From the sequence record MW460245.1: a stretch of 64,000 nt of DNA; one strand, written 5' to 3'. Of the stretch, positions 1 through 64,000 are shown piece after piece. The translations under genes and the position numbers were made by a program. Numbering within the stretch: position 1 is the first letter of the stretch; every line of letters starts with the position of its first letter. Under the pieces are notes generated by a model. That model had not been told where the DNA came from, made no database searches, and saw only the letters and a list, made by a program, of their open reading frames with translations.

Positions 1-1
1 C

Positions 2-70
2 ATGGATAACATGCAAGCAGAGTACGAGAAGAAGGTAGCAGCGGCTGAGGCTGCGAAGGGGAAATATTGA
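2..70 (+). CDS. 3' end of an upstream hypothetical gene (partial)
   Basis: Open frame MDNMQAEYEKKVAAAEAAKGKY* whose TGA overlaps the next ATG. Confidence 0.55.
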   Translation: MDNMQAEYEKKVAAAEAAKGKY

Positions 71-294
71 TGACTGATAAATGGGCAGAGGCGCGCCGCA
101 ACGCCATCGAAAGCGCGAAACACGTAGCAGGTAAGACGGTAGTATCTGTAACGAACGACGAGCGTGAACTGACGCTCAAGTTTAGCGACGGTACGATCCT
201 CGAGATCGGCTGCGGCATGTATGCTAACCGCGACAACTGTGGTGACCATGCAGAGCTGGAATACGACCTGACGCTGCCGAAGGAGGGCGCATGA
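70..294 (+). CDS. hypothetical phage protein
   Basis: ORF coupled by TGATG overlap; stop overlaps next start (ATGA). Confidence 0.75.
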   Translation: MTDKWAEARRNAIESAKHVAGKTVVSVTNDERELTLKFSDGTILEIGCGMYANRDNCGDHAELEYDLTLPKEGA

Positions 295-689
295 GCACGT
301 CACGTATCTCGTTCATCAACAAAATGCTCATTAGCCTGTGCTCGCACCATCGTATTCAGGTTGTCCGGGCAACGAATCCAGAGCAGCACGCAACGGTGTT
401 TGATCTCAAGAGCAAAAGCATCACGCTCGGGTTTCAAGCTGATCCGCAGGTCGGCATCTTGCGATTCGCCTACATGGTCGGTCTGTTCGTCTTCGAAGAA
501 GATCACAGTACGCGCATCGAGCAGGAATGCTACGCGTGGGAATGGGCGATTGACTTCATCCGAACCTGCGATCCGAAATTGAAGTTCAGCAGGTTGAGCA
601 TTGCCTGGGCTGTTCGCCACCTGAAACAGTCGGCAGGTGAGCAGGTACCGCAGGAGTACATCGACTATTTTGACCTGCTGAGGGAATGA
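291..689 (+). CDS. hypothetical phage protein
   Basis: GGAGG RBS, ATGA overlaps at both ends. Confidence 0.75.
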   Translation: MSTSRISFINKMLISLCSHHRIQVVRATNPEQHATVFDLKSKSITLGFQADPQVGILRFAYMVGLFVFEEDHSTRIEQECYAWEWAIDFIRTCDPKLKFSRLSIAWAVRHLKQSAGEQVPQEYIDYFDLLRE

Positions 690-898
690 TGCTGATAGAG
701 ATGGGAGTGGTAATCACGCTCTGCATTTGGGCGTTCAGTGGAGTATGGTGGCCGTTCGCTGTCTTCATGGTCGGCCTTTTGATTAGCATCCTCTTCGAGG
801 TATACCTCGAAGAACGCAAAGGACTTCAATATGAAAACCTCAGAGCAGCCGCTGCCGCCAATCGTAATGAACGAGGAGATTCGCGAGATCGCGAATAG
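686..898 (+). CDS. small membrane protein
   Basis: Two hydrophobic stretches in the N-terminal half; coupled start. Confidence 0.65.
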   Translation: MMLIEMGVVITLCIWAFSGVWWPFAVFMVGLLISILFEVYLEERKGLQYENLRAAAAANRNERGDSRDRE

Positions 899-1493
899 GA
901 ACGGCTTCCTGCGAACGCACGCCTGCTGCCAAGGCGTGGACAACAAGTTCTGCCAAGGCGATCACTGGCAAGGCAACCTGCAGGGCGTAGTGCGCGGCAT
1001 CGAACGCAGCATCCTCAGTGCCATCGTCAAGACGCAAGCTGGTGCGCGTGCGCTGGCCATTGCTGTCATCATGCAACGCGAAGACATGGCGCAAGCTGAG
1101 TCGGAGCGCAAGATGAACACGCAGCGTCTCACTGGTACGCAGGTCCTTCGTGACCATGAGATCGCCCTGCTGGTGAACCAGATCAGGGACGAGGCAGTAA
1201 AGTACAAGGACACGCAGCAACTCCGCGCACGCATCGCGCACCTCGTTGTGCCTGCTGTCCGCCGCAATGACGTGTCGCATGACGACCAGAACCATATCAT
1301 GCTGGATGTCATTCGCGATATGCCTGATGCGATCCCGGAAGAATGGATCATGGAGGCTATGCGGCGTGTGTTGAAGCACAACACGAATCACGATCCTGCA
1401 ATTAAGGCAGCCCTAGCCGAGGCGAAGAAGGCTGACCCGAAGAAACCGCGCGGTGTTCATCACGGCGCTCGTACACCCAAGACCAAGGAATAA
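831..1493 (+). CDS. hypothetical phage protein
   Basis: AAGGA RBS; contains LRDHEIALLVNQIRD...TQQLRARIA segment of a type common in phage accessory proteins; start could be 867. Confidence 0.7.
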   Translation: MKTSEQPLPPIVMNEEIREIANRNGFLRTHACCQGVDNKFCQGDHWQGNLQGVVRGIERSILSAIVKTQAGARALAIAVIMQREDMAQAESERKMNTQRLTGTQVLRDHEIALLVNQIRDEAVKYKDTQQLRARIAHLVVPAVRRNDVSHDDQNHIMLDVIRDMPDAIPEEWIMEAMRRVLKHNTNHDPAIKAALAEAKKADPKKPRGVHHGARTPKTKE

Positions 1494-1495
1494 TC

Positions 1496-2206
1496 TTGAC
1501 CAAGATCGTTCAAGTCGAGAACCTCGACTTTCAAAACCTCCTCAACACCGAAGACCTGTACGAGGTGCTCGGCCTGACGAAGGACGCAACGGTGAAGCAA
1601 ATCAAGGCAGCGTACCGCAAGCTGTCTATGAAGTTTCACCCGGACCGCAACGGCAGCTCTGAGGAGTCCATCAAGGCGTTCCAGAAGATCCAGCATGCCT
1701 ACGCGATCCTGTCGAAGCGGGAGAAGCGTGACTTCTATGACCTCGTCGGTGGTGAGTATCCGACTGAGGATCAGCTCAAGCAGAAGGCGCAGTCGCTGTG
1801 GGCGAAGGTGCTGACCGAAGTTATGGATCAGGCGGCGCAGCGCGATCAACTGGTGATCGCCATGTACAATCCAGTCTCCGATGCGCGCGGTATGCTCCAG
1901 CAGAACAAGCGGCAGATGGAGAACCAGCGCAAGAAGATGGCGCACATGGTCGAACGCTATCAATCGATGATGAAGCGGATGAAGCACGCGAAGGGTGAGT
2001 TCAAGGACACCCTCAGCGGTCAGGTGATCCAAGAAACCATCGACGAGCACCGCAAGCGCTACCTGCTCCTCGGTCTGGACATCGAGCTGCATGAGCTGGC
2101 CGCGAAGCTGATTGACGACTACACCTGCGAAGTCGAGATGCCGAAGGACGTTGATGCAGCGTTCAACGTTGTCTTTGGCGGCGGCAACGGTTTCCGTTTC
2201 GGCTGA
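1496..2206 (+). CDS. J-domain (DnaJ class C) co-chaperone
   Basis: DLYEVLGL..A....IKAAYRKLSMKFHPDRN: canonical J-domain with HPD motif, then a coiled-coil region; no Zn finger; TTG start. Confidence 0.9.
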   Translation: MTKIVQVENLDFQNLLNTEDLYEVLGLTKDATVKQIKAAYRKLSMKFHPDRNGSSEESIKAFQKIQHAYAILSKREKRDFYDLVGGEYPTEDQLKQKAQSLWAKVLTEVMDQAAQRDQLVIAMYNPVSDARGMLQQNKRQMENQRKKMAHMVERYQSMMKRMKHAKGEFKDTLSGQVIQETIDEHRKRYLLLGLDIELHELAAKLIDDYTCEVEMPKDVDAAFNVVFGGGNGFRFG

Positions 2207-2207
2207 T

Positions 2208-2663
2208 ATGTACAACAGGCCGTTTGATCCGAAAAAGGTCAAGCACGGTATTCTCCGAGGTGAGGCGGAGGTGCTTGCTACCTTCATCTTCGATACCACG
2301 TGGCTTCGTCGCCGTGACCGACGCGGTTACAGGCCCTCTGAGATAGTCAGCATCGGTGGTCGCGCCCTCATGCGTGCTGCAGGTCACAACATGAACTACG
2401 GCATGGCCTCGTTGCGCATCGGCGGCATGTGCAGCCGTTTGGTACGGCATGGTTACATGGTAGTAGTGAAGCATCTCGACATCGACCATCCGAAACATGG
2501 TGCATACAAGTGTCCTGTGTACGCACCTACGGAGGCAGGCATCATGCTTGCGCTGTCCCAGTTCGATGTCACGGACTTGCCCGCACCCAAGCAGAACGGG
2601 AAGCGAACCGTGTTCCAATCGCACTTGTTCCGGCAGTACATCCTAGGCCCGGACGATGATTAA
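2208..2663 (+). CDS. putative winged helix-turn-helix DNA-binding protein
   Basis: Pattern RPSEI..helix..IGGMCSRLVRHGYM..wing..YAPTEAG resembles MarR/PadR-type wHTH; by eye only. Confidence 0.45.
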   Translation: MYNRPFDPKKVKHGILRGEAEVLATFIFDTTWLRRRDRRGYRPSEIVSIGGRALMRAAGHNMNYGMASLRIGGMCSRLVRHGYMVVVKHLDIDHPKHGAYKCPVYAPTEAGIMLALSQFDVTDLPAPKQNGKRTVFQSHLFRQYILGPDDD

Positions 2664-2676
2664 CTGAGCAGTACAC

Positions 2677-2708
2677 AAGGGCTGGCCGCTTTCGCAGGGT
2701 CAGCCCTT
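2677..2708 (+). terminator. hairpin, probable terminator
   Basis: AAGGGCTGGCC-loop-GGTCAGCCCTT right after a stop and before a promoter module. Confidence 0.6.
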
Positions 2709-2720
2709 CGTCGTTTTCGC

Positions 2721-2815
2721 GTGTTGCAGAAAAACAACACGTAGGCACAGGCGCGAAAATTCGTGCTATAATGACTGCAAGCGCAGCACTTCTTGGTGTT
2801 GCGTACATACAACAC
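2721..2815 (+). promoter_or_regulatory. early promoter module: extended -10 with two TGTTG-N8-CAACA palindromes
   Basis: GTGTTG-CAGAAAAA-CAACAC 2721-2740; TGCTATAAT (TATAAT 2767-2772); GTGTTG-CGTACATA-CAACAC 2796-2815. Confidence 0.8.
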
Positions 2816-2820
2816 ACGTT

Positions 2821-2848
2821 TTCACTGTCGAAGAAAGGACACATCATG
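2821..2848 (+). repeat. conserved leader/RBS repeat
   Basis: TTCACTGTCGAAGAAAGGACACATCATG; near-identical copies at 3126, 18515, 18949, 22210. Confidence 0.85.
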
Positions 2849-3121
2849 ACGAACGCACAAGCAAAGCAGCAGATCCTGAACAACTTCCGTTCGCGCTTCC
2901 CTGCACCTGACTGGCGTAACGCGCTGTACAACGATGACCAGTGGGGCATCGGCGAAGTCACGAAGCGTTTCGAGCTGCGTCATCAAGGCATCGTTCTCGA
3001 AGTCGGCGCGATTGTCTGCGTCCAACGTCGTGTCGATTCAGACAAGTTCGTGACGATTCTCCGTCAGGACTTCATGTGCAGCTCGTCGGTCGAAGTGAAG
3101 TTCCTCAAGCCGGTCGCTTAA
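2846..3121 (+). CDS. hypothetical early protein
   Basis: Starts at the ATG of the conserved leader downstream of the promoter. Confidence 0.8.
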   Translation: MTNAQAKQQILNNFRSRFPAPDWRNALYNDDQWGIGEVTKRFELRHQGIVLEVGAIVCVQRRVDSDKFVTILRQDFMCSSSVEVKFLKPVA

Positions 3122-3125
3122 CCCG

Positions 3126-3153
3126 TTCAACGTCGAAGAAAGGACACATCATG
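3126..3153 (+). repeat. conserved leader/RBS repeat
   Basis: TTCAACGTCGAAGAAAGGACACATCATG. Confidence 0.85.
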
Positions 3154-3477
3154 GCAAATCGCAAACTTTCCGCATACGAAATTCAGCTGGTCGAGAAGCA
3201 CGCAGCAGTCATCGGCGCACCGATGTATGGCCGTCGTGGTTCGCAGGTCTACACCGCAGCGCAAATCGATGCCGCGTTCAACGCTGAACGCGCCGAAGTG
3301 AAGCGCAAGCAACAGCAGGCGATGGCTGACGACAGCGCGTATTTCACCAGCGAAGAATTCCGCAACGAAGTCATCGAGGAGCTTATCGCGAAAGGGGCAA
3401 CATGCGAACAAGCAACGAACCGCACGCGCGATCAGGCACGTCTGTTCGCAGAAGCACGCACCCTCAACCTGATGTAA
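3151..3477 (+). CDS. hypothetical early protein
   Basis: Starts at the ATG of the conserved leader. Confidence 0.8.
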   Translation: MANRKLSAYEIQLVEKHAAVIGAPMYGRRGSQVYTAAQIDAAFNAERAEVKRKQQQAMADDSAYFTSEEFRNEVIEELIAKGATCEQATNRTRDQARLFAEARTLNLM

Positions 3478-3487
3478 GGAGAACACC

Positions 3488-3793
3488 ATGCAAACCTCTT
3501 TCGAAAAGGGTGTCGCCAAGAAGACGCGCGTTCTCGCACAATCGTTCATCAACAACCATCCAGAACTGACTTCGGTCGATGCTGAACTGGCATACTGCAA
3601 GGGCATCGATCACCTCACGCTGGTGCGCAAGGTCAAAGGTAAGCTGTACCGCGCAGGTATCAGCATCGACTACCTGACGAATTGCATTCGCATGACGGTG
3701 ATGAATCGGCACGGTAAGACCGTTCACCTCAGCATCCCGAACGGCACGTCGTTGGTCGCACACCTGAAGTTCTATAACGTTCTCGCTGCGTGA
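3488..3793 (+). CDS. hypothetical phage protein
   Basis: AAGGAG RBS; clean ORF. Confidence 0.8.
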   Translation: MQTSFEKGVAKKTRVLAQSFINNHPELTSVDAELAYCKGIDHLTLVRKVKGKLYRAGISIDYLTNCIRMTVMNRHGKTVHLSIPNGTSLVAHLKFYNVLAA

Positions 3794-3800
3794 GGCACGT

Positions 3801-3959
3801 ATGGAATACCTGAACCGAGTTTTCGAGATCGAGACGGTCGATGCGCTCGGTGGCTCCCATCTTCATGAATTGGTCGCGTGCTCTAAGGATGAAGTGCGCG
3901 AAGCCTGCAAGGACCTGGAAATCGTCGCGATCCGCGACATCACGAACACGCTTAACTGA
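3801..3959 (+). CDS. small hypothetical protein (52 aa, not in ORF track)
   Basis: GAGG RBS; MEYLNRVFEIETVDALGG...TNTLN* fills the gap exactly. Confidence 0.7.
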   Translation: MEYLNRVFEIETVDALGGSHLHELVACSKDEVREACKDLEIVAIRDITNTLN

Positions 3960-3968
3960 GGAGCAACC

Positions 3969-4337
3969 ATGAACAAGCAATTCAAGCAAGGCGACAACAT
4001 CGTCGAGAAGGACGCCCCGCATCGCAAGGGTTTCGTGATGGCAGATCAATCGATGCTCGCGAATGGCGCGGTGCGCGTCTGTTTCGAGGGCGATGAAGAG
4101 GCAACCGCGCTGTTTGCCTCCGCCATCAAATGGCGCTCGTGCTTCACCATCATTGGGTCGAAGACGAGCCCGCATGATGAAGACTACAGCCCAGCTGTGG
4201 TCGACAGCGCCGAAACCATCGAGGCGGCGATGGCGCTGTACAAGACGGTGATGGACTATCCGTTCTCCTGGATCGAATACCATGATGTCCATGGTGATAC
4301 GTGGGACTTCGATCCGCGCAAGGTCGAACGCAAGTAA
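3969..4337 (+). CDS. hypothetical protein, N-terminal SH3/KOW-like barrel possible
   Basis: GAGGAG RBS; FKQGDNIV...GFV...VRVCF pattern. Confidence 0.75.
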   Translation: MNKQFKQGDNIVEKDAPHRKGFVMADQSMLANGAVRVCFEGDEEATALFASAIKWRSCFTIIGSKTSPHDEDYSPAVVDSAETIEAAMALYKTVMDYPFSWIEYHDVHGDTWDFDPRKVERK

Positions 4338-4341
4338 CTGC

Positions 4342-4360
4342 GGGGGCTTCGGCCCCTTTC
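4342..4360 (+). terminator. rho-independent terminator
   Basis: GGGGC-TTCG-GCCCC-TTT; 20-bp GGGGCTTCGGCCCCTTTCAC identical at 40890-40909. Confidence 0.75.
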
Positions 4361-4387
4361 ACCGCATCGAAAACATCAGGAGCACCT

Positions 4388-4672
4388 ATGCATCCCCTCC
4401 ACAAGTGGAAGCTGGACAAGTACAAAGCGCAGTTCCCGGGTCTGAACAGCGAACAAGCCCTTCAGCTCGCAATCGAAGCCGAGCAGTTCAAGAATGACTG
4501 CGGTCCGATGGATCCTGCGTTCGAGTATTTTGCGAACCAACAACACGTCTTCACGCAGTATGCCGAACTCCTGGCGGAAGAGGAAGCAGAGGCGCAAAAG
4601 ATCGCGAAGGAAACGCCGACCGAATTCGCAGCCCGGCACTTGGCAGGCATGAACTGGGAAGAAAAGAAATGA
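4388..4672 (+). CDS. hypothetical phage protein
   Basis: AGGAG RBS before ATG 4388. Confidence 0.75.
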   Translation: MHPLHKWKLDKYKAQFPGLNSEQALQLAIEAEQFKNDCGPMDPAFEYFANQQHVFTQYAELLAEEEAEAQKIAKETPTEFAARHLAGMNWEEKK

Positions 4673-5037
4673 ACGTCAGCCTTCAAAACATCCTGAACGG
4701 CGTGCTGCACGCTGTTGCGTCATCGGTTGACTTCCTGCCTCACGAAGGCGAACCATCGGTCTGGGACACTGCGATCCCTTCCTTCAACATCGTCTCTTAT
4801 GAGGAACTGACGCGTGCAGCCAGTAACGACGGCGGCATGAGCGCAGACTTCCTCAAGATCACGCTTGAATGGAAGGCGACGCTCATGTATCCGGGCGATA
4901 CTTCGCGCATAGTGCGTGCGACGTACCTGTTCGAGGACGATCAATTCGAGGAGCGTTTCGGCGTTCACGGCCTCATCATGAATTTCCACGATCACGTCGT
5001 GCGCGAGCTGAACCTTTCCATCAAGCTGAAGGAGTAG
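4669..5037 (+). CDS. hypothetical phage protein
   Basis: ATGA-coupled ORF. Confidence 0.75.
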   Translation: MNVSLQNILNGVLHAVASSVDFLPHEGEPSVWDTAIPSFNIVSYEELTRAASNDGGMSADFLKITLEWKATLMYPGDTSRIVRATYLFEDDQFEERFGVHGLIMNFHDHVVRELNLSIKLKE

Positions 5038-5039
5038 CC

Positions 5040-5354
5040 ATGATCGTATGGGAGAATCAAAAGCCGCGCCCTGAAACGGCAACGTTAGCGCGGTTCTTCG
5101 AGGACGCACATCCTGAGATATCGGTGATCACCGTCGATCATTACTACAATGACCGGTGGTTCCGAGTACGCGACTGGGAGTGCATTCTCTTGAAGTCGAT
5201 CTCAAATCAAGTGACAGCGCGCATTCTTCTCGACTTCGAGAACGAGGAGGTCTTCGTGTCGTTCGTTGCTGCACATCCCGCAACGCGTAATACTCGTGTT
5301 GCCTGTATGGACGATTTGCTTTCGCACCTTCGGTGCGCACGGGTGATAGGATGA
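5040..5354 (+). CDS. hypothetical phage protein
   Basis: AAGGAG RBS before ATG 5040. Confidence 0.7.
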   Translation: MIVWENQKPRPETATLARFFEDAHPEISVITVDHYYNDRWFRVRDWECILLKSISNQVTARILLDFENEEVFVSFVAAHPATRNTRVACMDDLLSHLRCARVIG

Positions 5355-5548
5355 AAAAGTTTATTCTGTACTGGCTAGACGGCAAGCTGGAGCATATCGA
5401 AGGCAATACCATTGCCCAGGCTATGGGTGCAGCAGGCTACGGCGCAGGCGCTATCGCTGCGCTGGACTTCTACGATGAAAGCACTGAGGTCAAATGGCGC
5501 TGGAACGCAGAGCTGAAAACCTGGGTGAACATCAAGGAGTTTGTATGA
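5351..5548 (+). CDS. conserved-type small phage protein
   Basis: ATGA-coupled; GNTIAQAMGAAGYGAGAIAALDFY motif. Confidence 0.75.
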   Translation: MKKFILYWLDGKLEHIEGNTIAQAMGAAGYGAGAIAALDFYDESTEVKWRWNAELKTWVNIKEFV

Positions 5549-5718
5549 AGCGCGGCATCTATGCAGGCGTTGTCGTGGTAATCCTCATGCTCCTGTTCTC
5601 CTATCTTGCGATGGTAGTGAAACGTGAGCTGGGTGACAGCTACGAGCAACTGGTCCTGATTCTCGGTGCTATCATCGCGGCCGTTATTGGGATCGCCATC
5701 AATCAAGCGGGGAACTGA
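5545..5718 (+). CDS. small two-TM membrane protein
   Basis: GGAG RBS, two hydrophobic helices. Confidence 0.7.
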   Translation: MKRGIYAGVVVVILMLLFSYLAMVVKRELGDSYEQLVLILGAIIAAVIGIAINQAGN

Positions 5719-5719
5719 C

Positions 5720-6424
5720 ATGAAGTGGCTCACGAAGTGGTTGAAGTGGTTCGACAAGAACGCGTGGCTTGACGACGTAAACGAGGAGCTCAAAGCCAAG
5801 AACACGAAGAAGACCGAAGCACGGGACCTTCTCGAGGTAGCACTTGGTCTTGCCCACGAGATCACAAACCACGCCTGCAAGAATGAGATGCAGGCGGAAT
5901 GCGTCTACTACTGCTGGTTTGAGGAGAAGCATTGGCCTGCTGTCAACATGGCAGTCAACTTCCTCAAGGAGAACAAGTTCAAGCATACCCTCGAGGTGAC
6001 TTACGAGGAGAGGATGCAGGAACGATCAGAGCATATGATACCTCTGCCGGGTGACAAAGAAACGACGCGTGTTAAGGTGCGTCACTACACGATCACGATC
6101 CTCCGCAACGTCAAACCGATTCGCATCGAAGACGCGCAGCGGGAATCGGCCGCAGCACGCAGCACGATGGAACCTGTGTTGATCGAACGACAGCAAGCCG
6201 TTCTCGGTCGTGTGTTCAGCGCTATCTGGGACGCTGTGAATCTTGGCCACTACACGACGACACTCTCGCTTCCGCTGATCGCCGTTGATCGGAACGGCAA
6301 CAACATTCCGATTATTTTGGAAGGCGTCATCAACGAACTCAGCACTAAGCATGGTTTCGTTAATGCGATCGGCAAGGTCGAAGGCAACTACGTCATTTTC
6401 TACATCAACTGGGAACCGAAATGA
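5720..6424 (+). CDS. hypothetical protein; C-terminal domain paralogous to ORFs 8219, 41965, 42255
   Basis: Ends ...VINELSTKHGF...FYINWEPK, same pattern as the paralogs. Confidence 0.75.
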   Translation: MKWLTKWLKWFDKNAWLDDVNEELKAKNTKKTEARDLLEVALGLAHEITNHACKNEMQAECVYYCWFEEKHWPAVNMAVNFLKENKFKHTLEVTYEERMQERSEHMIPLPGDKETTRVKVRHYTITILRNVKPIRIEDAQRESAAARSTMEPVLIERQQAVLGRVFSAIWDAVNLGHYTTTLSLPLIAVDRNGNNIPIILEGVINELSTKHGFVNAIGKVEGNYVIFYINWEPK

Positions 6425-6786
6425 GATTGCAATATGTCCTCGTTCACACCATTGAGTTCCTGAAGAATGACTTCCAGACGATTGGTTACCAAAACCGTAT
6501 CGACAACTGGATGACTCAGTGGACTATTATCAACAACTTCCATCCGGTCGTCATCGACCGCGACACGCAGAAACTGGACGACATCCTCACGCGCTGGTGT
6601 GAGAAGCATATCAGCGTGGTGAAGCGTGAATTTCGAGATTCGATCCACGCCGCGTACCGAGACCATTACGACTTCGCGGCTGATTTCGAGATGACGTATT
6701 CAGTGCAAGACATCGTCCTCGGAACCGAGTTCTACGCTAAAGGTGGACTGATCGTCAACCGTATCAACATGGGGCAACAAGTATGA
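6421..6786 (+). CDS. hypothetical phage protein
   Basis: ATGA-coupled ORF. Confidence 0.7.
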   Translation: MRLQYVLVHTIEFLKNDFQTIGYQNRIDNWMTQWTIINNFHPVVIDRDTQKLDDILTRWCEKHISVVKREFRDSIHAAYRDHYDFAADFEMTYSVQDIVLGTEFYAKGGLIVNRINMGQQV

Positions 6787-7328
6787 AAGTCATCGCTAAA
6801 CGTCTGAACCTGCCTGGTCGTCAGTACGAGTACATGAGGATTGATAGCGGTTCCGGCTATCCGGAATGGACACCGCACCTCCAGACTGCTGCATTCTTCG
6901 TAACCGCACACGACGAGGATCACCTGACGCGTTGGATGAGCGACCTGCGGCGCGGTCGATTCAAGGACATGCTTCCCGGCATAGGTGAGGAGCTTACAGT
7001 GCTGTCCTACGGCATCGTTGACGAAGAGACGATCCCTGCTGCTGAACGCTTCGTCCGTAAACGGCATGACGCCCACAAGCGCTGGTGCGTCGAACTGCGA
7101 GGACTCACCGAACAGCAGCACCGCGTTGTTACGCAGGTCATGACGAACACCTACATGGCCTCTGAAGACTACATGCTGCGCGATGATGCAGGTGGCTTCC
7201 AGTTGGGCGGCACGCACTACCAACCTGACGGCTGGGTGCTGATCGAATTCTATTCCGACGATGATGTTCGGATCGATAACTTCGTCGTACATCTCAACAA
7301 CCGCGTGTTCAACGACAAATCGGCGTAG
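6783..7328 (+). CDS. hypothetical phage protein
   Basis: ATGA-coupled ORF ending before a promoter module. Confidence 0.75.
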   Translation: MKVIAKRLNLPGRQYEYMRIDSGSGYPEWTPHLQTAAFFVTAHDEDHLTRWMSDLRRGRFKDMLPGIGEELTVLSYGIVDEETIPAAERFVRKRHDAHKRWCVELRGLTEQQHRVVTQVMTNTYMASEDYMLRDDAGGFQLGGTHYQPDGWVLIEFYSDDDVRIDNFVVHLNNRVFNDKSA

Positions 7329-7354
7329 CCTAGCTGCCGGAGCGCTGTTTCAGA

Positions 7355-7420
7355 CTGTTGTTTTTCTGCAACAGCGTTCTCACAGACAGGTTGGCGCAGC
7401 GCGCAGTTTCGTGTTACAAT
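7355..7420 (+). promoter_or_regulatory. early promoter module with upstream palindrome
   Basis: CTGTTG-TTTTTCTG-CAACAG 7355-7374; TTGGCG 7391-7396, 18-bp spacer, TG-T-TACAAT 7415-7420; leader TCACGAAGAAAGGTGA 7459-7474 identical to 39831-39846. Confidence 0.8.
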
Positions 7421-7478
7421 AAGCTGTGGGCACAGGCCCGGTTATCTAAACAGTTCATTCACGAAGAAAGGTGATTCT

Positions 7479-7916
7479 ATGAAAGCAGCTAAAGGTTCGG
7501 TTCGCACTTCCGGTCTGTATTTCAACGGCGCGCTGAAGGAGGACGACAACGCCATCGCGTTCGAAGCGTTCCTCGATCCCCAACTGATTCTCCGCCACTT
7601 CAAGCTGAAAGCCGAAACGAAGTCGTTCGACCAGATGCTTGGCGACTACGGTTTCTGCAAGCTGTGGCTGACCAACGAGGGCTTTGTGCAGTTTCGCACG
7701 ACGCCTGCGAAGTTCAGCAAGACGGTCGACGCGCTGCGCCTGTACATGGAACGCGTCGCGACGGTGCGCAAGGCTCACGAAGCGCTGCCGGTTTTCAAGA
7801 CGAAGCTGCTCGGCGAATTGTCGGTCTCGCGTATGATCCAGCTGAACCGCGTAGCCGAAAAGGCAGAATGCAAGCAGGTGTCGCGCTCGACGTACGGCGC
7901 TGACTGGACGATCTAA
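7479..7916 (+). CDS. hypothetical early protein (monocistronic cassette)
   Basis: Own promoter, AAGAAAGGTG leader and terminator. Confidence 0.8.
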   Translation: MKAAKGSVRTSGLYFNGALKEDDNAIAFEAFLDPQLILRHFKLKAETKSFDQMLGDYGFCKLWLTNEGFVQFRTTPAKFSKTVDALRLYMERVATVRKAHEALPVFKTKLLGELSVSRMIQLNRVAEKAECKQVSRSTYGADWTI

Positions 7917-7930
7917 CTCCCTCACACATC

Positions 7931-7950
7931 GCGCCCCTCGTGGGCGCTTT
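7931..7950 (+). terminator. rho-independent terminator
   Basis: GCGCCC-CTCGT-GGGCGC-TTT. Confidence 0.65.
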
Positions 7951-7976
7951 CACCGTTTCACAATCTGGAGAGCCTC

Positions 7977-8219
7977 ATGTTGCTGTCGAACACTTTGATG
8001 GGCGCTGTACTTGTTGCGGTTGGTATGCGGATGATTGCCGAGGACGAAGACTTCGACAACGCCGTTCAAAACGCAAACGTAGCCGATGCGATGGCACTGG
8101 TGCCGAACGTTACGGAAGCTGAGGTCGAGCATGCCCTCAACTCCCTGGCTTACGCGACGGCTGACAATGATTTTGAACACCCGTGGCAGCACGCCGCACA
8201 ACTTCACTCGAAGGAGTAA
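7977..8219 (+). CDS. hypothetical phage protein
   Basis: GGAG RBS. Confidence 0.7.
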   Translation: MLLSNTLMGAVLVAVGMRMIAEDEDFDNAVQNANVADAMALVPNVTEAEVEHALNSLAYATADNDFEHPWQHAAQLHSKE

Positions 8220-8509
8220 TGATGGGATTCATCACTGCAAGCGAAGCGCGGGCTATGGCGCCGACGCAGGAGCAACTCAACGAGGCACTTGTCGAGAAAC
8301 TTCTCGCGAAGTTCGATGAAAAGGTTCGCGCTGCAATCAGCAAGCGGAAGACGGAGGTTCGGTTCGGAGCCGACGTAACGCTGGGTCAGCATGCCCTGTT
8401 GGAGGCGAAACTGAAGGCGGCCGAATACACCGTACGTGTGCGTTCGTGTGAGGACGATGACGACGAGGACAGCGACACTGAAAACCGTCTCTATATTGTG
8501 AGCTGGTAA
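8219..8509 (+). CDS. hypothetical protein, member of the W-terminated paralog family
   Basis: TAATG overlap; ITASEAR...KLKAAEYTV...LYIVSW. Confidence 0.75.
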   Translation: MMGFITASEARAMAPTQEQLNEALVEKLLAKFDEKVRAAISKRKTEVRFGADVTLGQHALLEAKLKAAEYTVRVRSCEDDDDEDSDTENRLYIVSW

Positions 8510-8691
8510 TGAAAGACTACATCTGGGAAGAGCTGCTCGCAGCGGGCGAGGTGCTGGTCTTCGGTGGCCTGAGTGTAGCCACACTTGCGCTGCTCATTAC
8601 CGACAAGCCTATGCATGCAGTTGCTACGGTTCTGGTGGGTGTGCTCTTGCAATTGTGCTGTATCGAGCGCGCTATCAAAAAGAAGGAATGA
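8509..8691 (+). CDS. small membrane protein
   Basis: TAATG overlap; two hydrophobic segments. Confidence 0.7.
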   Translation: MKDYIWEELLAAGEVLVFGGLSVATLALLITDKPMHAVATVLVGVLLQLCCIERAIKKKE

Positions 8692-8694
8692 GCA

Positions 8695-8799
8695 ATGAAC
8701 ACCGCCGTAAACATCGCAGGTTTCCTCGGTTGCTGGGTGCTGATAAGCATCGCCTCCGCAGCCGCTTTCTGTTACGTCATCAAGATCGGGCGCGAGTAA
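8695..8799 (+). CDS. 34-aa single-TM protein (not in ORF track)
   Basis: MNTAVNIAGFLGCWVLISIASAAAFCYVIKIGRE* fills the gap. Confidence 0.55.
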   Translation: MNTAVNIAGFLGCWVLISIASAAAFCYVIKIGRE

Positions 8800-8816
8800 G
8801 CCCAAAAGGAACAAAC

Positions 8817-9623
8817 ATGAATTGCTCATTCGAACCGATCAGCGATGTTGAGATCGCCTTGGTGTTGAAGGCTGCTGGCATCGCTATGTACAACGCCAAC
8901 GTAGGTCTTCCGGAATTGGAAGACGGCGAGGTGGATACCCAAATCATCGACCAGATGATGGCAGACGGCATGGTACCGTCGCCCGACTCGGCACGCATCA
9001 CCTGTATCCTTGAGGCGTTCAAGGGCGCAGTGCGAGACTTCACGATGAATGGCGTTATCGAACGCGGCTTCAACAAGGCCATGAACGCAATGCTGGACGA
9101 GGATGAAGACGATCCTGAGGACGACGAAGACGTCCGCGACGATTCGGAAGGGGACGAGGACGAAGTGGATTCGGAGCATGTGGCTCGTGGTCCGGCGCCG
9201 AAGAAAGGCAGGAAGTTCACCTTGGAACGGCGCATGTCGCCTCAGCAGCAGCGGTTCGACCTGTACAGTGACATCTGGTACGTTCTGCAGGAACGCCTCG
9301 ACCTGCCGTTCGAAAAGCTGGATCCGCAATCCACCTTTAAGGAGCTTGGATCTAAGCAAAGGAAGTCGGCAACATTGGATGATATCGCCAAGGATCTTAC
9401 CGTAGAATACGACTTCGTATTCTTCAACTTTGACCAGCTTCGACCGGCTTCGACGTTGGTCGATCTGGTGCTGCATGTCATCGATGACCTGGAACGAGAC
9501 AGCGTGGATCACGCGAACATCGCTTTTGGTATGCCGAGTGCCCTGCTGAGCCGTGCGGATGCATGCAGTGCAGAACTCCTCCAGTGGCACGGGGCCATCG
9601 TGGCCACTATCGAAAACGAATAA
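8817..9623 (+). CDS. hypothetical protein with acidic linker and a possible degenerate acyl-carrier-protein-like domain
   Basis: AAAGGA RBS; D/E-rich linker; LQERLDLPFEKLDPQSTFKELG...EYD...TLVDLVLHV aligns by eye with ACP. Confidence 0.7.
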   Translation: MNCSFEPISDVEIALVLKAAGIAMYNANVGLPELEDGEVDTQIIDQMMADGMVPSPDSARITCILEAFKGAVRDFTMNGVIERGFNKAMNAMLDEDEDDPEDDEDVRDDSEGDEDEVDSEHVARGPAPKKGRKFTLERRMSPQQQRFDLYSDIWYVLQERLDLPFEKLDPQSTFKELGSKQRKSATLDDIAKDLTVEYDFVFFNFDQLRPASTLVDLVLHVIDDLERDSVDHANIAFGMPSALLSRADACSAELLQWHGAIVATIENE

Positions 9624-9636
9624 CCAAGGAACATTC

Positions 9637-10437
9637 ATGTTGAACGACAAGCAACTCACGAATCTCGCCAAGGTCGAGGCCCTCACCTTCAAGCTGAAGG
9701 CAGCTCTGAAGACTGCACGGGAACATGCCGAAAAAGGCGTCGGTCTGACCGCACTCCTGACCGATGCGGAAGACGTGCCGGACGATATCCTAATCGCCGC
9801 AACGCAGACCATGCAATGCTTCCGCGCTGCGATGGTATGCATGTTCGGCCCGGACGATCCCTCCGAGCAGGAGGTGTGGCAGACGTGCATCGATTCGCTG
9901 CTGATCCTGGAGAAGCTGCTGCAAGCCGATCCTGCCAAGTACCACACGCAGCTTGAGAGCGTCAACGTCTACCTGATCGCAGCTCGCGCGACGATGGAAA
10001 TGTTCGCGCTGCGCGACGAGATCATGGCCCGTGACGATGACTTCCTGACGCCGCTCGGCAATCACATGCTGCACGTGACTCGCTTGATGGGTGAGCGGCG
10101 CGCGGTCCAGGACATAGCAATCGACCGTGACGTGCCTGCATCCCTCCGCCTGATCGGCGGCTTCATCCATGTCACGCTTCCGCTTCTGCTGGAGAAGCCG
10201 TCGTCGCCTCATGTCATCGAGGCGAACACGAAACGGGTCGAAGACCTGAACCAATTCAGCGCTTACGTGGACGAGGTCGCGTCTTACGTCGAGCGCGGTG
10301 GCGCGAAGCAGCAAGCATCTTACCGAAGCGCCGAGAAGTACCATGAAGTCCTGATTGCAGTTCGTGACATCACGCGCGAATTCGCAGCAGCCCTCCAAAC
10401 CAAGTTGGCCCTTGAACTTATGAAGGTGGCACGATGA
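9637..10437 (+). CDS. hypothetical all-helical protein
   Basis: AAGGA RBS; 266 aa. Confidence 0.75.
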   Translation: MLNDKQLTNLAKVEALTFKLKAALKTAREHAEKGVGLTALLTDAEDVPDDILIAATQTMQCFRAAMVCMFGPDDPSEQEVWQTCIDSLLILEKLLQADPAKYHTQLESVNVYLIAARATMEMFALRDEIMARDDDFLTPLGNHMLHVTRLMGERRAVQDIAIDRDVPASLRLIGGFIHVTLPLLLEKPSSPHVIEANTKRVEDLNQFSAYVDEVASYVERGGAKQQASYRSAEKYHEVLIAVRDITREFAAALQTKLALELMKVAR

Positions 10438-10784
10438 GCTTCTCCCAACCTACCTCCGAAGAGATTCGCGGCATCAAGGAAGTCCGCGCCGAGACCGGCC
10501 TCGGTCTGCGCGAGGCACGCGACCTCTTCTTTAAGCACAACGGCGACGTCAGCGGCGCCATCAAGTCGGTCAAGAGCAACTACCAGCCTGAGTACAAATC
10601 TGACCTGGTCATCCAGGGCTATTGGGTGCAAGGCTGCCACGTGCTCATGGCCTACGAAGGCTTCAACCTCGAACTGTCTCCCCGTGAGATTGTCGATATC
10701 AAGGCGGACGGGGGCGTGGTACGTGCCCTTGTGTACAAGGATGAGGCTGATCGCAAAATCGCCGATGTCATGAGGGCAGCATGA
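10434..10784 (+). CDS. protein with ribosomal protein L7/L12 C-terminal-like (or EF-Ts UBA-like) N-domain
   Basis: IKEVRAETGLGLREARDL matches the L7/L12 motif IKxVRxxTGLGLKEAKDL; NGDVSGAI resembles the EF-Ts N-domain. Confidence 0.65.
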   Translation: MSFSQPTSEEIRGIKEVRAETGLGLREARDLFFKHNGDVSGAIKSVKSNYQPEYKSDLVIQGYWVQGCHVLMAYEGFNLELSPREIVDIKADGGVVRALVYKDEADRKIADVMRAA

Positions 10785-11362
10785 GAACCATCAACCTGTT
10801 GCAAGCGCTGCGCGCGGTCCGGAAGGACAAGGATAACGAGGAGTACATGCTGGCCGAGGAGATTGGGCCACAGGTCAACATCAACGGCCTTTACGGGAAC
10901 TGGGAGATCGAAGGTTTCGATGAGCGCCTCAAAGGCTACTGGCTCATCAAGTGGCAGTGTACCGATACCTGGGTGGGTACATGCGCGATCTTTCTCGACA
11001 ATGAGTTGGTTGGCTACTTTTCGCAAGGTGCGCGTCGTTCTTCGAAGGAATGGGAATTCGTCAATCAGGAGGCAGTCGATAAGCTGCACGCCTTCCTGAA
11101 GCCGAAACCGAACAGCGAGAATATCGAGTTCATCGATCCTGACGAGGAGATTCCGACCTTCTTCTCGTATCCGTACGAAGGCGGTCAGCTCATTCGCGAA
11201 GGGCGGTACCAGAACCGGGAGTGTAAATACGTTGTGCCGCAGCCTGAACACATCCGCAAGAAGGCTGTTAGTACAGAAATCGAAGTCGAGTTTAGTGACA
11301 GCACTCGTGCGATCATTCCTGCCAAGGAATTCATGATGCCGATTCAACTGGAGGACATATGA
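10781..11362 (+). CDS. hypothetical phage protein
   Basis: ATGA-coupled; WQCTDTWVG motif. Confidence 0.75.
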   Translation: MRTINLLQALRAVRKDKDNEEYMLAEEIGPQVNINGLYGNWEIEGFDERLKGYWLIKWQCTDTWVGTCAIFLDNELVGYFSQGARRSSKEWEFVNQEAVDKLHAFLKPKPNSENIEFIDPDEEIPTFFSYPYEGGQLIREGRYQNRECKYVVPQPEHIRKKAVSTEIEVEFSDSTRAIIPAKEFMMPIQLEDI

Positions 11363-11619
11363 AGAGCTTACTTATCGCCACTGCTGCGTGCATCGTGCTG
11401 AGCGCTGCATTCCTCACCGGCTGCACTGACAGCAGCAAGGCGAAGCAGACGCTGGAAGCGGCAGGCTACACGGACATCCAGATCACCGGGTACGACGTGT
11501 TCGCCTGCAGCAAAGACGACACGTTCCACACTGGCTTCACTGCCCGCAATCCGCGTGGTCAGTTCGTGGAAGGTACGGTGTGCAGTGCTTGGTTCAAAGG
11601 CGCAACGATCCGTTTCTAA
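11359..11619 (+). CDS. phage lipoprotein
   Basis: Basic N-terminus, hydrophobic core, lipobox LTGC; GYTDIQITGY..FACSKDD.F.TGF.A...G.VC pattern. Confidence 0.8.
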   Translation: MKSLLIATAACIVLSAAFLTGCTDSSKAKQTLEAAGYTDIQITGYDVFACSKDDTFHTGFTARNPRGQFVEGTVCSAWFKGATIRF

Positions 11620-11629
11620 GGAGAAGACG

Positions 11630-11857
11630 ATGGGTCTGGTGAAGAAAATCACCCACAAGGAATACGCGGACTGGAAGGTCCGCTTCTACCAAAGCGGCGC
11701 CAACAAGGATCTCCGCCTTGGTCAGGCGTTCCTGAACAAGTTCTATCCGCACCTCGCCTGTCCTGAGCTGTTCTATGAAACAGACGCCGGCAAGGCGGAA
11801 CGTGCGATCTTCGAGCAGTACGTCACAGGTCCGGAGCCTGGTCCCGATGGCAACTGA
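11630..11857 (+). CDS. conserved-type small phage protein
   Basis: AAGGAG RBS; LRLGQAFLN...LFYE motif. Confidence 0.75.
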   Translation: MGLVKKITHKEYADWKVRFYQSGANKDLRLGQAFLNKFYPHLACPELFYETDAGKAERAIFEQYVTGPEPGPDGN

Positions 11858-12065
11858 CAAACTCCTCTCGGCATTGGCCGCCGCTTTCAACATCCGTAAC
11901 CCTGGTGCTGACAAGCGGAACTGGCCAGAAGACTTCCCGCACGACAATGGTTGCTACCAGAACTCGTGTATCACCTGCGGAGGGCTCTTCTTGGGCCATA
12001 AGCGCAGGCTGTTGTGCAAGCAGTGCGACGGTAACACCCCTCAAATCCAAACTGGAGAACTGTAA
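11847..12065 (+). CDS. small Zn-ribbon protein
   Basis: CITC...CKQC pairs. Confidence 0.7.
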   Translation: MATDKLLSALAAAFNIRNPGADKRNWPEDFPHDNGCYQNSCITCGGLFLGHKRRLLCKQCDGNTPQIQTGEL

Positions 12066-12574
12066 TGAGCGATACCCAAAATATCCTGAAGGTTGTGGAC
12101 GACCTCGTCCTGCAGAAGACGCTTACCGTCGAAGCTGCTGAAGGCTTGGTCAAGCTGCGTGAGCGTGTGAAGAGTCTCGAAGCAGCAAACGAAAGCCTGA
12201 AGGCGAGCCTGACCGAATCGCAGCGTGAGAACGCGGACTACAAGGGTCGCCTGGATCGCACCATCGCCGACCTGCGTGTTCTGCAGGAGAAGGAAAGCAG
12301 CGTGCGTGAGCGTGAGGCGAAGGTCACGGAACTGGAGCGCAAGGCCGCTGTCGCTCAAGCAGAGGCGAGCGCTTACCTGACTTCGATGAAGATCGTTTTC
12401 GCCCCGAACATCGTCCGCGAATCGGTGCAGAAGTGGGGTTCGGTGGCTGGTCCGAACGGCATGTCGATCCCCACCAGCGACGGTGGTACGGTGAATCGCG
12501 CTGAAGGCTACGAGCAACCCGGTAGCGCTGCAGGATCTAGCGGCCCGCACGGTGGTGTGGACACCAAGCTGTAA
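12065..12574 (+). CDS. coiled-coil protein
   Basis: GGAG RBS; long heptad region. Confidence 0.75.
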   Translation: MSDTQNILKVVDDLVLQKTLTVEAAEGLVKLRERVKSLEAANESLKASLTESQRENADYKGRLDRTIADLRVLQEKESSVREREAKVTELERKAAVAQAEASAYLTSMKIVFAPNIVRESVQKWGSVAGPNGMSIPTSDGGTVNRAEGYEQPGSAAGSSGPHGGVDTKL

Positions 12575-12592
12575 AACCTCAACGTAGAGGAC

Positions 12593-12612
12593 GGGAGCTT
12601 CGGCTCCCTTTT
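12593..12612 (+). terminator. rho-independent terminator
   Basis: GGGAGC-TTCG-GCTCCC-TTTT. Confidence 0.8.
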
Positions 12613-12653
12613 ACCATATGCTCAGCGCATTCAAATACCTGTGGAGAAAAACG

Positions 12654-12986
12654 ATGGCTACGGTCAACGTCAATGGCGTTACGATCTCAGGCGGTAACAT
12701 CTCGATCGTCAACGGCAAGGTCTACGTGGACGGCAATCTGGTGGAAACTGGCGAAGCAAAGACGATCAACATCAATGTGGAAGGCTCGGTCGAATCGATC
12801 AAGGCAGATGCCTGCTCCTACGTGAAGGTCTCGGGCGATGCAGGAACCGTATCGACCGTGTCTGGTGACGTCCAGTGCGGCAACGTCCTTCATGGTTCGG
12901 TCTCAACGGTGAACGGTGACGTGAAGTGCGGTAACGTCATGGGGAACGTATCGACCGTTTCGGGAGATATCAGCCGTGGCAAGTGA
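12654..12986 (+). CDS. beta-strand repeat (DUF4097-like beta-helix) protein
   Basis: GGAG RBS; repeated VSTVSGDV(Q/K)CGNV units. Confidence 0.7.
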   Translation: MATVNVNGVTISGGNISIVNGKVYVDGNLVETGEAKTININVEGSVESIKADACSYVKVSGDAGTVSTVSGDVQCGNVLHGSVSTVNGDVKCGNVMGNVSTVSGDISRGK

Positions 12987-13230
12987 CGAAGGCTTGGACT
13001 GGATTCTGACTCAAGACGAAGCGCGTTCAGTATCGAAAATGCTGGCGGCACGGGAAGAATTACCGCAAGGTAACGTAGTCGTGTCCTGGCGCCGCAACGT
13101 CGTTCATCAGGTTGAAGTTGAGAGCCACGGCAACTTCGTCTACATCAACCTCAAGGGCGGTGGTAAGGCTGAGGTCCACTCATCGCTGGAAGCGTTCTGT
13201 AAGGCATATCAGATTGAAATACCGCAGTAA
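12976..13230 (+). CDS. hypothetical phage protein
   Basis: Overlapping GTG start. Confidence 0.65.
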   Translation: MASDEGLDWILTQDEARSVSKMLAAREELPQGNVVVSWRRNVVHQVEVESHGNFVYINLKGGGKAEVHSSLEAFCKAYQIEIPQ

Positions 13231-13233
13231 ATA
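13227..13233 (+). promoter_or_regulatory. putative late promoter (TAAATA core)
   Basis: CAGTAAATAAG at a gene junction; motif recurs at 15027, 16528, 31234, 35107, 51512, 60560. Confidence 0.5.
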
Positions 13234-13332
13234 AGTAATAGAAACAGTTTCAGACCGCGCTTCAATTTGATGCGGATCGACTCCACGTGAGTTCGTTCTA
13301 CCATCGAAATCCTTTTGAAAAAGGAAGCGACA

Positions 13333-13565
13333 ATGAAACTGAGACACTTGAGGTCCTCCACCGCCGGCAAGATACCAGATATCACGGCGATGCCAGAGGG
13401 CCGCATTGCAATCAACACCACGGACGGGCGCCATCTACTCTACGGTAGATGGCGCCGTCGCCGCTTTGGCGGACTCTAACCTGGTCGAGCTCTACGACAG
13501 TGGTGGCTTGGTCCAGACAGTCAACACAAAAAACCCCACGCAAGGCAAAATCACGATCAACGTGA
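13333..13565 (+). pseudogene. frameshifted, truncated tail-fibre-like gene
   Basis: AAGGAAG RBS; MKLRHLRSSTAGKIPDITAMPEGRIAINTTDG, then a +1 G (GGG run near 13426) and AIYSTVDGAV...; matches the RS.T.GK.P...GE.AIN..DG.IY tail-fibre N-terminus. Confidence 0.6.
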
Positions 13566-13811
13566 TGGACGCCGTTCCTCGGCTTCACCGCAGCCACGTA
13601 TTACCTGAAGGACAACAACGTCAGCAGCAATCGCTCGCAGTCGTACATCCTGAACGCATCATACTCGCTGTCGAAGCGGACGCAGCTTTATGCTGACCTT
13701 GGCTATGTCAGCAACCGCGGCACGATGAACCAAGGCCTCGCCTACGGTCAACCGGTAGCAGCAGGTCGCTCGACGACGGCTGCTATGATGGGCATGCGTC
13801 ACACCTTCTAA
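13566..13811 (+). pseudogene. C-terminal fragment of a Gram-negative (Burkholderiales-type) porin (not in ORF track)
   Basis: WTPFLGFTAATYY...ASYSLSKRTQLYADLGYVSN...MMGMRHTF*; no start codon; YSLSKRTxxY and G.RH.F end are porin hallmarks. Confidence 0.8.
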
Positions 13812-13824
13812 CAAGGAGCAATCA

Positions 13825-15030
13825 ATGAAACGGATTTTCGGGCTCATAGCCCTTGTTCTCTCTGCTGGTCTCGCCAGCGCGCAGCAGCCGAAGCTGGAAG
13901 GCTTCGATTTGAAACAGGCATCGATCCCGCCGTTCGAGGTCCCTGCGTTCTACAACACGGTCCCCGTTGCAGGGATGACCGTCGGTACCCTTCTCGCGAA
14001 GGAAGAACTCAGCGTCCCGAACGCGAAGGCATGGCGCATCATGTACGTCTCGGAACGCAGCGATGGCACGCACGTTCCGGCATCCGGCATCGTGGTATCT
14101 CCGAAGGCTGCGTCGGTCGCCAGTCGTCCTGTTGTCGTATGGGCGCACGGTACGACCGGCACTGCGCGAGGGTGTGCACCGTCGCTGGCTCCGAATCCGG
14201 CACGTCAGCTGGTACAGCGCGGTTCAGAGGAGAACCTGCCCATCGATATCGGTATTCCGTTCCTGAACGATTGGATCGCGAATGGCTACACGGTGGTGGC
14301 TCCTGACTACGCTGGCCTGGGATCGAACGCTATGCATCATTACCTCCTCGGTGAGGATGCTGCGCGTGATATCCACAACATGGTGAGGGCTGCGCGTTCG
14401 TTGCATCAAGCGAACGCTGGCACAGACGTAGCGCTGTTCGGTTGGTCGCAAGGCGGACAAGCTGTTCTCTTTGCAGGTGAGAATGGCAAAGCCTACGCGC
14501 CTGACAACAAGATCAGGAGCATCGTTGCACTGGCACCTGCAGCTACCATCATGTCGCCGGCAATCAACGCGATCTTCAAGTCCAAGACACCATATGCTCT
14601 GATGCTGTCTGCCGGCTACATCGATGCCTACAAGGTCGACCGCGGTATCTTCACCGAAGACGGCCAGAAGCTGTTGGCTTCCACGCAGAAGAATTGCGTG
14701 GTATCGATGTTCGGTGACATCGCCAAGTCAGGCCCGGCTATCACGTCGAACGTATCGGACAATCCGGGTTGGGCTGCTGCGCTCGCTCTGAACAATGCAG
14801 GTTCGAAGGCATCGTCACCTGTTCTGGTGTACCAAGGGACCACCGACATGATCGTTCCGCCGGCGTCCACCAAGGCGTACACGCAACGCGCTACCGCAGC
14901 AGGAACGCAGGTGCAGGTCACCGTGACCTCTTCGTCAAGAAGGCTGAGATCATTGCTCGGATCAAGGCTGGCTTCTCCAACTGAGCAGTACGGCCCCGCA
15001 CTAATCCTGCGGGGTTTTTCACGGCTGTAA
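13825..15030 (+). CDS. secreted lipase/esterase (LIP family alpha/beta hydrolase), probably frameshifted near the C-terminus
   Basis: Signal peptide; AHGTTG, VVAPDYAGLG, GWSQG nucleophile, QGTTD acid residue; His-containing natural end GHRDLF...FSN* lies in another frame (14916-14984). Confidence 0.85.
   Translation: MKRIFGLIALVLSAGLASAQQPKLEGFDLKQASIPPFEVPAFYNTVPVAGMTVGTLLAKEELSVPNAKAWRIMYVSERSDGTHVPASGIVVSPKAASVASRPVVVWAHGTTGTARGCAPSLAPNPARQLVQRGSEENLPIDIGIPFLNDWIANGYTVVAPDYAGLGSNAMHHYLLGEDAARDIHNMVRAARSLHQANAGTDVALFGWSQGGQAVLFAGENGKAYAPDNKIRSIVALAPAATIMSPAINAIFKSKTPYALMLSAGYIDAYKVDRGIFTEDGQKLLASTQKNCVVSMFGDIAKSGPAITSNVSDNPGWAAALALNNAGSKASSPVLVYQGTTDMIVPPASTKAYTQRATAAGTQVQVTVTSSSRRLRSLLGSRLASPTEQYGPALILRGFSRL
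14994..15019 (+). terminator. rho-independent terminator
   Basis: CCCCGCA-CTAATCC-TGCGGGG-TTTTT, 10 bp after the alternative-frame stop at 14984. Confidence 0.8.
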
Positions 15031-15033
15031 ATA
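15027..15033 (+). promoter_or_regulatory. putative late promoter
   Basis: TGTAAATAC directly after a terminator and upstream of an AGGAG RBS. Confidence 0.45.
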
Positions 15034-15061
15034 CAACGTGACCATCTGATAGGAGCAACAA

Positions 15062-15469
15062 ATGAACTTTGCATCAACGCATGGCCTAGTGACCTGGATC
15101 GGGGTCGCGATCTGGGCTGCCTGCTTTTTCTATGTATCACGCAAGCTGTTCACTCAGCTGGAGCATATCGAGAAGGGTTCTATAGGGATACCGTGTTCCA
15201 TAGCGGCAGTCATGTTCCTTGTAGCCGGCGGAATTCTGACCATCTTCGATCTCATCATTCTGTGGAAGGCTGCAATGTGGCTCGTTAGCGGTGCGACAGG
15301 CGGCCAGCTCATTGCTTTCGTCTTTGCATCGGCGTTGTGGGGCGCATCGGCGATCTTTACCTACGAGGTCTACCGCACTGGCGCACCGCAATGCTGGTTG
15401 CTGTTCCTGCTGCTGACGGCTGTTAGTGTCGGCTCCTATTTCCTCCTCACCACCAAGGTATTCGCATGA
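15062..15469 (+). CDS. four-TM membrane protein
   Basis: AGGAG RBS; four hydrophobic helices. Confidence 0.8.
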   Translation: MNFASTHGLVTWIGVAIWAACFFYVSRKLFTQLEHIEKGSIGIPCSIAAVMFLVAGGILTIFDLIILWKAAMWLVSGATGGQLIAFVFASALWGASAIFTYEVYRTGAPQCWLLFLLLTAVSVGSYFLLTTKVFA

Positions 15470-16041
15470 GCAACTACAAACTGGATCCGCGTACCATCCC
15501 TTCCGCTGAGCAGATTCAAGCAGCAGCTGAGCACTACGGCGTCGAGCTCACGGATGTACCTAACTTCGAAGGTGGACCTACGCCGGAGTGCATCAAGCAT
15601 TTCGAGGAGTTCCAGAAATACATCCTGTCTGACGATGAGCTGAAGGCTGCGATGGGTTCGCAAGAAGGTGAACCGAAAGCGGCCTTCGTCATCGACTCTG
15701 TTCCTGCAGGTTTGGAGAACGTCCCGCTGACGCACGACGACATGCTGCGAATCTCTGGCGTGCGCCAGTACACCACGAACCCGATCAGCCGACGTGCTAA
15801 CGAAGGCTCGGAGAAAGGTTTCAAGAAGGGTGAACTGGTGTCGATCATCGGTGCACCTCGCGGTCACAAGATCATGACCGAAGGCTTCGGTGAAAAGATT
15901 CATGATGCCTTCTACGCTGACAGGCCGGCAGCACGCAAATGGGTTGACCGCACGAAAGAGGATGCGGAGAAGCTGGACAAGGCAAAGGCGAAGCGCGCAC
16001 GGAGGGCTGCGAAGCTGATGAAACAAGGAGGTCTGTCGTGA
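15466..16041 (+). CDS. hypothetical phage protein
   Basis: ATGA-coupled; basic C-terminus. Confidence 0.75.
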   Translation: MSNYKLDPRTIPSAEQIQAAAEHYGVELTDVPNFEGGPTPECIKHFEEFQKYILSDDELKAAMGSQEGEPKAAFVIDSVPAGLENVPLTHDDMLRISGVRQYTTNPISRRANEGSEKGFKKGELVSIIGAPRGHKIMTEGFGEKIHDAFYADRPAARKWVDRTKEDAEKLDKAKAKRARRAAKLMKQGGLS

Positions 16042-16160
16042 GCTGCATCGTTGCGTGCCTGATCTATTTCACAGGCGCTATCACTGCACCGCCAGTTGTG
16101 CAGACGTATTACCGACAGGTTACGGCAACGGACCTGCTCATCACGGAGGTCTACCGATGA
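16038..16160 (+). CDS. 40-aa hypothetical protein (not in ORF track)
   Basis: AAGGAGG RBS, GTG start; TGA overlaps next ATG. Confidence 0.55.
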   Translation: MSCIVACLIYFTGAITAPPVVQTYYRQVTATDLLITEVYR

Positions 16161-16522
16161 CCGTCATACATGCATCGGTGCTGGTCATGAGTCTTGTCTT
16201 CTGCGCAGCTGGTACGCATGCCTTGAAGACATATCCGAACAAACCGTATTTCTTCTGGCTGTGGGTCATCGGAGCCTTGTTGTTCCTCTGGCCGCTGGTT
16301 AACATCATCGATTGGGCGGTCATGACTGTCCACAATTGGTCTGACCATACCAAGGCTTCTGTAGCTTTGACGTTTGCTGTCGTTACGCTTGCCGTGTTCC
16401 TTGCTTGGAAGCGAGACTTCTACAAGCACGAGACACGCGCAGTCGCTCTATTCTTTGTCGTAGGTTGGTTCGTGGTGTGGGTGATCCTGCTGACTGTCCT
16501 GACCAACCTCGGCTTCATCTGA
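16157..16522 (+). CDS. four-TM membrane protein
   Basis: GGAGG RBS; hydrophobic helices. Confidence 0.8.
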   Translation: MTVIHASVLVMSLVFCAAGTHALKTYPNKPYFFWLWVIGALLFLWPLVNIIDWAVMTVHNWSDHTKASVALTFAVVTLAVFLAWKRDFYKHETRAVALFFVVGWFVVWVILLTVLTNLGFI

Positions 16523-16527
16523 AGGAA

Positions 16528-16534
16528 GTAAATA
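16528..16534 (+). promoter_or_regulatory. putative late promoter
   Basis: AAGTAAATAG at a gene junction (only 2 bp before the next ATG, so may be coincidental). Confidence 0.3.
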
Positions 16535-16536
16535 GC

Positions 16537-16866
16537 ATGGCAACCGCACGCCGGGTGTCGCGTATGCACGCCGCACTCCAACAACTCTGGGACAAGGGAT
16601 ACAAGGTTCCCATCGGTGACCTACCTGAAGGTAGTCTAGCCTTGTACAGTTGGGATGACAGCACTGATACCGAAGGTGCAAAATTCGCGATGATGTTCAT
16701 CACTCGTAAGACCCTGAACCTTGTATACGGTGGTTGGATCGACAGTACCGGCGAACCGGAGGACGGTCCAGAGCTTTCCGTGTCCAAGAATCGCTACGCT
16801 GTTCGGATGTTCCCGGCGTACACGCCCCAAGAATTCAACGTCTCGGTTTTCGAACCTGAGGCTTAA
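16537..16866 (+). CDS. hypothetical phage protein
   Basis: ORF following an AAGGAAG RBS. Confidence 0.7.
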   Translation: MATARRVSRMHAALQQLWDKGYKVPIGDLPEGSLALYSWDDSTDTEGAKFAMMFITRKTLNLVYGGWIDSTGEPEDGPELSVSKNRYAVRMFPAYTPQEFNVSVFEPEA

Positions 16867-16896
16867 CCGCCCGGAAGGGCTACACTGGAGAGTTAC

Positions 16897-17262
16897 ATGA
16901 GCAATATCGAAATGAAGGTCGAACTGGCAGAAGTCTCGCAGAAGGAGGAAGCACCGGAGGTCAATCGCGGTCGCGAACGCCGTTCGTTCACAGCAACGCC
17001 GCCGACGGCAGCAGAATTGGATGCAGGCGTGGTCGACTTCTCGGAAGCGCTCACGGAGATCAACTTCGCGCAGCGTGAGCTGACCGAGGCTATCTCGGCT
17101 GGGCAGAAGGAACGCACGCTTGCTGCCTACGCCAAGCTTCGGAAGTATACCGATGCCCTCGGTCAGTACATCACGCGTACCCTCGAAGACGCGCACTGGC
17201 TGGAACTCGCGCAGCAGGCACGCGCTGGTGGTTTCGTAGGCGACAAGACGGAGGCAGAATGA
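16897..17262 (+). CDS. hypothetical helical protein
   Basis: GGAG RBS. Confidence 0.75.
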   Translation: MSNIEMKVELAEVSQKEEAPEVNRGRERRSFTATPPTAAELDAGVVDFSEALTEINFAQRELTEAISAGQKERTLAAYAKLRKYTDALGQYITRTLEDAHWLELAQQARAGGFVGDKTEAE

Positions 17263-17909
17263 GCGATATGAAAACTGTTGGTGCAGCCGCTCATCGTGAG
17301 CACCTCGTCAACGTTTTGCGTAGTGCGTCTTTGCTTGGTGCAGCCTTCACGCGAACATCTGCCAAACGGTCCCTTGATGCTGTTCTCAAGGAATTGCCGT
17401 TGTCGCTCCTGCTGTCGCCTGAGGAAGCCGACACGCTTGAAAACTTCGTGACTCATTACACTGCGTTCGCCTCTGCGCTTGAGGCACAGCGCACTGCGGA
17501 AAATGCAGACTACATCGAGCACGAACTGCGGACGCTTCGCAAGCTGCGCTCGCTCGCCGGCGATATCCTCGATCTCGACTTGGACGATGAAGTCGAGAAG
17601 GACGAGTGCAAGCCGGAGGGACTGGAGGAGCTCGCCAAAGGTTGGCCGTTCGAGGACAAATCCGCAGGTGACCCCATCGCGGCAGCCTTCGTAGCTGTTC
17701 GTTCCAACATTCCTGAATGGGACGTGACGGAGGAAGAGGCATCTATGTTCTACGACCGTGCCAAGAACGCAAGCATCCAGAACGAAGGCGGTGACGAGCA
17801 CGTGTACTTCGAACGTCGCCCTCTGAACGGTGTTCGCCGCTACCCGGTACGTGGTGAACGCACGAACGGCACGTGGTACTTCGAAGCCGTGCCCTACGCA
17901 GGCTTCTGA
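17259..17909 (+). CDS. hypothetical protein; C-terminal domain paralogous to ORF 19406
   Basis: VYFERRPLNGVRRYPVRGERTNGTWYFEAVPYAGF versus VYFQRPRQYPVRVEKCNGVWYAEVVAWVGL. Confidence 0.75.
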   Translation: MSDMKTVGAAAHREHLVNVLRSASLLGAAFTRTSAKRSLDAVLKELPLSLLLSPEEADTLENFVTHYTAFASALEAQRTAENADYIEHELRTLRKLRSLAGDILDLDLDDEVEKDECKPEGLEELAKGWPFEDKSAGDPIAAAFVAVRSNIPEWDVTEEEASMFYDRAKNASIQNEGGDEHVYFERRPLNGVRRYPVRGERTNGTWYFEAVPYAGF

Positions 17910-17919
17910 GGACTCCATC

Positions 17920-18150
17920 ATGCTGAATTGGTTGTGGGAGAAGATTCAGTGGCTGCTGATGCTGGCAGTCAGTGAAGGTGATCCTCAACCTACGGCCGAA
18001 CCTAAGAAGGTGCGTGTCGTCCAGCGCACCAGCTCAGCAAAGCCGATGGACGAGGATCAACGCCGCTTAACCGCGGCACAACAGAAGCGCGAGCGTAAAG
18101 CCGAGAAGCTTCGACAGCACGCCGCGCGAAACGGAATGACTGGAGGTTGA
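17920..18150 (+). CDS. hypothetical basic protein
   Basis: GAGGA RBS. Confidence 0.7.
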   Translation: MLNWLWEKIQWLLMLAVSEGDPQPTAEPKKVRVVQRTSSAKPMDEDQRRLTAAQQKRERKAEKLRQHAARNGMTGG

Positions 18151-18151
18151 T

Positions 18152-18295
18152 ATGAGGTTGAAGGCCTTAGGAGACGGGCAATCACCTAGCGCGGTCAACG
18201 CGTTCGGCCTTGTCCTGCTCTTCACACTTGCAGGGCTTGGTCTGTTCGCATCGTTGACCGCAGTCATCAAGATGCTGGCTAACCTGCTGTCTTAA
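18152..18295 (+). CDS. 47-aa single-TM protein (not in ORF track)
   Basis: GGAGG RBS; hydrophobic C-terminal half. Confidence 0.6.
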   Translation: MRLKALGDGQSPSAVNAFGLVLLFTLAGLGLFASLTAVIKMLANLLS

Positions 18296-18345
18296 CCGTT
18301 TCACCGCAGCACCGGGAAGGACGCCTACAGTTGGTGTCCTTCCCT

Positions 18346-18451
18346 CTGTTGCTTTTCTACAACACAGGTCTGACTGCATGGTTGCGACGTGCAGATTCGT
18401 GCTATAATTACTACAAGCACCAGACCCTCAGGTGTTGTAAAAGAGCAACGC
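18346..18451 (+). promoter_or_regulatory. early promoter module with two palindromes
   Basis: CTGTTG-CTTTTCTA-CAACAC 18346-18365; TGCTATAAT (18403-18408); GTGTTG-TAAAAGAG-CAACGC 18432-18451. Confidence 0.8.
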
Positions 18452-18514
18452 TTAGGATCACCCAGAATTCACGTCTAAGAAAGACGACACTTGCAGTAAC
18501 TATCCCGTACAAAG

Positions 18515-18543
18515 TCAACTTGTCGAAGAAAGGACAAATCATG
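18515..18543 (+). repeat. conserved leader/RBS repeat
   Basis: TCAACTTGTCGAAGAAAGGACAAATCATG. Confidence 0.8.
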
Positions 18544-18906
18544 GCACGCAATACGAAAGCAAAACGCGAACTTTTCGCAAAGCTGGACGCACAGGCAGAA
18601 GCACGCGACCGCAAGGTCAAGGCGAAGACCGTGAAGTTTGCGGCAGCGCTGGCGAAAGCCTACAAGCTTCGCGCTGAAACGTACACGATGCGGCTCGCGT
18701 ATATCGATTGCATCGTCTTGACCGGCGCGAAGCGTCAGATTCGCATCATGGTGAACTACCTCACGAAGCAAGTTACTGTCCGGCTGCCTGATTCGAAGCT
18801 GAACATCGTTGCCGATAACGCCGCACACCTGCAGCGCATCGTTAAAAACGTGCTGACGCCCGCAGCGAACGACAGCAACGCCGACGCCGAAGAAAAAGCA
18901 GCCTAA
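18541..18906 (+). CDS. hypothetical basic early protein
   Basis: Starts at leader ATG. Confidence 0.8.
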   Translation: MARNTKAKRELFAKLDAQAEARDRKVKAKTVKFAAALAKAYKLRAETYTMRLAYIDCIVLTGAKRQIRIMVNYLTKQVTVRLPDSKLNIVADNAAHLQRIVKNVLTPAANDSNADAEEKAA

Positions 18907-18925
18907 CGCGAAAACGTGCTATAAT
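18907..18925 (+). promoter_or_regulatory. early extended -10 promoter
   Basis: CGCGAAAACGTGCTATAAT, identical to 30377-30395. Confidence 0.75.
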
Positions 18926-18948
18926 GTTTCTACGTTGTAGCACTTCAG

Positions 18949-18979
18949 TTCACTTGTCAAAGAAAGGACAAACATCATG
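18949..18979 (+). repeat. conserved leader/RBS repeat
   Basis: TTCACTTGTCAAAGAAAGGACAAACATCATG. Confidence 0.8.
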
Positions 18980-19378
18980 GCAATCAAGACCCGCACGCGC
19001 AACCTCGTCAAGCACCTCGTCGCAAACTTCGCTGATCGTTACGAATTCTTCATCGAAAACGCGCAAGAAGGCGTCGATGTCATCCACGTCGGCCGTCGCA
19101 TCATCAAGTCGAAGCTCCAGTCCCTCAACTTCGAAATCACTGTCGATTACAACTGCAAGCAAGTGCGCGCGTTCGGTCAGGTCATCGCCGGTCTGGAGCA
19201 CCTCGAAAAGATGCTCGGCAAAATCACGCGCGTCACCGATCTGCCGAAGTGGGTCGCGAAGTTTGCACGCACGAACGTGAAGCTGTCCGCAACGATGCTC
19301 AAGCAGCTCGCGAAGAAAGCCAAAGCGCAACGCGTGCCGACGCTGGAAGAACTGCGCACGTTTGAATTCGCGCTGTAA
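18977..19378 (+). CDS. hypothetical basic early protein
   Basis: Starts at leader ATG. Confidence 0.8.
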   Translation: MAIKTRTRNLVKHLVANFADRYEFFIENAQEGVDVIHVGRRIIKSKLQSLNFEITVDYNCKQVRAFGQVIAGLEHLEKMLGKITRVTDLPKWVAKFARTNVKLSATMLKQLAKKAKAQRVPTLEELRTFEFAL

Positions 19379-19405
19379 CGAAAGACGCACGCAGCGGGAG
19401 GCTGC

Positions 19406-19603
19406 ATGTCATACGAACATATGTGGGCGCTGTCTGAGAAGGAACGCGCCCATTACATCGAGCGGGCTCAACGCGGTGAGGGTGAGCCCTTTTCTACGGC
19501 ATTCGATACGGTCTACTTCCAGCGGCCCCGGCAATATCCGGTTCGCGTCGAGAAATGCAACGGCGTTTGGTACGCCGAGGTCGTAGCCTGGGTAGGTCTC
19601 TGA
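19406..19603 (+). CDS. small protein paralogous to the C-terminus of ORF 17259
   Basis: GGGAGG RBS; shared YPVR.E..NG.WY.E motif. Confidence 0.75.
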   Translation: MSYEHMWALSEKERAHYIERAQRGEGEPFSTAFDTVYFQRPRQYPVRVEKCNGVWYAEVVAWVGL

Positions 19604-19612
19604 GGAACTGAA

Positions 19613-19996
19613 ATGAGCAAGATTCAAAAGATGGCAGTGCGGGAGATTCTCGCGTTCGGCAAGAACATGGCAGCTCTGCTGCCTGAAGACAAGCTTACGG
19701 TCACGCAGACCGAAACGCACGCGATGGTTCGGATGCGTGTGTCCGATCATCACGGTTACGACGTCGAGTTGTCCCTTTTCAACGAAGGGAATAACATCGC
19801 AACCGTTCTCAGTCTGTTCCGGCGCAAAGATGCAAAGCACAATCATCTGATAGATGATTGGTTCCACGATGCCAAGTCCTGCGTATCTGTTGAGGATGCT
19901 ATCAAGCAGGCGCAGGACCTGTGGAATGACTTCTGGAATGGTCCGGATCAATGGTTCAAGAACCGGCAGTATTGGCAATCTGAGTGGATGCACTGA
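19613..19996 (+). CDS. hypothetical phage protein
   Basis: GAGGA RBS. Confidence 0.75.
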   Translation: MSKIQKMAVREILAFGKNMAALLPEDKLTVTQTETHAMVRMRVSDHHGYDVELSLFNEGNNIATVLSLFRRKDAKHNHLIDDWFHDAKSCVSVEDAIKQAQDLWNDFWNGPDQWFKNRQYWQSEWMH

Positions 19997-20037
19997 GCGT
20001 CCCCTGAACATCTCACAACACTTCAACGGAGTTCATC

Positions 20038-20964
20038 ATGCCGCATTTCCACAATACCGCATCTGGCAAAATGGTCAACGCTCGCATCCACGAGAAGCAT
20101 TGGCGCAAGTTGCCGTTCCAGATTCAACCGGCACCGGAGCATTTCCCGGTCGGTACGCTGTTCACGGTCGACTGCCTGGACCGCGACAAGGGCAAGGTCT
20201 TCGAGGTTCGCAAGATCGTGCAGAACAGCTCGCGCGGTTATGTGCTCGAAACCACGACGCCTCAGGAAGGCGCAGGTTCGGGGCCGGATGCGATCTTCCC
20301 CGAGGGCATGATGGAATCGTTCCACATTTGCCACGTGAACAAGATTCTGGCACGAGGCAACGGTCCACTGGTCATCAAGTATCAGTACCATGTGCATCAC
20401 GACGCGAAGCACGCGGCGCAAACCGCAGAAGTGTTGGCGGTGATGAAGCACGAAGCCGAGCAAGGTGTGCCGCCGAAGTGGCGCAAGGGCGTATGGACGC
20501 CGGGTCATGGGCCGCGCAGCCTGAAGGGCTATCATGTCATTCAGTCTTACGACGTCCATGCGTTCGCCTATCTCGTGTTCCTGGCATCGGGCCGCGATTC
20601 GCTGCGCAACGTCGATTACAAGGAGATGATGGCGCATCTGGTCGAACGCCATCCGGAGCATGTGCGAGATCGCGGTGACTGGCTGGAAGCTTTCTGGTTT
20701 CCCAAGAAGTGGTTCAAGCGGTGGGTGCGGCAGAACGTGAACCGCTTCCTCTGCAATCTGCATGAGGAGCAAAAGCGCGAGGAAGAGGAATCGAACCGCA
20801 TGTGGGACGACGTGTCCGACACGATGGACGACACGCCTGAATGGCAGCCGTCGGAAGACGAACCGAAACAGCCCTTTCCTCTTACGCTCGCGGTCGAAGT
20901 ACCGGAGCAGCAGGAAGGTGACGATGACGAGGCGAATGACGATACGTTTGCCCTTCATCCGTAA
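20038..20964 (+). CDS. hypothetical protein with acidic C-terminus
   Basis: GGAG RBS; 308 aa. Confidence 0.8.
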   Translation: MPHFHNTASGKMVNARIHEKHWRKLPFQIQPAPEHFPVGTLFTVDCLDRDKGKVFEVRKIVQNSSRGYVLETTTPQEGAGSGPDAIFPEGMMESFHICHVNKILARGNGPLVIKYQYHVHHDAKHAAQTAEVLAVMKHEAEQGVPPKWRKGVWTPGHGPRSLKGYHVIQSYDVHAFAYLVFLASGRDSLRNVDYKEMMAHLVERHPEHVRDRGDWLEAFWFPKKWFKRWVRQNVNRFLCNLHEEQKREEEESNRMWDDVSDTMDDTPEWQPSEDEPKQPFPLTLAVEVPEQQEGDDDEANDDTFALHP

Positions 20965-21003
20965 CATCAACACACCTATCACACCAATCATAAGGAACGA
21001 ATC

Positions 21004-21573
21004 ATGAGCGCACCTGCATTCAAAGGTCTGAACCGCAAGCAACGTCGGGCCCTGCAGTTCGCCGGCCGCAGCGACACGTTTTACGAGCAACACAAAGCAG
21101 GGCTCGCACAAGTCGAGGCGAAACAGGCATTGGAGGAGGGCCTGCCTCCTGTTCAGACGGTCATCAAGGAGGTGGATGGCTGGATCGCCATCCCTGAGTT
21201 CGACGGCACCTTCATGCCGTATGTCATCAACTACATGATCCCGTACGCGGACCTGGACGACAAGTACAAGTCGGCTGCGTTCAACTACTCCGGTCAGTAC
21301 CGCGAGAAGTGCGAGGGCAACGTGCCGGCCGCATATCAGGCGCTGCTGTCGGAATGGTTCTACGGCGGCCTCCTGAAACTGGAGCTCACGTTCAAGCCGA
21401 ACGTGCGGTGCGCGAACGGTGATACGGCACACAACGCCATCATGAAACGCCTGCGCCTCTACTTGGGAGAAATCCTCGGCAGCTTCGAGCCGTCGCACGA
21501 GCACAAGTTCGCGTACCTCGTGTACGTGCTGGACATGGTGTGCACCAATGCACGCTGGACCCCTTGCAAGTAA
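21004..21573 (+). CDS. conserved-type phage protein
   Basis: AAGGA RBS; WFYGGL...ILGSFEPSHEHK motif. Confidence 0.8.
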   Translation: MSAPAFKGLNRKQRRALQFAGRSDTFYEQHKAGLAQVEAKQALEEGLPPVQTVIKEVDGWIAIPEFDGTFMPYVINYMIPYADLDDKYKSAAFNYSGQYREKCEGNVPAAYQALLSEWFYGGLLKLELTFKPNVRCANGDTAHNAIMKRLRLYLGEILGSFEPSHEHKFAYLVYVLDMVCTNARWTPCK

Positions 21574-21583
21574 AGGAGACATC

Positions 21584-22051
21584 ATGAGCACGAAAGCAGG
21601 CGTCTACAAGCTGGACGAGTTGAAGCAAGGTGTTTCGGTGTGGGTCGTTCACCTCATCCCGAATCTTCATACCGGGCTCTTCCAAGCTTCACTGAGCGAG
21701 CCTTACAAGTTGTGTCGCAAGCCAAGGGCGTGTTTCATCGGGTCTGACGACGACTTGACGTACCTGTCACACGACATGCCGTACGTGCAACCGTACAGGC
21801 ATCGTCTGATGCGAGATGGTCGCACGCACTACGAGTTCCATGATATGTGCGGGGACCGTGGCGTGTTCCCGCGTGGCGAGTTCAAGTACCTGAACCACAA
21901 CCGAGGCTTCAAGTCCCTGCGTAAGGCTCTGCGTTACATGCGCCTCTACGATGGCACCAACGTGCCGGCTGAAGAATTGCGCCGTCTGCGCCTCTGGAAG
22001 ACTGACGACGCGCTCGTTGACGAATTCGACTACAGCGACCTTGACGCGTAG
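21584..22051 (+). CDS. hypothetical phage protein
   Basis: AAGGAG RBS. Confidence 0.75.
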   Translation: MSTKAGVYKLDELKQGVSVWVVHLIPNLHTGLFQASLSEPYKLCRKPRACFIGSDDDLTYLSHDMPYVQPYRHRLMRDGRTHYEFHDMCGDRGVFPRGEFKYLNHNRGFKSLRKALRYMRLYDGTNVPAEELRRLRLWKTDDALVDEFDYSDLDA

Positions 22052-22135
22052 CCCAGCGTCTCGAAATGTTAAGAAAGGTGCAAACTTGACTTGACAGTTT
22101 TTGACATTTGGTACGGCACAGCAGTTTCAAGAAGG

Positions 22136-22206
22136 TTGGCGCAGGGACGAAAAGCGTGTTACAATGAAGTGCGCGCACTCCCTGCGCTGTTGCGAAAATA
22201 CAACAC
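22136..22206 (+). promoter_or_regulatory. early promoter module with downstream palindrome
   Basis: TTGGCG 22136-22141, 18 bp, TG-T-TACAAT 22160-22165; CTGTTG-CGAAAATA-CAACAC 22187-22206. Confidence 0.8.
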
Positions 22207-22209
22207 TAG

Positions 22210-22237
22210 TTCAACGTCGAAGAAAGGACACGTCATG
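22210..22237 (+). repeat. conserved leader/RBS repeat
   Basis: TTCAACGTCGAAGAAAGGACACGTCATG (one mismatch to the 3126 copy). Confidence 0.85.
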
Positions 22238-22567
22238 AAGAAAATTCTGGCAGTCATTTGCATGGCATTCGCGATCAACGCGCAAGCGGAACTGCAACGC
22301 GTTGCAACGTCACAATCGAACATGGCCTGGGCTAACATCAGGGCTACTCCGGAATGCATGGCTGGCATGACCGCGAAAGAAACGAAGGTCAACGGCGTGC
22401 GTACCATCGAGGCGGCTTTGCCGGGATGCAGTCGGTACTTTGTGTACGACACGGACGGCTACATGGTCATCACCATGAATCCGAACGAAGCAAAAGACCT
22501 GCGCGCTGAACTGAAGGCGTACCGCGCAGAAACGGCTGAACTGGTTCGTATGGCTCGGGGGTACTGA
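22235..22567 (+). CDS. secreted/periplasmic protein
   Basis: Sec signal MKKILAVICMAFAINAQA. Confidence 0.8.
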   Translation: MKKILAVICMAFAINAQAELQRVATSQSNMAWANIRATPECMAGMTAKETKVNGVRTIEAALPGCSRYFVYDTDGYMVITMNPNEAKDLRAELKAYRAETAELVRMARGY

Positions 22568-22568
22568 A

Positions 22569-22907
22569 ATGCAAATCAAGAATGATGCAATCGCGCAGCA
22601 CGCGAACACCCTCATCGCCTATGATGCAGGCAAGAAGAAGGTCAGCGTCGCGTACCTGACCTGGTTCCTCGGCGGCATTTTCGGCTTTCACCTGATCTAC
22701 ACCCGCAAGTGGTTCTACTTCATCATCCAGTGGGCCCTGCTGTACGGATTTGTCGTGGCTTCTGATCCGAAGAGCGAGTTGTTCGGTTCGCGCTGGGAGT
22801 TTCTGGCGACGTGGGCAGCCTTCATCGTCATCGACGGTCTCATCCTGTGGCATCACGTAAGCAGCCACAACAAACGGCTCGTTAAGAAGTTGTCGGGCGG
22901 CAAGTAA
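22569..22907 (+). CDS. TM2 (NINE) domain membrane protein
   Basis: KKKVSVAYLTWFLGGIFGFHLIY..KW is the TM2 signature. Confidence 0.8.
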   Translation: MQIKNDAIAQHANTLIAYDAGKKKVSVAYLTWFLGGIFGFHLIYTRKWFYFIIQWALLYGFVVASDPKSELFGSRWEFLATWAAFIVIDGLILWHHVSSHNKRLVKKLSGGK

Positions 22908-23012
22908 CGCATCACCGATCTTTAGGTTCACCGAATTCAAGAGTGCCAACGTAGTAAAGGTCTGTACCAACCGTAGTTCATAACTTCAATCCTTTCCAGG
23001 AACTTTTCATCA

Positions 23013-26000
23013 ATGCAAAAGACTCAAGTTTCCATCCTCGTCGCTTCCCTGTTCGCAGCAGCCGGTGTCAACGCAGCAGGTTCGCTCCAATTCGTGGATC
23101 GTGGCAATCCGAACCAGATCGCGAAGGACTGCATCGACGGCAAGTCGGGTAGCGGTTGCGTCGGTACGCGCAGCAGCGGTTACGTGGCAGTGTCGACCGC
23201 ATCCCCGATTCTGCAGGGCAATGGTGCAGTCGGCGGTACGGGTGGCATCGCGATCGGTGATCGTGCGAACGCGAACAAGGACAACAAGGGCACCGGCGAC
23301 AACAACGGCGGCGCAATGGCGATCGGCGTGGCAGCGCAAGCAATCAACAACAGCGCGATGGCGATCGGTACGGCAGCAGTCGCAACCGGCAACACGGCAA
23401 TCGCGATGGGTCGTCAGTCGGCAGCAACCGGCGAGTTCTCGATGGCGATGGGCAACGTCGCGAACGCAACGGGCGACCGCAGCGTGGCAATTGGTCACTC
23501 GGCGAACGCAGTCGGCGTGCAGTCGGTGGCGATCGGCAACTCGGCAGGTGGTGCCAATGACGGCGTGTCGCAAGGCGCGTCCTACGATGCAGCGACGCAG
23601 ACCCGTTCGGTCGGTGCGCGTAGCGTGGCAATCGGTGCGAATGCACAAACGACCGGCGATGACCAGATCGCGATCGGCAACGGCGCACGCGGCATGACCT
23701 CGGTGGCTGGCAAGGCAGCGTTCTCGAACGAAGCTGTGGCAGCAACTGGTGCGGTTTCGTTCGGCGATCCGAAGGGCACGGGTGTGCAGCGCCAGATCAA
23801 GGGCATCGCCGGTGCAACGGACGGCAACGACGCCGTGAACCTGAACCAGCTGACGGCCGTGAACAGCAGCCTGAGCACGTCGATCGGTGCAGTCGATCAA
23901 CGCGTTACGACGGTGGACAATCGCGTCACGACCGTTTCGAACTCGCTGTCCACGTCGATCAACACGACGAACCAGAACGTGACGAATCTGAGCACGTCGG
24001 TGGACAGCAGCGTGAAGTCGCTCAACACGTCGATCACCAACGTGGACAACCGCGTCACGAACATGGGCGCATCGCTGTCGACCTCGATCAGCAACATCGA
24101 TGGCCGTGTGACGGTGAACGAAGGCAACATCACGAATCTGCAGGCAGCGGACAAGCTGAACGTGAAGTACGATTCGCTGTCGAAGGACAAGGTCACGCTG
24201 GGCGGTGCGAACGGCACGGTGCTGTCGAACGTGAAGGCCGGCACGGCTGATACCGATGCTGTGAACGTCGGTCAACTGAACGGCAAGCTGGCGCCGATCA
24301 ACACGTCGATCACCAACATCAACACGTCGCTTTCGACGGCAACGTCCAACATCACCAACCTGCAAGGTGACGTGAAGAACCTCAGCACGACGGTCGGCGG
24401 TCACACCACGCAGATCAACAACCTGAGTACGTCGCTGAACACGACGAACCAGAACGTGTCGAACCTGACGAACGTGGTCAACGGTCATACGACCGACATC
24501 GGCGCGCTGCAAGAAGCCGACAAGCGCAACGTGAAGTACGATGGCGCCTCGGGCTTCGACAGCGTTACGCTGGCCGGCGGCAAGAACGGCACGAAGGTGA
24601 CCAACGTGGCAGACGGCGCGCTGACCGCAACGTCGAAGGACGCAGTGAACGGCTCGCAGCTCTACGCGACGAACCAGAACCTGACGAACCTCGGCGACAC
24701 GGTGAACCAGATCGATGGTCGCGTGACGAAGGTGGAAGGCAACATCACCAGCATCGGCGACAAGGTGACGAACATCGACAACTCGGTGAACGGCCTGAAG
24801 CAAGACGCCCTCCAGTGGAACAGCACGATGGGCGCCTATGATGCATCGCATGGTTCGGGTGAAGCGCAGAAGATCACGAACGTCGCCGACGGCAAGGTCG
24901 CAGCAGGCAGCAAGGACGCGATCAACGGCGGTCAGCTCTATGACGCGGTGAAGGACGGCGTGTCGAACGGCACGAAGAATGCGGTTCAGTACGACGGTGA
25001 CGACCACACGAAGGTCACGCTGGGCGGTGTCGGTGGTACGACCATCACCAACGTCAAGGCAGGTGAACTGTCGGCAACGTCGAAGGACGCAGTGAACGGC
25101 TCGCAGCTCTTCGAAACGAACACCAACGTTTTGAATCTGGATGGCCGTGTGACTAACATCGATGGCCGTGTCACGAACCTGGACGGCCGTGTGACGAAGG
25201 TCGAAGGTGACGTCACCAACGTCATCAACGGCGAAGTCGGTCTGGTGCAGCAGCATGGTGCTCGCAACCCGATCACGGTCGGCAAGGACACGCTCGGCGG
25301 CGTCGTGAAGTTCAACAATGCTGACGGCGAGACGCGCACGCTGGCAGGTGTGACGGCTGGTGTGGCTGACACGGACGCGGTGAACGTCAAGCAACTGACG
25401 ACAGCAACCGGCAACCTGCAGAACCAAATCAACGTGCAAGGCGACACTATCGTCAAGCATGGCGATACGCTGGTGCAGCAAGGCAACGCGATCACCAACC
25501 TGAACACGAGCGTTACGAACCTTGGTGACAAGGTCACGAACATCGATGGCCGTGTGACGACGAACACGACGAACATCCAGGCACTCCAGCAAGACGCTCT
25601 GCAGTTCAACAAGACCGTCGGGGCCTACGATGCGACGCGTGGCGGCAACGCAACGAAGATCACGGGCGTGGCAGCAGGTAACGTCAACGCAACCAGCACC
25701 GACGCGATCAACGGCTCGCAGCTCTACGCGACCGAGCAGAAGATCAAGGACGGCATCGCTGGTGACATGAAGAATGTGGTCAAGTACACGGACGACACGC
25801 ACGCTGGCATTGCGCTGGACGGCAAGGGCGGTACGAAGATCACCAACGTTCGCGCTGGTACGCTGTCGAACACCAGCACGGACGCGGTGAACGGCTCGCA
25901 ACTGTTCGCAACGAACAATGCAGTTACGAACCTCGATCAACGCGTGACCAAGAACGAGACGAGCATCACCAATCTCGACAACTCGGTCAATGGTCTGAAG

Positions 26001-26798
26001 CAGGATGCTTTGCTGTGGAACAAGGACCTCGGTGCATTCGATGCTTCGCACGGTGGTGTTGCTTCCAAGATCACCAACGTGGCTGACGGTGCGGTCAACG
26101 CTGACTCGAAGGACGCTGTCAACGGCAGCCAGCTGTACAAGTCGATCCAGAATGCTGGTAACCAGTTCGGTTACATCAAATACGACCAGCATGTCGACGG
26201 TTCGATCAACTACGGCAGCATCACGCTGGGTGGTGGTCAAGGTGGTCTGACGCAGATCCACAACGTCGCCGATGGTGTGGCTCCGACTGATGCTGTCAAC
26301 GTTCGTCAGATGGAACAGCATGTGAAGGTCGTCTCGCAAGAGACGGTCAAGAACTACTGGAACGACCACAAGGATGAGCTGAAGGGTGATAAGGGCGACA
26401 CCGGCGCAGCGGGTCCGCAAGGTCCGAAGGGCGACGATGGTGCAGCAGGCCCGGCAGGTCCGAACCAACCGGCACCTCTTCCGGAAGGTCTGGCAACGCA
26501 AGACGATCTGGGCAAGGTGCAGCGTGACCTGAACGGTCTGCGTGGCGATATGAGCGCGCTCAAGAAGGACATGAACGCAGGTATCGCATCGGCGATGGCT
26601 GTTGCATCGCTCCCGCAACCGAACCGTCCGGGCGAAAACATGGTCGCACTGGGCACGGCAACGTACCAGGGCGCACAAGGTTTCGCGATCGGCATCTCGC
26701 GTGTCACGTCGAACGATAAGTGGGTCATCAAGGGTGCAGTGACGACCAACACGCGTGGTGCGTTCGGTGCAGCACTTGGCGCTGGCTACAAGTTCTAA
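23013..26798 (+). CDS. YadA-family trimeric autotransporter adhesin
   Basis: Signal peptide; YadA head repeats (AMAIG/SVAIG..A.A); neck motifs DAVN..QL; stalk coiled coils; C-terminal anchor GIASAMAVASLPQ...GAGYKF. Confidence 0.95.
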   Translation: MQKTQVSILVASLFAAAGVNAAGSLQFVDRGNPNQIAKDCIDGKSGSGCVGTRSSGYVAVSTASPILQGNGAVGGTGGIAIGDRANANKDNKGTGDNNGGAMAIGVAAQAINNSAMAIGTAAVATGNTAIAMGRQSAATGEFSMAMGNVANATGDRSVAIGHSANAVGVQSVAIGNSAGGANDGVSQGASYDAATQTRSVGARSVAIGANAQTTGDDQIAIGNGARGMTSVAGKAAFSNEAVAATGAVSFGDPKGTGVQRQIKGIAGATDGNDAVNLNQLTAVNSSLSTSIGAVDQRVTTVDNRVTTVSNSLSTSINTTNQNVTNLSTSVDSSVKSLNTSITNVDNRVTNMGASLSTSISNIDGRVTVNEGNITNLQAADKLNVKYDSLSKDKVTLGGANGTVLSNVKAGTADTDAVNVGQLNGKLAPINTSITNINTSLSTATSNITNLQGDVKNLSTTVGGHTTQINNLSTSLNTTNQNVSNLTNVVNGHTTDIGALQEADKRNVKYDGASGFDSVTLAGGKNGTKVTNVADGALTATSKDAVNGSQLYATNQNLTNLGDTVNQIDGRVTKVEGNITSIGDKVTNIDNSVNGLKQDALQWNSTMGAYDASHGSGEAQKITNVADGKVAAGSKDAINGGQLYDAVKDGVSNGTKNAVQYDGDDHTKVTLGGVGGTTITNVKAGELSATSKDAVNGSQLFETNTNVLNLDGRVTNIDGRVTNLDGRVTKVEGDVTNVINGEVGLVQQHGARNPITVGKDTLGGVVKFNNADGETRTLAGVTAGVADTDAVNVKQLTTATGNLQNQINVQGDTIVKHGDTLVQQGNAITNLNTSVTNLGDKVTNIDGRVTTNTTNIQALQQDALQFNKTVGAYDATRGGNATKITGVAAGNVNATSTDAINGSQLYATEQKIKDGIAGDMKNVVKYTDDTHAGIALDGKGGTKITNVRAGTLSNTSTDAVNGSQLFATNNAVTNLDQRVTKNETSITNLDNSVNGLKQDALLWNKDLGAFDASHGGVASKITNVADGAVNADSKDAVNGSQLYKSIQNAGNQFGYIKYDQHVDGSINYGSITLGGGQGGLTQIHNVADGVAPTDAVNVRQMEQHVKVVSQETVKNYWNDHKDELKGDKGDTGAAGPQGPKGDDGAAGPAGPNQPAPLPEGLATQDDLGKVQRDLNGLRGDMSALKKDMNAGIASAMAVASLPQPNRPGENMVALGTATYQGAQGFAIGISRVTSNDKWVIKGAVTTNTRGAFGAALGAGYKF
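24627..25110 (+). repeat. intragenic 37-bp exact direct repeat in the autotransporter stalk
   Basis: GCAACGTCGAAGGACGCAGTGAACGGCTCGCAGCTCT at 24627-24663 and 25074-25110. Confidence 0.85.
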
Positions 26799-26822
26799 GG
26801 CAGTAAAGTAAGTGCAGCATTC

Positions 26823-26902
26823 GGGAGGGCTTCGGCCCTCTCCTTCGTCGCGTGACGAGCACACCCCAAAGGGCGGCCCGTCATCGTACAGGTCGCCCTT
26901 TT
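26823..26902 (+). terminator. two tandem hairpin terminators
   Basis: GGAGGGC-TTCG-GCCCTC.. at 26823-26843 and GGGCGGCC-loop-GGTCGCCC-TTTT at 26871-26902. Confidence 0.65.
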
Positions 26903-26914
26903 CTCGTTTCTACC

Positions 26915-27322
26915 ATGACTCAACCGACTGAATCCAAACCGATCAAGGTCCTGCGCCTTAGCGCCCACAACGTGCTGGCGCGTATGTTTCACTTGCACGG
27001 CAACACCTACCAGATCATTGTCACGCGTGGTGATGAGTTCGGGCCGGTGAGCCGTACCCAGAACATCACTGGCGAGTCTGTCCGCCACGCGAAGACTCGA
27101 TTCCAGGAGTGGACGGCAACGCACTACCCTGAAGTTCCGCATAACCCGCCGCCTGCCCCTCGAATTCCACCGCGTCCGGTAGCGCCTCCGATGCCAGTAC
27201 CTGTCAGACCGCCGCAGTTCTTTGATGTACCTATTGAAATGCCGGAACACAAGCGTGGCCGTGCGGAACGCCGCGATTCCCATCGCCGTGAACATTCGCG
27301 CAAAGAAGCGCGCTGGAACTAA
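26915..27322 (+). CDS. hypothetical protein with proline-rich region
   Basis: ORF after the terminators; PPPAPRIPPRPVAPPMPVPVRPP; weak RBS. Confidence 0.65.
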   Translation: MTQPTESKPIKVLRLSAHNVLARMFHLHGNTYQIIVTRGDEFGPVSRTQNITGESVRHAKTRFQEWTATHYPEVPHNPPPAPRIPPRPVAPPMPVPVRPPQFFDVPIEMPEHKRGRAERRDSHRREHSRKEARWN

Positions 27323-27332
27323 GGAGAAGGAA

Positions 27333-27752
27333 ATGATTGTCGAAGAGATCAAGAAGGTGGAGAAGCGCCTGGACGTCACCCGCGCGAATCTGGAACTGTG
27401 GCGTCGCGAGCATCATATCCACAACGACACATCCTCGCATCGTTGCTACAGCCGTGCGTTGCTGCAACACCTGACGGTACTGGATGTGTTCGTGACGACA
27501 CTTGGTATCTCACTCAACGAAAAGGAGTTGGAGGCTATTCGTGACGAGTGGGACAAGGTCGATCAGCCGCTGCCTGCAATGATCGACGGTCGCATTCGCC
27601 CGCGCACTGAGTGTCCGTACCGCGCTAAGTGCGAGATCGCGCAAGACGGTGCATGTCATCACCTCGGTGTGAAGCACCTGCAAGCTTTCTCGTGTGCAAC
27701 AGCACGTGGCTTTGCGCTGGTCGAACGCAACGAATCGGAGGAGAAGGCGTGA
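27333..27752 (+). CDS. hypothetical protein with Cys/His cluster
   Basis: AAGGAG RBS; CPYRAKC...CHHLG...FSCATARG. Confidence 0.75.
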   Translation: MIVEEIKKVEKRLDVTRANLELWRREHHIHNDTSSHRCYSRALLQHLTVLDVFVTTLGISLNEKELEAIRDEWDKVDQPLPAMIDGRIRPRTECPYRAKCEIAQDGACHHLGVKHLQAFSCATARGFALVERNESEEKA

Positions 27753-28234
27753 ACTCTCTCAACAGAACCCGCATCCGAGAGATGCCTGCAGGTAGTGACC
27801 TGTTCGAACAGGCACCTCACCTGAAGACCATCTGGTCGCCCGAGAAAACGGCGCTTGCCGCAGAGTACGCGAAGGCTGATGCAGGCACAGGCGAGGTGTT
27901 CGCTATCACCTACGACAAGGCAGTGGTTGGGACTACCGGCTTCTTCATCGAGCCCGGCGATCCGATCGACACTGTTCGCCTGCGCTGGACCGGTGTCATT
28001 GAGCAATACAGGCGCCGCGGTATCACGCGCGATGCTCTCACGCTGCTGGTGCCGAAGCTGCGTGCCAAGTATCCGCAGTGCATCAAGATTCTTGAAGCTG
28101 TACCGATCAACGACAACGGCAAGAACTTCATCATCCCTTTCTTCACGTCGATGGGCTTCGTACCGCAAGGTGAGCCGTACAAGGAAGACTGGGCCGACCA
28201 CATGTGGCAAGATTACGTTTGGAACAAGGAATGA
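27749..28234 (+). CDS. GNAT-family acetyltransferase
   Basis: GGAGG RBS; WTGVIEQYRRRGIT = acetyl-CoA motif A; FFTSMGF at the end. Confidence 0.75.
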   Translation: MNSLNRTRIREMPAGSDLFEQAPHLKTIWSPEKTALAAEYAKADAGTGEVFAITYDKAVVGTTGFFIEPGDPIDTVRLRWTGVIEQYRRRGITRDALTLLVPKLRAKYPQCIKILEAVPINDNGKNFIIPFFTSMGFVPQGEPYKEDWADHMWQDYVWNKE

Positions 28235-28776
28235 AAACTCTCACCGTCACCAAAGACACCACGGCCCAAGAGATTTTCGACTTCGTGGCGCATCACCTGC
28301 TGCTCCAGGCATGGCCTGCTATGTCGAAGGACGGGCAAAACTGCACCTTCCGAGGTCAAGGGCGAGCCTGTTCGGTCGGTTGCCTGATTCCGAATCCTAT
28401 GTACAGCAAGCTCATGGAAGGGCAGGCGAGCGACGACCTCATCCACGCAGCACGGAACTTTCTGGACGAGCATCCGGACCAGCGCAACGCAGCAGAAGAC
28501 AACTATGGAATCGGCGAGGCGCGTGCCCGTTATTTCGTCCTGCTCGAACCGCACCAGAGCCTCTTGTCTGCCCTGCTGGACGCACACGACTCGTACTACG
28601 AGGCATTCAAAAGCGAAGCAACCGGCTGGACTGCGCCTGACAGGGCAACTAAGGCAGGCAAGCGTACCGTGCGAGACTTCTGGCTTCGGCGACTGGCCTA
28701 TGTGGCTCAATCGTACAAGCTCCAGTACGACATGGCAAAGGTCGAGTATTACTTCAACAACGTACATCCCATCTGA
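28231..28776 (+). CDS. hypothetical phage protein
   Basis: ATGA-coupled; C.FRG..GRACSVGCLIP...Y motif. Confidence 0.75.
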   Translation: MKTLTVTKDTTAQEIFDFVAHHLLLQAWPAMSKDGQNCTFRGQGRACSVGCLIPNPMYSKLMEGQASDDLIHAARNFLDEHPDQRNAAEDNYGIGEARARYFVLLEPHQSLLSALLDAHDSYYEAFKSEATGWTAPDRATKAGKRTVRDFWLRRLAYVAQSYKLQYDMAKVEYYFNNVHPI

Positions 28777-28785
28777 GGAGCCATC

Positions 28786-28971
28786 ATGGCAACCGTTCTG
28801 CATCGCGGTGTTAAACCTTCCGAGAAGAAACACAAGGTCACCTGTGACTCGTGCAACTCCGTGATTGAGTATCAGCAGCATGAAGGCAAGGTCACCTACG
28901 ACCAGCGCGACGGCAACTTCATCACCTTCAAGTGTGAAGTGTGCGACTCTAACATCAACAAGGCCATCTGA
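28786..28971 (+). CDS. small Zn-ribbon protein
   Basis: GAGGAG RBS; CDSC...CEVC. Confidence 0.75.
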   Translation: MATVLHRGVKPSEKKHKVTCDSCNSVIEYQQHEGKVTYDQRDGNFITFKCEVCDSNINKAI

Positions 28972-28978
28972 GGTCTCT

Positions 28979-29506
28979 ATGCTCTGGGCACGTCTCAAAT
29001 CCATTCACCGGCTTCACAACTATCACGGCATCGGCGAAACGCCGTGGTGGCAAGGCAACATGTCGAATCCTCGTGACTTCATCCATATGATGACGGTCTA
29101 TCAGTCGTCATTGAAGAATTACTACGAGGCTTCGAATCGCGAGCAGTTCCGGGACGAACGCGATCCTGGTCACTTCTACCTCATCGAGATTTTCGATCGT
29201 ATCGAGGTGGGCTACAAGAAGTACGAGTACAAATCCAGAGGCTTCGTCGGCCTGTTCGATAAGCACGCACGCGAATGGCTGCAACCTCACGCGAAGGAAA
29301 ACGCGTGGTGCAAAACGCATTGGGAATATCCGGTGTTCGTGTTTTCTGACTGCTATCAGTACACGGAGACCGATGGATTCGGCCGCGTTGGTGTCCCAGG
29401 AGCCAGCAATGGCATGTACCATACGCTGGGGACCGAGGAGGCTCTGTTGAAACGGGCCCAGGAGTTCTGGAAGAAAAACAAGATGCGTGAAAAGGTGAGC
29501 GCATGA
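28979..29506 (+). CDS. hypothetical phage protein
   Basis: GAGG RBS. Confidence 0.75.
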   Translation: MLWARLKSIHRLHNYHGIGETPWWQGNMSNPRDFIHMMTVYQSSLKNYYEASNREQFRDERDPGHFYLIEIFDRIEVGYKKYEYKSRGFVGLFDKHAREWLQPHAKENAWCKTHWEYPVFVFSDCYQYTETDGFGRVGVPGASNGMYHTLGTEEALLKRAQEFWKKNKMREKVSA

Positions 29507-29934
29507 AAACGCGTATTCAGGATGTCTGCAAACTCATTTGGGACCTGCGCGACCATCGGCATGTTGTCATCTACGACACCCTGTCCACGCTGACTGAGTT
29601 CAGTGAGTGCCTTTCCGAGCACATAGGCTGTCTGAACTTCGACTCGCGAGTCCGCATTCTCGGTTCGCTTCGAAGCGATACAGCCATCCAGCATGACCTT
29701 CAGGCCTTCGACGAAGGGCATGTCGAGGTGTTGTGTATCTCGCGTAACAAGCTGGCTGGGTATCGCATCAACTGTCAGGGCTACCCTGTGACCGTGTCGG
29801 CTATCTGCGACATGCAGACCAACGAGGTGCTGCAGGCGATGGCACGTTTCGGCCTGTCGGTCGATCTTCGCAACAAACTTCCTGGAGTGTGGGATGGCGT
29901 TCAATCCGCAGCAAGAATTCAAGATGACCGCTGA
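29503..29934 (+). CDS. hypothetical protein resembling a stand-alone degenerate helicase C-terminal domain
   Basis: LQAFDEGHVEVLCISRNKLAGYRI and LQAMARFG resemble SF2 motifs V and VI. Confidence 0.55.
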   Translation: MKTRIQDVCKLIWDLRDHRHVVIYDTLSTLTEFSECLSEHIGCLNFDSRVRILGSLRSDTAIQHDLQAFDEGHVEVLCISRNKLAGYRINCQGYPVTVSAICDMQTNEVLQAMARFGLSVDLRNKLPGVWDGVQSAARIQDDR

Positions 29935-30364
29935 TGTCATCCCCTTCACGCCCTATGTGGCGCGTCGCATTGTGCAGCAGTTCATTGCTGACGTGGACGA
30001 CGACAAGCGCATCCGCCCTATGCTGTCTGTGTGGTACGAGGCGAACGGTGTGAAGGCATACCTGCGCCTTGGTCGCTACAACGATCCGGACGGCAATCCG
30101 CGTTACGCCATCGTTCTCGCCAACATCGGCGTCCCTGAAGTCATGCGACGCCAAGGCGTGTTCACCGACGTTGTGGAGTACATGGCCGAGTTCGCGGCGA
30201 TGCGCAAGTACGGCCTCATCATCGAGAACGCGCTGACGAAGCACGTGGCGAAGTTCGCCAAGAAGCGCAAGTACGTGCCTTCGATCAACTCGCCCGACAG
30301 CTTCTGGCATCCCGCGTTTCGCGATATTGGGCCATGCCCTTGGGTCAAAGCAGCAGGACGCTAG
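29894..30364 (+). CDS. GNAT-family acetyltransferase
   Basis: LANIGVPEVMRRQGVF = motif A; start may be 29924. Confidence 0.7.
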   Translation: MAFNPQQEFKMTADVIPFTPYVARRIVQQFIADVDDDKRIRPMLSVWYEANGVKAYLRLGRYNDPDGNPRYAIVLANIGVPEVMRRQGVFTDVVEYMAEFAAMRKYGLIIENALTKHVAKFAKKRKYVPSINSPDSFWHPAFRDIGPCPWVKAAGR

Positions 30365-30376
30365 ACTCACACACGT

Positions 30377-30438
30377 CGCGAAAACGTGCTATAATGTGCT
30401 TACGCGCACCACGGACAGGTGTTGCGTAGAAACAACAC
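30377..30438 (+). promoter_or_regulatory. early promoter module with downstream palindrome
   Basis: CGCGAAAACGTGCTATAAT 30377-30395; GTGTTG-CGTAGAAA-CAACAC 30419-30438. Confidence 0.8.
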
Positions 30439-30450
30439 TAGGAGGAACGC

Positions 30451-30798
30451 ATGGATGCTGCGATTGCATCAATGATCGGCGCCCCTATCGCGACGTGCAC
30501 CAGTACGTTGCTGCGGGGTTTTCAAAACAAGGCAGTAGCTGCTAATGACAAGCGGCAAGCGTTCGTCGTCGGTAGCATCATGAATGCAGCAGACGTTCTG
30601 GTCATCGCGTCTGTGGCAGCGCACGCATCGATTGCCGTCGTCTTGCTCGCTGCCTTAGGCGCAGGCATCGGGTGGGTGTCAGGTATGACGATCCATGATC
30701 GTCTGAATCGTAAGAAACGCGAGCAGCTCAAGATTGAGAAACGAGCGAAGGAAAAGCGAAGGATCATCAAGGTCGTTCGCGAACTGAACCAGAAGTAA
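30451..30798 (+). CDS. small membrane protein
   Basis: AGGAGG RBS; three hydrophobic segments, basic tail. Confidence 0.75.
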   Translation: MDAAIASMIGAPIATCTSTLLRGFQNKAVAANDKRQAFVVGSIMNAADVLVIASVAAHASIAVVLLAALGAGIGWVSGMTIHDRLNRKKREQLKIEKRAKEKRRIIKVVRELNQK

Positions 30799-30829
30799 TC
30801 ATCTACAACACCTATAAGGAACCTCTGAA

Positions 30830-31237
30830 ATGTCGAAAGTAATCCGTCGTGCATCGGGCGTCATCGCGTATCAATTCGCCGACGAAGGTCAGATCGAAGT
30901 CGTGCTGGTGAAGAAAACGAACGGTCGAGGCTGGACCTTCCCGAAGGGGGGCGTGGAGCTGTTCCAGTCGGATGCGACGAACGCCACGAAGGAAGCTTAT
31001 GAAGAGGCTGGCATCATCGGTGCTATCGAAAGCAAACTGGGCTTCTACCGCTACACGAAGGACGACGTGAAGCAACACGTGGTTCTGTTCCAGATGCGCA
31101 TTGCGATGCTGCTGGATGACTATCCGGAATCGGAGATCCGAAAGCGTCAGGTCTGTCTGTATGACGAAGCTGTGGAACTCCTCGACAAGGACAACCGCAA
31201 GCTGCTCGACGAATTGATCGAGAACCTGCAGCAGTAA
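30830..31237 (+). CDS. Nudix hydrolase (DIPP/Ap4A-hydrolase-like)
   Basis: WTFPKGG..Q.......KEAYEEAGI variant Nudix box. Confidence 0.85.
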   Translation: MSKVIRRASGVIAYQFADEGQIEVVLVKKTNGRGWTFPKGGVELFQSDATNATKEAYEEAGIIGAIESKLGFYRYTKDDVKQHVVLFQMRIAMLLDDYPESEIRKRQVCLYDEAVELLDKDNRKLLDELIENLQQ

Positions 31238-31270
31238 ATAGGCAGTGGGCACCCTAATGTGGTGCCCTCT
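31234..31270 (+). promoter_or_regulatory. putative late promoter followed by a hairpin
   Basis: CAGTAAATAG 31232-31241; GGGCACC-CTAATGT-GGTGCCC 31247-31267. Confidence 0.5.
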
Positions 31271-31300
31271 ATTCATTTCTGACGATAGGAACCACCGAAC

Positions 31301-33199
31301 ATGGCAACGAAGGCGTTTGATCTGGAACGAGCGAAGGCGCGATACCTCACCGCGAAGGAAGCGTACTACAACGACGATGAACCGGTGATGTCGGACAAGG
31401 CGTTCGACAAGTTGGAAGACCAGATTCGTGAGCACGATCCGAAGTGGAAAGAGCTGATGAAGACCGGCGCGCGTGTCGCGAACAAGAAAACGGAAGTGGC
31501 GCTGGAATGGCTCATGCCTTCCCTGGAGAAGAAGTACCCGGAGAAGGTAGACGCGTGGATCACGAAATACATGCGTTCAGCCTCCTCCATCGTGATGGCA
31601 AAGATGGACGGCACGTCGCTCGAACTGATCTATGATCGAGGGTTACCGAGTCGTCTCATCACGCGTGGTGACGGGGAGCGCGGTGGTGATGTATCGTTCC
31701 TGCTGCCCGCACTTGTGAAGGCTGGTTCGATCCCGAAGCGTATCTCGTTCAAGGAGCGGATCGGGCTGCGGTGTGAAGCCATCATGAAGGAGCTTACGTT
31801 CCAGCGTAAGTGGAGTGTGAAGGCGAAGGGTGAGAAGGCAGGCTTCAAGAATGGCCGCAACATGGTCAACGGGCTGTTCAACCGTCAGGACGCCCATCCC
31901 GCGCTGGCCGACGTTGACATCGTGGTGCTTGGTGTCTTCGACTGGGACCTCGACACTGGTCTCGCAGAGATGGCTGAGGCCGGCTTCACCGTAGTCGAGC
32001 ATAAGCGCGTGAGGCGTGGCGCACTCAATGGCGTGAAGCTGGCGGCCATGCTGGCTCGCTTCATGGAAGCATCGCCGTACCTGATGGACGGGCTTGTCGT
32101 AGCCAACTATGACTTCATCTACACCTACGAGACGGTTGATAAGCCGAAGGCGATCGCCGCGTTCAAGATGAATGACGACGAGAACGCGCCCCAGGTAACG
32201 GTAGGCAAGGTCGTGTGGCAGCGCACGCGCCTGAATCGTCACGCACCGAAGGTCATGTTCAAGGAACCGATCGAGATCGATGGCGTTATGGTCACCTACG
32301 CGACGTGTCATAACGCTAAGTGGATGATGGACCGAGGCATTGGTCCAGGCGCTGTCATCAAGGTACTGCGCAGCGGTGGCGTGATTCCGAAGATTGTCGG
32401 CGTTGTGAAGAAGGCAAAGACACTGCAATGGCCGGAAGGTGCCTATCGTTGGGACGGCGTTCACCTTGTAGGGGACGACGACAACGAAACGCGCTCGGAG
32501 CAGATCCTGTTTGGTCTCAAGACGCTGGGCGTCGAGCATATCGCCTCAGGCACCATCGTGAAGTTGCTTGACAGCTTCCCGCGCCTCACCGACTACATCG
32601 AGGCAGCTCAGTACGATCAGCCGGACAAGATCATGAAGCGTGTTCTTGGTTCGGAGAAGGTGACCGCAAAGATTCACGCAGAGCTAGTGAAGAACCTGCG
32701 CGTTATCGACGTGAAGAAGCTGATGGTGGCATCTGGATGCTTCGATGCCGGCGTTGGTCTGCGACGCCTGACGATGATTCAGGATAACGGTCTCAAGCTG
32801 CGTGAAGCACTGACGCTGAGTCCCACGCGTCTGCGCCAGACGCTGCTGGAGATGAAGGGGTTCCAGGAGAAGACCGCGAAGCTCATCATCGAGGGCTTCG
32901 AAGCCTTCGAGGTGTTCTATAAGGAAAGCCTGACCCGCAAGGTCAAGCTGGTCGAGAAGACCAAGCAGAAGGTTCAAGGCGGTGCATTGAATGGCCTGAC
33001 CGTCTCGTTCACTGGCTTCCGTAGCAAGGAAGCGGAAGCCCAGATCGAAGCAGCTGGTGGGGAGGTTATCTCATTCAGCGGTAAGACGAAGGTTCTGATT
33101 TATGCCGAGGACGGCAAACCGAGCAGTAAGGTAGCAAAGGCTGGGGACCGTGCCATGACCTGGCCTGCTTTTGTGAAGAAGTACCTGGCATCTAAGTGA
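31301..33199 (+). CDS. ligA: NAD-dependent DNA ligase
   Basis: Domain Ia YYN..EPVMSD..FD, KMDG adenylation motif, RGDG..G.DV, DGLVV, OB domain RSGGVIPKI, HhH, C-terminal BRCT. Confidence 0.95.
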   Translation: MATKAFDLERAKARYLTAKEAYYNDDEPVMSDKAFDKLEDQIREHDPKWKELMKTGARVANKKTEVALEWLMPSLEKKYPEKVDAWITKYMRSASSIVMAKMDGTSLELIYDRGLPSRLITRGDGERGGDVSFLLPALVKAGSIPKRISFKERIGLRCEAIMKELTFQRKWSVKAKGEKAGFKNGRNMVNGLFNRQDAHPALADVDIVVLGVFDWDLDTGLAEMAEAGFTVVEHKRVRRGALNGVKLAAMLARFMEASPYLMDGLVVANYDFIYTYETVDKPKAIAAFKMNDDENAPQVTVGKVVWQRTRLNRHAPKVMFKEPIEIDGVMVTYATCHNAKWMMDRGIGPGAVIKVLRSGGVIPKIVGVVKKAKTLQWPEGAYRWDGVHLVGDDDNETRSEQILFGLKTLGVEHIASGTIVKLLDSFPRLTDYIEAAQYDQPDKIMKRVLGSEKVTAKIHAELVKNLRVIDVKKLMVASGCFDAGVGLRRLTMIQDNGLKLREALTLSPTRLRQTLLEMKGFQEKTAKLIIEGFEAFEVFYKESLTRKVKLVEKTKQKVQGGALNGLTVSFTGFRSKEAEAQIEAAGGEVISFSGKTKVLIYAEDGKPSSKVAKAGDRAMTWPAFVKKYLASK

Positions 33200-33206
33200 G
33201 ATCATT

Positions 33207-33815
33207 ATGACCTACGAAGAGCGTCAACAACAAATTGAGGAAGCGTTTCGTCTCATTCGAAATAAGACTAGGTTCATCCCTATCGAAGCATTCGAGGAGG
33301 GCATGTGGTACTGGTTCCATACTTACGTGGAACGCAAAGGCAAGATTGAGCCGCGCCTGATGCCTGGGCAGGCTACGATGTTCAAGGGGCAACAATGCGT
33401 TCGTCATTCCTTCAAGCAAGATCCGACTCCCGTAGCCAAGCTACGCGTCGTCGGCGGCCGTAAGGTCGGCCTGTTCGGATCGCTCATCATGGAAGCTCGC
33501 ATGATGGAGCGGGACGGTGAACCGCAACGTGCTCTCGAGATTTGGGAGGAGGCCATGAAGACCATGTCTCCCGATGAAATCGCGGAGCGCGAGATTCATG
33601 CGCAACAGTACAGCCGCAAACCAGCATGGCGTCCGGCACTGGCACCTCCCGCCCCTGACTACTCAGCGCAGGCCAAGGCTCGCTGGGAAGCGAACCGTAA
33701 GCGTAGTGAGGAAGCACTGAAAGAGATATACGTGTCGCATGCTGACCGTAACCAAAGCATGCTGGACAGGCTTCTTGGTCTGTTTGGCCTTCAACGAATC
33801 GCAAAGGAGCAGTGA
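33207..33815 (+). CDS. hypothetical phage protein
   Basis: Clean ORF between coupled genes. Confidence 0.75.
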   Translation: MTYEERQQQIEEAFRLIRNKTRFIPIEAFEEGMWYWFHTYVERKGKIEPRLMPGQATMFKGQQCVRHSFKQDPTPVAKLRVVGGRKVGLFGSLIMEARMMERDGEPQRALEIWEEAMKTMSPDEIAEREIHAQQYSRKPAWRPALAPPAPDYSAQAKARWEANRKRSEEALKEIYVSHADRNQSMLDRLLGLFGLQRIAKEQ

Positions 33816-34135
33816 TGGACGAGCGTAACGTGTACACCAAGCGTTGGAATGGGAAGGGTTTCGCATTCATCCAGACGATGAATCTGGAGAACGATACTGC
33901 CTACTACCATTCGGCTGACGGAAAGCTGCTGATGGAGGTCGATAGCCACGGTAACTGCAAGGACGGTGAGGGTAATCCGTTCGGACGCTTCGTCTTAGAT
34001 TGGCGTGCCCAGCACTGGAATTATGAGGCTGTTGATGGCACCAAGATCGAAACACCGTTCACCAAACTGTTCGATCAAGCTGAACCGCATGTCGTTGCGA
34101 AGCTGTTTGCGTCGAAGGCAGCGGAGGCGTCATGA
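33812..34135 (+). CDS. hypothetical phage protein
   Basis: AAGGAG RBS; GTGA overlap. Confidence 0.75.
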   Translation: MMDERNVYTKRWNGKGFAFIQTMNLENDTAYYHSADGKLLMEVDSHGNCKDGEGNPFGRFVLDWRAQHWNYEAVDGTKIETPFTKLFDQAEPHVVAKLFASKAAEAS

Positions 34136-34611
34136 GCGAAGTCGAACGTAAGGTCGGCTACTGGGCTCCTACGTGGGAGCCTCGCTACGAATTCGAAAAG
34201 AAGATATATGCAGGTCTGTCCATGCCGGTACCTGCCGATGGCTATCTCGGTAGCGAAGAGCACCGTCGCTTCTGCAAGCTGTTGGGCATGATGGAGATGG
34301 AGGTCTACAAGTATGCCCTCGCGCATTTGGAGAACAGGAACTACCGACTCCAGCAGATGATGGAGCGACCGTCGCATGCGCAAATGGCGATCTCGGAGGA
34401 CACACCGAAGGCTGAGATTCACCAATACCGAGGTTCTTCTGATTGCCGGTGCTGCCGTCAACGCAACGGTTCACGAGAGTACGTCTTTCGTTTCGAAGGC
34501 ATCAAGTGGGTGTGGCCGGAAGGCTATCGGCACTACATCGAGGAGCACGGCGTGGAGCCTGATGCCAGTTTCCGCCTCATGATCTACGCGTACTTCGGAA
34601 TCACGCCATGA
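34132..34611 (+). CDS. conserved-type phage protein
   Basis: CRCC..RNGSREY...WVWPEGYRHYIEEHGV.P motif. Confidence 0.8.
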   Translation: MSEVERKVGYWAPTWEPRYEFEKKIYAGLSMPVPADGYLGSEEHRRFCKLLGMMEMEVYKYALAHLENRNYRLQQMMERPSHAQMAISEDTPKAEIHQYRGSSDCRCCRQRNGSREYVFRFEGIKWVWPEGYRHYIEEHGVEPDASFRLMIYAYFGITP

Positions 34612-34859
34612 CCAAGAAGGCAGAAACGATCCGTATTCCCTCAGCCCTGAAGTGCATCAACTGCCACAAGCCTGCAGGTGAGCACCAGTCCCAAACGCTA
34701 CATTGCCCTCAAGGGTTGAAAGGCCGAATAGGCTACACTCGGTTCTCAACAACGGTTCGCTTTGCTCCCGTCCTGCCTCACCTTCCAAAGTCTCTGAAGG
34801 AAGCCATCGACAAGGTACGGAGGGCTTCCGAGGCTTCGGTGCGGGCTGTCTACTGCTAG
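34608..34859 (+). CDS. small Cys/His protein; frame stays open after its TAG to 35033
   Basis: CINCHKPAGEH...C; in-frame continuation TDLQYERDLDTLAN...TTPTA*. Confidence 0.65.
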   Translation: MTKKAETIRIPSALKCINCHKPAGEHQSQTLHCPQGLKGRIGYTRFSTTVRFAPVLPHLPKSLKEAIDKVRRASEASVRAVYC

Positions 34860-34977
34860 ACGGACCTGCAATATGAGCGTGACCTCGACACGCTGGCCAA
34901 TATGGCAGTGTACGATCTGGCGCTGGAGGTGAAGAGGCTGAATGACGAGAACAAGAGGCTGAGAAAGGAGGCACGAA

Positions 34978-35322
34978 GTGAACGAGACAAATCCATCGAA
35001 GCCCTCATTCGAAAGACCACCCCGACCGCATAGGTCGATTTTCGATGGTGACGGCAGGCGCACAATCCGCCCGGTAAACGTGCCTGCCAATACCATTCCG
35101 ATTCCAGTAAATAGGTCTGTGGCCCGAGGCATCATCCGAAAGCTTCACACTTTGGATGGCGTCTCGTACCATGGGCGTAATGGCGCCACGGCTTGGGTCG
35201 TGGCGACCTATTGCAAGGAAGAGCAGTTGAACTGCTCGATCGAGTTTGGCGGCGCTATGTGCGTCATCAAGGTGGAGCTTAGGAGCAATGACAGCAGCAG
35301 AACTGACCGAGAACGAACGTGA
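34978..35322 (+). CDS. hypothetical phage protein
   Basis: AAGGAGG RBS before GTG; contains an internal CAGTAAATAG at 35105-35114. Confidence 0.55.
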   Translation: MNETNPSKPSFERPPRPHRSIFDGDGRRTIRPVNVPANTIPIPVNRSVARGIIRKLHTLDGVSYHGRNGATAWVVATYCKEEQLNCSIEFGGAMCVIKVELRSNDSSRTDRERT

Positions 35323-35443
35323 GGCTTGTGCCAAGTCTGACCTCATCGTTCTCGTGTCCTACATCTCGACGAAGTACGACATCCCTGTGGATCGTTCAAT
35401 CGCCCTCTTAGAGCAAGTCACTGACGCGCTCAAGGCCCGCTAA
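35288..35443 (+). CDS. small hypothetical protein
   Basis: AGGAG RBS. Confidence 0.65.
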   Translation: MTAAELTENEREACAKSDLIVLVSYISTKYDIPVDRSIALLEQVTDALKAR

Positions 35444-35469
35444 TCTAAAACCAACTATAAGGAACAAAG

Positions 35470-36903
35470 ATGGATGAGCTGATACCCAAGAGTAAGGTGG
35501 ACTTCTGGGTCAAACACTCGCAAAACGTGATGCTTATCGGTAAGCATGGTATCGGTAAGACGCACATCATCATGCAGGCTGCGAAGGACCATGGCCTGAA
35601 ACTCAAATACTTCTCGTGTGCAACCCTCGACCCCTGGGTTGACTTCATCGGCATTCCGAAGGAACGGACGATGAAGAAGGGAGACAAGAAGATTGCCTAC
35701 CTGGACCTGATCCGTCCGAAGGACTTTGCGCTGGATCGTGTGGAGTTCATCTTCCTGGACGAGTTGAACCGTGCTGATCCGAAGGTGCTGAACGCCGTTC
35801 TGGAGCTTGTGCAATTCCGCTCTATCAACGGTAAGAAGTTCAAGAACCTCAAGATGATCTGGGCTGCGATCAATCCTCCGGCATCGGAGACTGGTGGCAC
35901 GATCTACCAAGTGCAGGAGCTTGACCCTGCTCTCATGTCGCGGTTCCCGGTCAAGATGTATCTGCCGTTCGATATCTCGCGCTCGTACATGCGTGGTAAA
36001 TACGGCGCGCAGATTGCTAACGCAGTGTGTGGGTGGTGGAAGGGGTTGGCTGAACAGGTGAAGGATGACTTCCCGCCGCGTTCGGTCGACTACGCACTCG
36101 ACTACCTCAAGATGGGCGGAGATGTTGACGACTGCCTTCCCTCTTCGGTTTCGAAGTCCCAATTCCTTCAAGTCGTAGGTGGGACGTATGACGCTGAGGA
36201 AGAGGAAGACCTGGTCACTGCGGGGTTGGTTTCAAACAGCGGGGCGCAGGACGTCACTCGCAACGATCTGAATGAACTTTGCAGCACGGCATCGAAGCGG
36301 CGTGCAGGCCAGCTCATCATAGCAATACGAAGGCTGGCAGCGGACGATCTCATCTCGTTGTACCGCGCGTTGAGTGATCCGTATACAGCTTCGACAGCGA
36401 ATCCGATTCGCGCACTCTTGGCATCGCTGAATCCGGCGCAGATGAACATGATCACCACGAACGTGGCGAACGGTACTCTGAAGGCGCCGCTGCCCCAGTT
36501 GAAGACGCCTGCGAAGGCAGTGAGTCATTTCAGCAACATCTACCCGTCGACCATCATCGATGAGACGGCCGACGACATCATCCGCTCCTTCCGTAGTGGC
36601 AAGACGAAGAGCAGCAAGCGACTCCTTGATGACGAGGAAGACCTTGAAGATGAGGATGAAGGCGAAGAAGATCCTGATGTCGTGAAGGCTTCCAAGATTG
36701 TTAAGGGCATGAAGCTCAAGAACGGTAAGGTTATTGGTGCAAAGGTCAAAGCGTATAAGAAGGCTGTGAAGTCTGCGGCTGACCTGAAGCGCGAGATGGC
36801 TCTTGCCGATCAGGAGATCGATGAGAAGTTTGCGAAGGCTCGTAAGTCTAGCTTCAAGTCCAAAATGGAAGCAGCCGCTATTGACGGATGGTTTGACGAC
36901 TGA
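35470..36903 (+). CDS. MoxR/CobS-like AAA+ ATPase
   Basis: Walker A GKHGIGKT, Walker B FIFLDELNRA, AAINP, LDPALMSRF; extended acidic/basic C-terminus. Confidence 0.9.
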   Translation: MDELIPKSKVDFWVKHSQNVMLIGKHGIGKTHIIMQAAKDHGLKLKYFSCATLDPWVDFIGIPKERTMKKGDKKIAYLDLIRPKDFALDRVEFIFLDELNRADPKVLNAVLELVQFRSINGKKFKNLKMIWAAINPPASETGGTIYQVQELDPALMSRFPVKMYLPFDISRSYMRGKYGAQIANAVCGWWKGLAEQVKDDFPPRSVDYALDYLKMGGDVDDCLPSSVSKSQFLQVVGGTYDAEEEEDLVTAGLVSNSGAQDVTRNDLNELCSTASKRRAGQLIIAIRRLAADDLISLYRALSDPYTASTANPIRALLASLNPAQMNMITTNVANGTLKAPLPQLKTPAKAVSHFSNIYPSTIIDETADDIIRSFRSGKTKSSKRLLDDEEDLEDEDEGEEDPDVVKASKIVKGMKLKNGKVIGAKVKAYKKAVKSAADLKREMALADQEIDEKFAKARKSSFKSKMEAAAIDGWFDD

Positions 36904-36905
36904 CC

Positions 36906-38714
36906 ATGGCAAAAGATCCGAAGTCCAAACAAGACAAGCGGATGGAGAAGCGGCATAAGCAGTTCGCCGCTCTCAAAGATGAGATCCGCAAGCTGAGTAC
37001 GCAGTATTGGTCCGTGTTCGCGAACGCTACGATAGGTTTCAGTTCGAAGAAGTTTACGAGCAAGAGTGGACATAAAACGGAAGGATCGTATTTGACGGCG
37101 AAAAACCGTGCGTTCCACTTCGTGTTCGAGCCCTCGCTGTGGGACAAGCTGAATGCCCAGGAGCGCGTGTTCGAGATGCTGCACCTCGTCACGCACCAGC
37201 TCAACGGTCACTTCAAACGGTTCAAGAATCCGAGCGGTGAGCTTGAATCGAAGGCGATGGACTTGGCCACCAATCACCTCCTGATGTCGAAATTCAGCTT
37301 CGACCTGGAGAACATGCCTTACGTGAAGGAGAAAGAGCAGTTCGTCTGGAACGTTCAGCCTGAAGGTATGCAGCCGAACCTGAGCGCTGAGGAGTACATG
37401 TTCGCTTTGAAGGCGCACCAGCAGCAACAGGAGAAGCTGAAACAGGAGCAAGACGATGAGGATCAGGAAGATGACGAAGGCGAGAGCGGAGACTCTGACA
37501 ACTCCGAAGAAGGGGATGGCGATGAAGCTCCTCCCTCATCAGGAGGCGGTTCTCAAGAGTCTGAGGAAGATGAAGACGGTGACGATACCGACAGTTCCTC
37601 CGGATCGGATGAGTCGGATGAGTCCGATGGATCTGATGATTCAGAGGATAATGATCGAGGAGGATCTGGGTCTGACGCTGACGAAGCCGATGAGCCTGAA
37701 AATGGAGACGACGAAGATTCCTCCTCTGACGGAGAGTCAGATGAAGAGGAGGCCGAAGATGCTGACGGGGACTCCGACTCAACTGATGAATCATCCGATG
37801 GTTCCGAAGACGGGGAAGACGATCCTGACTCTGATGCAGATGGAGAGGACGAATCCGAATCAGACGGTGAGCCTGATGATGCCGAGTCAGACGACGGAGA
37901 AGAATCCGATGGAAGCGAAGGTGATCCTGACGACGATGACGAACCTGCCGAAGGCTACGACGACCACGACCGATCAGTAATCGATCCTGAGGATCTTCAG
38001 GAGATTCTGGACGATGCGAAGGAGATTCTTGCTGAGGAAGAGGACTTATCCGATGACGAAGCAGAAGACCAGCTGAAGGACGCAGCGACCAACGATCCTC
38101 CGAAGAGCAAAATGCATCAAGCAGGTCTTGGTGCTGACAGCGGCTTCTCGAAGGACGGTGGCAACCTGAAGTATAGGGACAGCGCATGGCGTTCGTTCAG
38201 TCTCAAGCTGCTGAAGGGCATTCTGGACGCACATGGCAAGACCTCATGGCTGCCGAACAAGCGATTCGCCTCGATCCAGAGGTCGTTCGGACCTAAGGTG
38301 TTCCTGCCATCCTCGCTTGCTCCTGCGAAGCGGAAGATCAAGGTCGTCGTGTTCCTCGACACGTCTGGTAGCTGCTGGATGTTGCGTCCATACTTCTTTG
38401 GTTTGTTGAAGGCGATTCCGACTGACCTGTTCGATATCAGCACCTACGTGTTCACTACGACGGTGAAGCCCTTCGATATCAACAATCCCATCTTCCCTGC
38501 CGGCGGTACGTCATACGTTGAGCTGGAGTCGTATTTCGAGAAGGAGAGGGAGGAGATCACCTACGCGTTCGTGTTCAGCGATGGGGACATCATCGGGAAG
38601 TTCCTGCCGAAGAATCCTCAGGCGTGGCATTTCTTCATGGACCCGAACAACATGGATACGAGCCACCTGCACCCTGCGATCAAGGTGCATTCGATCGAAC
38701 CGTTCATCAAGTAG
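36906..38714 (+). CDS. VWA (DUF2201/CobT-like) partner protein with long acidic linker
   Basis: N-terminal peptidase-like domain (FEMLH, N.A.D..IN-like region), about 200-aa D/E/S/G linker, MIDAS DTSGS, SDGD. Confidence 0.85.
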   Translation: MAKDPKSKQDKRMEKRHKQFAALKDEIRKLSTQYWSVFANATIGFSSKKFTSKSGHKTEGSYLTAKNRAFHFVFEPSLWDKLNAQERVFEMLHLVTHQLNGHFKRFKNPSGELESKAMDLATNHLLMSKFSFDLENMPYVKEKEQFVWNVQPEGMQPNLSAEEYMFALKAHQQQQEKLKQEQDDEDQEDDEGESGDSDNSEEGDGDEAPPSSGGGSQESEEDEDGDDTDSSSGSDESDESDGSDDSEDNDRGGSGSDADEADEPENGDDEDSSSDGESDEEEAEDADGDSDSTDESSDGSEDGEDDPDSDADGEDESESDGEPDDAESDDGEESDGSEGDPDDDDEPAEGYDDHDRSVIDPEDLQEILDDAKEILAEEEDLSDDEAEDQLKDAATNDPPKSKMHQAGLGADSGFSKDGGNLKYRDSAWRSFSLKLLKGILDAHGKTSWLPNKRFASIQRSFGPKVFLPSSLAPAKRKIKVVVFLDTSGSCWMLRPYFFGLLKAIPTDLFDISTYVFTTTVKPFDINNPIFPAGGTSYVELESYFEKEREEITYAFVFSDGDIIGKFLPKNPQAWHFFMDPNNMDTSHLHPAIKVHSIEPFIK

Positions 38715-38727
38715 ACGACGCTGAGGG

Positions 38728-38795
38728 CTGCTGTTGCGTAAAAACAACAGCAGTCCAACAACAGGTTGCGCTGCGCCCCAGATCGCGTTTAGACT
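38728..38795 (+). promoter_or_regulatory. early promoter module with upstream palindrome
   Basis: CTGCTGTTG-CGTAAAAA-CAACAGCAG 38728-38753; TTGCGC 38766-38771, 18 bp, TAGACT 38790-38795. Confidence 0.7.
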
Positions 38796-38854
38796 GAGCT
38801 TGTTGTCACGATGACAACGTGGCAGCACTGTTCTTTTACAACTGGAGAAGCAAC

Positions 38855-39142
38855 ATGGCAAAGCAAGACCTGCGCGTCAACGATCATGGTATCGACGTTC
38901 GCGACCTGAAGCCCGGCATGTGGATCACGGTGTGGTGGTACGGCAAAGGTGACGAGCGCATCTACGACCGTTGTCTGCTGCTCGAGGTTGAGGAGAAGCC
39001 GCACAACTTCAAGGGCGTGCGTGACATCACCGTGTTCGTTCGCGAGAAGAAGGGGCTGTGCATCAATCGATTCGCGCAGCACGATCAGGTGGTCGAGATT
39101 CACGGCATGCTGAGCACGGACAGCGTACCGCTGTCGCAGTAA
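38855..39142 (+). CDS. hypothetical protein, SH3/KOW-like
   Basis: GGAG RBS; VRDLKPGMWITV pattern. Confidence 0.75.
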   Translation: MAKQDLRVNDHGIDVRDLKPGMWITVWWYGKGDERIYDRCLLLEVEEKPHNFKGVRDITVFVREKKGLCINRFAQHDQVVEIHGMLSTDSVPLSQ

Positions 39143-39632
39143 CGAAGGGGTGCCCTATGGGGCACCTTCTTTCACATCATCGAGGATCGACCATGTGGTT
39201 TCATGTCACTGATAAAGACTACGGGCCGGCAGTGAAGTTCTCGCCGCGCGTGCCGACTGACAAGCTCCCGCCCTGGGAGGATAAGACTACACCTCGTATA
39301 TGCTTCTCGCCGTCTATCGAAAAAGCGTTGATGGGTTGCATGGGCGTCGGCTGCCCTATCGAAGGCGTTCATGACCTGTCCTACTACAGCAAGCGAGAAG
39401 GACATCGCAGGACGTCGCACCATCATCCGTATGTGTACGTGTACGCTATCTCAGACAGGCACGATGTAGTCACGCCTACCAAGGCGCAAGTGCGCGACGT
39501 GGAAACCAGCGGTGAGGTGTGGCGCGTTCGACCTACGACACTTCGCAAGTTCGGTCGTATTGACGTGATGCGGTCGCTGGCAGAAAAGGTCGTAGTCGTC
39601 GACTGACGAAGGGGTGCCCTACGGGGCACCTT
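39142..39632 (+). repeat. 27-bp direct repeats (terminator hairpins) flanking one gene
   Basis: ACGAAGGGGTGCCCTA(T/C)GGGGCACCTT at 39142-39168 and 39606-39632, one mismatch in the loop. Confidence 0.9.
39193..39606 (+). CDS. candidate ADP-ribosyltransferase-fold protein
   Basis: WFHVT (His), PRICFSPS (SxS), YVYVY strand and GEVW (Glu) spaced as in small ART domains. Confidence 0.5.
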   Translation: MWFHVTDKDYGPAVKFSPRVPTDKLPPWEDKTTPRICFSPSIEKALMGCMGVGCPIEGVHDLSYYSKREGHRRTSHHHPYVYVYAISDRHDVVTPTKAQVRDVETSGEVWRVRPTTLRKFGRIDVMRSLAEKVVVVD

Positions 39633-39681
39633 TTCCCATATCTGGGCCGCTTTGTACTGTCTAGTACACGGCTGAAATCGA

Positions 39682-39799
39682 CTGTTGTATTTTCGCAACA
39701 CTGCGGAACAGCGGTGACACAGCACGTTTTGACGTGTTGTTTTTCTGCAACACTGCTGCGAGACACAGGTTGGCGTGGGGTTAGGCTTCATGCTAAAAT
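39682..39799 (+). promoter_or_regulatory. early promoter module with two upstream palindromes
   Basis: CTGTTG-TATTTTCG-CAACAC 39682-39701; GTGTTG-TTTTTCTG-CAACAC 39734-39753; TTGGCG 39770-39775, 18 bp, TG-C-TAAAAT 39794-39799. Confidence 0.8.
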
Positions 39800-39851
39800 G
39801 ACAGTAAGGCGCAGCATTTCGGCGGCGCCATCACGAAGAAAGGTGAATGAC

Positions 39852-40355
39852 ATGGCATACGCAGACAAGGCAACGAAGGCATCGGTTCGCAAGTTCGTGG
39901 CAGCGCTGGGGCTGACGGCTCCGGAACGCAGCAACGCGAAGGGCGGCGTGAAGTCGGCAGAATGCTTCCTCGATGACAACGCGACGCAAGCGAAGCGCGC
40001 GCTGCTGGAAGCTGGTTTCAAGCGCGTCGGCGGCGCGTTCTACTGCGCGCAAGGCGTCGTGACCGTTGAAGAAGGCGAGTACGGCGGCGCGATCCTGAAT
40101 TTTGGCCACAACACTGAATACCGTGCGTCGTCGCGCAAGTCGGCACCGAAGCAGAAGGCAGCACGTAAGACTCGCGTGACGAAGCCGCGCGCCAAGAAGG
40201 TGAAGGTCGACACCTCGCTGAAGTCGAGCGCGACGCCGAAGCAAGCCGCACGCAACGTCGCCGTGAAAAAGGCTGTCGTGAAAGCGGCAGACGCCGGCAA
40301 CAAGTTCAAGGCGAAGCCGAGCAAGCAACACGACCTGTCGGCATTCGACTTCTAA
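39852..40355 (+). CDS. early protein with histone H1-like Lys/Ala-rich tail
   Basis: Globular N-half then KSAPKQKAARKTRVTKPRAKK...; ends QHDLSAFDF. Confidence 0.8.
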   Translation: MAYADKATKASVRKFVAALGLTAPERSNAKGGVKSAECFLDDNATQAKRALLEAGFKRVGGAFYCAQGVVTVEEGEYGGAILNFGHNTEYRASSRKSAPKQKAARKTRVTKPRAKKVKVDTSLKSSATPKQAARNVAVKKAVVKAADAGNKFKAKPSKQHDLSAFDF

Positions 40356-40411
40356 GCAACAGACAGCACAATCCTTCCCAAGTTTTCCATCATCAAAGAA
40401 AAGGTGACACC

Positions 40412-40714
40412 ATGACGAAGCTCCTCTCCCAAGTTCAAGCGCAACACATCGCATCGGCACTGACGACCCTCAACAACGTTGCGATCCCGTACTTCCGCAC
40501 GGCATTCACGAAGAAAGTCGGCAATGACGTGACGGTGATCGTGTTCGAATGGATCGAAGCCCGTGAAACGCAAGTCTCGATCTACGAATGCACGACCGAT
40601 CAGGCTTCGAACCTGCTGCTGGCGAAGCGCGGCTACAAGTTCAACGACTTGGACTGCGAGGCATACGAAGGGCACGCAGATCAGAACGCATTCCTCGAAG
40701 CGTACGGTGTCTAA
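40412..40714 (+). CDS. hypothetical early protein
   Basis: AAAGAAAAGGTGAC leader variant. Confidence 0.8.
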   Translation: MTKLLSQVQAQHIASALTTLNNVAIPYFRTAFTKKVGNDVTVIVFEWIEARETQVSIYECTTDQASNLLLAKRGYKFNDLDCEAYEGHADQNAFLEAYGV

Positions 40715-40756
40715 GCAGTCATCGGTCTCAACTTCTCAACGAACGGAACACTCATC

Positions 40757-40873
40757 ATGAAAACGATCACCTTCATCCAGAAAGTCCTCGACACGAAGAT
40801 CGGCGCAACGCTCGGTACGATGGCGTTCGGTGCAGCGCTGGCTTGGGGCTTTGTGTACGGCTGGGCAGCGTAA
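40757..40873 (+). CDS. 38-aa single-TM protein (not in ORF track)
   Basis: MKTITFIQKVLDTKIGATLGTMAFGAALAWGFVYGWAA*. Confidence 0.65.
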   Translation: MKTITFIQKVLDTKIGATLGTMAFGAALAWGFVYGWAA

Positions 40874-40889
40874 CGCGCGCAAGACTTCA

Positions 40890-40906
40890 GGGGCTTCGGC
40901 CCCTTT
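40890..40906 (+). terminator. rho-independent terminator
   Basis: GGGGC-TTCG-GCCCC-TTT. Confidence 0.75.
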
Positions 40907-40926
40907 CACAACTTCAGGAGATAGGC

Positions 40927-41217
40927 ATGCTTCAATCGAAACGACTTGGCAGCAAGGAGCGGTTCCAATTCATTCTGCAACGCGTCGAAGACATTCTGGC
41001 GCATCATGCGGCAGAGCCTGTCATTCGACTGGTCTTCAACCGCGAAGCTGACGACAACTGGATGGTATTCGATTACAACATGTTCAGGGGCGGTGATCAG
41101 GTCGTCATCTACACGACGCACGAACCTGGCAATCCGCACCTCACGAACAGCAGTCGGTCAGTGACATACGCAACGATCCACGACTTCACGCAAGCTGTCG
41201 ACCGGATGGTTGGCTAA
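40927..41217 (+). CDS. hypothetical phage protein
   Basis: AGGAG RBS. Confidence 0.75.
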   Translation: MLQSKRLGSKERFQFILQRVEDILAHHAAEPVIRLVFNREADDNWMVFDYNMFRGGDQVVIYTTHEPGNPHLTNSSRSVTYATIHDFTQAVDRMVG

Positions 41218-41255
41218 GTATCAGTTTCAACGTCATCAAAGAACAGGTGAACATC

Positions 41256-41510
41256 ATGGCAAAGAGCAAGTACACGACCATCGCAATCTCGATTCAGCAA
41301 GCAAAGTTGGTGTTGAAGGGCCTCACGCTGTCCGGTCTCGGTATCGATGAGCGTGTTCACGAGAAGGCGCAACTTCACGTGGCGTTGCGTGAGGCAGTGA
41401 ACGCGTTCAACCCGCTCAAGCATGGTGGCATCAACCTCAAGGTCACGGCGGCTCATCAAAAGCTGATGGCGCACGCCAACATTCTCGCGCAACGCGCAGA
41501 GGCGGCATGA
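41256..41510 (+). CDS. hypothetical phage protein
   Basis: Leader variant TTTCAACGTCATCAAAGAACAGGTGAACATCATG. Confidence 0.75.
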   Translation: MAKSKYTTIAISIQQAKLVLKGLTLSGLGIDERVHEKAQLHVALREAVNAFNPLKHGGINLKVTAAHQKLMAHANILAQRAEAA

Positions 41511-41965
41511 CGAAAACGGAACTGATGGCGTTGATTGCAGCGTCGAACGACGGCATGCACGAGTCGTTCGAGCATGAGACGTCAGGCATCTTCGATATTA
41601 CAGAGATGCGCGCGTGGGCCAAGACGAACTTGGAGCCTGTGGCTGTTGAGATAGCGCAGGTACTTCCTGCATTACTGGAGTGCAGGTACTACGACACGCA
41701 GCGCGTGCTGGAGCTTAGTGCCGACAGCTGGCAGAATGATCCGGGACTCGTCGTGCAGTATGACGACGGTTCGCATCTTGTCATCGACGGCATTCATCGC
41801 ACGATCCGCCGAGCTATGGCAGGCGAGACGTTGATGCCGATGTACTTAGTGCCGGAGGCGCACATCATTCGTCCCGATGACAGCGAATGGGGGCGTGGTG
41901 AAGAGATCGGCATTGCCTGGGGCGATCATCCTAGCCCTTTGACAACGAAAAACGGAGCAGCATAA
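41507..41965 (+). CDS. ParB N-terminal-like (ParB/Srx) domain protein
   Basis: P.LVVQY...HLVIDGIHR...AG motif. Confidence 0.7.
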   Translation: MTKTELMALIAASNDGMHESFEHETSGIFDITEMRAWAKTNLEPVAVEIAQVLPALLECRYYDTQRVLELSADSWQNDPGLVVQYDDGSHLVIDGIHRTIRRAMAGETLMPMYLVPEAHIIRPDDSEWGRGEEIGIAWGDHPSPLTTKNGAA

Positions 41966-42252
41966 TGGAACTTCATGAACTGGTAATGACGGCAGCGGAC
42001 GCACGCGCCAAACTCGACGCACCGTCGCTCTATACGACGGAGAACGTGGTCAACACACTGCGGCACGTCAACCTCGAGATCGAGGCTGCTGCAAAGACGA
42101 AACATTGGGTGCAGGTGTCGCTACAGGTTCTGACCGCTGTAAACCGCGGTACAGTACATGACGTGGTCAGCATTCTTCGGGCGCGTGGCTATTCGGTTGG
42201 TACGGTGAGCTGCGCGGAGACTTCCCTTCTTCTTGACATCCGCTGGGGTTAA
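41965..42252 (+). CDS. hypothetical protein, W-terminated paralog family
   Basis: MTAADAR...VVSILRARGYSV...LDIRWG. Confidence 0.75.
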   Translation: MELHELVMTAADARAKLDAPSLYTTENVVNTLRHVNLEIEAAAKTKHWVQVSLQVLTAVNRGTVHDVVSILRARGYSVGTVSCAETSLLLDIRWG

Positions 42253-42254
42253 AC

Positions 42255-42566
42255 ATGGCACTTCGTGACGATATCAGCCCGTTCGGCTTCAACATGCCGA
42301 CGGCAGAGGAACTGCGCAAAGTCTCGATCTCACAGACGGGACCGATGATGTGCGCGATGATGAAGGAAGTACGTGACGCGCTGCAGGCAGCGGCAGCGGC
42401 TGGTGAATACAGCACCATCGTCACCCTCAAAGGCACGCACGCAGCACTCGGCGATCAGGTCGAGGAGATTCGACGCATCCTGTGTTTCGATCCGTACCTG
42501 TACACGGCAGCGGTCGTCGGTCATGGTAACGACTTCGTTAACCTGTCTGTTTCGTGGAGCAAGTAA
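42255..42566 (+). CDS. hypothetical protein, W-terminated paralog family
   Basis: MPTAEELR...AAAAAGEYST...LSVSWSK. Confidence 0.7.
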   Translation: MALRDDISPFGFNMPTAEELRKVSISQTGPMMCAMMKEVRDALQAAAAAGEYSTIVTLKGTHAALGDQVEEIRRILCFDPYLYTAAVVGHGNDFVNLSVSWSK

Positions 42567-42567
42567 C

Positions 42568-42831
42568 ATGGCACTCGGATACGTTGACTCGGACATGCCG
42601 AACGTCATGCAGCACGAGCACATCCAGAACAGCATCGCGATTCAGCGCATGTCGCGGCTGGTGGAGAACGATAACGAAAGTGGGCTGTGCCAGCACGAGG
42701 ACTGCGGCCTCCCGATTCCGAAGGCACGTCTGCTGGCGATCCCCAATGCACGGTTCTGCGTGAACTGTCAGGCGAAGGCCGACAAGGTGAAGGTCGGCAT
42801 CAAGGCTCGTAACACGTATACCCACATCTAA
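42568..42831 (+). CDS. TraR/DksA family C4 zinc-finger protein
   Basis: C..EDCGLPIPKARLLAIPNARFCVNCQ signature. Confidence 0.9.
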   Translation: MALGYVDSDMPNVMQHEHIQNSIAIQRMSRLVENDNESGLCQHEDCGLPIPKARLLAIPNARFCVNCQAKADKVKVGIKARNTYTHI

Positions 42832-42841
42832 GGAGACACCT

Positions 42842-43297
42842 GTGTCGCCCCTCACTGTTGATAAGCGCGAGTTCGAATGCTCGCATCAGGGGCGCACGTT
42901 CGCGTGCGTCGCTACGCAAGATCCGTCGCAGGCTGGTATCTGTGACTTCATCGTGGAGGTCAAGGAGACGAATCGTCCGTCGCCGCTGGCAGACCTCTTC
43001 ATCTTCCGCGTCCGCTTCCGTATGACGAGCATCGGCCCGCGTCGCTACGACGTCGGCAATGTGACGATCATGAAGGAAGTGTTCACCGGGCCGGACGCTG
43101 GCCTCCAGCACTTCCGGAACGAATCGCACTTCCTGCCGACGAAGCAATTGGCGGAAAAGGCATTCGAGCACTTCATGACGTTCGTGACTGGCTGGCTGTT
43201 TCACTACGACAAGCAGGTCGAGCTTCAGAAGCAAATCGATTCCGAGAAGGAATGGGCGCAGGTACCGAAGGTGGCAACCAAGATTCGTGGAGCTTGA
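42842..43297 (+). CDS. hypothetical phage protein
   Basis: AAGGAG RBS, GTG start. Confidence 0.75.
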   Translation: MSPLTVDKREFECSHQGRTFACVATQDPSQAGICDFIVEVKETNRPSPLADLFIFRVRFRMTSIGPRRYDVGNVTIMKEVFTGPDAGLQHFRNESHFLPTKQLAEKAFEHFMTFVTGWLFHYDKQVELQKQIDSEKEWAQVPKVATKIRGA

Positions 43298-43300
43298 TGC

Positions 43301-43717
43301 ATGGATGATGTAGTGAAGGCGAACCTCGAGGTGATGGTCGATTCGGTGTTGTCCAACACCTCAGGTGACCTCAGAAAGCGCATGCTGTTGCTGGCTCAGT
43401 TGGCATATGAGGAAGGACGTAAAGAAGAGGTACGCCGCAGTTCGATGCCGCGCACTACTCGGGCAAAAATCGCGGAGGTCACTTCGAAGTCTTGGCAGGA
43501 TCCTGCTGTCAGCGCAGCGCGACGCGTGCGACATAACATCCACGTCGAGTACGACGGCATGAAGATGACCTTCAAGTCGGTGCGCGTGGCATTCGAGAAG
43601 CTTCACTTACCGGAGGTCAAGCATCAACGATTCCGCCTCGAATTGAAGCGGGACGGTAAGCGCAGCATTGATTGGAACGGCATCACCTACAACTTTACTC
43701 TTGGAGAACAACGATGA
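43301..43717 (+). CDS. hypothetical protein, probable DNA-binding C-domain
   Basis: GGAG RBS; [13 protein letters not shown]...HQRFRLELK motif. Confidence 0.7.
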
Positions 43718-44202
43718 GCGCAATTGGTGCAGAACTTCACGACTTCTTGGTGGCGGTTGAAGGTGTGCAGGAGAAGCATGACCTTTCGACCGAGGAGGTT
43801 ATCCAGCTTTGCTGTCAACATGCAGCAGCGTTGGCAGAGGGCATCGTGCAGCGGCGGAAGCAAGAACGTAAGAAGCCGGCCAAGGTGAAGGAAGAACCGA
43901 TGAAGGCGGAGCCAGCGTTCATTCACAGTATGAAGGTGGTTCCGGCAGATACGCCCTACATATCCGCACGCAATCAGGAGCGCGTCTTCCTTATTGTTAG
44001 CGAACAGCTTGGCATCGCGCGCGCTGAGCTGAAGGCCTCGCAAAGCCTTGTGAACGACCTCGGCGCGGACTCGCTCGATACAGTCGAGCTGGTGATGGCG
44101 ATGGAGGACGAGTTCCAGGTCGAGGTCCAGGACGAAGATGCAGAAGCCTGCATCACGATCCAGGATATCTTCAACCTCGTTGCTCGCAAGGTCAAGCAGT
44201 GA
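43714..44202 (+). CDS. acyl carrier protein fused to an N-terminal domain
   Basis: C-terminal about 75 aa [12 protein letters not shown]...[32 protein letters not shown] closely matches AcpP including the phosphopantetheine Ser (codon 44071). Confidence 0.9.
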
Positions 44203-44627
44203 GCCTGAAGTCAAAAGCGAAGGCAGCCAAGCAACGCGAGCGCAAGCAACAGGAAGCGGCTCGCGAAGCACAACGGCTGGCTGACAATGCGAACCGCCTG
44301 AAAACCATGTCAGGCGGTTTTTCACGTTCGCCTGTGAAACGCAGTACCGTGCAAGCATTCAAGGCGTCTAAGATGCCGCAGTACGTGAAACAACGCGAGG
44401 TGTCGCACGCTGACGGTGATCGATTCTTGCACATGAGTGCCAAGACGAAACCTGCTGTCGTCGGTGAACTTACGCCGGAAATGCAGGCACGCGAGGCGAT
44501 GGCGCAGTCGTATGCAAGGGAGTACAAGAACCGTGTGGCGCCAGCCTATAACAAAGGGCCTGACATGCTCATGAGCGACTCAGAGTATGCAGCCATGAAG
44601 CGCGGTGAACTTAGAAGGAGGTCGTGA
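44199..44627 (+). CDS. conserved-type basic phage protein
   Basis: VAPAYNKGP motif. Confidence 0.75.
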
Positions 44628-44830
44628 TGGGAATCTACGGATGGGTTGAACCGTTCGTGCTGCCGTATCCGGCAGGCATGAGCAAAGAAGAAAGGCAAGC
44701 AAACGCGTGGCGTAACTTCCGTAAATGCCCTGCATGCGGAGCGGAGAAAGGTGAGTGTTGCCGCACTCCTGCCTGCGCCCAACTCAAGTACGCGCCGCCT
44801 GAATTGCGCGACAAATTTCCGAAGGAATGA
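44624..44830 (+). CDS. small Cys-containing protein
   Basis: GGAGG RBS; CPACGAEKGECC..PAC. Confidence 0.7.
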   Translation: MMGIYGWVEPFVLPYPAGMSKEERQANAWRNFRKCPACGAEKGECCRTPACAQLKYAPPELRDKFPKE

Positions 44831-45015
44831 CAATGAGCGTTACCACTACTTACAGCGAGAAGCACGAGGAGATCATCGAGAACCTCGACCGCACTATTGA
44901 ACTCCTCACTCAGATCATCGGTGAGAAGCGTATGTGGGGCAGCGAAGGTGTTGACCGTAGTAAGCTCGCGAGGAACCTGACCACCCTGCTTGAAGTTCGT
45001 GGAGACCTGGAATGA
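44827..45015 (+). CDS. hypothetical phage protein
   Basis: ATGA-coupled. Confidence 0.7.
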   Translation: MTMSVTTTYSEKHEEIIENLDRTIELLTQIIGEKRMWGSEGVDRSKLARNLTTLLEVRGDLE

Positions 45016-45332
45016 ATCCCTATTCGCACATCCCGCTTTCCAACTCGCCGCATATCGAACCGCCGGACTGCCGTATCGGTGAGGTGAACGACAAGTACCT
45101 GTACCTCGAATGCCTGAACATCGGTACGCTCGGACGTCGCTGGCATTTCTTCGTGACGCTGCATGGCGAACTGTACGAGTTCGATTCGAATGTCGGCTAC
45201 AAGGACCAGCCCGAACTTCATGGCAAGGCACGCTACCGCAAGATTGCTCTTGCTGGTGAAGAATGGCCGGCGCAAGTCAATCACCCCTTCAATCTGGACG
45301 ATCATGCAACTCCTCAAGGGCTGGAAGCGTAA
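45012..45332 (+). CDS. hypothetical phage protein
   Basis: ATGA-coupled. Confidence 0.7.
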   Translation: MNPYSHIPLSNSPHIEPPDCRIGEVNDKYLYLECLNIGTLGRRWHFFVTLHGELYEFDSNVGYKDQPELHGKARYRKIALAGEEWPAQVNHPFNLDDHATPQGLEA

Positions 45333-45558
45333 ACGCCTCCAAGCGAAGTACGACGGGCTCCTCATTGAGCTCGCAGGCATCAAGGCAGAGGTAGTGGCGA
45401 TTGACCGTCAAATCAGGATGACGGAAACCATCAACGAACTCCAGAAACAGACACTGAACAAGAATGCGAAGCGTGGCGCAGAGATCGCGCAGCACCTTCG
45501 CGTCCTTGATCGTGCGCTGTGGGCGATAGCGCCTAAGACCAAGGCGGAGGTGCGATGA
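45304..45558 (+). CDS. coiled-coil protein
   Basis: Overlapping ORF with heptad pattern. Confidence 0.65.
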   Translation: MQLLKGWKRKRLQAKYDGLLIELAGIKAEVVAIDRQIRMTETINELQKQTLNKNAKRGAEIAQHLRVLDRALWAIAPKTKAEVR

Positions 45559-45713
45559 GTCCGTGGACTAAGTTCCTGCTTGGCGTGTTGGCTTTCAATG
45601 CCCTCGCCGCAGTGGCATACGGTATTCGTGTTGAATACAAGGCGCGTAAGCGAATGATCGAAGACATTCGCGCACGCAAGAAGGTCATAGAGATTTGGAG
45701 GGATCATGAGTGA
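45555..45713 (+). CDS. 52-aa single-TM protein (not in ORF track)
   Basis: GGAGG RBS; ATGA overlap. Confidence 0.65.
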   Translation: MSPWTKFLLGVLAFNALAAVAYGIRVEYKARKRMIEDIRARKKVIEIWRDHE

Positions 45714-46062
45714 AGGCATCCTGACCTTGCGTCAGCAGTTCGAGAACAAGCTTTGTAGGATGTATCCACACGATCCGGGCCGCCTGCATCGGTATCAGGA
45801 AGACGATCCTGACGGAATTCCTGTTCCCGAATGGGCTTCTGTAGGCGACTACAGCTTGGAAACTACGCAAGTCCTCTGGCTCGGCTACTGCATGCGCAAT
45901 GACGAGCTCCAGCCTCTTCTCAAGGACTCCCTAGAATTCGTAACTAGCTTCAACGACTATGGTACGCGGCAGTCTATGGGAAGCGCATGGTGCCTCACGA
46001 CCGATGTCCTCATTACGTCCTTGGAGGAACAAATTGAAGAAGGAACACCTGAAGCACGGTGA
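45706..46062 (+). CDS. hypothetical phage protein
   Basis: GGAGG RBS. Confidence 0.7.
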   Translation: MSEGILTLRQQFENKLCRMYPHDPGRLHRYQEDDPDGIPVPEWASVGDYSLETTQVLWLGYCMRNDELQPLLKDSLEFVTSFNDYGTRQSMGSAWCLTTDVLITSLEEQIEEGTPEAR

Positions 46063-46312
46063 CCTCGTCGCGGTGCGGGGTGAATCACGTAAATACGTGG
46101 CACTGGAAGTCTCCCATATGGAGTGGACGCGGCGAGGACTCAACGTATCCGGCCCCGGCCTACACCTCTTCGGTGGGTACTGGTATCCAGGCCACCCACT
46201 GACACCTGATCCCTATGGGAAGGTGCTGGATCTCAAATACCTCGATGACAGCGAGCTCCATGTCGTCGGCAAGGTGCGAACACACTACGCGGCAGAACGA
46301 CACTGCCGCTGA
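46034..46312 (+). CDS. hypothetical protein, SH3/KOW-like
   Basis: GGAGG RBS, TTG start; LKHGDLVAV. Confidence 0.65.
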   Translation: MKKEHLKHGDLVAVRGESRKYVALEVSHMEWTRRGLNVSGPGLHLFGGYWYPGHPLTPDPYGKVLDLKYLDDSELHVVGKVRTHYAAERHCR

Positions 46313-46321
46313 ACAGGAGGA

Positions 46322-46729
46322 ATGATGGAAGTGAACTGGCGAGGACGCAACGGGGTTAGTCTCGGTATCACCGGTGAGCTGACGATTCAGGAGGCAAAGC
46401 TGAAACAGTCTGAACACATGGTGAAGCCGACGTTGGTATGCGTTGACGAAGCAGGTGTTACGTGGGAAGTTGATCGCATTGCGATGAAGAACGAGCTCAA
46501 GCCCATTGCGTTGCCCTCGCCGTTCAAAGCCCGCTACCGACTTACAGAGTGGTATCACACATGGCGTCAGGCGTCGTATTACGCGGACGCAGAGTCGGTC
46601 GAAGATGCAAAGGACCAAGTCCTAAGGCACTTCGAGAATGTGCAGCGTGACAAACTGACATTCGAGTTGGAGGATTCCTACTCGGTGTCGAAGCCGACAG
46701 GCGAACCTATTGAAAGGAAAGCAACATGA
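46322..46729 (+). CDS. hypothetical phage protein
   Basis: AGGAGG RBS. Confidence 0.75.
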   Translation: MMEVNWRGRNGVSLGITGELTIQEAKLKQSEHMVKPTLVCVDEAGVTWEVDRIAMKNELKPIALPSPFKARYRLTEWYHTWRQASYYADAESVEDAKDQVLRHFENVQRDKLTFELEDSYSVSKPTGEPIERKAT

Positions 46730-47370
46730 CCAAGACCAGTATTCCTCTGAAGGAACCCTTTGGTCCTATCGAGATCCTTCGTATCAACGACGTGGTGCGC
46801 TATCGAATCCCACGGCAGCGTGACACGAATCCTCAGTCTGGTTGGGGTGTTGTCGTGCGCCTCCCCTCACACGACGAAGGTTTCATTAACCTGGCTAAGG
46901 CAGATGGCGTCACTTGCATCTTCCAGCAGGAAATCATGGAGATCGTCCCGACTAGCCAGCTGCGGTCGCGTGACCTCGTCAAGTTCATCAATGAGCGCGG
47001 TGTTACGATGACGCTGCCGTTCCGCGAGCTGAATAAAGAAACGCTGAGTGCTGTCATGCTTGGAGGTTCGACCTATCCCCTTTGGGACGTGCGTGGTATG
47101 CAGGAGCCTGATGCAGGCTATGATCGACGCGGCTGGGTGAACGGTACGCGCAAGATCAGCCTGAACGACCTGATGGCGAGGCTCGACAAGTACATCACGG
47201 CCGGCTGTGCGCACGAGCGTAGTATTGATAACTCAGGCTTCTCTGCGGATACGCGTGACTCCTTGGAGAAAGCGAGACTCTCGGCTAGTGAGAACTTCAA
47301 GCACGGCCTGCGCCTCATCCTGATGAATGGTCTGACTGAGGAAGACAAGGAGGTCATCAATGACGACTGA
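46726..47370 (+). CDS. hypothetical protein, SH3-like repeats possible
   Basis: ATGA-coupled; LRINDVVRY and LRSRDLVKF segments. Confidence 0.75.
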   Translation: MTKTSIPLKEPFGPIEILRINDVVRYRIPRQRDTNPQSGWGVVVRLPSHDEGFINLAKADGVTCIFQQEIMEIVPTSQLRSRDLVKFINERGVTMTLPFRELNKETLSAVMLGGSTYPLWDVRGMQEPDAGYDRRGWVNGTRKISLNDLMARLDKYITAGCAHERSIDNSGFSADTRDSLEKARLSASENFKHGLRLILMNGLTEEDKEVINDD

Positions 47371-47809
47371 CGTTCCGAAGTCTGGCACAGTGCAGCTTCG
47401 TGTGCCGTGTGCAGTGAGATTCCAAGAGCTTGCTGTCTACCAAGAGGGCGTGCTGATTCGTATCGACGGTGTGAGGGCTTACGTAAGAACAGAGCTGCCA
47501 CATCGACCGGCAGGTGATCTCCACGAGATTCATATCAACAACATTTTCGAGGCGAGGCTCTCTGACTACGAGGAGTGGCGCCCTGTAGGCCGGAGTACCG
47601 TAGACCAACGCACTGGTTTTCTGTATCGCTGGCGCTTGAGGAAGCTGCACAAACTCCAGCAGCAATACGCAGAGGAGTCTGTCGAAATCCGTCATATGCG
47701 GATGAACAGCAGCTATCACCCCAATGTAATCATGTCTAAGGACGCTCGTATTGCCGGTCTGGTCGAGCGCATCGATCAATTGAAGTACCTGCTCAAGATG
47801 GAGGCATGA
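47360..47809 (+). CDS. hypothetical phage protein
   Basis: AAGGAGG RBS. Confidence 0.75.
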   Translation: MTTDVPKSGTVQLRVPCAVRFQELAVYQEGVLIRIDGVRAYVRTELPHRPAGDLHEIHINNIFEARLSDYEEWRPVGRSTVDQRTGFLYRWRLRKLHKLQQQYAEESVEIRHMRMNSSYHPNVIMSKDARIAGLVERIDQLKYLLKMEA

Positions 47810-48288
47810 TGCCACTGGTTATCGGAAACAGGATCACATTTCAGGACGTCATTAGCGGTACGTCCGCATCTGGCAGGATCAGTGGTCTCTTCTTCATCCA
47901 GGACACTGACATCCTGGCGAAGTATGAGGTTAAGACGATGCGGTATGGTGTAGAATGCATCGAGCAGGTGATGCCTAACGAAGTAACCGGCGTCAACGAC
48001 ATGCCGTACAACGAGTATCGCCTACGTCTCATCGACAAGTGGCGACTGGCACGGCTCGAAAGCATCCGTGATGCTCTGGATCAAGCGCGTAAACAGTTCT
48101 ACTACCTGCTGGAGAACACGCACGGTGAGCAGCGGTTCCAGTCGCTGGGGAAGTTGGAGCGGCTGTCGATTCGCACCGACTGCCTTCAGAAGCGGTTCAA
48201 CAAGGTGAAGCTGAAGTTGCGCGAACGCTACCCGTACCAGTACCATGATCCTGAAATCGTCAACGCCGTGAAGTGGAAGGTGAAATGA
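47806..48288 (+). CDS. hypothetical phage protein
   Basis: GGAGG RBS, ATGA-coupled. Confidence 0.75.
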   Translation: MMPLVIGNRITFQDVISGTSASGRISGLFFIQDTDILAKYEVKTMRYGVECIEQVMPNEVTGVNDMPYNEYRLRLIDKWRLARLESIRDALDQARKQFYYLLENTHGEQRFQSLGKLERLSIRTDCLQKRFNKVKLKLRERYPYQYHDPEIVNAVKWKVK

Positions 48289-48641
48289 AATTCCCTGTCG
48301 GCATTTTCGATTCGATGACCAACTGCCTGACGAAGTATGCCACTGAGGGCACGATAAGCTGTATCGATACGCGCACGTATAAGCAGGTGAAGTATCAGGG
48401 TTTCTACAAAGGCGGTCCAGTCCTCCTCGACTTTGAGGATGAACAGGCTCACGTGCCGTCGATTGATCTTCTCGGCAGGATCGAGCCGTCGTTCGGCGGC
48501 TACAAGCGTACCGTAGAGCTGGAGGGCATCATCTTCTTTGGCCTGTGGCCTATGCAGCGGGTCAAGGCGAATGAATGGCTCTGTAGCTTCGACGTTGCAG
48601 TGCTCGCTGCGAACCAAATCAAAGAGGTGGGCAATGAATGA
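48285..48641 (+). CDS. hypothetical phage protein
   Basis: ATGA-coupled. Confidence 0.7.
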   Translation: MKFPVGIFDSMTNCLTKYATEGTISCIDTRTYKQVKYQGFYKGGPVLLDFEDEQAHVPSIDLLGRIEPSFGGYKRTVELEGIIFFGLWPMQRVKANEWLCSFDVAVLAANQIKEVGNE

Positions 48642-48831
48642 AGCGGTCGAGGTTAAACACGAGGTGAAGGTCTTCGAGGTCAATGCAGCATGCGGCTGCG
48701 GTGGTACGTTCATTGCCACTGGCCTTGTCATGACTGCCAGTCCTCCCATTTACGAGCACCGGTGCAGTAGCTGCGGTAAATACAACAACTTCCGGAAGCG
48801 CTATCCTGCAACTGAATTCAAGAGAGTCTGA
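48634..48831 (+). CDS. small Zn-ribbon protein
   Basis: GAGG RBS; CGCGG...HRCSSC. Confidence 0.75.
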   Translation: MNEAVEVKHEVKVFEVNAACGCGGTFIATGLVMTASPPIYEHRCSSCGKYNNFRKRYPATEFKRV

Positions 48832-48832
48832 T

Positions 48833-49918
48833 ATGAAACCCCAACGTCTGAATGAATTTCGCCGTGCCACCTACGACACGGTCCCGCCGGGTGCATCCCT
48901 GACCATCATCACCTTCGCGCCTTCGGTTTGGCGCAAGCTGTTGAAGGGCGAAGACAAAAAGCGCCACATCGAGTATGCAAGCCCGCAGAAGGTCTACCAC
49001 AGCCGCAACGGCTTCAAGATCGATGAAGGTCGTGCAGTCATCGTTGACCATATCGATGACCGTTATGGCAACATGATGCTTGAGGTCGATTGGTTCTATG
49101 AGAGCTATACGACCTACAAGTATGTATCCCTTCACATCCCGGGTTATGTCGATACGCTGCGCAAGGAATTCCTGAAGAGCATTCCGAAGGACAAGCAGGC
49201 ATTCGTCGTCACGGAAGGCTTCGACCATGGTGCACCGCGGGTGCTTCGCTGGTCCAAGGTCAAGTGGGAGGTCAACACACGACCTGCCAACAAGACGAAG
49301 TGCTGGACAGTCGATGAGGTGCTCAAGCGTGAAAGCGAGCCGGTGAAGTTTCTTGCCGGTACAGACCTCGTGATTTACGAGTACGATATCAATCGCCTCG
49401 AACGCGTGACCGTAAAGGACTCAGATCGTTTTCGTGACATGCTGAACTTCGTGGATGACGTGGCGGCTGTGCAGTTCCCGATCGTGTTGAAGTATACCGA
49501 TCGTGAGGTGGACGCTTCGCGCGAGCGTGCAGCGCACTTCGAGTCGGTGAACTACGATAAATTCAAACGGCTTGACTTCCAAGTGACCCGAGAACTTGTC
49601 GAGCAGGAGGTCAAAGCGAAGGCCAAGACTATTCCGGAAGACGAAGACCTGGATGGTTGTGAGGATTGCGCATCTGGCGACGACTGCGGTTGCGACATGG
49701 AAGTTCACCAAGCGCTCATGGCTCAGGTCCAGGCAATGGTCGCCAAGTTCAATGGCATGGTGATTCAACACGCTGCAGGCAGCAGGAAGTACGAGGGTGG
49801 TGCGTTTGCACTGGCTGGTCGAGAGCTCATCGATGCAATGGCGAAGGCTGGTCTCTGCAAAGACACGCTGGTCGACCAGCTGAATGCGCGTCTTGTCTTA
49901 GGAGACGTAAATGGCTAA
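48833..49918 (+). CDS. hypothetical protein (361 aa)
   Basis: Long clean ORF; C-terminal acidic Cys cluster CEDC...CGC. Confidence 0.8.
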   Translation: MKPQRLNEFRRATYDTVPPGASLTIITFAPSVWRKLLKGEDKKRHIEYASPQKVYHSRNGFKIDEGRAVIVDHIDDRYGNMMLEVDWFYESYTTYKYVSLHIPGYVDTLRKEFLKSIPKDKQAFVVTEGFDHGAPRVLRWSKVKWEVNTRPANKTKCWTVDEVLKRESEPVKFLAGTDLVIYEYDINRLERVTVKDSDRFRDMLNFVDDVAAVQFPIVLKYTDREVDASRERAAHFESVNYDKFKRLDFQVTRELVEQEVKAKAKTIPEDEDLDGCEDCASGDDCGCDMEVHQALMAQVQAMVAKFNGMVIQHAAGSRKYEGGAFALAGRELIDAMAKAGLCKDTLVDQLNARLVLGDVNG

Positions 49919-50162
49919 GGCGCAATACTACCGAGGTGGGCGGTTCGCGCCTAACACTCACCTCGCAGAGCTTCACACGGCCTGGGAGAAGACGCATCCT
50001 AGCGCGAAGGTTGAGATCGAGGTGCACGACCCGAAGACCAACAAAACAACGAAGGTCTTCGTGAACGCAAAGACACACGCCCGTGCCAAATTGGACGACC
50101 ACTTCGAGGCTCTGGAGGCGCAGTTCAAGCAGGACTATCCGACCTGGAAGGCATACCCATGA
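49911..50162 (+). CDS. hypothetical phage protein
   Basis: AGGAG RBS. Confidence 0.75.
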   Translation: MAKAQYYRGGRFAPNTHLAELHTAWEKTHPSAKVEIEVHDPKTNKTTKVFVNAKTHARAKLDDHFEALEAQFKQDYPTWKAYP

Positions 50163-50521
50163 TTACCGATTATCTGGTCATCGACTCCCAGGACAACCTT
50201 GCTGTCATACGAGTCGACTCATACAGCTTCACGAACCTGCAATTCGAGCACATGAAGTTCTGCCAGAAGGTGTGGGCAGTGGCGCTCGGCGATGAATGCC
50301 TCATAGTGCGGATGGAAGGTGGTGTTCTGAAGAACGAGCTGAAGTACGGTATCAACCTTGTGCCGCGCAAGCCGATCCCTATGGCGAAGCCGATCTATGG
50401 CAAGCTGAGGGCTTCAACGCTACCTCCTGAGAAGCGGATGTCATTCCGTCTCGGTTGGCAAGCGTCTAATGGCTTCGAGGTTCCGCGTAAAGAAGTGCTA
50501 CGACTCTATGAGGTTCAATGA
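50159..50521 (+). CDS. hypothetical phage protein
   Basis: ATGA-coupled. Confidence 0.7.
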   Translation: MITDYLVIDSQDNLAVIRVDSYSFTNLQFEHMKFCQKVWAVALGDECLIVRMEGGVLKNELKYGINLVPRKPIPMAKPIYGKLRASTLPPEKRMSFRLGWQASNGFEVPRKEVLRLYEVQ

Positions 50522-50757
50522 TGGCGCGTAAGACATTCGAGATTAGCGAGGGCACTGCGATTCAGGTGCAGGCCATCGAGTACAAGGGCAAGCAACGAAT
50601 CTCCATTCGCCAGATGTACAAAAAGAAAGGTGAGAAGAAGTGGAGCCCGGCAAAGCAAGGCATCACCCTTCCCAAGGAGAACGCGAAGGAGATTGCCAAG
50701 AGGATCCTGAAGTACGCGGATCTGGACGATGACGAATTCGAGAAGGTGGGAGAATGA
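50518..50757 (+). CDS. PC4/YdbC-like ssDNA-binding protein
   Basis: IEYKGKQRISIRQMY.....W.PAKQGITL matches the PC4 fold signature. Confidence 0.8.
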   Translation: MMARKTFEISEGTAIQVQAIEYKGKQRISIRQMYKKKGEKKWSPAKQGITLPKENAKEIAKRILKYADLDDDEFEKVGE

Positions 50758-51008
50758 AAGCAAACTTTAGCGTGTCGCAGTTCTTGCGGGACGGCGAAGA
50801 GAGCAAGCGGTACAAGGTGACGCCTATTGTACCTGGGTACGCGCAGATCGAAGACATCCGACAGAACCGTGTCGTTGTTCAATCGGTTGATATCGACCTC
50901 GCTCCCTCGCTGCTGCGCTTTCTCCACAACCGTAGCGTCCTGCAAGAGAACGGTTTCGTGGAAGGCCGCTTCCCTCGTGTCAAGAAAGAAGTAGGAAACC
51001 AGTCATGA
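50754..51008 (+). CDS. hypothetical phage protein
   Basis: ATGA-coupled. Confidence 0.7.
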   Translation: MKANFSVSQFLRDGEESKRYKVTPIVPGYAQIEDIRQNRVVVQSVDIDLAPSLLRFLHNRSVLQENGFVEGRFPRVKKEVGNQS

Positions 51009-51502
51009 GGCAATACTTCTACAAGCAGCACCAATGCACGGCGCACGACGCAGGCGATCCAGAGTGTATATGCTGGCATGACGAGGGTACTGGCCCGTTC
51101 CCTGACCGACGCGAAAGCGATACCAATAGATATAGCTGGCGGGACAAGCCGGTCCAGCAAACAACCGAGCGAACCATTCGGGAACGGATTTGCGAGATTC
51201 GGACGAGCCTTCTGGCAACTTCGCTGCCTTACGAGACTGCTCGACTTCTCCGTAAAGAGTTGAGTGAGCTCCAAGAGAAGCATTACGTGCCGCTGCATAC
51301 AGCAGCCCAGTATTTGGAGTTTCTCTCGACGCACGAGGTCACTACGAAACGGATCAATGTTCAGGATACTAACCGACCTTACGTCTGGTGTCTGTTCAAC
51401 ATCGCGTGCCAGCATGTGTACGGCGACACAGTGAAGGAGTGTCTCGACAAGGCGATGGCAATCGTATATCGCAAACCGAGGATCAGTCACGTCTTGCTGT
51501 AA
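51005..51502 (+). CDS. hypothetical phage protein
   Basis: ATGA-coupled; CICWHDEGTGP motif. Confidence 0.7.
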   Translation: MRQYFYKQHQCTAHDAGDPECICWHDEGTGPFPDRRESDTNRYSWRDKPVQQTTERTIRERICEIRTSLLATSLPYETARLLRKELSELQEKHYVPLHTAAQYLEFLSTHEVTTKRINVQDTNRPYVWCLFNIACQHVYGDTVKECLDKAMAIVYRKPRISHVLL

Positions 51503-51511
51503 TCCCACGTA

Positions 51512-51518
51512 GTAAATA
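51512..51518 (+). promoter_or_regulatory. putative late promoter
   Basis: TAGTAAATAG in the intergenic gap upstream of the MazG-like gene. Confidence 0.5.
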
Positions 51519-51560
51519 GCAGTCGTAGCACAACACCAACCCTTTCCTAAAGAGTACAAC

Positions 51561-52349
51561 ATGAGCAAGCAACTCCCGATGAACGCACCGATGAACATTT
51601 TCGACTTCAACCGCATCGCTGGTTCGAAGGCGCAGGCGTTCATCGAATCCGGCCTTGGGCTGGATGCGCTGTTCCCGTTCCTCATAAAAGAGATGAACGA
51701 GATGTACAGCCTGCCGATCAACCTCGATCCGACGATCGATTCGGAGGACATTGGTGAATACGCCAGCGTCCGCATTTCGAAGTTCCTCAAAACGCTCCAG
51801 AAGGAAATCGATGAGGGTGTAGAGATCCAAGCCCAGCTGGCATGGTTCGAGAGCTGCATCACGCCGGAAGAAGGCGACGAAGACGTCCCGCTGGCAGGTA
51901 TCCCCGCTGACCTCAAGCTGCTGGCAGCAGGCGAAACGGAGATCAGCTGGGAAGAAGCGCGCCGCCGTATCATCGTCAACGTCGCCGATTGGCTGGGCGA
52001 TATCATCGTCTACTGCCGTTCGGAGGCCCTGAAGTTCGGTCTGCCGCTGGAAGGTGTCCTCAACATCATCATGGGTTCGAACTTCACGAAGCTTGGTGAA
52101 GACGGTCAACCGATCAAGAACGCAGAAGGCAAGGTCGAGAAGGGTCCGAACTTCATCGCACCGGAGCGCGGCATCTACACGATGCTGTTCTCGGCAGATG
52201 AGCTCCTGGAAGAAGCGAATGAACTGGAAGAAGCTGCCAGCAGCCTGCGTGCTATCGCACTGCCGACGCTGACCCGCGAATCGTCGGAAGTCTTCATCGA
52301 CATGGACGAAGAGGACGAGGAAGATGACGACGATTCCTTCCAAGACTGA
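51561..52349 (+). CDS. MazG-like/PRA-PH-type nucleotide pyrophosphohydrolase
   Basis: KEIDEG, DWLGDIIVY, IMGSNFTKL..DG.PI....GKV.KGPNF..PE motifs; acidic tail. Confidence 0.85.
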   Translation: MSKQLPMNAPMNIFDFNRIAGSKAQAFIESGLGLDALFPFLIKEMNEMYSLPINLDPTIDSEDIGEYASVRISKFLKTLQKEIDEGVEIQAQLAWFESCITPEEGDEDVPLAGIPADLKLLAAGETEISWEEARRRIIVNVADWLGDIIVYCRSEALKFGLPLEGVLNIIMGSNFTKLGEDGQPIKNAEGKVEKGPNFIAPERGIYTMLFSADELLEEANELEEAASSLRAIALPTLTRESSEVFIDMDEEDEEDDDDSFQD

Positions 52350-52371
52350 AGGCTAGTTGTCTAGCTTATAA

Positions 52372-52402
52372 AAAAGGCCCGGTCATTGCGATCGGGCCTT
52401 TT
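52372..52402. terminator. bidirectional rho-independent terminator
   Basis: AAAAGGCCCG-loop-CGGGCCTTTT. Confidence 0.8.
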
Positions 52403-52470
52403 CCTTTTGCCTGACGGGATCGCGTGCTTTCGAATTTCAATACTAGAAGTTCGACCCTTTTGGAGTTCAT

Positions 52471-54204
52471 ATGCTCAGTCCTTTGATGGAAGAATTGGCG
52501 GTGCAGCAACCGCCTCAATCGGTGTTTGCTACAGCCGATGAAGCTGTAATGGTAACGGCGAGCCCCCTCGTTAGCCTCATCGAAGCGTGCTACCTGCTTG
52601 TCATCGACTACTTGGAGATGCCGAACAAGCCGGCATTGCCTGATACAGCAGCTGAGATCAAGAAGGTTCTTCCCAAAGCCGTGAAGGTATTCGGTAAGGA
52701 CACTCCTGCTCTGAAGGACAGCGCCGTTGCTGCTATCAGCGGTCGCAGCAAGGCAGAACAGCTTGCGCTCCTCGGTACCGAGATCAAGGATGCGCTGCCT
52801 GTCTACTCCCAGGAAAAGTTCGGCTTCTCGCACGAGGAACTGGAGGTGCTTAAGAGTCTTGCGCACTACCTGCGTACCGATTCGGAGGTAGCACTCAACA
52901 AAATCAAGAAGTATGCGGCAATCACGCGCAACACCTTCATCACGTCCAAGCTGACGCCGAAGGAAGGTTCGCAGAGCGGCGTGCGTTCCCAGCTGGAAGG
53001 TCTTGTGTCTCAGCTGGTTGGCCGCAAGGACGCAGCCCTGACGCCTGAGGAAAGCGCGGTCATCAAGGAGACGCATCCGGAGGCTCACAAGCAATACCTG
53101 GCCCTCCGTCGGAACTTCAACCAAGTCTGGAAGGACTTCGTTGTAGCGTACATCCGCAAGAGTGGTCGTCACCTGATAGGTTACGAGGAGCTCCTCGCCG
53201 CTATGGATCAGATGGGGCTGGATCACCTGCTGTCGAGGGGCTTCACTGGACAGATCGATGACCTGGGACGGCTCTATACGGTCAACGACGAGCTCATCGA
53301 CGGCGCACCGAACGCGGTTACGTTCCCCTCTGTCGTGATGAACAAGGCTTACGGCAAGCCGGGTGGTGGTGACTGGATCATGAAGGCTATTCGTGCAGAC
53401 GGCACGGACGGCCCCTATTACTACACCAGCACCTTCAAGAAAGGGCAGGCGAAGGCAAAGTTCGAACGTGTGGCCTTGTTCTCGAACAAGATCGATGGCA
53501 TGCGGAAGAAATGGTTCGCTGAGGTCAAGAAGTTCGATCCGGAGAACATCAAAAGCGTGTGTGCGGTGATCCTCGAGATCCTGTACACCTTCAGTGCTCG
53601 CGTAGGCTCAGCCAAGAACGCCACAGAAGGTTCGCCGACCTTCGGCATCTCGACGTTGCTGGTGAAGCACGTCAAGGTCGATCCGAACGGCAACTACCTG
53701 CTGACCTACAAAGGTAAGGGTGGCGTGGCAACGAAGCACCGCATCATGAAGACTGATCCAGAGCTCAAGTTCGTCGCGAAGGCCCTGGACTTCCTCATCG
53801 CAGACAAGGCTCCGAACGAGCCAGTGTTCACCATTCCGTCGAACCGCGGCTATTCGCTGGTAGGTGCGGCGAAGGTCAACGCGTACTTCAAGGCTCTAGG
53901 CGCTGGTGACGTTACGGTGCACAAGCTCAGAACGCTTCGTGGTACGCGCCTGTTCCAGGAACTGAGCCAGAAGTATCACGACACTGGCAAGCGTCCACGC
54001 AACGACAAGGAAGCACTGGCCATCCTCAACAAAATGGCTATGGAAGTCGGTAAGGCCTTGAACCACGTGCGAAACACCGCAGCTGGTACGAAGGTCACAG
54101 GGGCAACGGCTCTCGCCAACTATATCGACCCGACGTGCGTGGTTGAATTGTTCCGATCCTGGGATTTAAGGCCGCCAAAATTTCTTGCCCGTTTTGATGT
54201 GTGA
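52471..54204 (+). CDS. type IB DNA topoisomerase with long N-terminal extension
   Basis: Catalytic set ARVG (R), YKGK (K), HKLRT (R), LNH, ANYIDP (Y). Confidence 0.85.
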   Translation: MLSPLMEELAVQQPPQSVFATADEAVMVTASPLVSLIEACYLLVIDYLEMPNKPALPDTAAEIKKVLPKAVKVFGKDTPALKDSAVAAISGRSKAEQLALLGTEIKDALPVYSQEKFGFSHEELEVLKSLAHYLRTDSEVALNKIKKYAAITRNTFITSKLTPKEGSQSGVRSQLEGLVSQLVGRKDAALTPEESAVIKETHPEAHKQYLALRRNFNQVWKDFVVAYIRKSGRHLIGYEELLAAMDQMGLDHLLSRGFTGQIDDLGRLYTVNDELIDGAPNAVTFPSVVMNKAYGKPGGGDWIMKAIRADGTDGPYYYTSTFKKGQAKAKFERVALFSNKIDGMRKKWFAEVKKFDPENIKSVCAVILEILYTFSARVGSAKNATEGSPTFGISTLLVKHVKVDPNGNYLLTYKGKGGVATKHRIMKTDPELKFVAKALDFLIADKAPNEPVFTIPSNRGYSLVGAAKVNAYFKALGAGDVTVHKLRTLRGTRLFQELSQKYHDTGKRPRNDKEALAILNKMAMEVGKALNHVRNTAAGTKVTGATALANYIDPTCVVELFRSWDLRPPKFLARFDV

Positions 54205-55075
54205 CGATTACTACTGCTATGTCTTGCTAGACCCACGAAAACCAGGAAAGTTCAAGTACGGTTCCCTGGTGTTCAACCACGAACCTTTCTACGTGGGTAA
54301 AGGCAAACGGCGTCGGTGCACCTCCCATATCCGTTCTGCAAAGAAAGGTAAATGTTTGGACGGTAACCGACATAAATTCAACAAGATTCGAAGCATTCTT
54401 CGTGCGGGCTCGGAGGTAATAGTCCAGAAGTCGGCTAATACCTCAACCGAGGAACGTGCGCTGGCAGCAGAGCAGCGTATGATACGCGCTATTGGTCGTT
54501 CTGATCTTGGCGAAGGGCCGCTGACAAACCTTAGCGACGGTGGCGAGGATCAGGCTAACCTTAGCGAAAAGGTTCGGCGTAAGATTGCTCGCACCTCCAA
54601 AAGGAATTGGAATGCTTTAACAGACGAGGAGAAGGCACAGTTTTCTGCCAGTGTCGGTAAGGCTGCAAAAGCTGCGTGGGAAGCCTGCTCAGAAACAGAA
54701 AAGGCTAAACGCATTGCTAAGGCAAAGGCCGGTATTCACGCTATGTCACCCGAAGCAAAAGTGGCAGCAGGCAAACGTAAGAGCAAAGGGTTGAAACAGT
54801 ATTGGTCAGAGTTATCTGAAAGTGAGCGGTCTAAGGTTCTAGCTGCACGTCGGGCTGGAAAAACTGAAGAGTCACGTCGGCAGCAGTCAGAGCAACACAA
54901 AGGCTGGAATGCCCGACGCTCTCCAGAAGAACAAGCCCTCACCTCTAAAAGGATGACAAAAGCCTGGAAGAACCGTAAGCCTAAGACCTGCCCTCATTGC
55001 GATACCTCTAGTGTCAACTACGCCAATCTGACTCGCTGGCACTTCGACAACTGCAAGCATCGGAGAAAGAAATGA
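54197..55075 (+). mobile_element. free-standing GIY-YIG-family homing endonuclease
   Basis: YCYVLLDPR...PFYVGKG...R...H, E..A...EQ..I, LTNLSDGGE, basic helical repeats, C-terminal CPHC...RWHFDNCK; more AT-rich codons; overlaps the topoisomerase stop. Confidence 0.8.
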
Positions 55076-55203
55076 AAGTTCCGCGCCTCACAACTGCTGA
55101 GAAATGGTTCCTTGCTGTAGTCTTGGTCATGGCCACTACGTCAGCAGGCTCGAACAGCACCACGCCGCAGAAGGCACATCAACAGAGTGCTCAGACCAAA
55201 TGA
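55072..55203 (+). CDS. 43-aa ORF with signal-peptide-like N-terminus (not in ORF track)
   Basis: ATGA overlaps at both ends; MKVPRLTTAEKWFLAVVLVMA... Confidence 0.45.
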   Translation: MKVPRLTTAEKWFLAVVLVMATTSAGSNSTTPQKAHQQSAQTK

Positions 55204-56549
55204 CAGTTCTCCAAATGAAAATCCCATTCGACCTCAAGGCGTACTTGGTCGAGGCGGCACGGGCCGATGAGAAGCAAGCCTTCGAGTTCCTGAAGGCCAA
55301 TGGTTTCACCGGCCTTGTGCGCAAGAAGGACATCGAGAACCGAATGACGTTCGGTTACAAGGACTTCAACGCCCGACACCTGACGCAATACCTCGGTGCG
55401 CCAAAGGCTGGCGCCTCTGCCATTACCTGGAACGTAGGGAAGGCCGGCACGCTGACTGTCTTCCCGAAACGTAAGATCGTTGCCCTCATCAACAAGGGTG
55501 GTGCCGGCAGCCAAATGCCTGACATCAAGCCGATCGACACGCACGTTCCTGAAGAGCACGATGCTCCGGAAACACCGGCACCACGCACACCGAAGGCACC
55601 GAAAGTTCCGGTTAAGAAGCCTGCACCTCCCACGCCTCCGCAACAGCCTGAAAAGAAACTCCCGCCTGCGCTGGATCCGAATGTTCCGGGTGCGAAGGAT
55701 AACGACGATGCAGGTGTGCCGCATGTCGCCGTCCCTGCCAACCTCATCAAGCAATACGAGTGGGCACAGGACGATCCGCAGAATACGGCATTTCGCCTGA
55801 AGTTCATGAAGGCCCTGTGGCAGCACTTCAATGCGGCGAAATTCCATGGTGCTCTGCAGGAACCGCGATTCGGCCTGATGAAGAATATGGCAGCGCATAA
55901 GATGCGTGTTCGTGGTCGTTGGTGGCCTCTCTACCACAGGTTGGAAATGGCACCGCGTATCTTCAACGCCTCGCCAGCCTTCTTCTTCGAAATCTTCCTG
56001 CATGAAATGTGCCATCAGGCGGTCACGCAGGTCGATAAGATGGACAACGATCCGCATGAGCGTGCTAACAAGGGTCACGGCCGTTACTGGCAGGCGTGGA
56101 TGAAGAAGGTCGGCCTGAACCCCTCGCGGTTCGATCCGAACGACAACTCCACGTACCTGAACAAGGAAGAGCGGGAAGCGCACGACAAGAAGCTCCAGAA
56201 GCTGGAGCAGGACAAGGCAGCAGTGAAGCTGGAACCGATGCACGTCTCAACACGTAGCGCGGGTCAGGAAGTGACGGTTCAGTGGAACAACGAGCTACTG
56301 CACGGTCTGACTGCAGGTGAAGGCAAGAAAGGCGCGCTCGCATTCGTGGACTACAAGGAACCCTATGGTACAGGGTTCAAGCTGGTTAGACCTCAGAACA
56401 TATTCAAGTATGTTGGTCCCCAGCAACCTGAGAACGTGAAGCTTGCGGCTGAGGAGAAGGTCAAGAAGATCCTGGCCTACTACCAGCAGAAGAAAGAGAT
56501 GCGGCAGATCAATCGCCTGATTCGTCAGCGCGACCGCTATGGCTTCTAA
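55200..56549 (+). CDS. SprT-like zinc metalloprotease, multidomain
   Basis: F..FN...F...L..P, HEMCH (HExxH), GHGRYWQAWM..VG; Pro/Lys-rich linker. Confidence 0.85.
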   Translation: MTVLQMKIPFDLKAYLVEAARADEKQAFEFLKANGFTGLVRKKDIENRMTFGYKDFNARHLTQYLGAPKAGASAITWNVGKAGTLTVFPKRKIVALINKGGAGSQMPDIKPIDTHVPEEHDAPETPAPRTPKAPKVPVKKPAPPTPPQQPEKKLPPALDPNVPGAKDNDDAGVPHVAVPANLIKQYEWAQDDPQNTAFRLKFMKALWQHFNAAKFHGALQEPRFGLMKNMAAHKMRVRGRWWPLYHRLEMAPRIFNASPAFFFEIFLHEMCHQAVTQVDKMDNDPHERANKGHGRYWQAWMKKVGLNPSRFDPNDNSTYLNKEEREAHDKKLQKLEQDKAAVKLEPMHVSTRSAGQEVTVQWNNELLHGLTAGEGKKGALAFVDYKEPYGTGFKLVRPQNIFKYVGPQQPENVKLAAEEKVKKILAYYQQKKEMRQINRLIRQRDRYGF

Positions 56550-56558
56550 GGAGTGATA

Positions 56559-58103
56559 ATGAGAACAAAGGCCGGCAGCACTACGCAGCCGGTCCTTAAT
56601 CCAGCCGGCAAGGATCTGGATCTAAAGGACCTTGAGAAGGACTTCATGTGGGGCGTGCCTCAGAACACGCCCTCTTTCCACGCTGCAAAGCCTAACAACG
56701 TGACCAACAAGAGCGTGTTCATCATGCTCTACTGCACAGGGACAGGTCGCTATCTCTTCTGCCGTCGTTCGGAAGAAGTTGACGCCCCTCACACCTGGAG
56801 TTTCTTTGGTGGCGGCGTGGACGCAGGTGAGAACCTGAAGCAGGCAGCAGTGCGCGAGCTCTTAGAGGAGGGTCAGCTTTCCTTCAATCCGCACATGAGC
56901 GTCGACCTGTTCGCTCTGAAGAAGGATGGTCATACCTTCTACACCATCCTCGGCTTCGTACCGAATGAAGAGACTCCCGTCCTCAATTGGGAGAACGATG
57001 CCTTCAAATGGGTCAAGTACGGCCGGTGGCCTGCGCCTCTGCACCCTGGCGTTACGCGGATGTTCGCGAACCCGAAGGTGTTGCAGAAGATTCGCCAGTT
57101 CGCCAGCACGAATGTTGAGACGCGTGCAGCTATCACCGCAGCGCTAAAGGTGACCGCGAAGGAAGGTGAATGGTTCTACAGCATGCCTCCAGAGATGCAG
57201 AAGCAATACGTGGAAGAGCATCCGGATAGCAAATACGCCAAGGACTACAAGGCGAAGCAGGATCAGAAAAAGCTGCCTGCACCGAAGAAGGAGAAACCTG
57301 ACGCTGAGGACGTGAAGTTCAAGGAACGTCAGGAACCTCCTGGGCGTCCGAAGCCAAAGCAATCCATCGTGCAGAAGTCTTTGAAGTCCATCGCCAAGCT
57401 CCCCAAGCAACTCCAGCAATTCGTGAAGACCGGCGGTACTAAGGCTTCCAGCGCAGCACGGAAGGTTACTGGCAATGCTGTTGTGAAAGGTAGCGCTAAG
57501 GTAACCAAAGGTATGCTCAAGGATACTGCAGGCGTTCTGAAGGGTGCCAATAGCGTTGCGCATAGCCTCACAGGCGGCGGCACGCGTGATGACTGGAAAG
57601 CCGCTGCAAAGCTTGGCATGACCATCCTTGCTTCAGGTGCTCTGGCCTCTGCATTCGCAGCCTCAGGTCCTGCTGGCTTCATGGCTCTGATGGCTCTGAA
57701 ACACATCGGTGCACCTGCGATGGGCAACATCGTAAAGAGCGCCTGGAAGAGCATCACGGAGCCTTCCGATGAACCTGTGAAGTACGAAAGCAGCCCTGGA
57801 TGGCAGCAGGCGGGCCATGAGGGTGTCAGTCAGTACGGCTACTGGAAGGATCGCAACACCTGGGTCAACGAGACCAAGGAGGAGTGGGAAGCCGCCTACG
57901 AGGAGCGTGAGGAGTCTGCTGACGAATTCAAACCTGTAGGTGCAGCTACGGTAGCTGATGGTAAGGCTGTGTCACCTGAGCAATTCATCGAGGCAATCGT
58001 CAAACAACTCGGTGAAGTCGCTGCGAATGGTTACATCGATGACGAAACCTGGGCTAAGGCAATCGAACAGGCAGGTCAACAAGGCAACAAGGAGGCAGAA
58101 TGA
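56559..58103 (+). CDS. Nudix hydrolase domain fused to large extra domains (possible virion protein)
   Basis: GGGVDAGENLKQAAVRELLEEG perfect Nudix box; WEND.F.W...P.PLHPG; later Lys-rich and hydrophobic regions. Confidence 0.85.
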   Translation: MRTKAGSTTQPVLNPAGKDLDLKDLEKDFMWGVPQNTPSFHAAKPNNVTNKSVFIMLYCTGTGRYLFCRRSEEVDAPHTWSFFGGGVDAGENLKQAAVRELLEEGQLSFNPHMSVDLFALKKDGHTFYTILGFVPNEETPVLNWENDAFKWVKYGRWPAPLHPGVTRMFANPKVLQKIRQFASTNVETRAAITAALKVTAKEGEWFYSMPPEMQKQYVEEHPDSKYAKDYKAKQDQKKLPAPKKEKPDAEDVKFKERQEPPGRPKPKQSIVQKSLKSIAKLPKQLQQFVKTGGTKASSAARKVTGNAVVKGSAKVTKGMLKDTAGVLKGANSVAHSLTGGGTRDDWKAAAKLGMTILASGALASAFAASGPAGFMALMALKHIGAPAMGNIVKSAWKSITEPSDEPVKYESSPGWQQAGHEGVSQYGYWKDRNTWVNETKEEWEAAYEEREESADEFKPVGAATVADGKAVSPEQFIEAIVKQLGEVAANGYIDDETWAKAIEQAGQQGNKEAE

Positions 58104-58732
58104 GTTTCTTGCGATACTGGCGGTATCCGTTCTACGTGATGTTGGACCTGGTATTCCTGTTCCTCACGGTCGTAGTCTTCAACTGGTGGATCGTTTTCTT
58201 CACCGTGTCGGCTGACAACAACGAGTACCTGAAACGCAAGGGCTATCGTAATTGCGAGATGCTACCTTGGTGGCTCAAGTGGTTCGATACCTTTGACGCT
58301 TCGACCGACGAGTACTGGTACGGGAACTACTACAACGAGGACAAGTCAGTGCCTAACCCCTACGGTCCGGACAACCCTCCGCCGTTCTGGCTACGCAAGT
58401 GGTACCAGATCAAATGGCTGTACCGCAATCCGATGTACGGCTTCTCGTACTGGGTGACCGGCATCAAGTTCGACGCTTCACAATGGGACTACCTGTACGA
58501 TCCAGTGACCAAAGAATTTCATGCACATGACAGCAGTGGTCACTTCACGATCATGAAGGATGGACTCCTCACTCAGAAGCTAGGGTGGAAGACGTGGGGT
58601 TACTTCGATAACGCGAACCTGCAGTGGCGTGAAGGCTGGTCATGGGGTCCTGAAATGCGTGCGCCTCTCGGCTTTACACCGCTGATGGGTCGCAATCTGT
58701 CCAACATATGGAAGAAACTCTTCGGAGGCTGA
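58100..58732 (+). CDS. conserved-type phage membrane-associated protein
   Basis: N-terminal TM; LPWWLKWFDT.D...D, WLYRNPMYGF motif. Confidence 0.75.
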   Translation: MSFLRYWRYPFYVMLDLVFLFLTVVVFNWWIVFFTVSADNNEYLKRKGYRNCEMLPWWLKWFDTFDASTDEYWYGNYYNEDKSVPNPYGPDNPPPFWLRKWYQIKWLYRNPMYGFSYWVTGIKFDASQWDYLYDPVTKEFHAHDSSGHFTIMKDGLLTQKLGWKTWGYFDNANLQWREGWSWGPEMRAPLGFTPLMGRNLSNIWKKLFGG

Positions 58733-58733
58733 A

Positions 58734-59366
58734 ATGCCGAGTAACCAAATTAAGCACGACGTGAAGGAAGGAAAAGGGACTAAGAAGTCCTTGGAAAAGA
58801 AGTGGAACCGTGCCGAAAAGATCGGCAAGAAGGGTGCGAAGGACAAGAAGAATCCGTGGCCGCTGGTACAGCACATCTACCAGAACATGCGTGATTCGAA
58901 GAAGGCTAGTGTTCAGGCTGGCACTCGCCTTCAATTGAGTGCAGCTCTTGCCTGCGCAGGCTGCGGTCTGGTAGCTTGCGACTGCGATCCGAACTCGACG
59001 ATTCAGCCTACCAGCACGCCGAATGACCGTGAACCTGCTATCTTCGTTGGTGAGGCGGATGACATCGCAGCTCCCGGCTATCGTGGCTACAGTGGTGAAT
59101 CTGAGACAGACATCGGTGGTCCGAAAGAGTTGATGGCGGATACCTTCGAAGGCTTCATCAACAGCCTGCAGTTCGACTATGACCGCCCTGATGGCGCCAA
59201 CTTCGTCATCGTTGACGCGCCTGTATCGCAGGTTCACCAGAAGCTCATAGACTTCGGTTGGGGCATGGCGAAGCGTAACGACAAGCACATCATGGCGAAA
59301 GGTCAGCACTCTGTAGAGCTACAGAAGGCTGACGGTGGCCGCACCAAGATCATCGACGTTGCCTGA
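58734..59366 (+). CDS. hypothetical protein with Lys-rich N-domain
   Basis: Internal VQAGTRLQL (58911-58937), then CAGC...CDC. Confidence 0.75.
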   Translation: MPSNQIKHDVKEGKGTKKSLEKKWNRAEKIGKKGAKDKKNPWPLVQHIYQNMRDSKKASVQAGTRLQLSAALACAGCGLVACDCDPNSTIQPTSTPNDREPAIFVGEADDIAAPGYRGYSGESETDIGGPKELMADTFEGFINSLQFDYDRPDGANFVIVDAPVSQVHQKLIDFGWGMAKRNDKHIMAKGQHSVELQKADGGRTKIIDVA

Positions 59367-59373
59367 GGACATC

Positions 59374-59676
59374 ATGAGAATCGAAGCAGCAAAGCGCCTG
59401 AAGGCAGACACGAATCCGGACGAACTCATCGTAGGTGACGAGCGGATCGACAAGATCAAGGACGCTATGCACCTGATCGACCGCACTATGAAGGTGCCGA
59501 TGGAGGAACTGGATGGTGCGCACGTTCTGGTCGAATTTCAAGGTAAGGCAGAAGCAGACCTCGGGGCGGCAGACCTTCGCCGTCTCGAGACTGTTGTGTC
59601 CATGACGAAGGCTAGGTTCTCCATCCGTTGTGAGGGTGGGAAGCTGGTCTACACCTTCGAACTCGACCGACACTAA
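59374..59676 (+). CDS. hypothetical protein with MRIEAAKRLKA N-terminus
   Basis: GAGGA RBS. Confidence 0.8.
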   Translation: MRIEAAKRLKADTNPDELIVGDERIDKIKDAMHLIDRTMKVPMEELDGAHVLVEFQGKAEADLGAADLRRLETVVSMTKARFSIRCEGGKLVYTFELDRH

Positions 59677-59677
59677 G

Positions 59678-60046
59678 ATGAAGATTCAAGCAGCCACACG
59701 CCTCAAAGCCTACCAGCTCATCGCCAAAGAACAGGTTGAGAGCATCACTGTCGAAGGTCTTGCGACGTCCCTCCTGAAGAAGTTCGGTGGGGACCTGACG
59801 GAAAAGAAGCACAATGGCACTCAGTTGACCTATGGTATCGATATCCGAGGCGAGGACATGCGCCCGAAGATTGTCGAATTCCTGGATCGCCTGGGTCTGT
59901 CCCGCGTAGGTAAGATGAACGGTATCATCGATGTCTACCCTCGCCGTTACGTAAGCTCTCGAATCAAGATTGTACGCCTCACCTACGAAAGTGGTGACGT
60001 GTGCATCGAGATCCAAGGCACCCTCGACATGATCCAACAAGGTTAA
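59678..60046 (+). CDS. hypothetical protein with MKIQAATRLKA N-terminus
   Basis: Starts 1 bp after the upstream stop. Confidence 0.8.
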   Translation: MKIQAATRLKAYQLIAKEQVESITVEGLATSLLKKFGGDLTEKKHNGTQLTYGIDIRGEDMRPKIVEFLDRLGLSRVGKMNGIIDVYPRRYVSSRIKIVRLTYESGDVCIEIQGTLDMIQQG

Positions 60047-60057
60047 AGGAAACCTCA

Positions 60058-60549
60058 ATGAAGATCGAAGCAGCCGCACGCCTTCAGGCGTCTCATCTTC
60101 TGGAAGCTGACGCACACGATGAGCTGAGTGCCCTGTATGGCCTCTACCAGAACCGCATGAAGGGGAAAGGTAAGCCATCCAAGATGGGCCAGTGGCAAGA
60201 AGTTTCGTGGCACCTCGGTAACAACCGTGGTAAGTTCCTCGAGTTCGCTGTCACGTACAACACGAAGACCGGCGAGATCGCACTGGTCTACCACGGTCTT
60301 CTCGGTGACGTGAAGGCAAAGGGCACTGACGCTAAGAAGATCCAAAAGGACTTCGAACGTCAGGCGAACAAGTGGCTCAACAGCGGTGACGCCTCGACCG
60401 AGGATCGTGAGAACCTCGACAAGGTCCTTGGTAAGGCAGCCCACCACTACGATGAAGACGATGAGGACGAACTCGATCGTCGCGGTGGCGGTGGCCGTGC
60501 AGGTCCCGCATCGCGGCGCAAAGGTCTTGGCGGCCGTGGCCGCTGGTAA
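60058..60549 (+). CDS. hypothetical protein with MKIEAAARLQA N-terminus and acidic/RGG tail
   Basis: AAAGGA RBS; ends DEDDEDELDRRGGGGRAG...GGRGRW. Confidence 0.8.
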   Translation: MKIEAAARLQASHLLEADAHDELSALYGLYQNRMKGKGKPSKMGQWQEVSWHLGNNRGKFLEFAVTYNTKTGEIALVYHGLLGDVKAKGTDAKKIQKDFERQANKWLNSGDASTEDRENLDKVLGKAAHHYDEDDEDELDRRGGGGRAGPASRRKGLGGRGRW

Positions 60550-60559
60550 AGCTTAAGCA

Positions 60560-60566
60560 GTAAATA
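60560..60566 (+). promoter_or_regulatory. putative late promoter
   Basis: CAGTAAATAG intergenic. Confidence 0.5.
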
Positions 60567-60595
60567 GGGTGCATGATCCACTCGCCAATAGTGTC

Positions 60596-61105
60596 ATGCA
60601 CTCTATTCATCCATACCTCACTCCCGTAATCTCAGAAGCAAGCGAGAAGCAACGCCGGTACGATCAGCTCTACATGGACATCGCTCTCCGCTGCTCTGAC
60701 GAATCAGTAGACAAACGCCGCCGCGTCGGTGCAGTTGTTGTCAAAGACAATAGCATCGTGGCCTGGGGCTTCAACGGCACACCTGCCAACACACCCAATG
60801 AATGTGAACAGTACGCCCTTTCGCGCCTTAATCCTTGCAACCCTGATAGCACTCTGTGGTTCAAAGGTAATAGCAAGCCAACCGTGCTTCACGCAGAGAA
60901 GAACGCTCTGCTCAAGCTGGCCCGCTCATCTTATTCTGCTGTAGGCACGACGCTCTATTGTACCGACTGCTGCTGTCTTGCCTGCGCCCTAGATTGGGCA
61001 GCGGCAGGAGCCAAGGAGCTTGTGTACCAATACCCGTATCGCCTTGAGGACGGTCTCGACCATCTCCGACAGCAAGGCGTAACAGTTCGTTTCCTCGGAG
61101 GTTAA
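60596..61105 (+). CDS. dCMP/cytidine deaminase family protein
   Basis: VGAVVV, GFNGTP, HAEKNAL, LYCT..CC..C Zn ligands; start could be 60569. Confidence 0.9.
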   Translation: MHSIHPYLTPVISEASEKQRRYDQLYMDIALRCSDESVDKRRRVGAVVVKDNSIVAWGFNGTPANTPNECEQYALSRLNPCNPDSTLWFKGNSKPTVLHAEKNALLKLARSSYSAVGTTLYCTDCCCLACALDWAAAGAKELVYQYPYRLEDGLDHLRQQGVTVRFLGG

Positions 61106-61106
61106 C

Positions 61107-61700
61107 ATGGCTCATGAAGAAACTGCAACTCAGCTTATTCCAAAACTTGATGATACGCTCCACCAGTTTGTCATCAAGAAGCTGAAAGAGAAAATCAAGA
61201 AAGATCCGACACCATGGTCTACCTGGCGTAGCTCTCACATCTATTGGTTCGGTGATACCAGTACTGGCTATTACTGTCTCGAACATGAAGGTGACATCCT
61301 GTATTTCGTGCGGTACAAAGCCATTAAGGCAAATAAAATGCGCTTCGGTCGGCAGATTCTTGTGTGGCGGAACCGAACCTTAAAGGGTTCAGAAAGCGCA
61401 GGCTTTGCTAAGGAGATTTTCTTTAACGTGCTTCTGCCGAAGTTTAAGGCGCTCATTGCCGATCAGGAGCAAACACAGGATGGTATGGCATTCTGGCAGC
61501 ACGCCCTTTCTGAGGCCATTAACCAATCTTACCGATTCCATTCGTACTTCCTTGATCGTCGCGCTACTCCTAACGTACTGCACGAGATTCAGTCCTACGC
61601 GGACGTTTTGAAGTATGACAAGGAACTATGGGGTACCTCTGAGGGTCATCGTCGAACCTTCGCTGTTATCTCAACAGTGCCTTTGGAAATTAAGGCCTAA
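61107..61700 (+). CDS. hypothetical protein, possible GNAT-like fold
   Basis: GGAGG RBS; GFAKEIF...LIADQEQTQDG..FW pattern; more AT-rich codons. Confidence 0.7.
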   Translation: MAHEETATQLIPKLDDTLHQFVIKKLKEKIKKDPTPWSTWRSSHIYWFGDTSTGYYCLEHEGDILYFVRYKAIKANKMRFGRQILVWRNRTLKGSESAGFAKEIFFNVLLPKFKALIADQEQTQDGMAFWQHALSEAINQSYRFHSYFLDRRATPNVLHEIQSYADVLKYDKELWGTSEGHRRTFAVISTVPLEIKA

Positions 61701-61718
61701 CCTTAGGAGCACCCCCTC

Positions 61719-62003
61719 ATGTATCAGATTGACCCTCGACCGATGAAGCCGCACGATGTCGTCATTCAGCACGGCCTCCAACTTCTCTTGGAGCGGTTCG
61801 CCAAAATACCGGAAGGTATGTCGCGTGATGTCTACGGCAGTTCGGTGGTAGTCTATAACAAGAAGAGGACTATCAACGTCAAGGTGCAAGCCGATGGGCA
61901 CCTATTCGTGGATCGCAAGGTCAAAGGTCAATGGAAATCGCATAAAGAGAAGTGCGATTCGGTAGATGAGGCGTGTGACAAGGCATTCGAGTTCCTGAAT
62001 TGA
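61719..62003 (+). CDS. hypothetical phage protein
   Basis: AGGAG RBS. Confidence 0.75.
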   Translation: MYQIDPRPMKPHDVVIQHGLQLLLERFAKIPEGMSRDVYGSSVVVYNKKRTINVKVQADGHLFVDRKVKGQWKSHKEKCDSVDEACDKAFEFLN

Positions 62004-62009
62004 CTGACA

Positions 62010-62034
62010 GCCGCCTACGGGCGGTTTCTCCTTT
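62010..62034 (+). terminator. rho-independent terminator
   Basis: GCCGCC-TACG-GGCGGT-TTCTCCTTTT. Confidence 0.65.
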
Positions 62035-62098
62035 TGTGGTGATGCTTTGACTGACCGAAGTCGAATTTCACATTAAGAGATTATCACTGGAGCCTCTT

Positions 62099-63328
62099 AT
62101 GCCAGTACGTAACCGTAGTAACAACCGGCTCTTGCCTGCGAACGCCCGAGCGACGGATGTAGCAGAGCGTGCGATCCAAGAGATCCTGCCGGTCCAACAG
62201 ATGCGGTACCACAATGCATTCCGAGTGCAAGGCATCGAGTGCGTGATGTACAGTCGTATGCGGCAAGGACATCCCTGCTCGTGCCAATCGAGCGGTAAGC
62301 ATGTCAACGCACGCCTCAATAAAGAAGGGAAGGCTAGTCTAGGCACCATCAACGAGATGCTGACGGATTCCCTGGAATTCTCCATCACGAACTATGGTCA
62401 ATCAACCGAGCGACGGATGTTCGGTGTCGATACTGGTCAAACCTCCCCGTTCGCGCCTGTGAACAAAAACCAGGGCGTGTTCGATGTCATCGGTAACGAA
62501 GGTATGGCTCAGTCCAGGACTTCCGACGAGAAGGACTTTGCAGACAACGGCCCTTTCGATCCGACTACGCTAGATGATCTGGTAGGCGAGTTCGATTCCT
62601 TCCGTGCAGGCTTCGGCGATGCAAGCTGCCCGATATGCTTCGGGACCGGCTACATCGGCGGGTACCAAGTGTACCAAGGTCATCGCACTGTCTACGGTGT
62701 GGACGATGTCGTGCTGCCTGCAACGGCTTCCATCGACATGACGGCTCGGCCGTTTAAGGCGCTAACGTCAGGCTTCAAGGTTCGAACCGTGTTGCCTAGG
62801 GGCGCTCTCACCCTCGATGTATTCCGGGTCATGAACGGCAACAAGATCGTGCCGACGCGTTTCTCCATCGATGGTGTCATATTGAAAAACCCTCTGCAGG
62901 TGTTGAAGCTCTGCGATGGTCTACCGCACATCATCGAGGCCGTATTCGACGCAGAGTTCACACACTTCGAGTTCCAGGCAAACGTGTCGAAGGAGTCTAC
63001 CTACTTCGAATTCCCGCGCCTGAGCAGTTCATCGGATACCGCAGTGCTGGATCAGACGAACCCCTTCCAGATCATTATGAGTCCGCTGGTACCGTCAGTG
63101 CTGCCTCTCGACATCATCCAAGAATCGATGCGCGGTAAAATGCTCATCGTGATGAACGTCAACGACTGGAACACCAGAAGTCGTAACGTGCTTGGATGGG
63201 AATGTGAGGTGCGGGTACTCCAACCGATGGAACTCCAGCAACTCCTGCCTCGACGCAAACCTCAACTCTATACCAATCAAACCACGACGATGGTTCGTGA
63301 CAACGTTAGGGGCCCGCGCCGGGCTTAA
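62099..63328 (+). CDS. probable virion structural (head-completion/neck-type) protein
   Basis: GHPCSC and CPICFGTGYIGGY motifs of the kind seen in large-myovirus structural genes. Confidence 0.6.
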   Translation: MPVRNRSNNRLLPANARATDVAERAIQEILPVQQMRYHNAFRVQGIECVMYSRMRQGHPCSCQSSGKHVNARLNKEGKASLGTINEMLTDSLEFSITNYGQSTERRMFGVDTGQTSPFAPVNKNQGVFDVIGNEGMAQSRTSDEKDFADNGPFDPTTLDDLVGEFDSFRAGFGDASCPICFGTGYIGGYQVYQGHRTVYGVDDVVLPATASIDMTARPFKALTSGFKVRTVLPRGALTLDVFRVMNGNKIVPTRFSIDGVILKNPLQVLKLCDGLPHIIEAVFDAEFTHFEFQANVSKESTYFEFPRLSSSSDTAVLDQTNPFQIIMSPLVPSVLPLDIIQESMRGKMLIVMNVNDWNTRSRNVLGWECEVRVLQPMELQQLLPRRKPQLYTNQTTTMVRDNVRGPRRA

Positions 63329-63338
63329 AGGACAAGAC

Positions 63339-64000
63339 ATGAAAGCAGATAGCGCAGCACTTGAGCTTCCGAAGTTCCGTTACGTGGACGACGTGGCTCG
63401 ATTCGTGAACCGCATTCAGGCAGATACACGCGACCTCAGCCAGGTCGCAACGCTCCAGCAGAAGCAGCTGGCGAAGCTGAAAACTCCGAAGCAAGCCGCT
63501 CTAGCCTCGCTGGCGAAGGCATCGCTGGCTCTGAAAAAGAAAGCACCTCAGCCCAAGATCACTGCTGCCTCGCTGGCAAAGCTAGACAGTCAGTACAGCA
63601 TCTCTGAGGACCTGTACCGCAAGTACCGTGCTGTGGAGATGGCGGAGGCTCAGCTGGCCGCCCAGTTCCCTGATCGCGGCCGCTCCTATGCAGCAGTCAT
63701 GGGTTCGATCCACGCCCTGAAGACGGACGTCTCGACGCTCATGCGCCAGACCCTAGGCTTCCTGAATGAAGTGGCCGAGGCTCACGCCCCTGCTGACTTC
63801 CAGAAGTTCACGGCATCGGTGATGGACAACGTCGGCAAGCGCATGAAGTACGAAGGGGCCGATAACTTCCTGTATATCAGCGCCTCACCTGAAGGCGCAC
63901 CAGTGTTCACGGCATATCGCATGTTCGCGAATGCTTGCAACACGCAGGGCAATGCTGCACCACACCTCTATGTGAGCGCGCAGTGGACTGTTGGTGCTGC
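63339..64000 (+). CDS. hypothetical protein, runs off the window end (not in ORF track)
   Basis: AAAGGA RBS; frame open MKADSAALELPKFRY... to the last base. Confidence 0.75.
   Translation, partial: MKADSAALELPKFRYVDDVARFVNRIQADTRDLSQVATLQQKQLAKLKTPKQAALASLAKASLALKKKAPQPKITAASLAKLDSQYSISEDLYRKYRAVEMAEAQLAAQFPDRGRSYAAVMGSIHALKTDVSTLMRQTLGFLNEVAEAHAPADFQKFTASVMDNVGKRMKYEGADNFLYISASPEGAPVFTAYRMFANACNTQGNAAPHLYVSAQWTVGA

What the first reader, a model, noticed from the sequence alone, without database searches (positions are those of the whole stretch)
58734..60549. Shared MKIxAAxRLxA leader on consecutive unrelated proteins: candidate capsid-targeting/processing signal
Seen: three adjacent proteins with otherwise dissimilar sequences start MRIEAAKRLKA (59374), MKIQAATRLKA (59678) and MKIEAAARLQA (60058). 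The gene before them has an internal VQAGTRLQL right after a Lys-rich N-domain. Looser xTAA/EAAR segments occur at domain borders in ORFs 55200, 56559 and 63339. Established: T4 internal proteins share a 10-aa capsid targeting sequence removed by the prohead protease. Inference: an analogous portable signal loads a set of cargo proteins into the head for injection with the DNA, potentially useful for protein delivery.
Basis: partly seen in the sequence, partly recalled or inferred. Interest (0 to 1): 0.72.

Follow-up and report, generated by a model that had tools for sequence, protein, structure and literature searches.

The report
Portable N-terminal leader on phage proteins
A short 11-residue leader is shared by many otherwise unrelated late proteins of the jumbo Burkholderia phage BCSR5 and its relatives, and it most likely works as a docking signal that loads cargo proteins into the phage head, although nobody has shown this directly.

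Summary
The window is Burkholderia phage BCSR5 (record 62001-126000). Three adjacent genes start with the leader (3 pattern matches, 0 in 100 shuffles). The whole genome has 8 strong N-terminal copies, at least 3 divergent ones and internal copies. All lie in the late/structural half. Third codon positions vary freely, so selection acts on the peptide. With the leader removed, the proteins are unrelated: 33 groups from 43 proteins, hhalign probability at most 1.4% within the trio. The leader heads an ADP-ribosyltransferase, a DEDD exonuclease, a homospermidine-synthase-like enzyme, DUF3175 and SprT-like proteins in relatives. Each lineage (BCSR5-like, RSL1, Motura, Sauron) has its own variant on all its copies, which points to one co-evolving partner. 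In three of the lineages sampled a tagged gene sits right after the prohead protease, and a Glu-containing cleavage-type motif is enriched just after the leader. Best reading: a T4-CTS-like head-targeting and processing signal (about 0.5). The general claim of a portable docking peptide is about 0.85. No virion proteome or cleavage data exist, so packaging is inferred.

The parts
59374..59676 (+). QRE00248, 100 aa. Leader MRIEAAKRLKA at 59374-59406; acidic body.
   Evidence: Ortholog with leader in L044. Body unrelated to its neighbours.
59678..60046 (+). QRE00249, 122 aa. Leader MKIQAATRLKA at 59678-59710, followed by a compact alpha/beta body.
   Evidence: One homolog cluster in 1.84 billion representatives, and it keeps the leader. 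In the AF2 model the body (aa 21-117) has pLDDT 82-94 and the leader (aa 1-20) about 46, so the leader is not packed. No PDB fold match.
60058..60549 (+). QRE00250, 163 aa. Leader MKIEAAARLQA at 60058-60090, then LLE-A; Gly/Arg-rich basic C-terminal tail.
   Evidence: ORFan in 5.8 billion proteins. Partial ortholog with leader in L044.
58734..59366 (+). QRE00247, 210 aa. Lys-rich N-domain followed by an internal leader-like motif VQAGTRLQL (58911-58937).
   Evidence: Orthologs RSL1 ORF112 and L044:602-1264 carry the motif at the same place.
55200..56549 (+). QRE00244, SprT-like domain protein. Its N-terminus (MKIPFDLKA) is a decayed leader.
   Evidence: Pfam SprT-like. Orthologs in L008, L009, L015 and L031 begin with the leader.
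56559..58103 (+). QRE00245, a NUDIX domain fused in front of a leader-bearing module. The internal leader-like ITAALKVTAKE lies at about 57132-57164.
   Evidence: Pfam NUDIX. BLASTP to the leader+WW module of the tagged protein L027:434-1144, E 2e-5.
52372..62026 (+). Probable transcription unit holding the tagged genes: topoisomerase IB, SprT-like, NUDIX, DUF7338, QRE00247, the trio, dCMP deaminase. It is bracketed by two terminator-like hairpins.
   Evidence: hairpins at 52372-52402 and 62009-62026; domains. The consensus scan is weak evidence.

Best explanation
The leader is a short linear docking peptide. In BCSR5 its core is I-x-A-A-x-R-L-x-A, usually directly after Met-Lys. A common phage-encoded partner recognises it during head assembly.

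Proteins that carry it are a changing set of small ORFan proteins plus enzymes such as an ADP-ribosyltransferase, an exonuclease and SprT-like proteins. They are made late and are recruited through the leader into the assembling prohead core, next to the acidic scaffold-like protein and the prohead protease. In many cases the leader is then clipped at a nearby Glu by that protease, as in the T4 capsid targeting sequence. The cargo would then travel with the DNA into the next host.

Shown: the leader is real, portable, under peptide-level selection, phage-specific, confined to late/structural modules, and co-varies by lineage.

Inferred: the partner, the location in the head, the cleavage and the injection.
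For: 1. Chance is excluded.
- 3 matches in the window against 0 in 100 shuffles.
- 7 strict and 8 HMM hits of 24-29 bits in the 227-kb genome, with the next hit at 12.9 bits.
- 1 hit in 596 Gb of bacterial and archaeal genomes, which is the chance level by my own estimate of about 0.8 expected. By contrast there are 21 matches in IMG/VR and further hits in soil metagenomes, often 2-5 per contig.

2. Selection is on the peptide. Codon positions 1 and 2 are conserved at 0.86 and 0.92, position 3 at 0.64. All synonymous Ile, Ala and Leu codons are used, and the upstream DNA is not conserved.

3. The leader is portable.
- 43 tagged proteins fall into 33 unrelated groups once the leader is removed.
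- hhalign on the trio's bodies gives 0.1-1.4% probability.
- Pfam domains start about 10 residues after the leader in RNase_T, saccharopine dehydrogenase/HSS-like, DUF3175 and ADP-ribosyltransferase proteins.
- The RSL1 ortholog ORF125 lacks the extension that BCSR5 QRE00263 carries.

4. The leaders evolve in concert.
- Orthologs carry the leader in the form typical of their own genome. QRE00265 and RSL1 ORF126 are one such pair.
- Motura has at least 15 genes with an I-Q-A-x-x-R-L-x-A form.
- L043 has copies preceded by one or two extra residues.

5. The context is head-related.
- 0 of 204 CDS before QRE00248 are tagged against 11 of 111 after it (p = 7e-6).
- The order prohead protease, tagged gene, acidic scaffold-like protein, MCP recurs in BCSR5, in BCSR5-like contigs, in RSL1 and in L043.

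6. There is a processing hint.
- [AGS]-x-E lies within aa 10-25 in 17 of 31 strict-leader proteins, against 13% of control ORFs (p = 2.6e-7) and 5 of 31 further downstream in the same proteins.
- MCP N-termini end in A-[AS]-[ST]-E before [FY]-[RK]-F.
- Related giant-phage and T4 proteases cut after Glu (PMC5694885).

7. There are precedents.
- T4 internal proteins share only a CTS (PMC3012670).
- T4 Alt, an ADP-ribosyltransferase, is packaged and has its propeptide removed (PMC5694885).
- The N-terminal 30 residues of P1 DarB act as a packaging signal (PMC9024508).

8. In the AF2 model of QRE00249 the leader is a low-confidence, unpacked extension on a confident domain.
Against: - No virion proteome, N-terminal sequencing or structure for BCSR5, RSL1, Motura or Sauron could be read. 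Presence in the head and cleavage are therefore untested.
- The leader has no sequence relation to T4 CTS/IP families or to any Pfam, PHROG or NCBIfam family.
- The protease model has no PDB fold match. Only BFVD hits to proteins named prohead serine proteases support it, so specificity for Glu is borrowed from other phages.
- 14 of 31 leaders lack an [AGS]-x-E site nearby, and some have no Glu for more than 30 residues.
- Some tagged genes lie in tail modules. The one slot found tagged in BCSR5, Sauron, L041 and L043 lies between the sheath and tube genes and encodes a disordered acidic protein with several internal copies; its RSL1 counterpart carries internal copies only.
- A homospermidine-synthase-like enzyme is an odd head cargo.
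- The trio is co-transcribed with nucleotide and DNA enzymes rather than with head genes.
- Sauron-like genomes have few copies and none next to the protease.
Confidence: 0.5

Rival explanations
1. The motif is a docking peptide for a partner outside the head. Candidates are the tail or tail-tube lumen, the baseplate, or a non-virion assembly or replication complex. Tagged proteins gather there and are not packaged with the DNA.
For: - The slot found tagged in BCSR5, Sauron, L041 and L043 lies between the tail sheath and tail tube genes (BCSR5 QRE00278, Sauron gp077, L041 18433, L043 9587). Its RSL1 counterpart ORF141 has internal copies only, and no tagged gene was seen there in L014 or L042.
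- Other copies lie in baseplate and fibre regions: QRE00347, QRE00325, and L019, L020 and L038.
- The motif also occurs internally and repeatedly in a disordered protein, which fits a general short linear motif.
- Metabolic enzymes carry it.
Against: - Most copies in BCSR5, RSL1 and Motura flank the portal, protease, scaffold-like and MCP genes.
- The Glu-motif enrichment and the MCP N-terminal likeness point to the head protease.
- The ADP-ribosyltransferase cargo matches a known head-packaged enzyme class (PMC5694885).
Confidence: 0.22
2. The motif is mainly a recognition and cleavage signal for the prohead protease or another phage protease. It would time activation or removal of the proteins and would have no targeting role.
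For: - [AGS]-x-E or L-L-E lies just after the leader in most BCSR5 copies, and the Glu position is conserved between ortholog pairs.
- Motif-like stretches with A-x-E occur at the N-termini of the MCP and the scaffold-like protein.
- The alternating hydrophobic/polar pattern of the BCSR5 form would suit an extended strand in a protease cleft. This is my reading of the sequence.
Against: - Nearly half of the strict leaders lack a nearby site.
- The invariant part (I, A-A, R-L, A) lies 3-10 residues upstream of any Glu, which is long for a protease subsite.
- RSL1 has one extra residue inside the motif.
- A head protease acts inside the prohead, so substrates must get there first. That brings back targeting.
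Confidence: 0.15
3. The shared start is plain homology. The tagged genes would be a fast-diverging paralog family from tandem duplication, and only the N-terminus is still recognisable.
For: - The genes are adjacent and small.
- Several small bodies share a loose helix, Gly-aromatic, strand pattern by eye.
- True sub-families exist: the DUF3175 set, QRE00265 with RSL1 ORF126, and Motura gp174, gp175 and gp177.
Against: - The leader heads proteins of distinct curated families: ADP-ribosyltransferase, RNase_T, saccharopine dehydrogenase-like, DUF3175 and SprT-like.
- BLASTP and hhalign find nothing between the trio's bodies.
- The AF2 model shows the leader outside the folded domain.
- Orthologs exist with and without it.
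Confidence: 0.04
4. The conservation is at the nucleic-acid level. It would be a translation-initiation or operator element, or a recombination site for shuffling gene cassettes.
For: - The motif sits at gene starts.
- Two copies share an upstream ribosome-binding stretch.
- Tagged genes change place between relatives. The QRE00270 ortholog lies in the trio's locus in L044.
Against: - Third codon positions are far less conserved than first and second positions, and all synonymous codons are used.
- The upstream sequence is not conserved.
- Internal copies exist.
Confidence: 0.02

Closest known systems
T4 capsid targeting sequence (CTS) of internal proteins IPI-III and the propeptide of Alt
   Same: - A short N-terminal leader is the only thing shared by a diverse, fast-changing set of proteins.
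- The phage has a prohead protease and a scaffold-like core protein next to the MCP gene.
- A Glu follows the leader.
- The cargo set includes an ADP-ribosyltransferase (PMC3012670, PMC5694885).
   Different: - No sequence relation to T4 families.
- Encapsidation, cleavage and injection are not shown here.
- Copies also occur internally and in tail modules.
- Copy number is up to 15 or more per genome.
- The phage clade (RSL1, BCSR5, Motura, Sauron) is not T4-like in its head genes.
N-terminal packaging signal of phage P1 DarB
   Same: An N-terminal stretch directs a large enzyme into the capsid for delivery with the DNA (PMC9024508).
   Different: The P1 signal was described for one protein (30 residues), not as a motif shared by many. 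No sequence comparison was made here.
Propeptides of phiKZ/SPN3US head and ejection proteins, cut at [S/A/G]-x-E
   Same: These are jumbo phages in which many head proteins are processed after Glu. Identical N-termini on diverged paralogs have been noted as CTS-like (PMC5694885). The [AGS]-x-E enrichment seen here fits.
   Different: Those propeptides are mostly longer than 100 residues and sit on paralogs. Here the leader is 11-20 residues on unrelated proteins. The protease relation is shown only at the level of BFVD fold hits.
Encapsulin cargo-loading peptides and microcompartment encapsulation peptides
   Same: Short terminal peptides on unrelated enzymes dock them to the inside of a protein shell, and encapsulin shells share the HK97 fold with phage capsids. 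This comparison rests on my general knowledge and was not tested.
   Different: The sequence and the usual position differ. Those systems involve no DNA and no maturation protease. Nothing here shows binding to the MCP.

Membership tests
T4-type capsid targeting sequence | A short N-terminal leader shared by otherwise unrelated proteins of one phage | tested here: met
T4-type capsid targeting sequence | Sequence relation to T4 internal-protein/CTS families | tested here: not met
   No Pfam, PHROG or NCBIfam family matches any BCSR5 tagged protein. T4 IPI-III and Alt were the proteins in mind; no letters were used.
T4-type capsid targeting sequence | Leader removed by the prohead protease after Glu | tested here: inconclusive
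   [AGS]-x-E is enriched after the leader (17 of 31 against 13%), and the Glu is conserved in ortholog pairs. However, 14 of 31 lack it, and no peptide data exist.
T4-type capsid targeting sequence | Cargo present inside the head and delivered with the DNA; leader sufficient for packaging | not testable with these tools
   No virion proteome of this clade was found.
T4-type capsid targeting sequence | Prohead protease and scaffold/core protein encoded beside the MCP | tested here: met
   QRE00269 matches phrog_18299 and gives BFVD fold hits to prohead serine proteases. The acidic protein QRE00271 is conserved upstream of the MCP.
phiKZ/SPN3US-type head propeptides | Protease of the T4 gp21 / phiKZ gp175 kind | tested here: inconclusive
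   No PDB hit by sequence profile or by fold. BFVD hits include 'prohead core protein serine protease' at E 4e-6.
phiKZ/SPN3US-type head propeptides | Long propeptides (over 100 aa) on paralogous head proteins | tested here: not met
   The leader is 11-20 aa and Pfam domains start at aa 22-41. The bodies are unrelated.
Tandem paralog family (simple homology) | Similarity beyond the shared start | tested here: not met
   BLASTP finds none among the 10 BCSR5 bodies. hhalign probability is at most 1.4% for the trio. The cargos have different Pfam families.
Encapsulin / microcompartment cargo peptides | Peptide binds the inner face of the shell protein | not testable with these tools
   No complex prediction is available. 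There is only a loose likeness between the leader and the MCP N-termini.

The most novel reading that the evidence does not exclude
A whole clade of soil jumbo phages (RSL1, BCSR5, Motura, Sauron and many uncultivated relatives) uses one co-evolving 9-11-residue docking motif as a general address label. With it the phages load an interchangeable arsenal into the virion for delivery with the DNA. That arsenal runs to 15 or more proteins per genome and includes an ADP-ribosyltransferase, nucleases, proteases and many ORFans. If so, it is an independently evolved and much expanded counterpart of the T4 CTS, with an unknown receptor.
Probability: 0.4. Interest if true: 0.8.

Novelty: new variant of a known kind. 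Interest (0 to 1): 0.66.

Why it matters
If the leader is a head-loading signal, it marks the injected protein set of a large and poorly known phage clade from sequence alone. Dozens of ORFans and several enzymes would become candidate early-acting or anti-defence effectors.

It would also show that CTS-like addressing arose outside the T4 group.

The lineage-specific variants give a natural co-variation data set for finding the receptor.

Even if the destination is not the head, a short linear motif shared by more than 40 unrelated phage proteins is a useful annotation key. It already corrects gene starts in RSL1 and an 'endolysin' label in BCSR5.

Tried and rejected
- Protein-database search with a tagged protein to collect other leader bearers: only self was found, because the word index is too coarse for an 11-mer.
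- QRE00250 has no homolog at all in that database.
- tblastn of QRE00250 against GenBank phages: only self.
- Literature search for the motif letters: no paper.
- RSL1 virion papers (Virology 2010, Structure 2013) are not held. A search by RSL1 ORF numbers gave only unrelated papers.
- The Matilda preprint has infection proteomics but no virion proteome.
- Protease against PDB by sequence profile and by fold: nothing.
- QRE00249 body against PDB by fold: best E 0.012, not informative.
- Pfam on ten Motura tagged proteins: nothing.
- PaBG, a distant relative with a published virion gel proteome, has no comparable shared leader in its head region, so its data could not be transferred.
- The idea that the leader is a regular amphipathic helix was dropped. 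The Ile-to-Leu spacing is 6 in BCSR5 and 7 in RSL1, which does not fit one regular structure.
- The idea that the MCP N-terminus is a true copy of the leader is kept only as a loose likeness.
Full report
**Identity of the window.** Window 56000-62000 is 100% identical to Burkholderia phage BCSR5 (MW460245.1, 227,351 bp) at 118000-124000. Window coordinate plus 62000 therefore gives the record coordinate. BCSR5 is an unclassified jumbo myovirus (PMC12388082). Its major capsid protein is 73% identical to BcepSauron/Saruman, 67% to Ralstonia phage RSL1 and 60% to Achromobacter phage Motura. More distant relatives include PaBG and several Erwinia and Xanthomonas jumbo phages.

**The observation.**
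- A back-translated pattern matches three times in the window and never in 100 shuffles.
- No other six-frame match exists in the window.
- The internal VQAGTRLQL in QRE00247 is there.

**Extension to the whole genome.** I read the rest of the public record in slices and joined them unchanged in a scratch file for scanning. I made no edits and built no consensus.
- The strict pattern occurs at seven gene starts: the trio plus QRE00265, 270, 325 and 347.
- QRE00256 carries MKIMAASRLRA.
- A leader HMM gives these eight 24-29 bits. The next hit, at 12.9 bits, is an internal site in the scaffold-like QRE00271.
- Divergent N-terminal forms are on QRE00260, QRE00263 and QRE00278.
- In a blind comparison of all Met-started 12-mers, this is the only multi-member N-terminal cluster in the genome. 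The other shared starts are ordinary paralog pairs.
- None of the 204 CDS before QRE00248 is tagged, against 11 of the 111 after it (p = 7e-6).

**Peptide or nucleic acid.** Across the eight copies, codon positions 1 and 2 are conserved at 0.86 and 0.92 and position 3 at 0.64. Ile uses ATC, ATT and ATA. Ala uses all four codons. Leu uses CTG, CTC and CTT. The 30 bases upstream are not conserved. The selection is on the peptide.

**Paralogs or portable module.**
- With the first 14 residues removed, the 43 tagged proteins collected fall into 33 BLASTP-unrelated groups. No two BCSR5 bodies match.
- Profile comparisons of the trio's bodies, each paired with its ortholog, give probabilities of 0.3%, 0.1% and 1.4%.
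- The leader heads proteins of different curated families:
  - an RNase_T-type exonuclease, domain from aa 24;
  - a saccharopine-dehydrogenase/homospermidine-synthase-like enzyme, domain from aa 22;
  - DUF3175 proteins, including BCSR5 QRE00325;
  - an ADP-ribosyltransferase, PF03496, E 2.6e-24;
  - SprT-like proteins, the orthologs of window gene QRE00244.
- BCSR5 QRE00263 has a leader-like extension of about 20 residues that its RSL1 ortholog ORF125 lacks.
- QRE00245 is a NUDIX domain fused in front of a leader-bearing module.
- The AF2 model of QRE00249 has a confident alpha/beta body and a low-confidence, unpacked leader.

**Distribution.**
- The pattern has one match in 596 Gb of bacterial and archaeal genomes. 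I estimate about 0.8 expected by chance.
- It has 21 matches on about nine IMG/VR contigs and further hits in soil metagenomes, often several per contig.
- These contigs are BCSR5-like (MCP about 72% identical) and syntenic.
- A 2.9-kb contig (L044) is the counterpart of the finding's own locus. Its gene order is:
  - the end of a NUDIX gene;
  - a tagged 86-aa gene;
  - the QRE00247 ortholog, with the internal motif;
  - the QRE00248 ortholog;
  - a tagged Dabb-like gene;
  - the QRE00270 ortholog, which in BCSR5 lies after the protease;
  - the QRE00249 ortholog;
  - the QRE00250 ortholog.
- In the same slot, other relatives hold tagged genes with different bodies (L013, L035). The locus is therefore hypervariable in content and constant in its leader.

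**Lineage-specific forms.**
- RSL1 has no BCSR5-type copy. It has a variant with one extra residue (for example MYEIKAAVDRLKATEV) on ORF123, 124, 126, 127 and 133 and inside ORF112, with looser forms on ORF111, 117 and 120.
- Orthologs carry the form of their own genome. QRE00265, RSL1 ORF126 and L014_7333 are one such set. QRE00260, RSL1 ORF120 and Sauron gp091 are another.
- Motura has at least 15 genes around its portal that start with an I-Q-A-x-x-R-L-x-A form.
- A 219-kb MAG contig (L043) has three tagged genes in a row after its protease, with one or two extra residues before the motif.
- Sauron and a Sauron-like contig have few copies.
- Many unrelated proteins changing the same motif together within a genome is what a shared binding partner predicts.

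**Context.**
- QRE00269 is labelled endolysin, but the evidence says it is the prohead protease. It is 62% identical to RSL1 ORF132. It matches phrog_18299 at E 4e-81. Its AF2 model (pLDDT above 90 for aa 105-322) matches BFVD proteins named prohead serine protease, although nothing in the PDB.
- A tagged small gene follows the protease in BCSR5, in the BCSR5-like contigs, in RSL1 and in L043. An acidic scaffold-like protein, a virion protein and the MCP come next.
- This does not hold in Sauron, L041 or L042.
- Other tagged slots flank the portal.
- One slot is tagged across BCSR5, Sauron, L041 and L043. It lies between the sheath and tube genes and encodes a disordered acidic protein with several motif copies, some internal. 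Its RSL1 counterpart ORF141 has internal copies only.
- The motif is thus a short linear motif with a strong N-terminal preference.
- The trio itself lies in a probable unit bracketed by hairpins at 52372 and 62009, together with topoisomerase IB, SprT-like, NUDIX and dCMP deaminase genes.

**Processing.**
- An [AGS]-x-E site lies within aa 10-25 in 17 of 31 strict-leader proteins, against 13% of control ORFs (p = 2.6e-7) and 5 of 31 further down the same proteins. In 28 of 31 there is a Glu by residue 27.
- Ortholog pairs keep the Glu at nearly the same place.
- MCP N-termini in all lineages end in A-[AS]-[ST]-E before [FY]-[RK]-F near residue 20.
- The scaffold-like proteins start with K-V-x-A-A-x-E or a close variant of it.
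- T4, phiKZ, 201phi2-1 and SPN3US proteases all cut after Glu, and T4 CTS leaders are 10-20 residues long (PMC5694885).
- PaBG virion proteins are processed (PMC7412058).
- Cleavage in BCSR5 is inferred, not shown.

**Comparison with known systems.**
- The closest match in logic is the T4 CTS. T4 internal proteins are a diverse set with only the CTS in common (PMC3012670). Alt, an ADP-ribosyltransferase, is also packaged and trimmed (PMC5694885).
- P1 DarB has a 30-residue N-terminal packaging signal (PMC9024508).
- The leader is not a sequence member of any described family, and no paper holds the motif.
- I therefore file it as a new variant of a known kind. Confidence that it is a portable docking peptide is high, about 0.85. 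Confidence that its destination is the head, with clipping by the prohead protease, is about 0.5.

**Limits and disclosures.**
- Only 40-50 kb of RSL1, Sauron, Motura and PaBG were read.
- The hhalign profiles are shallow (two sequences each).
- The control set for the Glu-motif test includes some non-coding ORFs.
- The second leader HMM included the RSL1 copies it later scored.
- In my reasoning I once recalled from memory a few letters of the T4 capsid targeting sequence.

Noticed in passing
L004:13231-14223 (BCSR5 record 139231-140223): QRE00269 is annotated 'endolysin' but is the prohead maturation protease. It is 62% identical to RSL1 ORF132, matches phrog_18299 at E 4e-81, and gives BFVD fold hits to prohead serine proteases. 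It has about 100 disordered N-terminal residues.
   Followed up: yes
L027:434-1147 (soil metagenome contig Ga0137409_10343268): An intact ADP-ribosyltransferase (PF03496, E 2.6e-24) carries the leader. Another tagged 66-aa gene lies just upstream (227-427).
   Followed up: partly
L046 (Motura NC_049849.1 112000-152000): At least 15 genes around the portal, plus one after the tail tube, start with a third leader variant (I-Q-A-x-x-R-L-x-A). Some are large (378 and 556 aa). Pfam finds nothing in ten of them.
   Followed up: partly
L022 (RSL1 record 60166-77828): The leader suggests different start codons for RSL1 ORF126 (69428 rather than 69491), ORF133 (77367 rather than 77328) and ORF111 (an internal Met).
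   Followed up: partly
window 52471-54204: A eukaryotic-type topoisomerase IB (PF01028, E 1.6e-21) heads the probable transcription unit that contains the tagged trio. The same gene order is kept in RSL1.
   Followed up: no
L004:22011-22748 (BCSR5 QRE00278); L022:35101-36132 (RSL1 ORF141): The gene between tail sheath and tail tube encodes a long, acidic, apparently disordered protein with several leader-like motifs and a conserved C-terminal end. Its role is unknown.
   Followed up: partly
L004:3762-5092 (BCSR5 QRE00261 and QRE00262): Two adjacent PKD-domain proteins share an identical N-terminus of about 36 residues. They are plain paralogs and unrelated to the leader.
   Followed up: no
window 56553-58103: The NUDIX protein QRE00245 has a C-terminal extension of about 320 residues. 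By eye it holds an Ala/Gly-rich hydrophobic stretch that looks membrane-spanning. No family was found for the extension.
   Followed up: no
window 23010-26864: A 1261-aa ORF on the + strand is mirrored by a 1284-aa ORF on the - strand. The second is probably a shadow ORF of a repeat-rich gene.
   Followed up: no
L045 (PaBG NC_022096.1 40001-80000): PaBG has no shared leader in its head region. Its MCP and its scaffold-like protein both carry S-(x)-L-E-D near residue 20, a possible common protease site.
   Followed up: no
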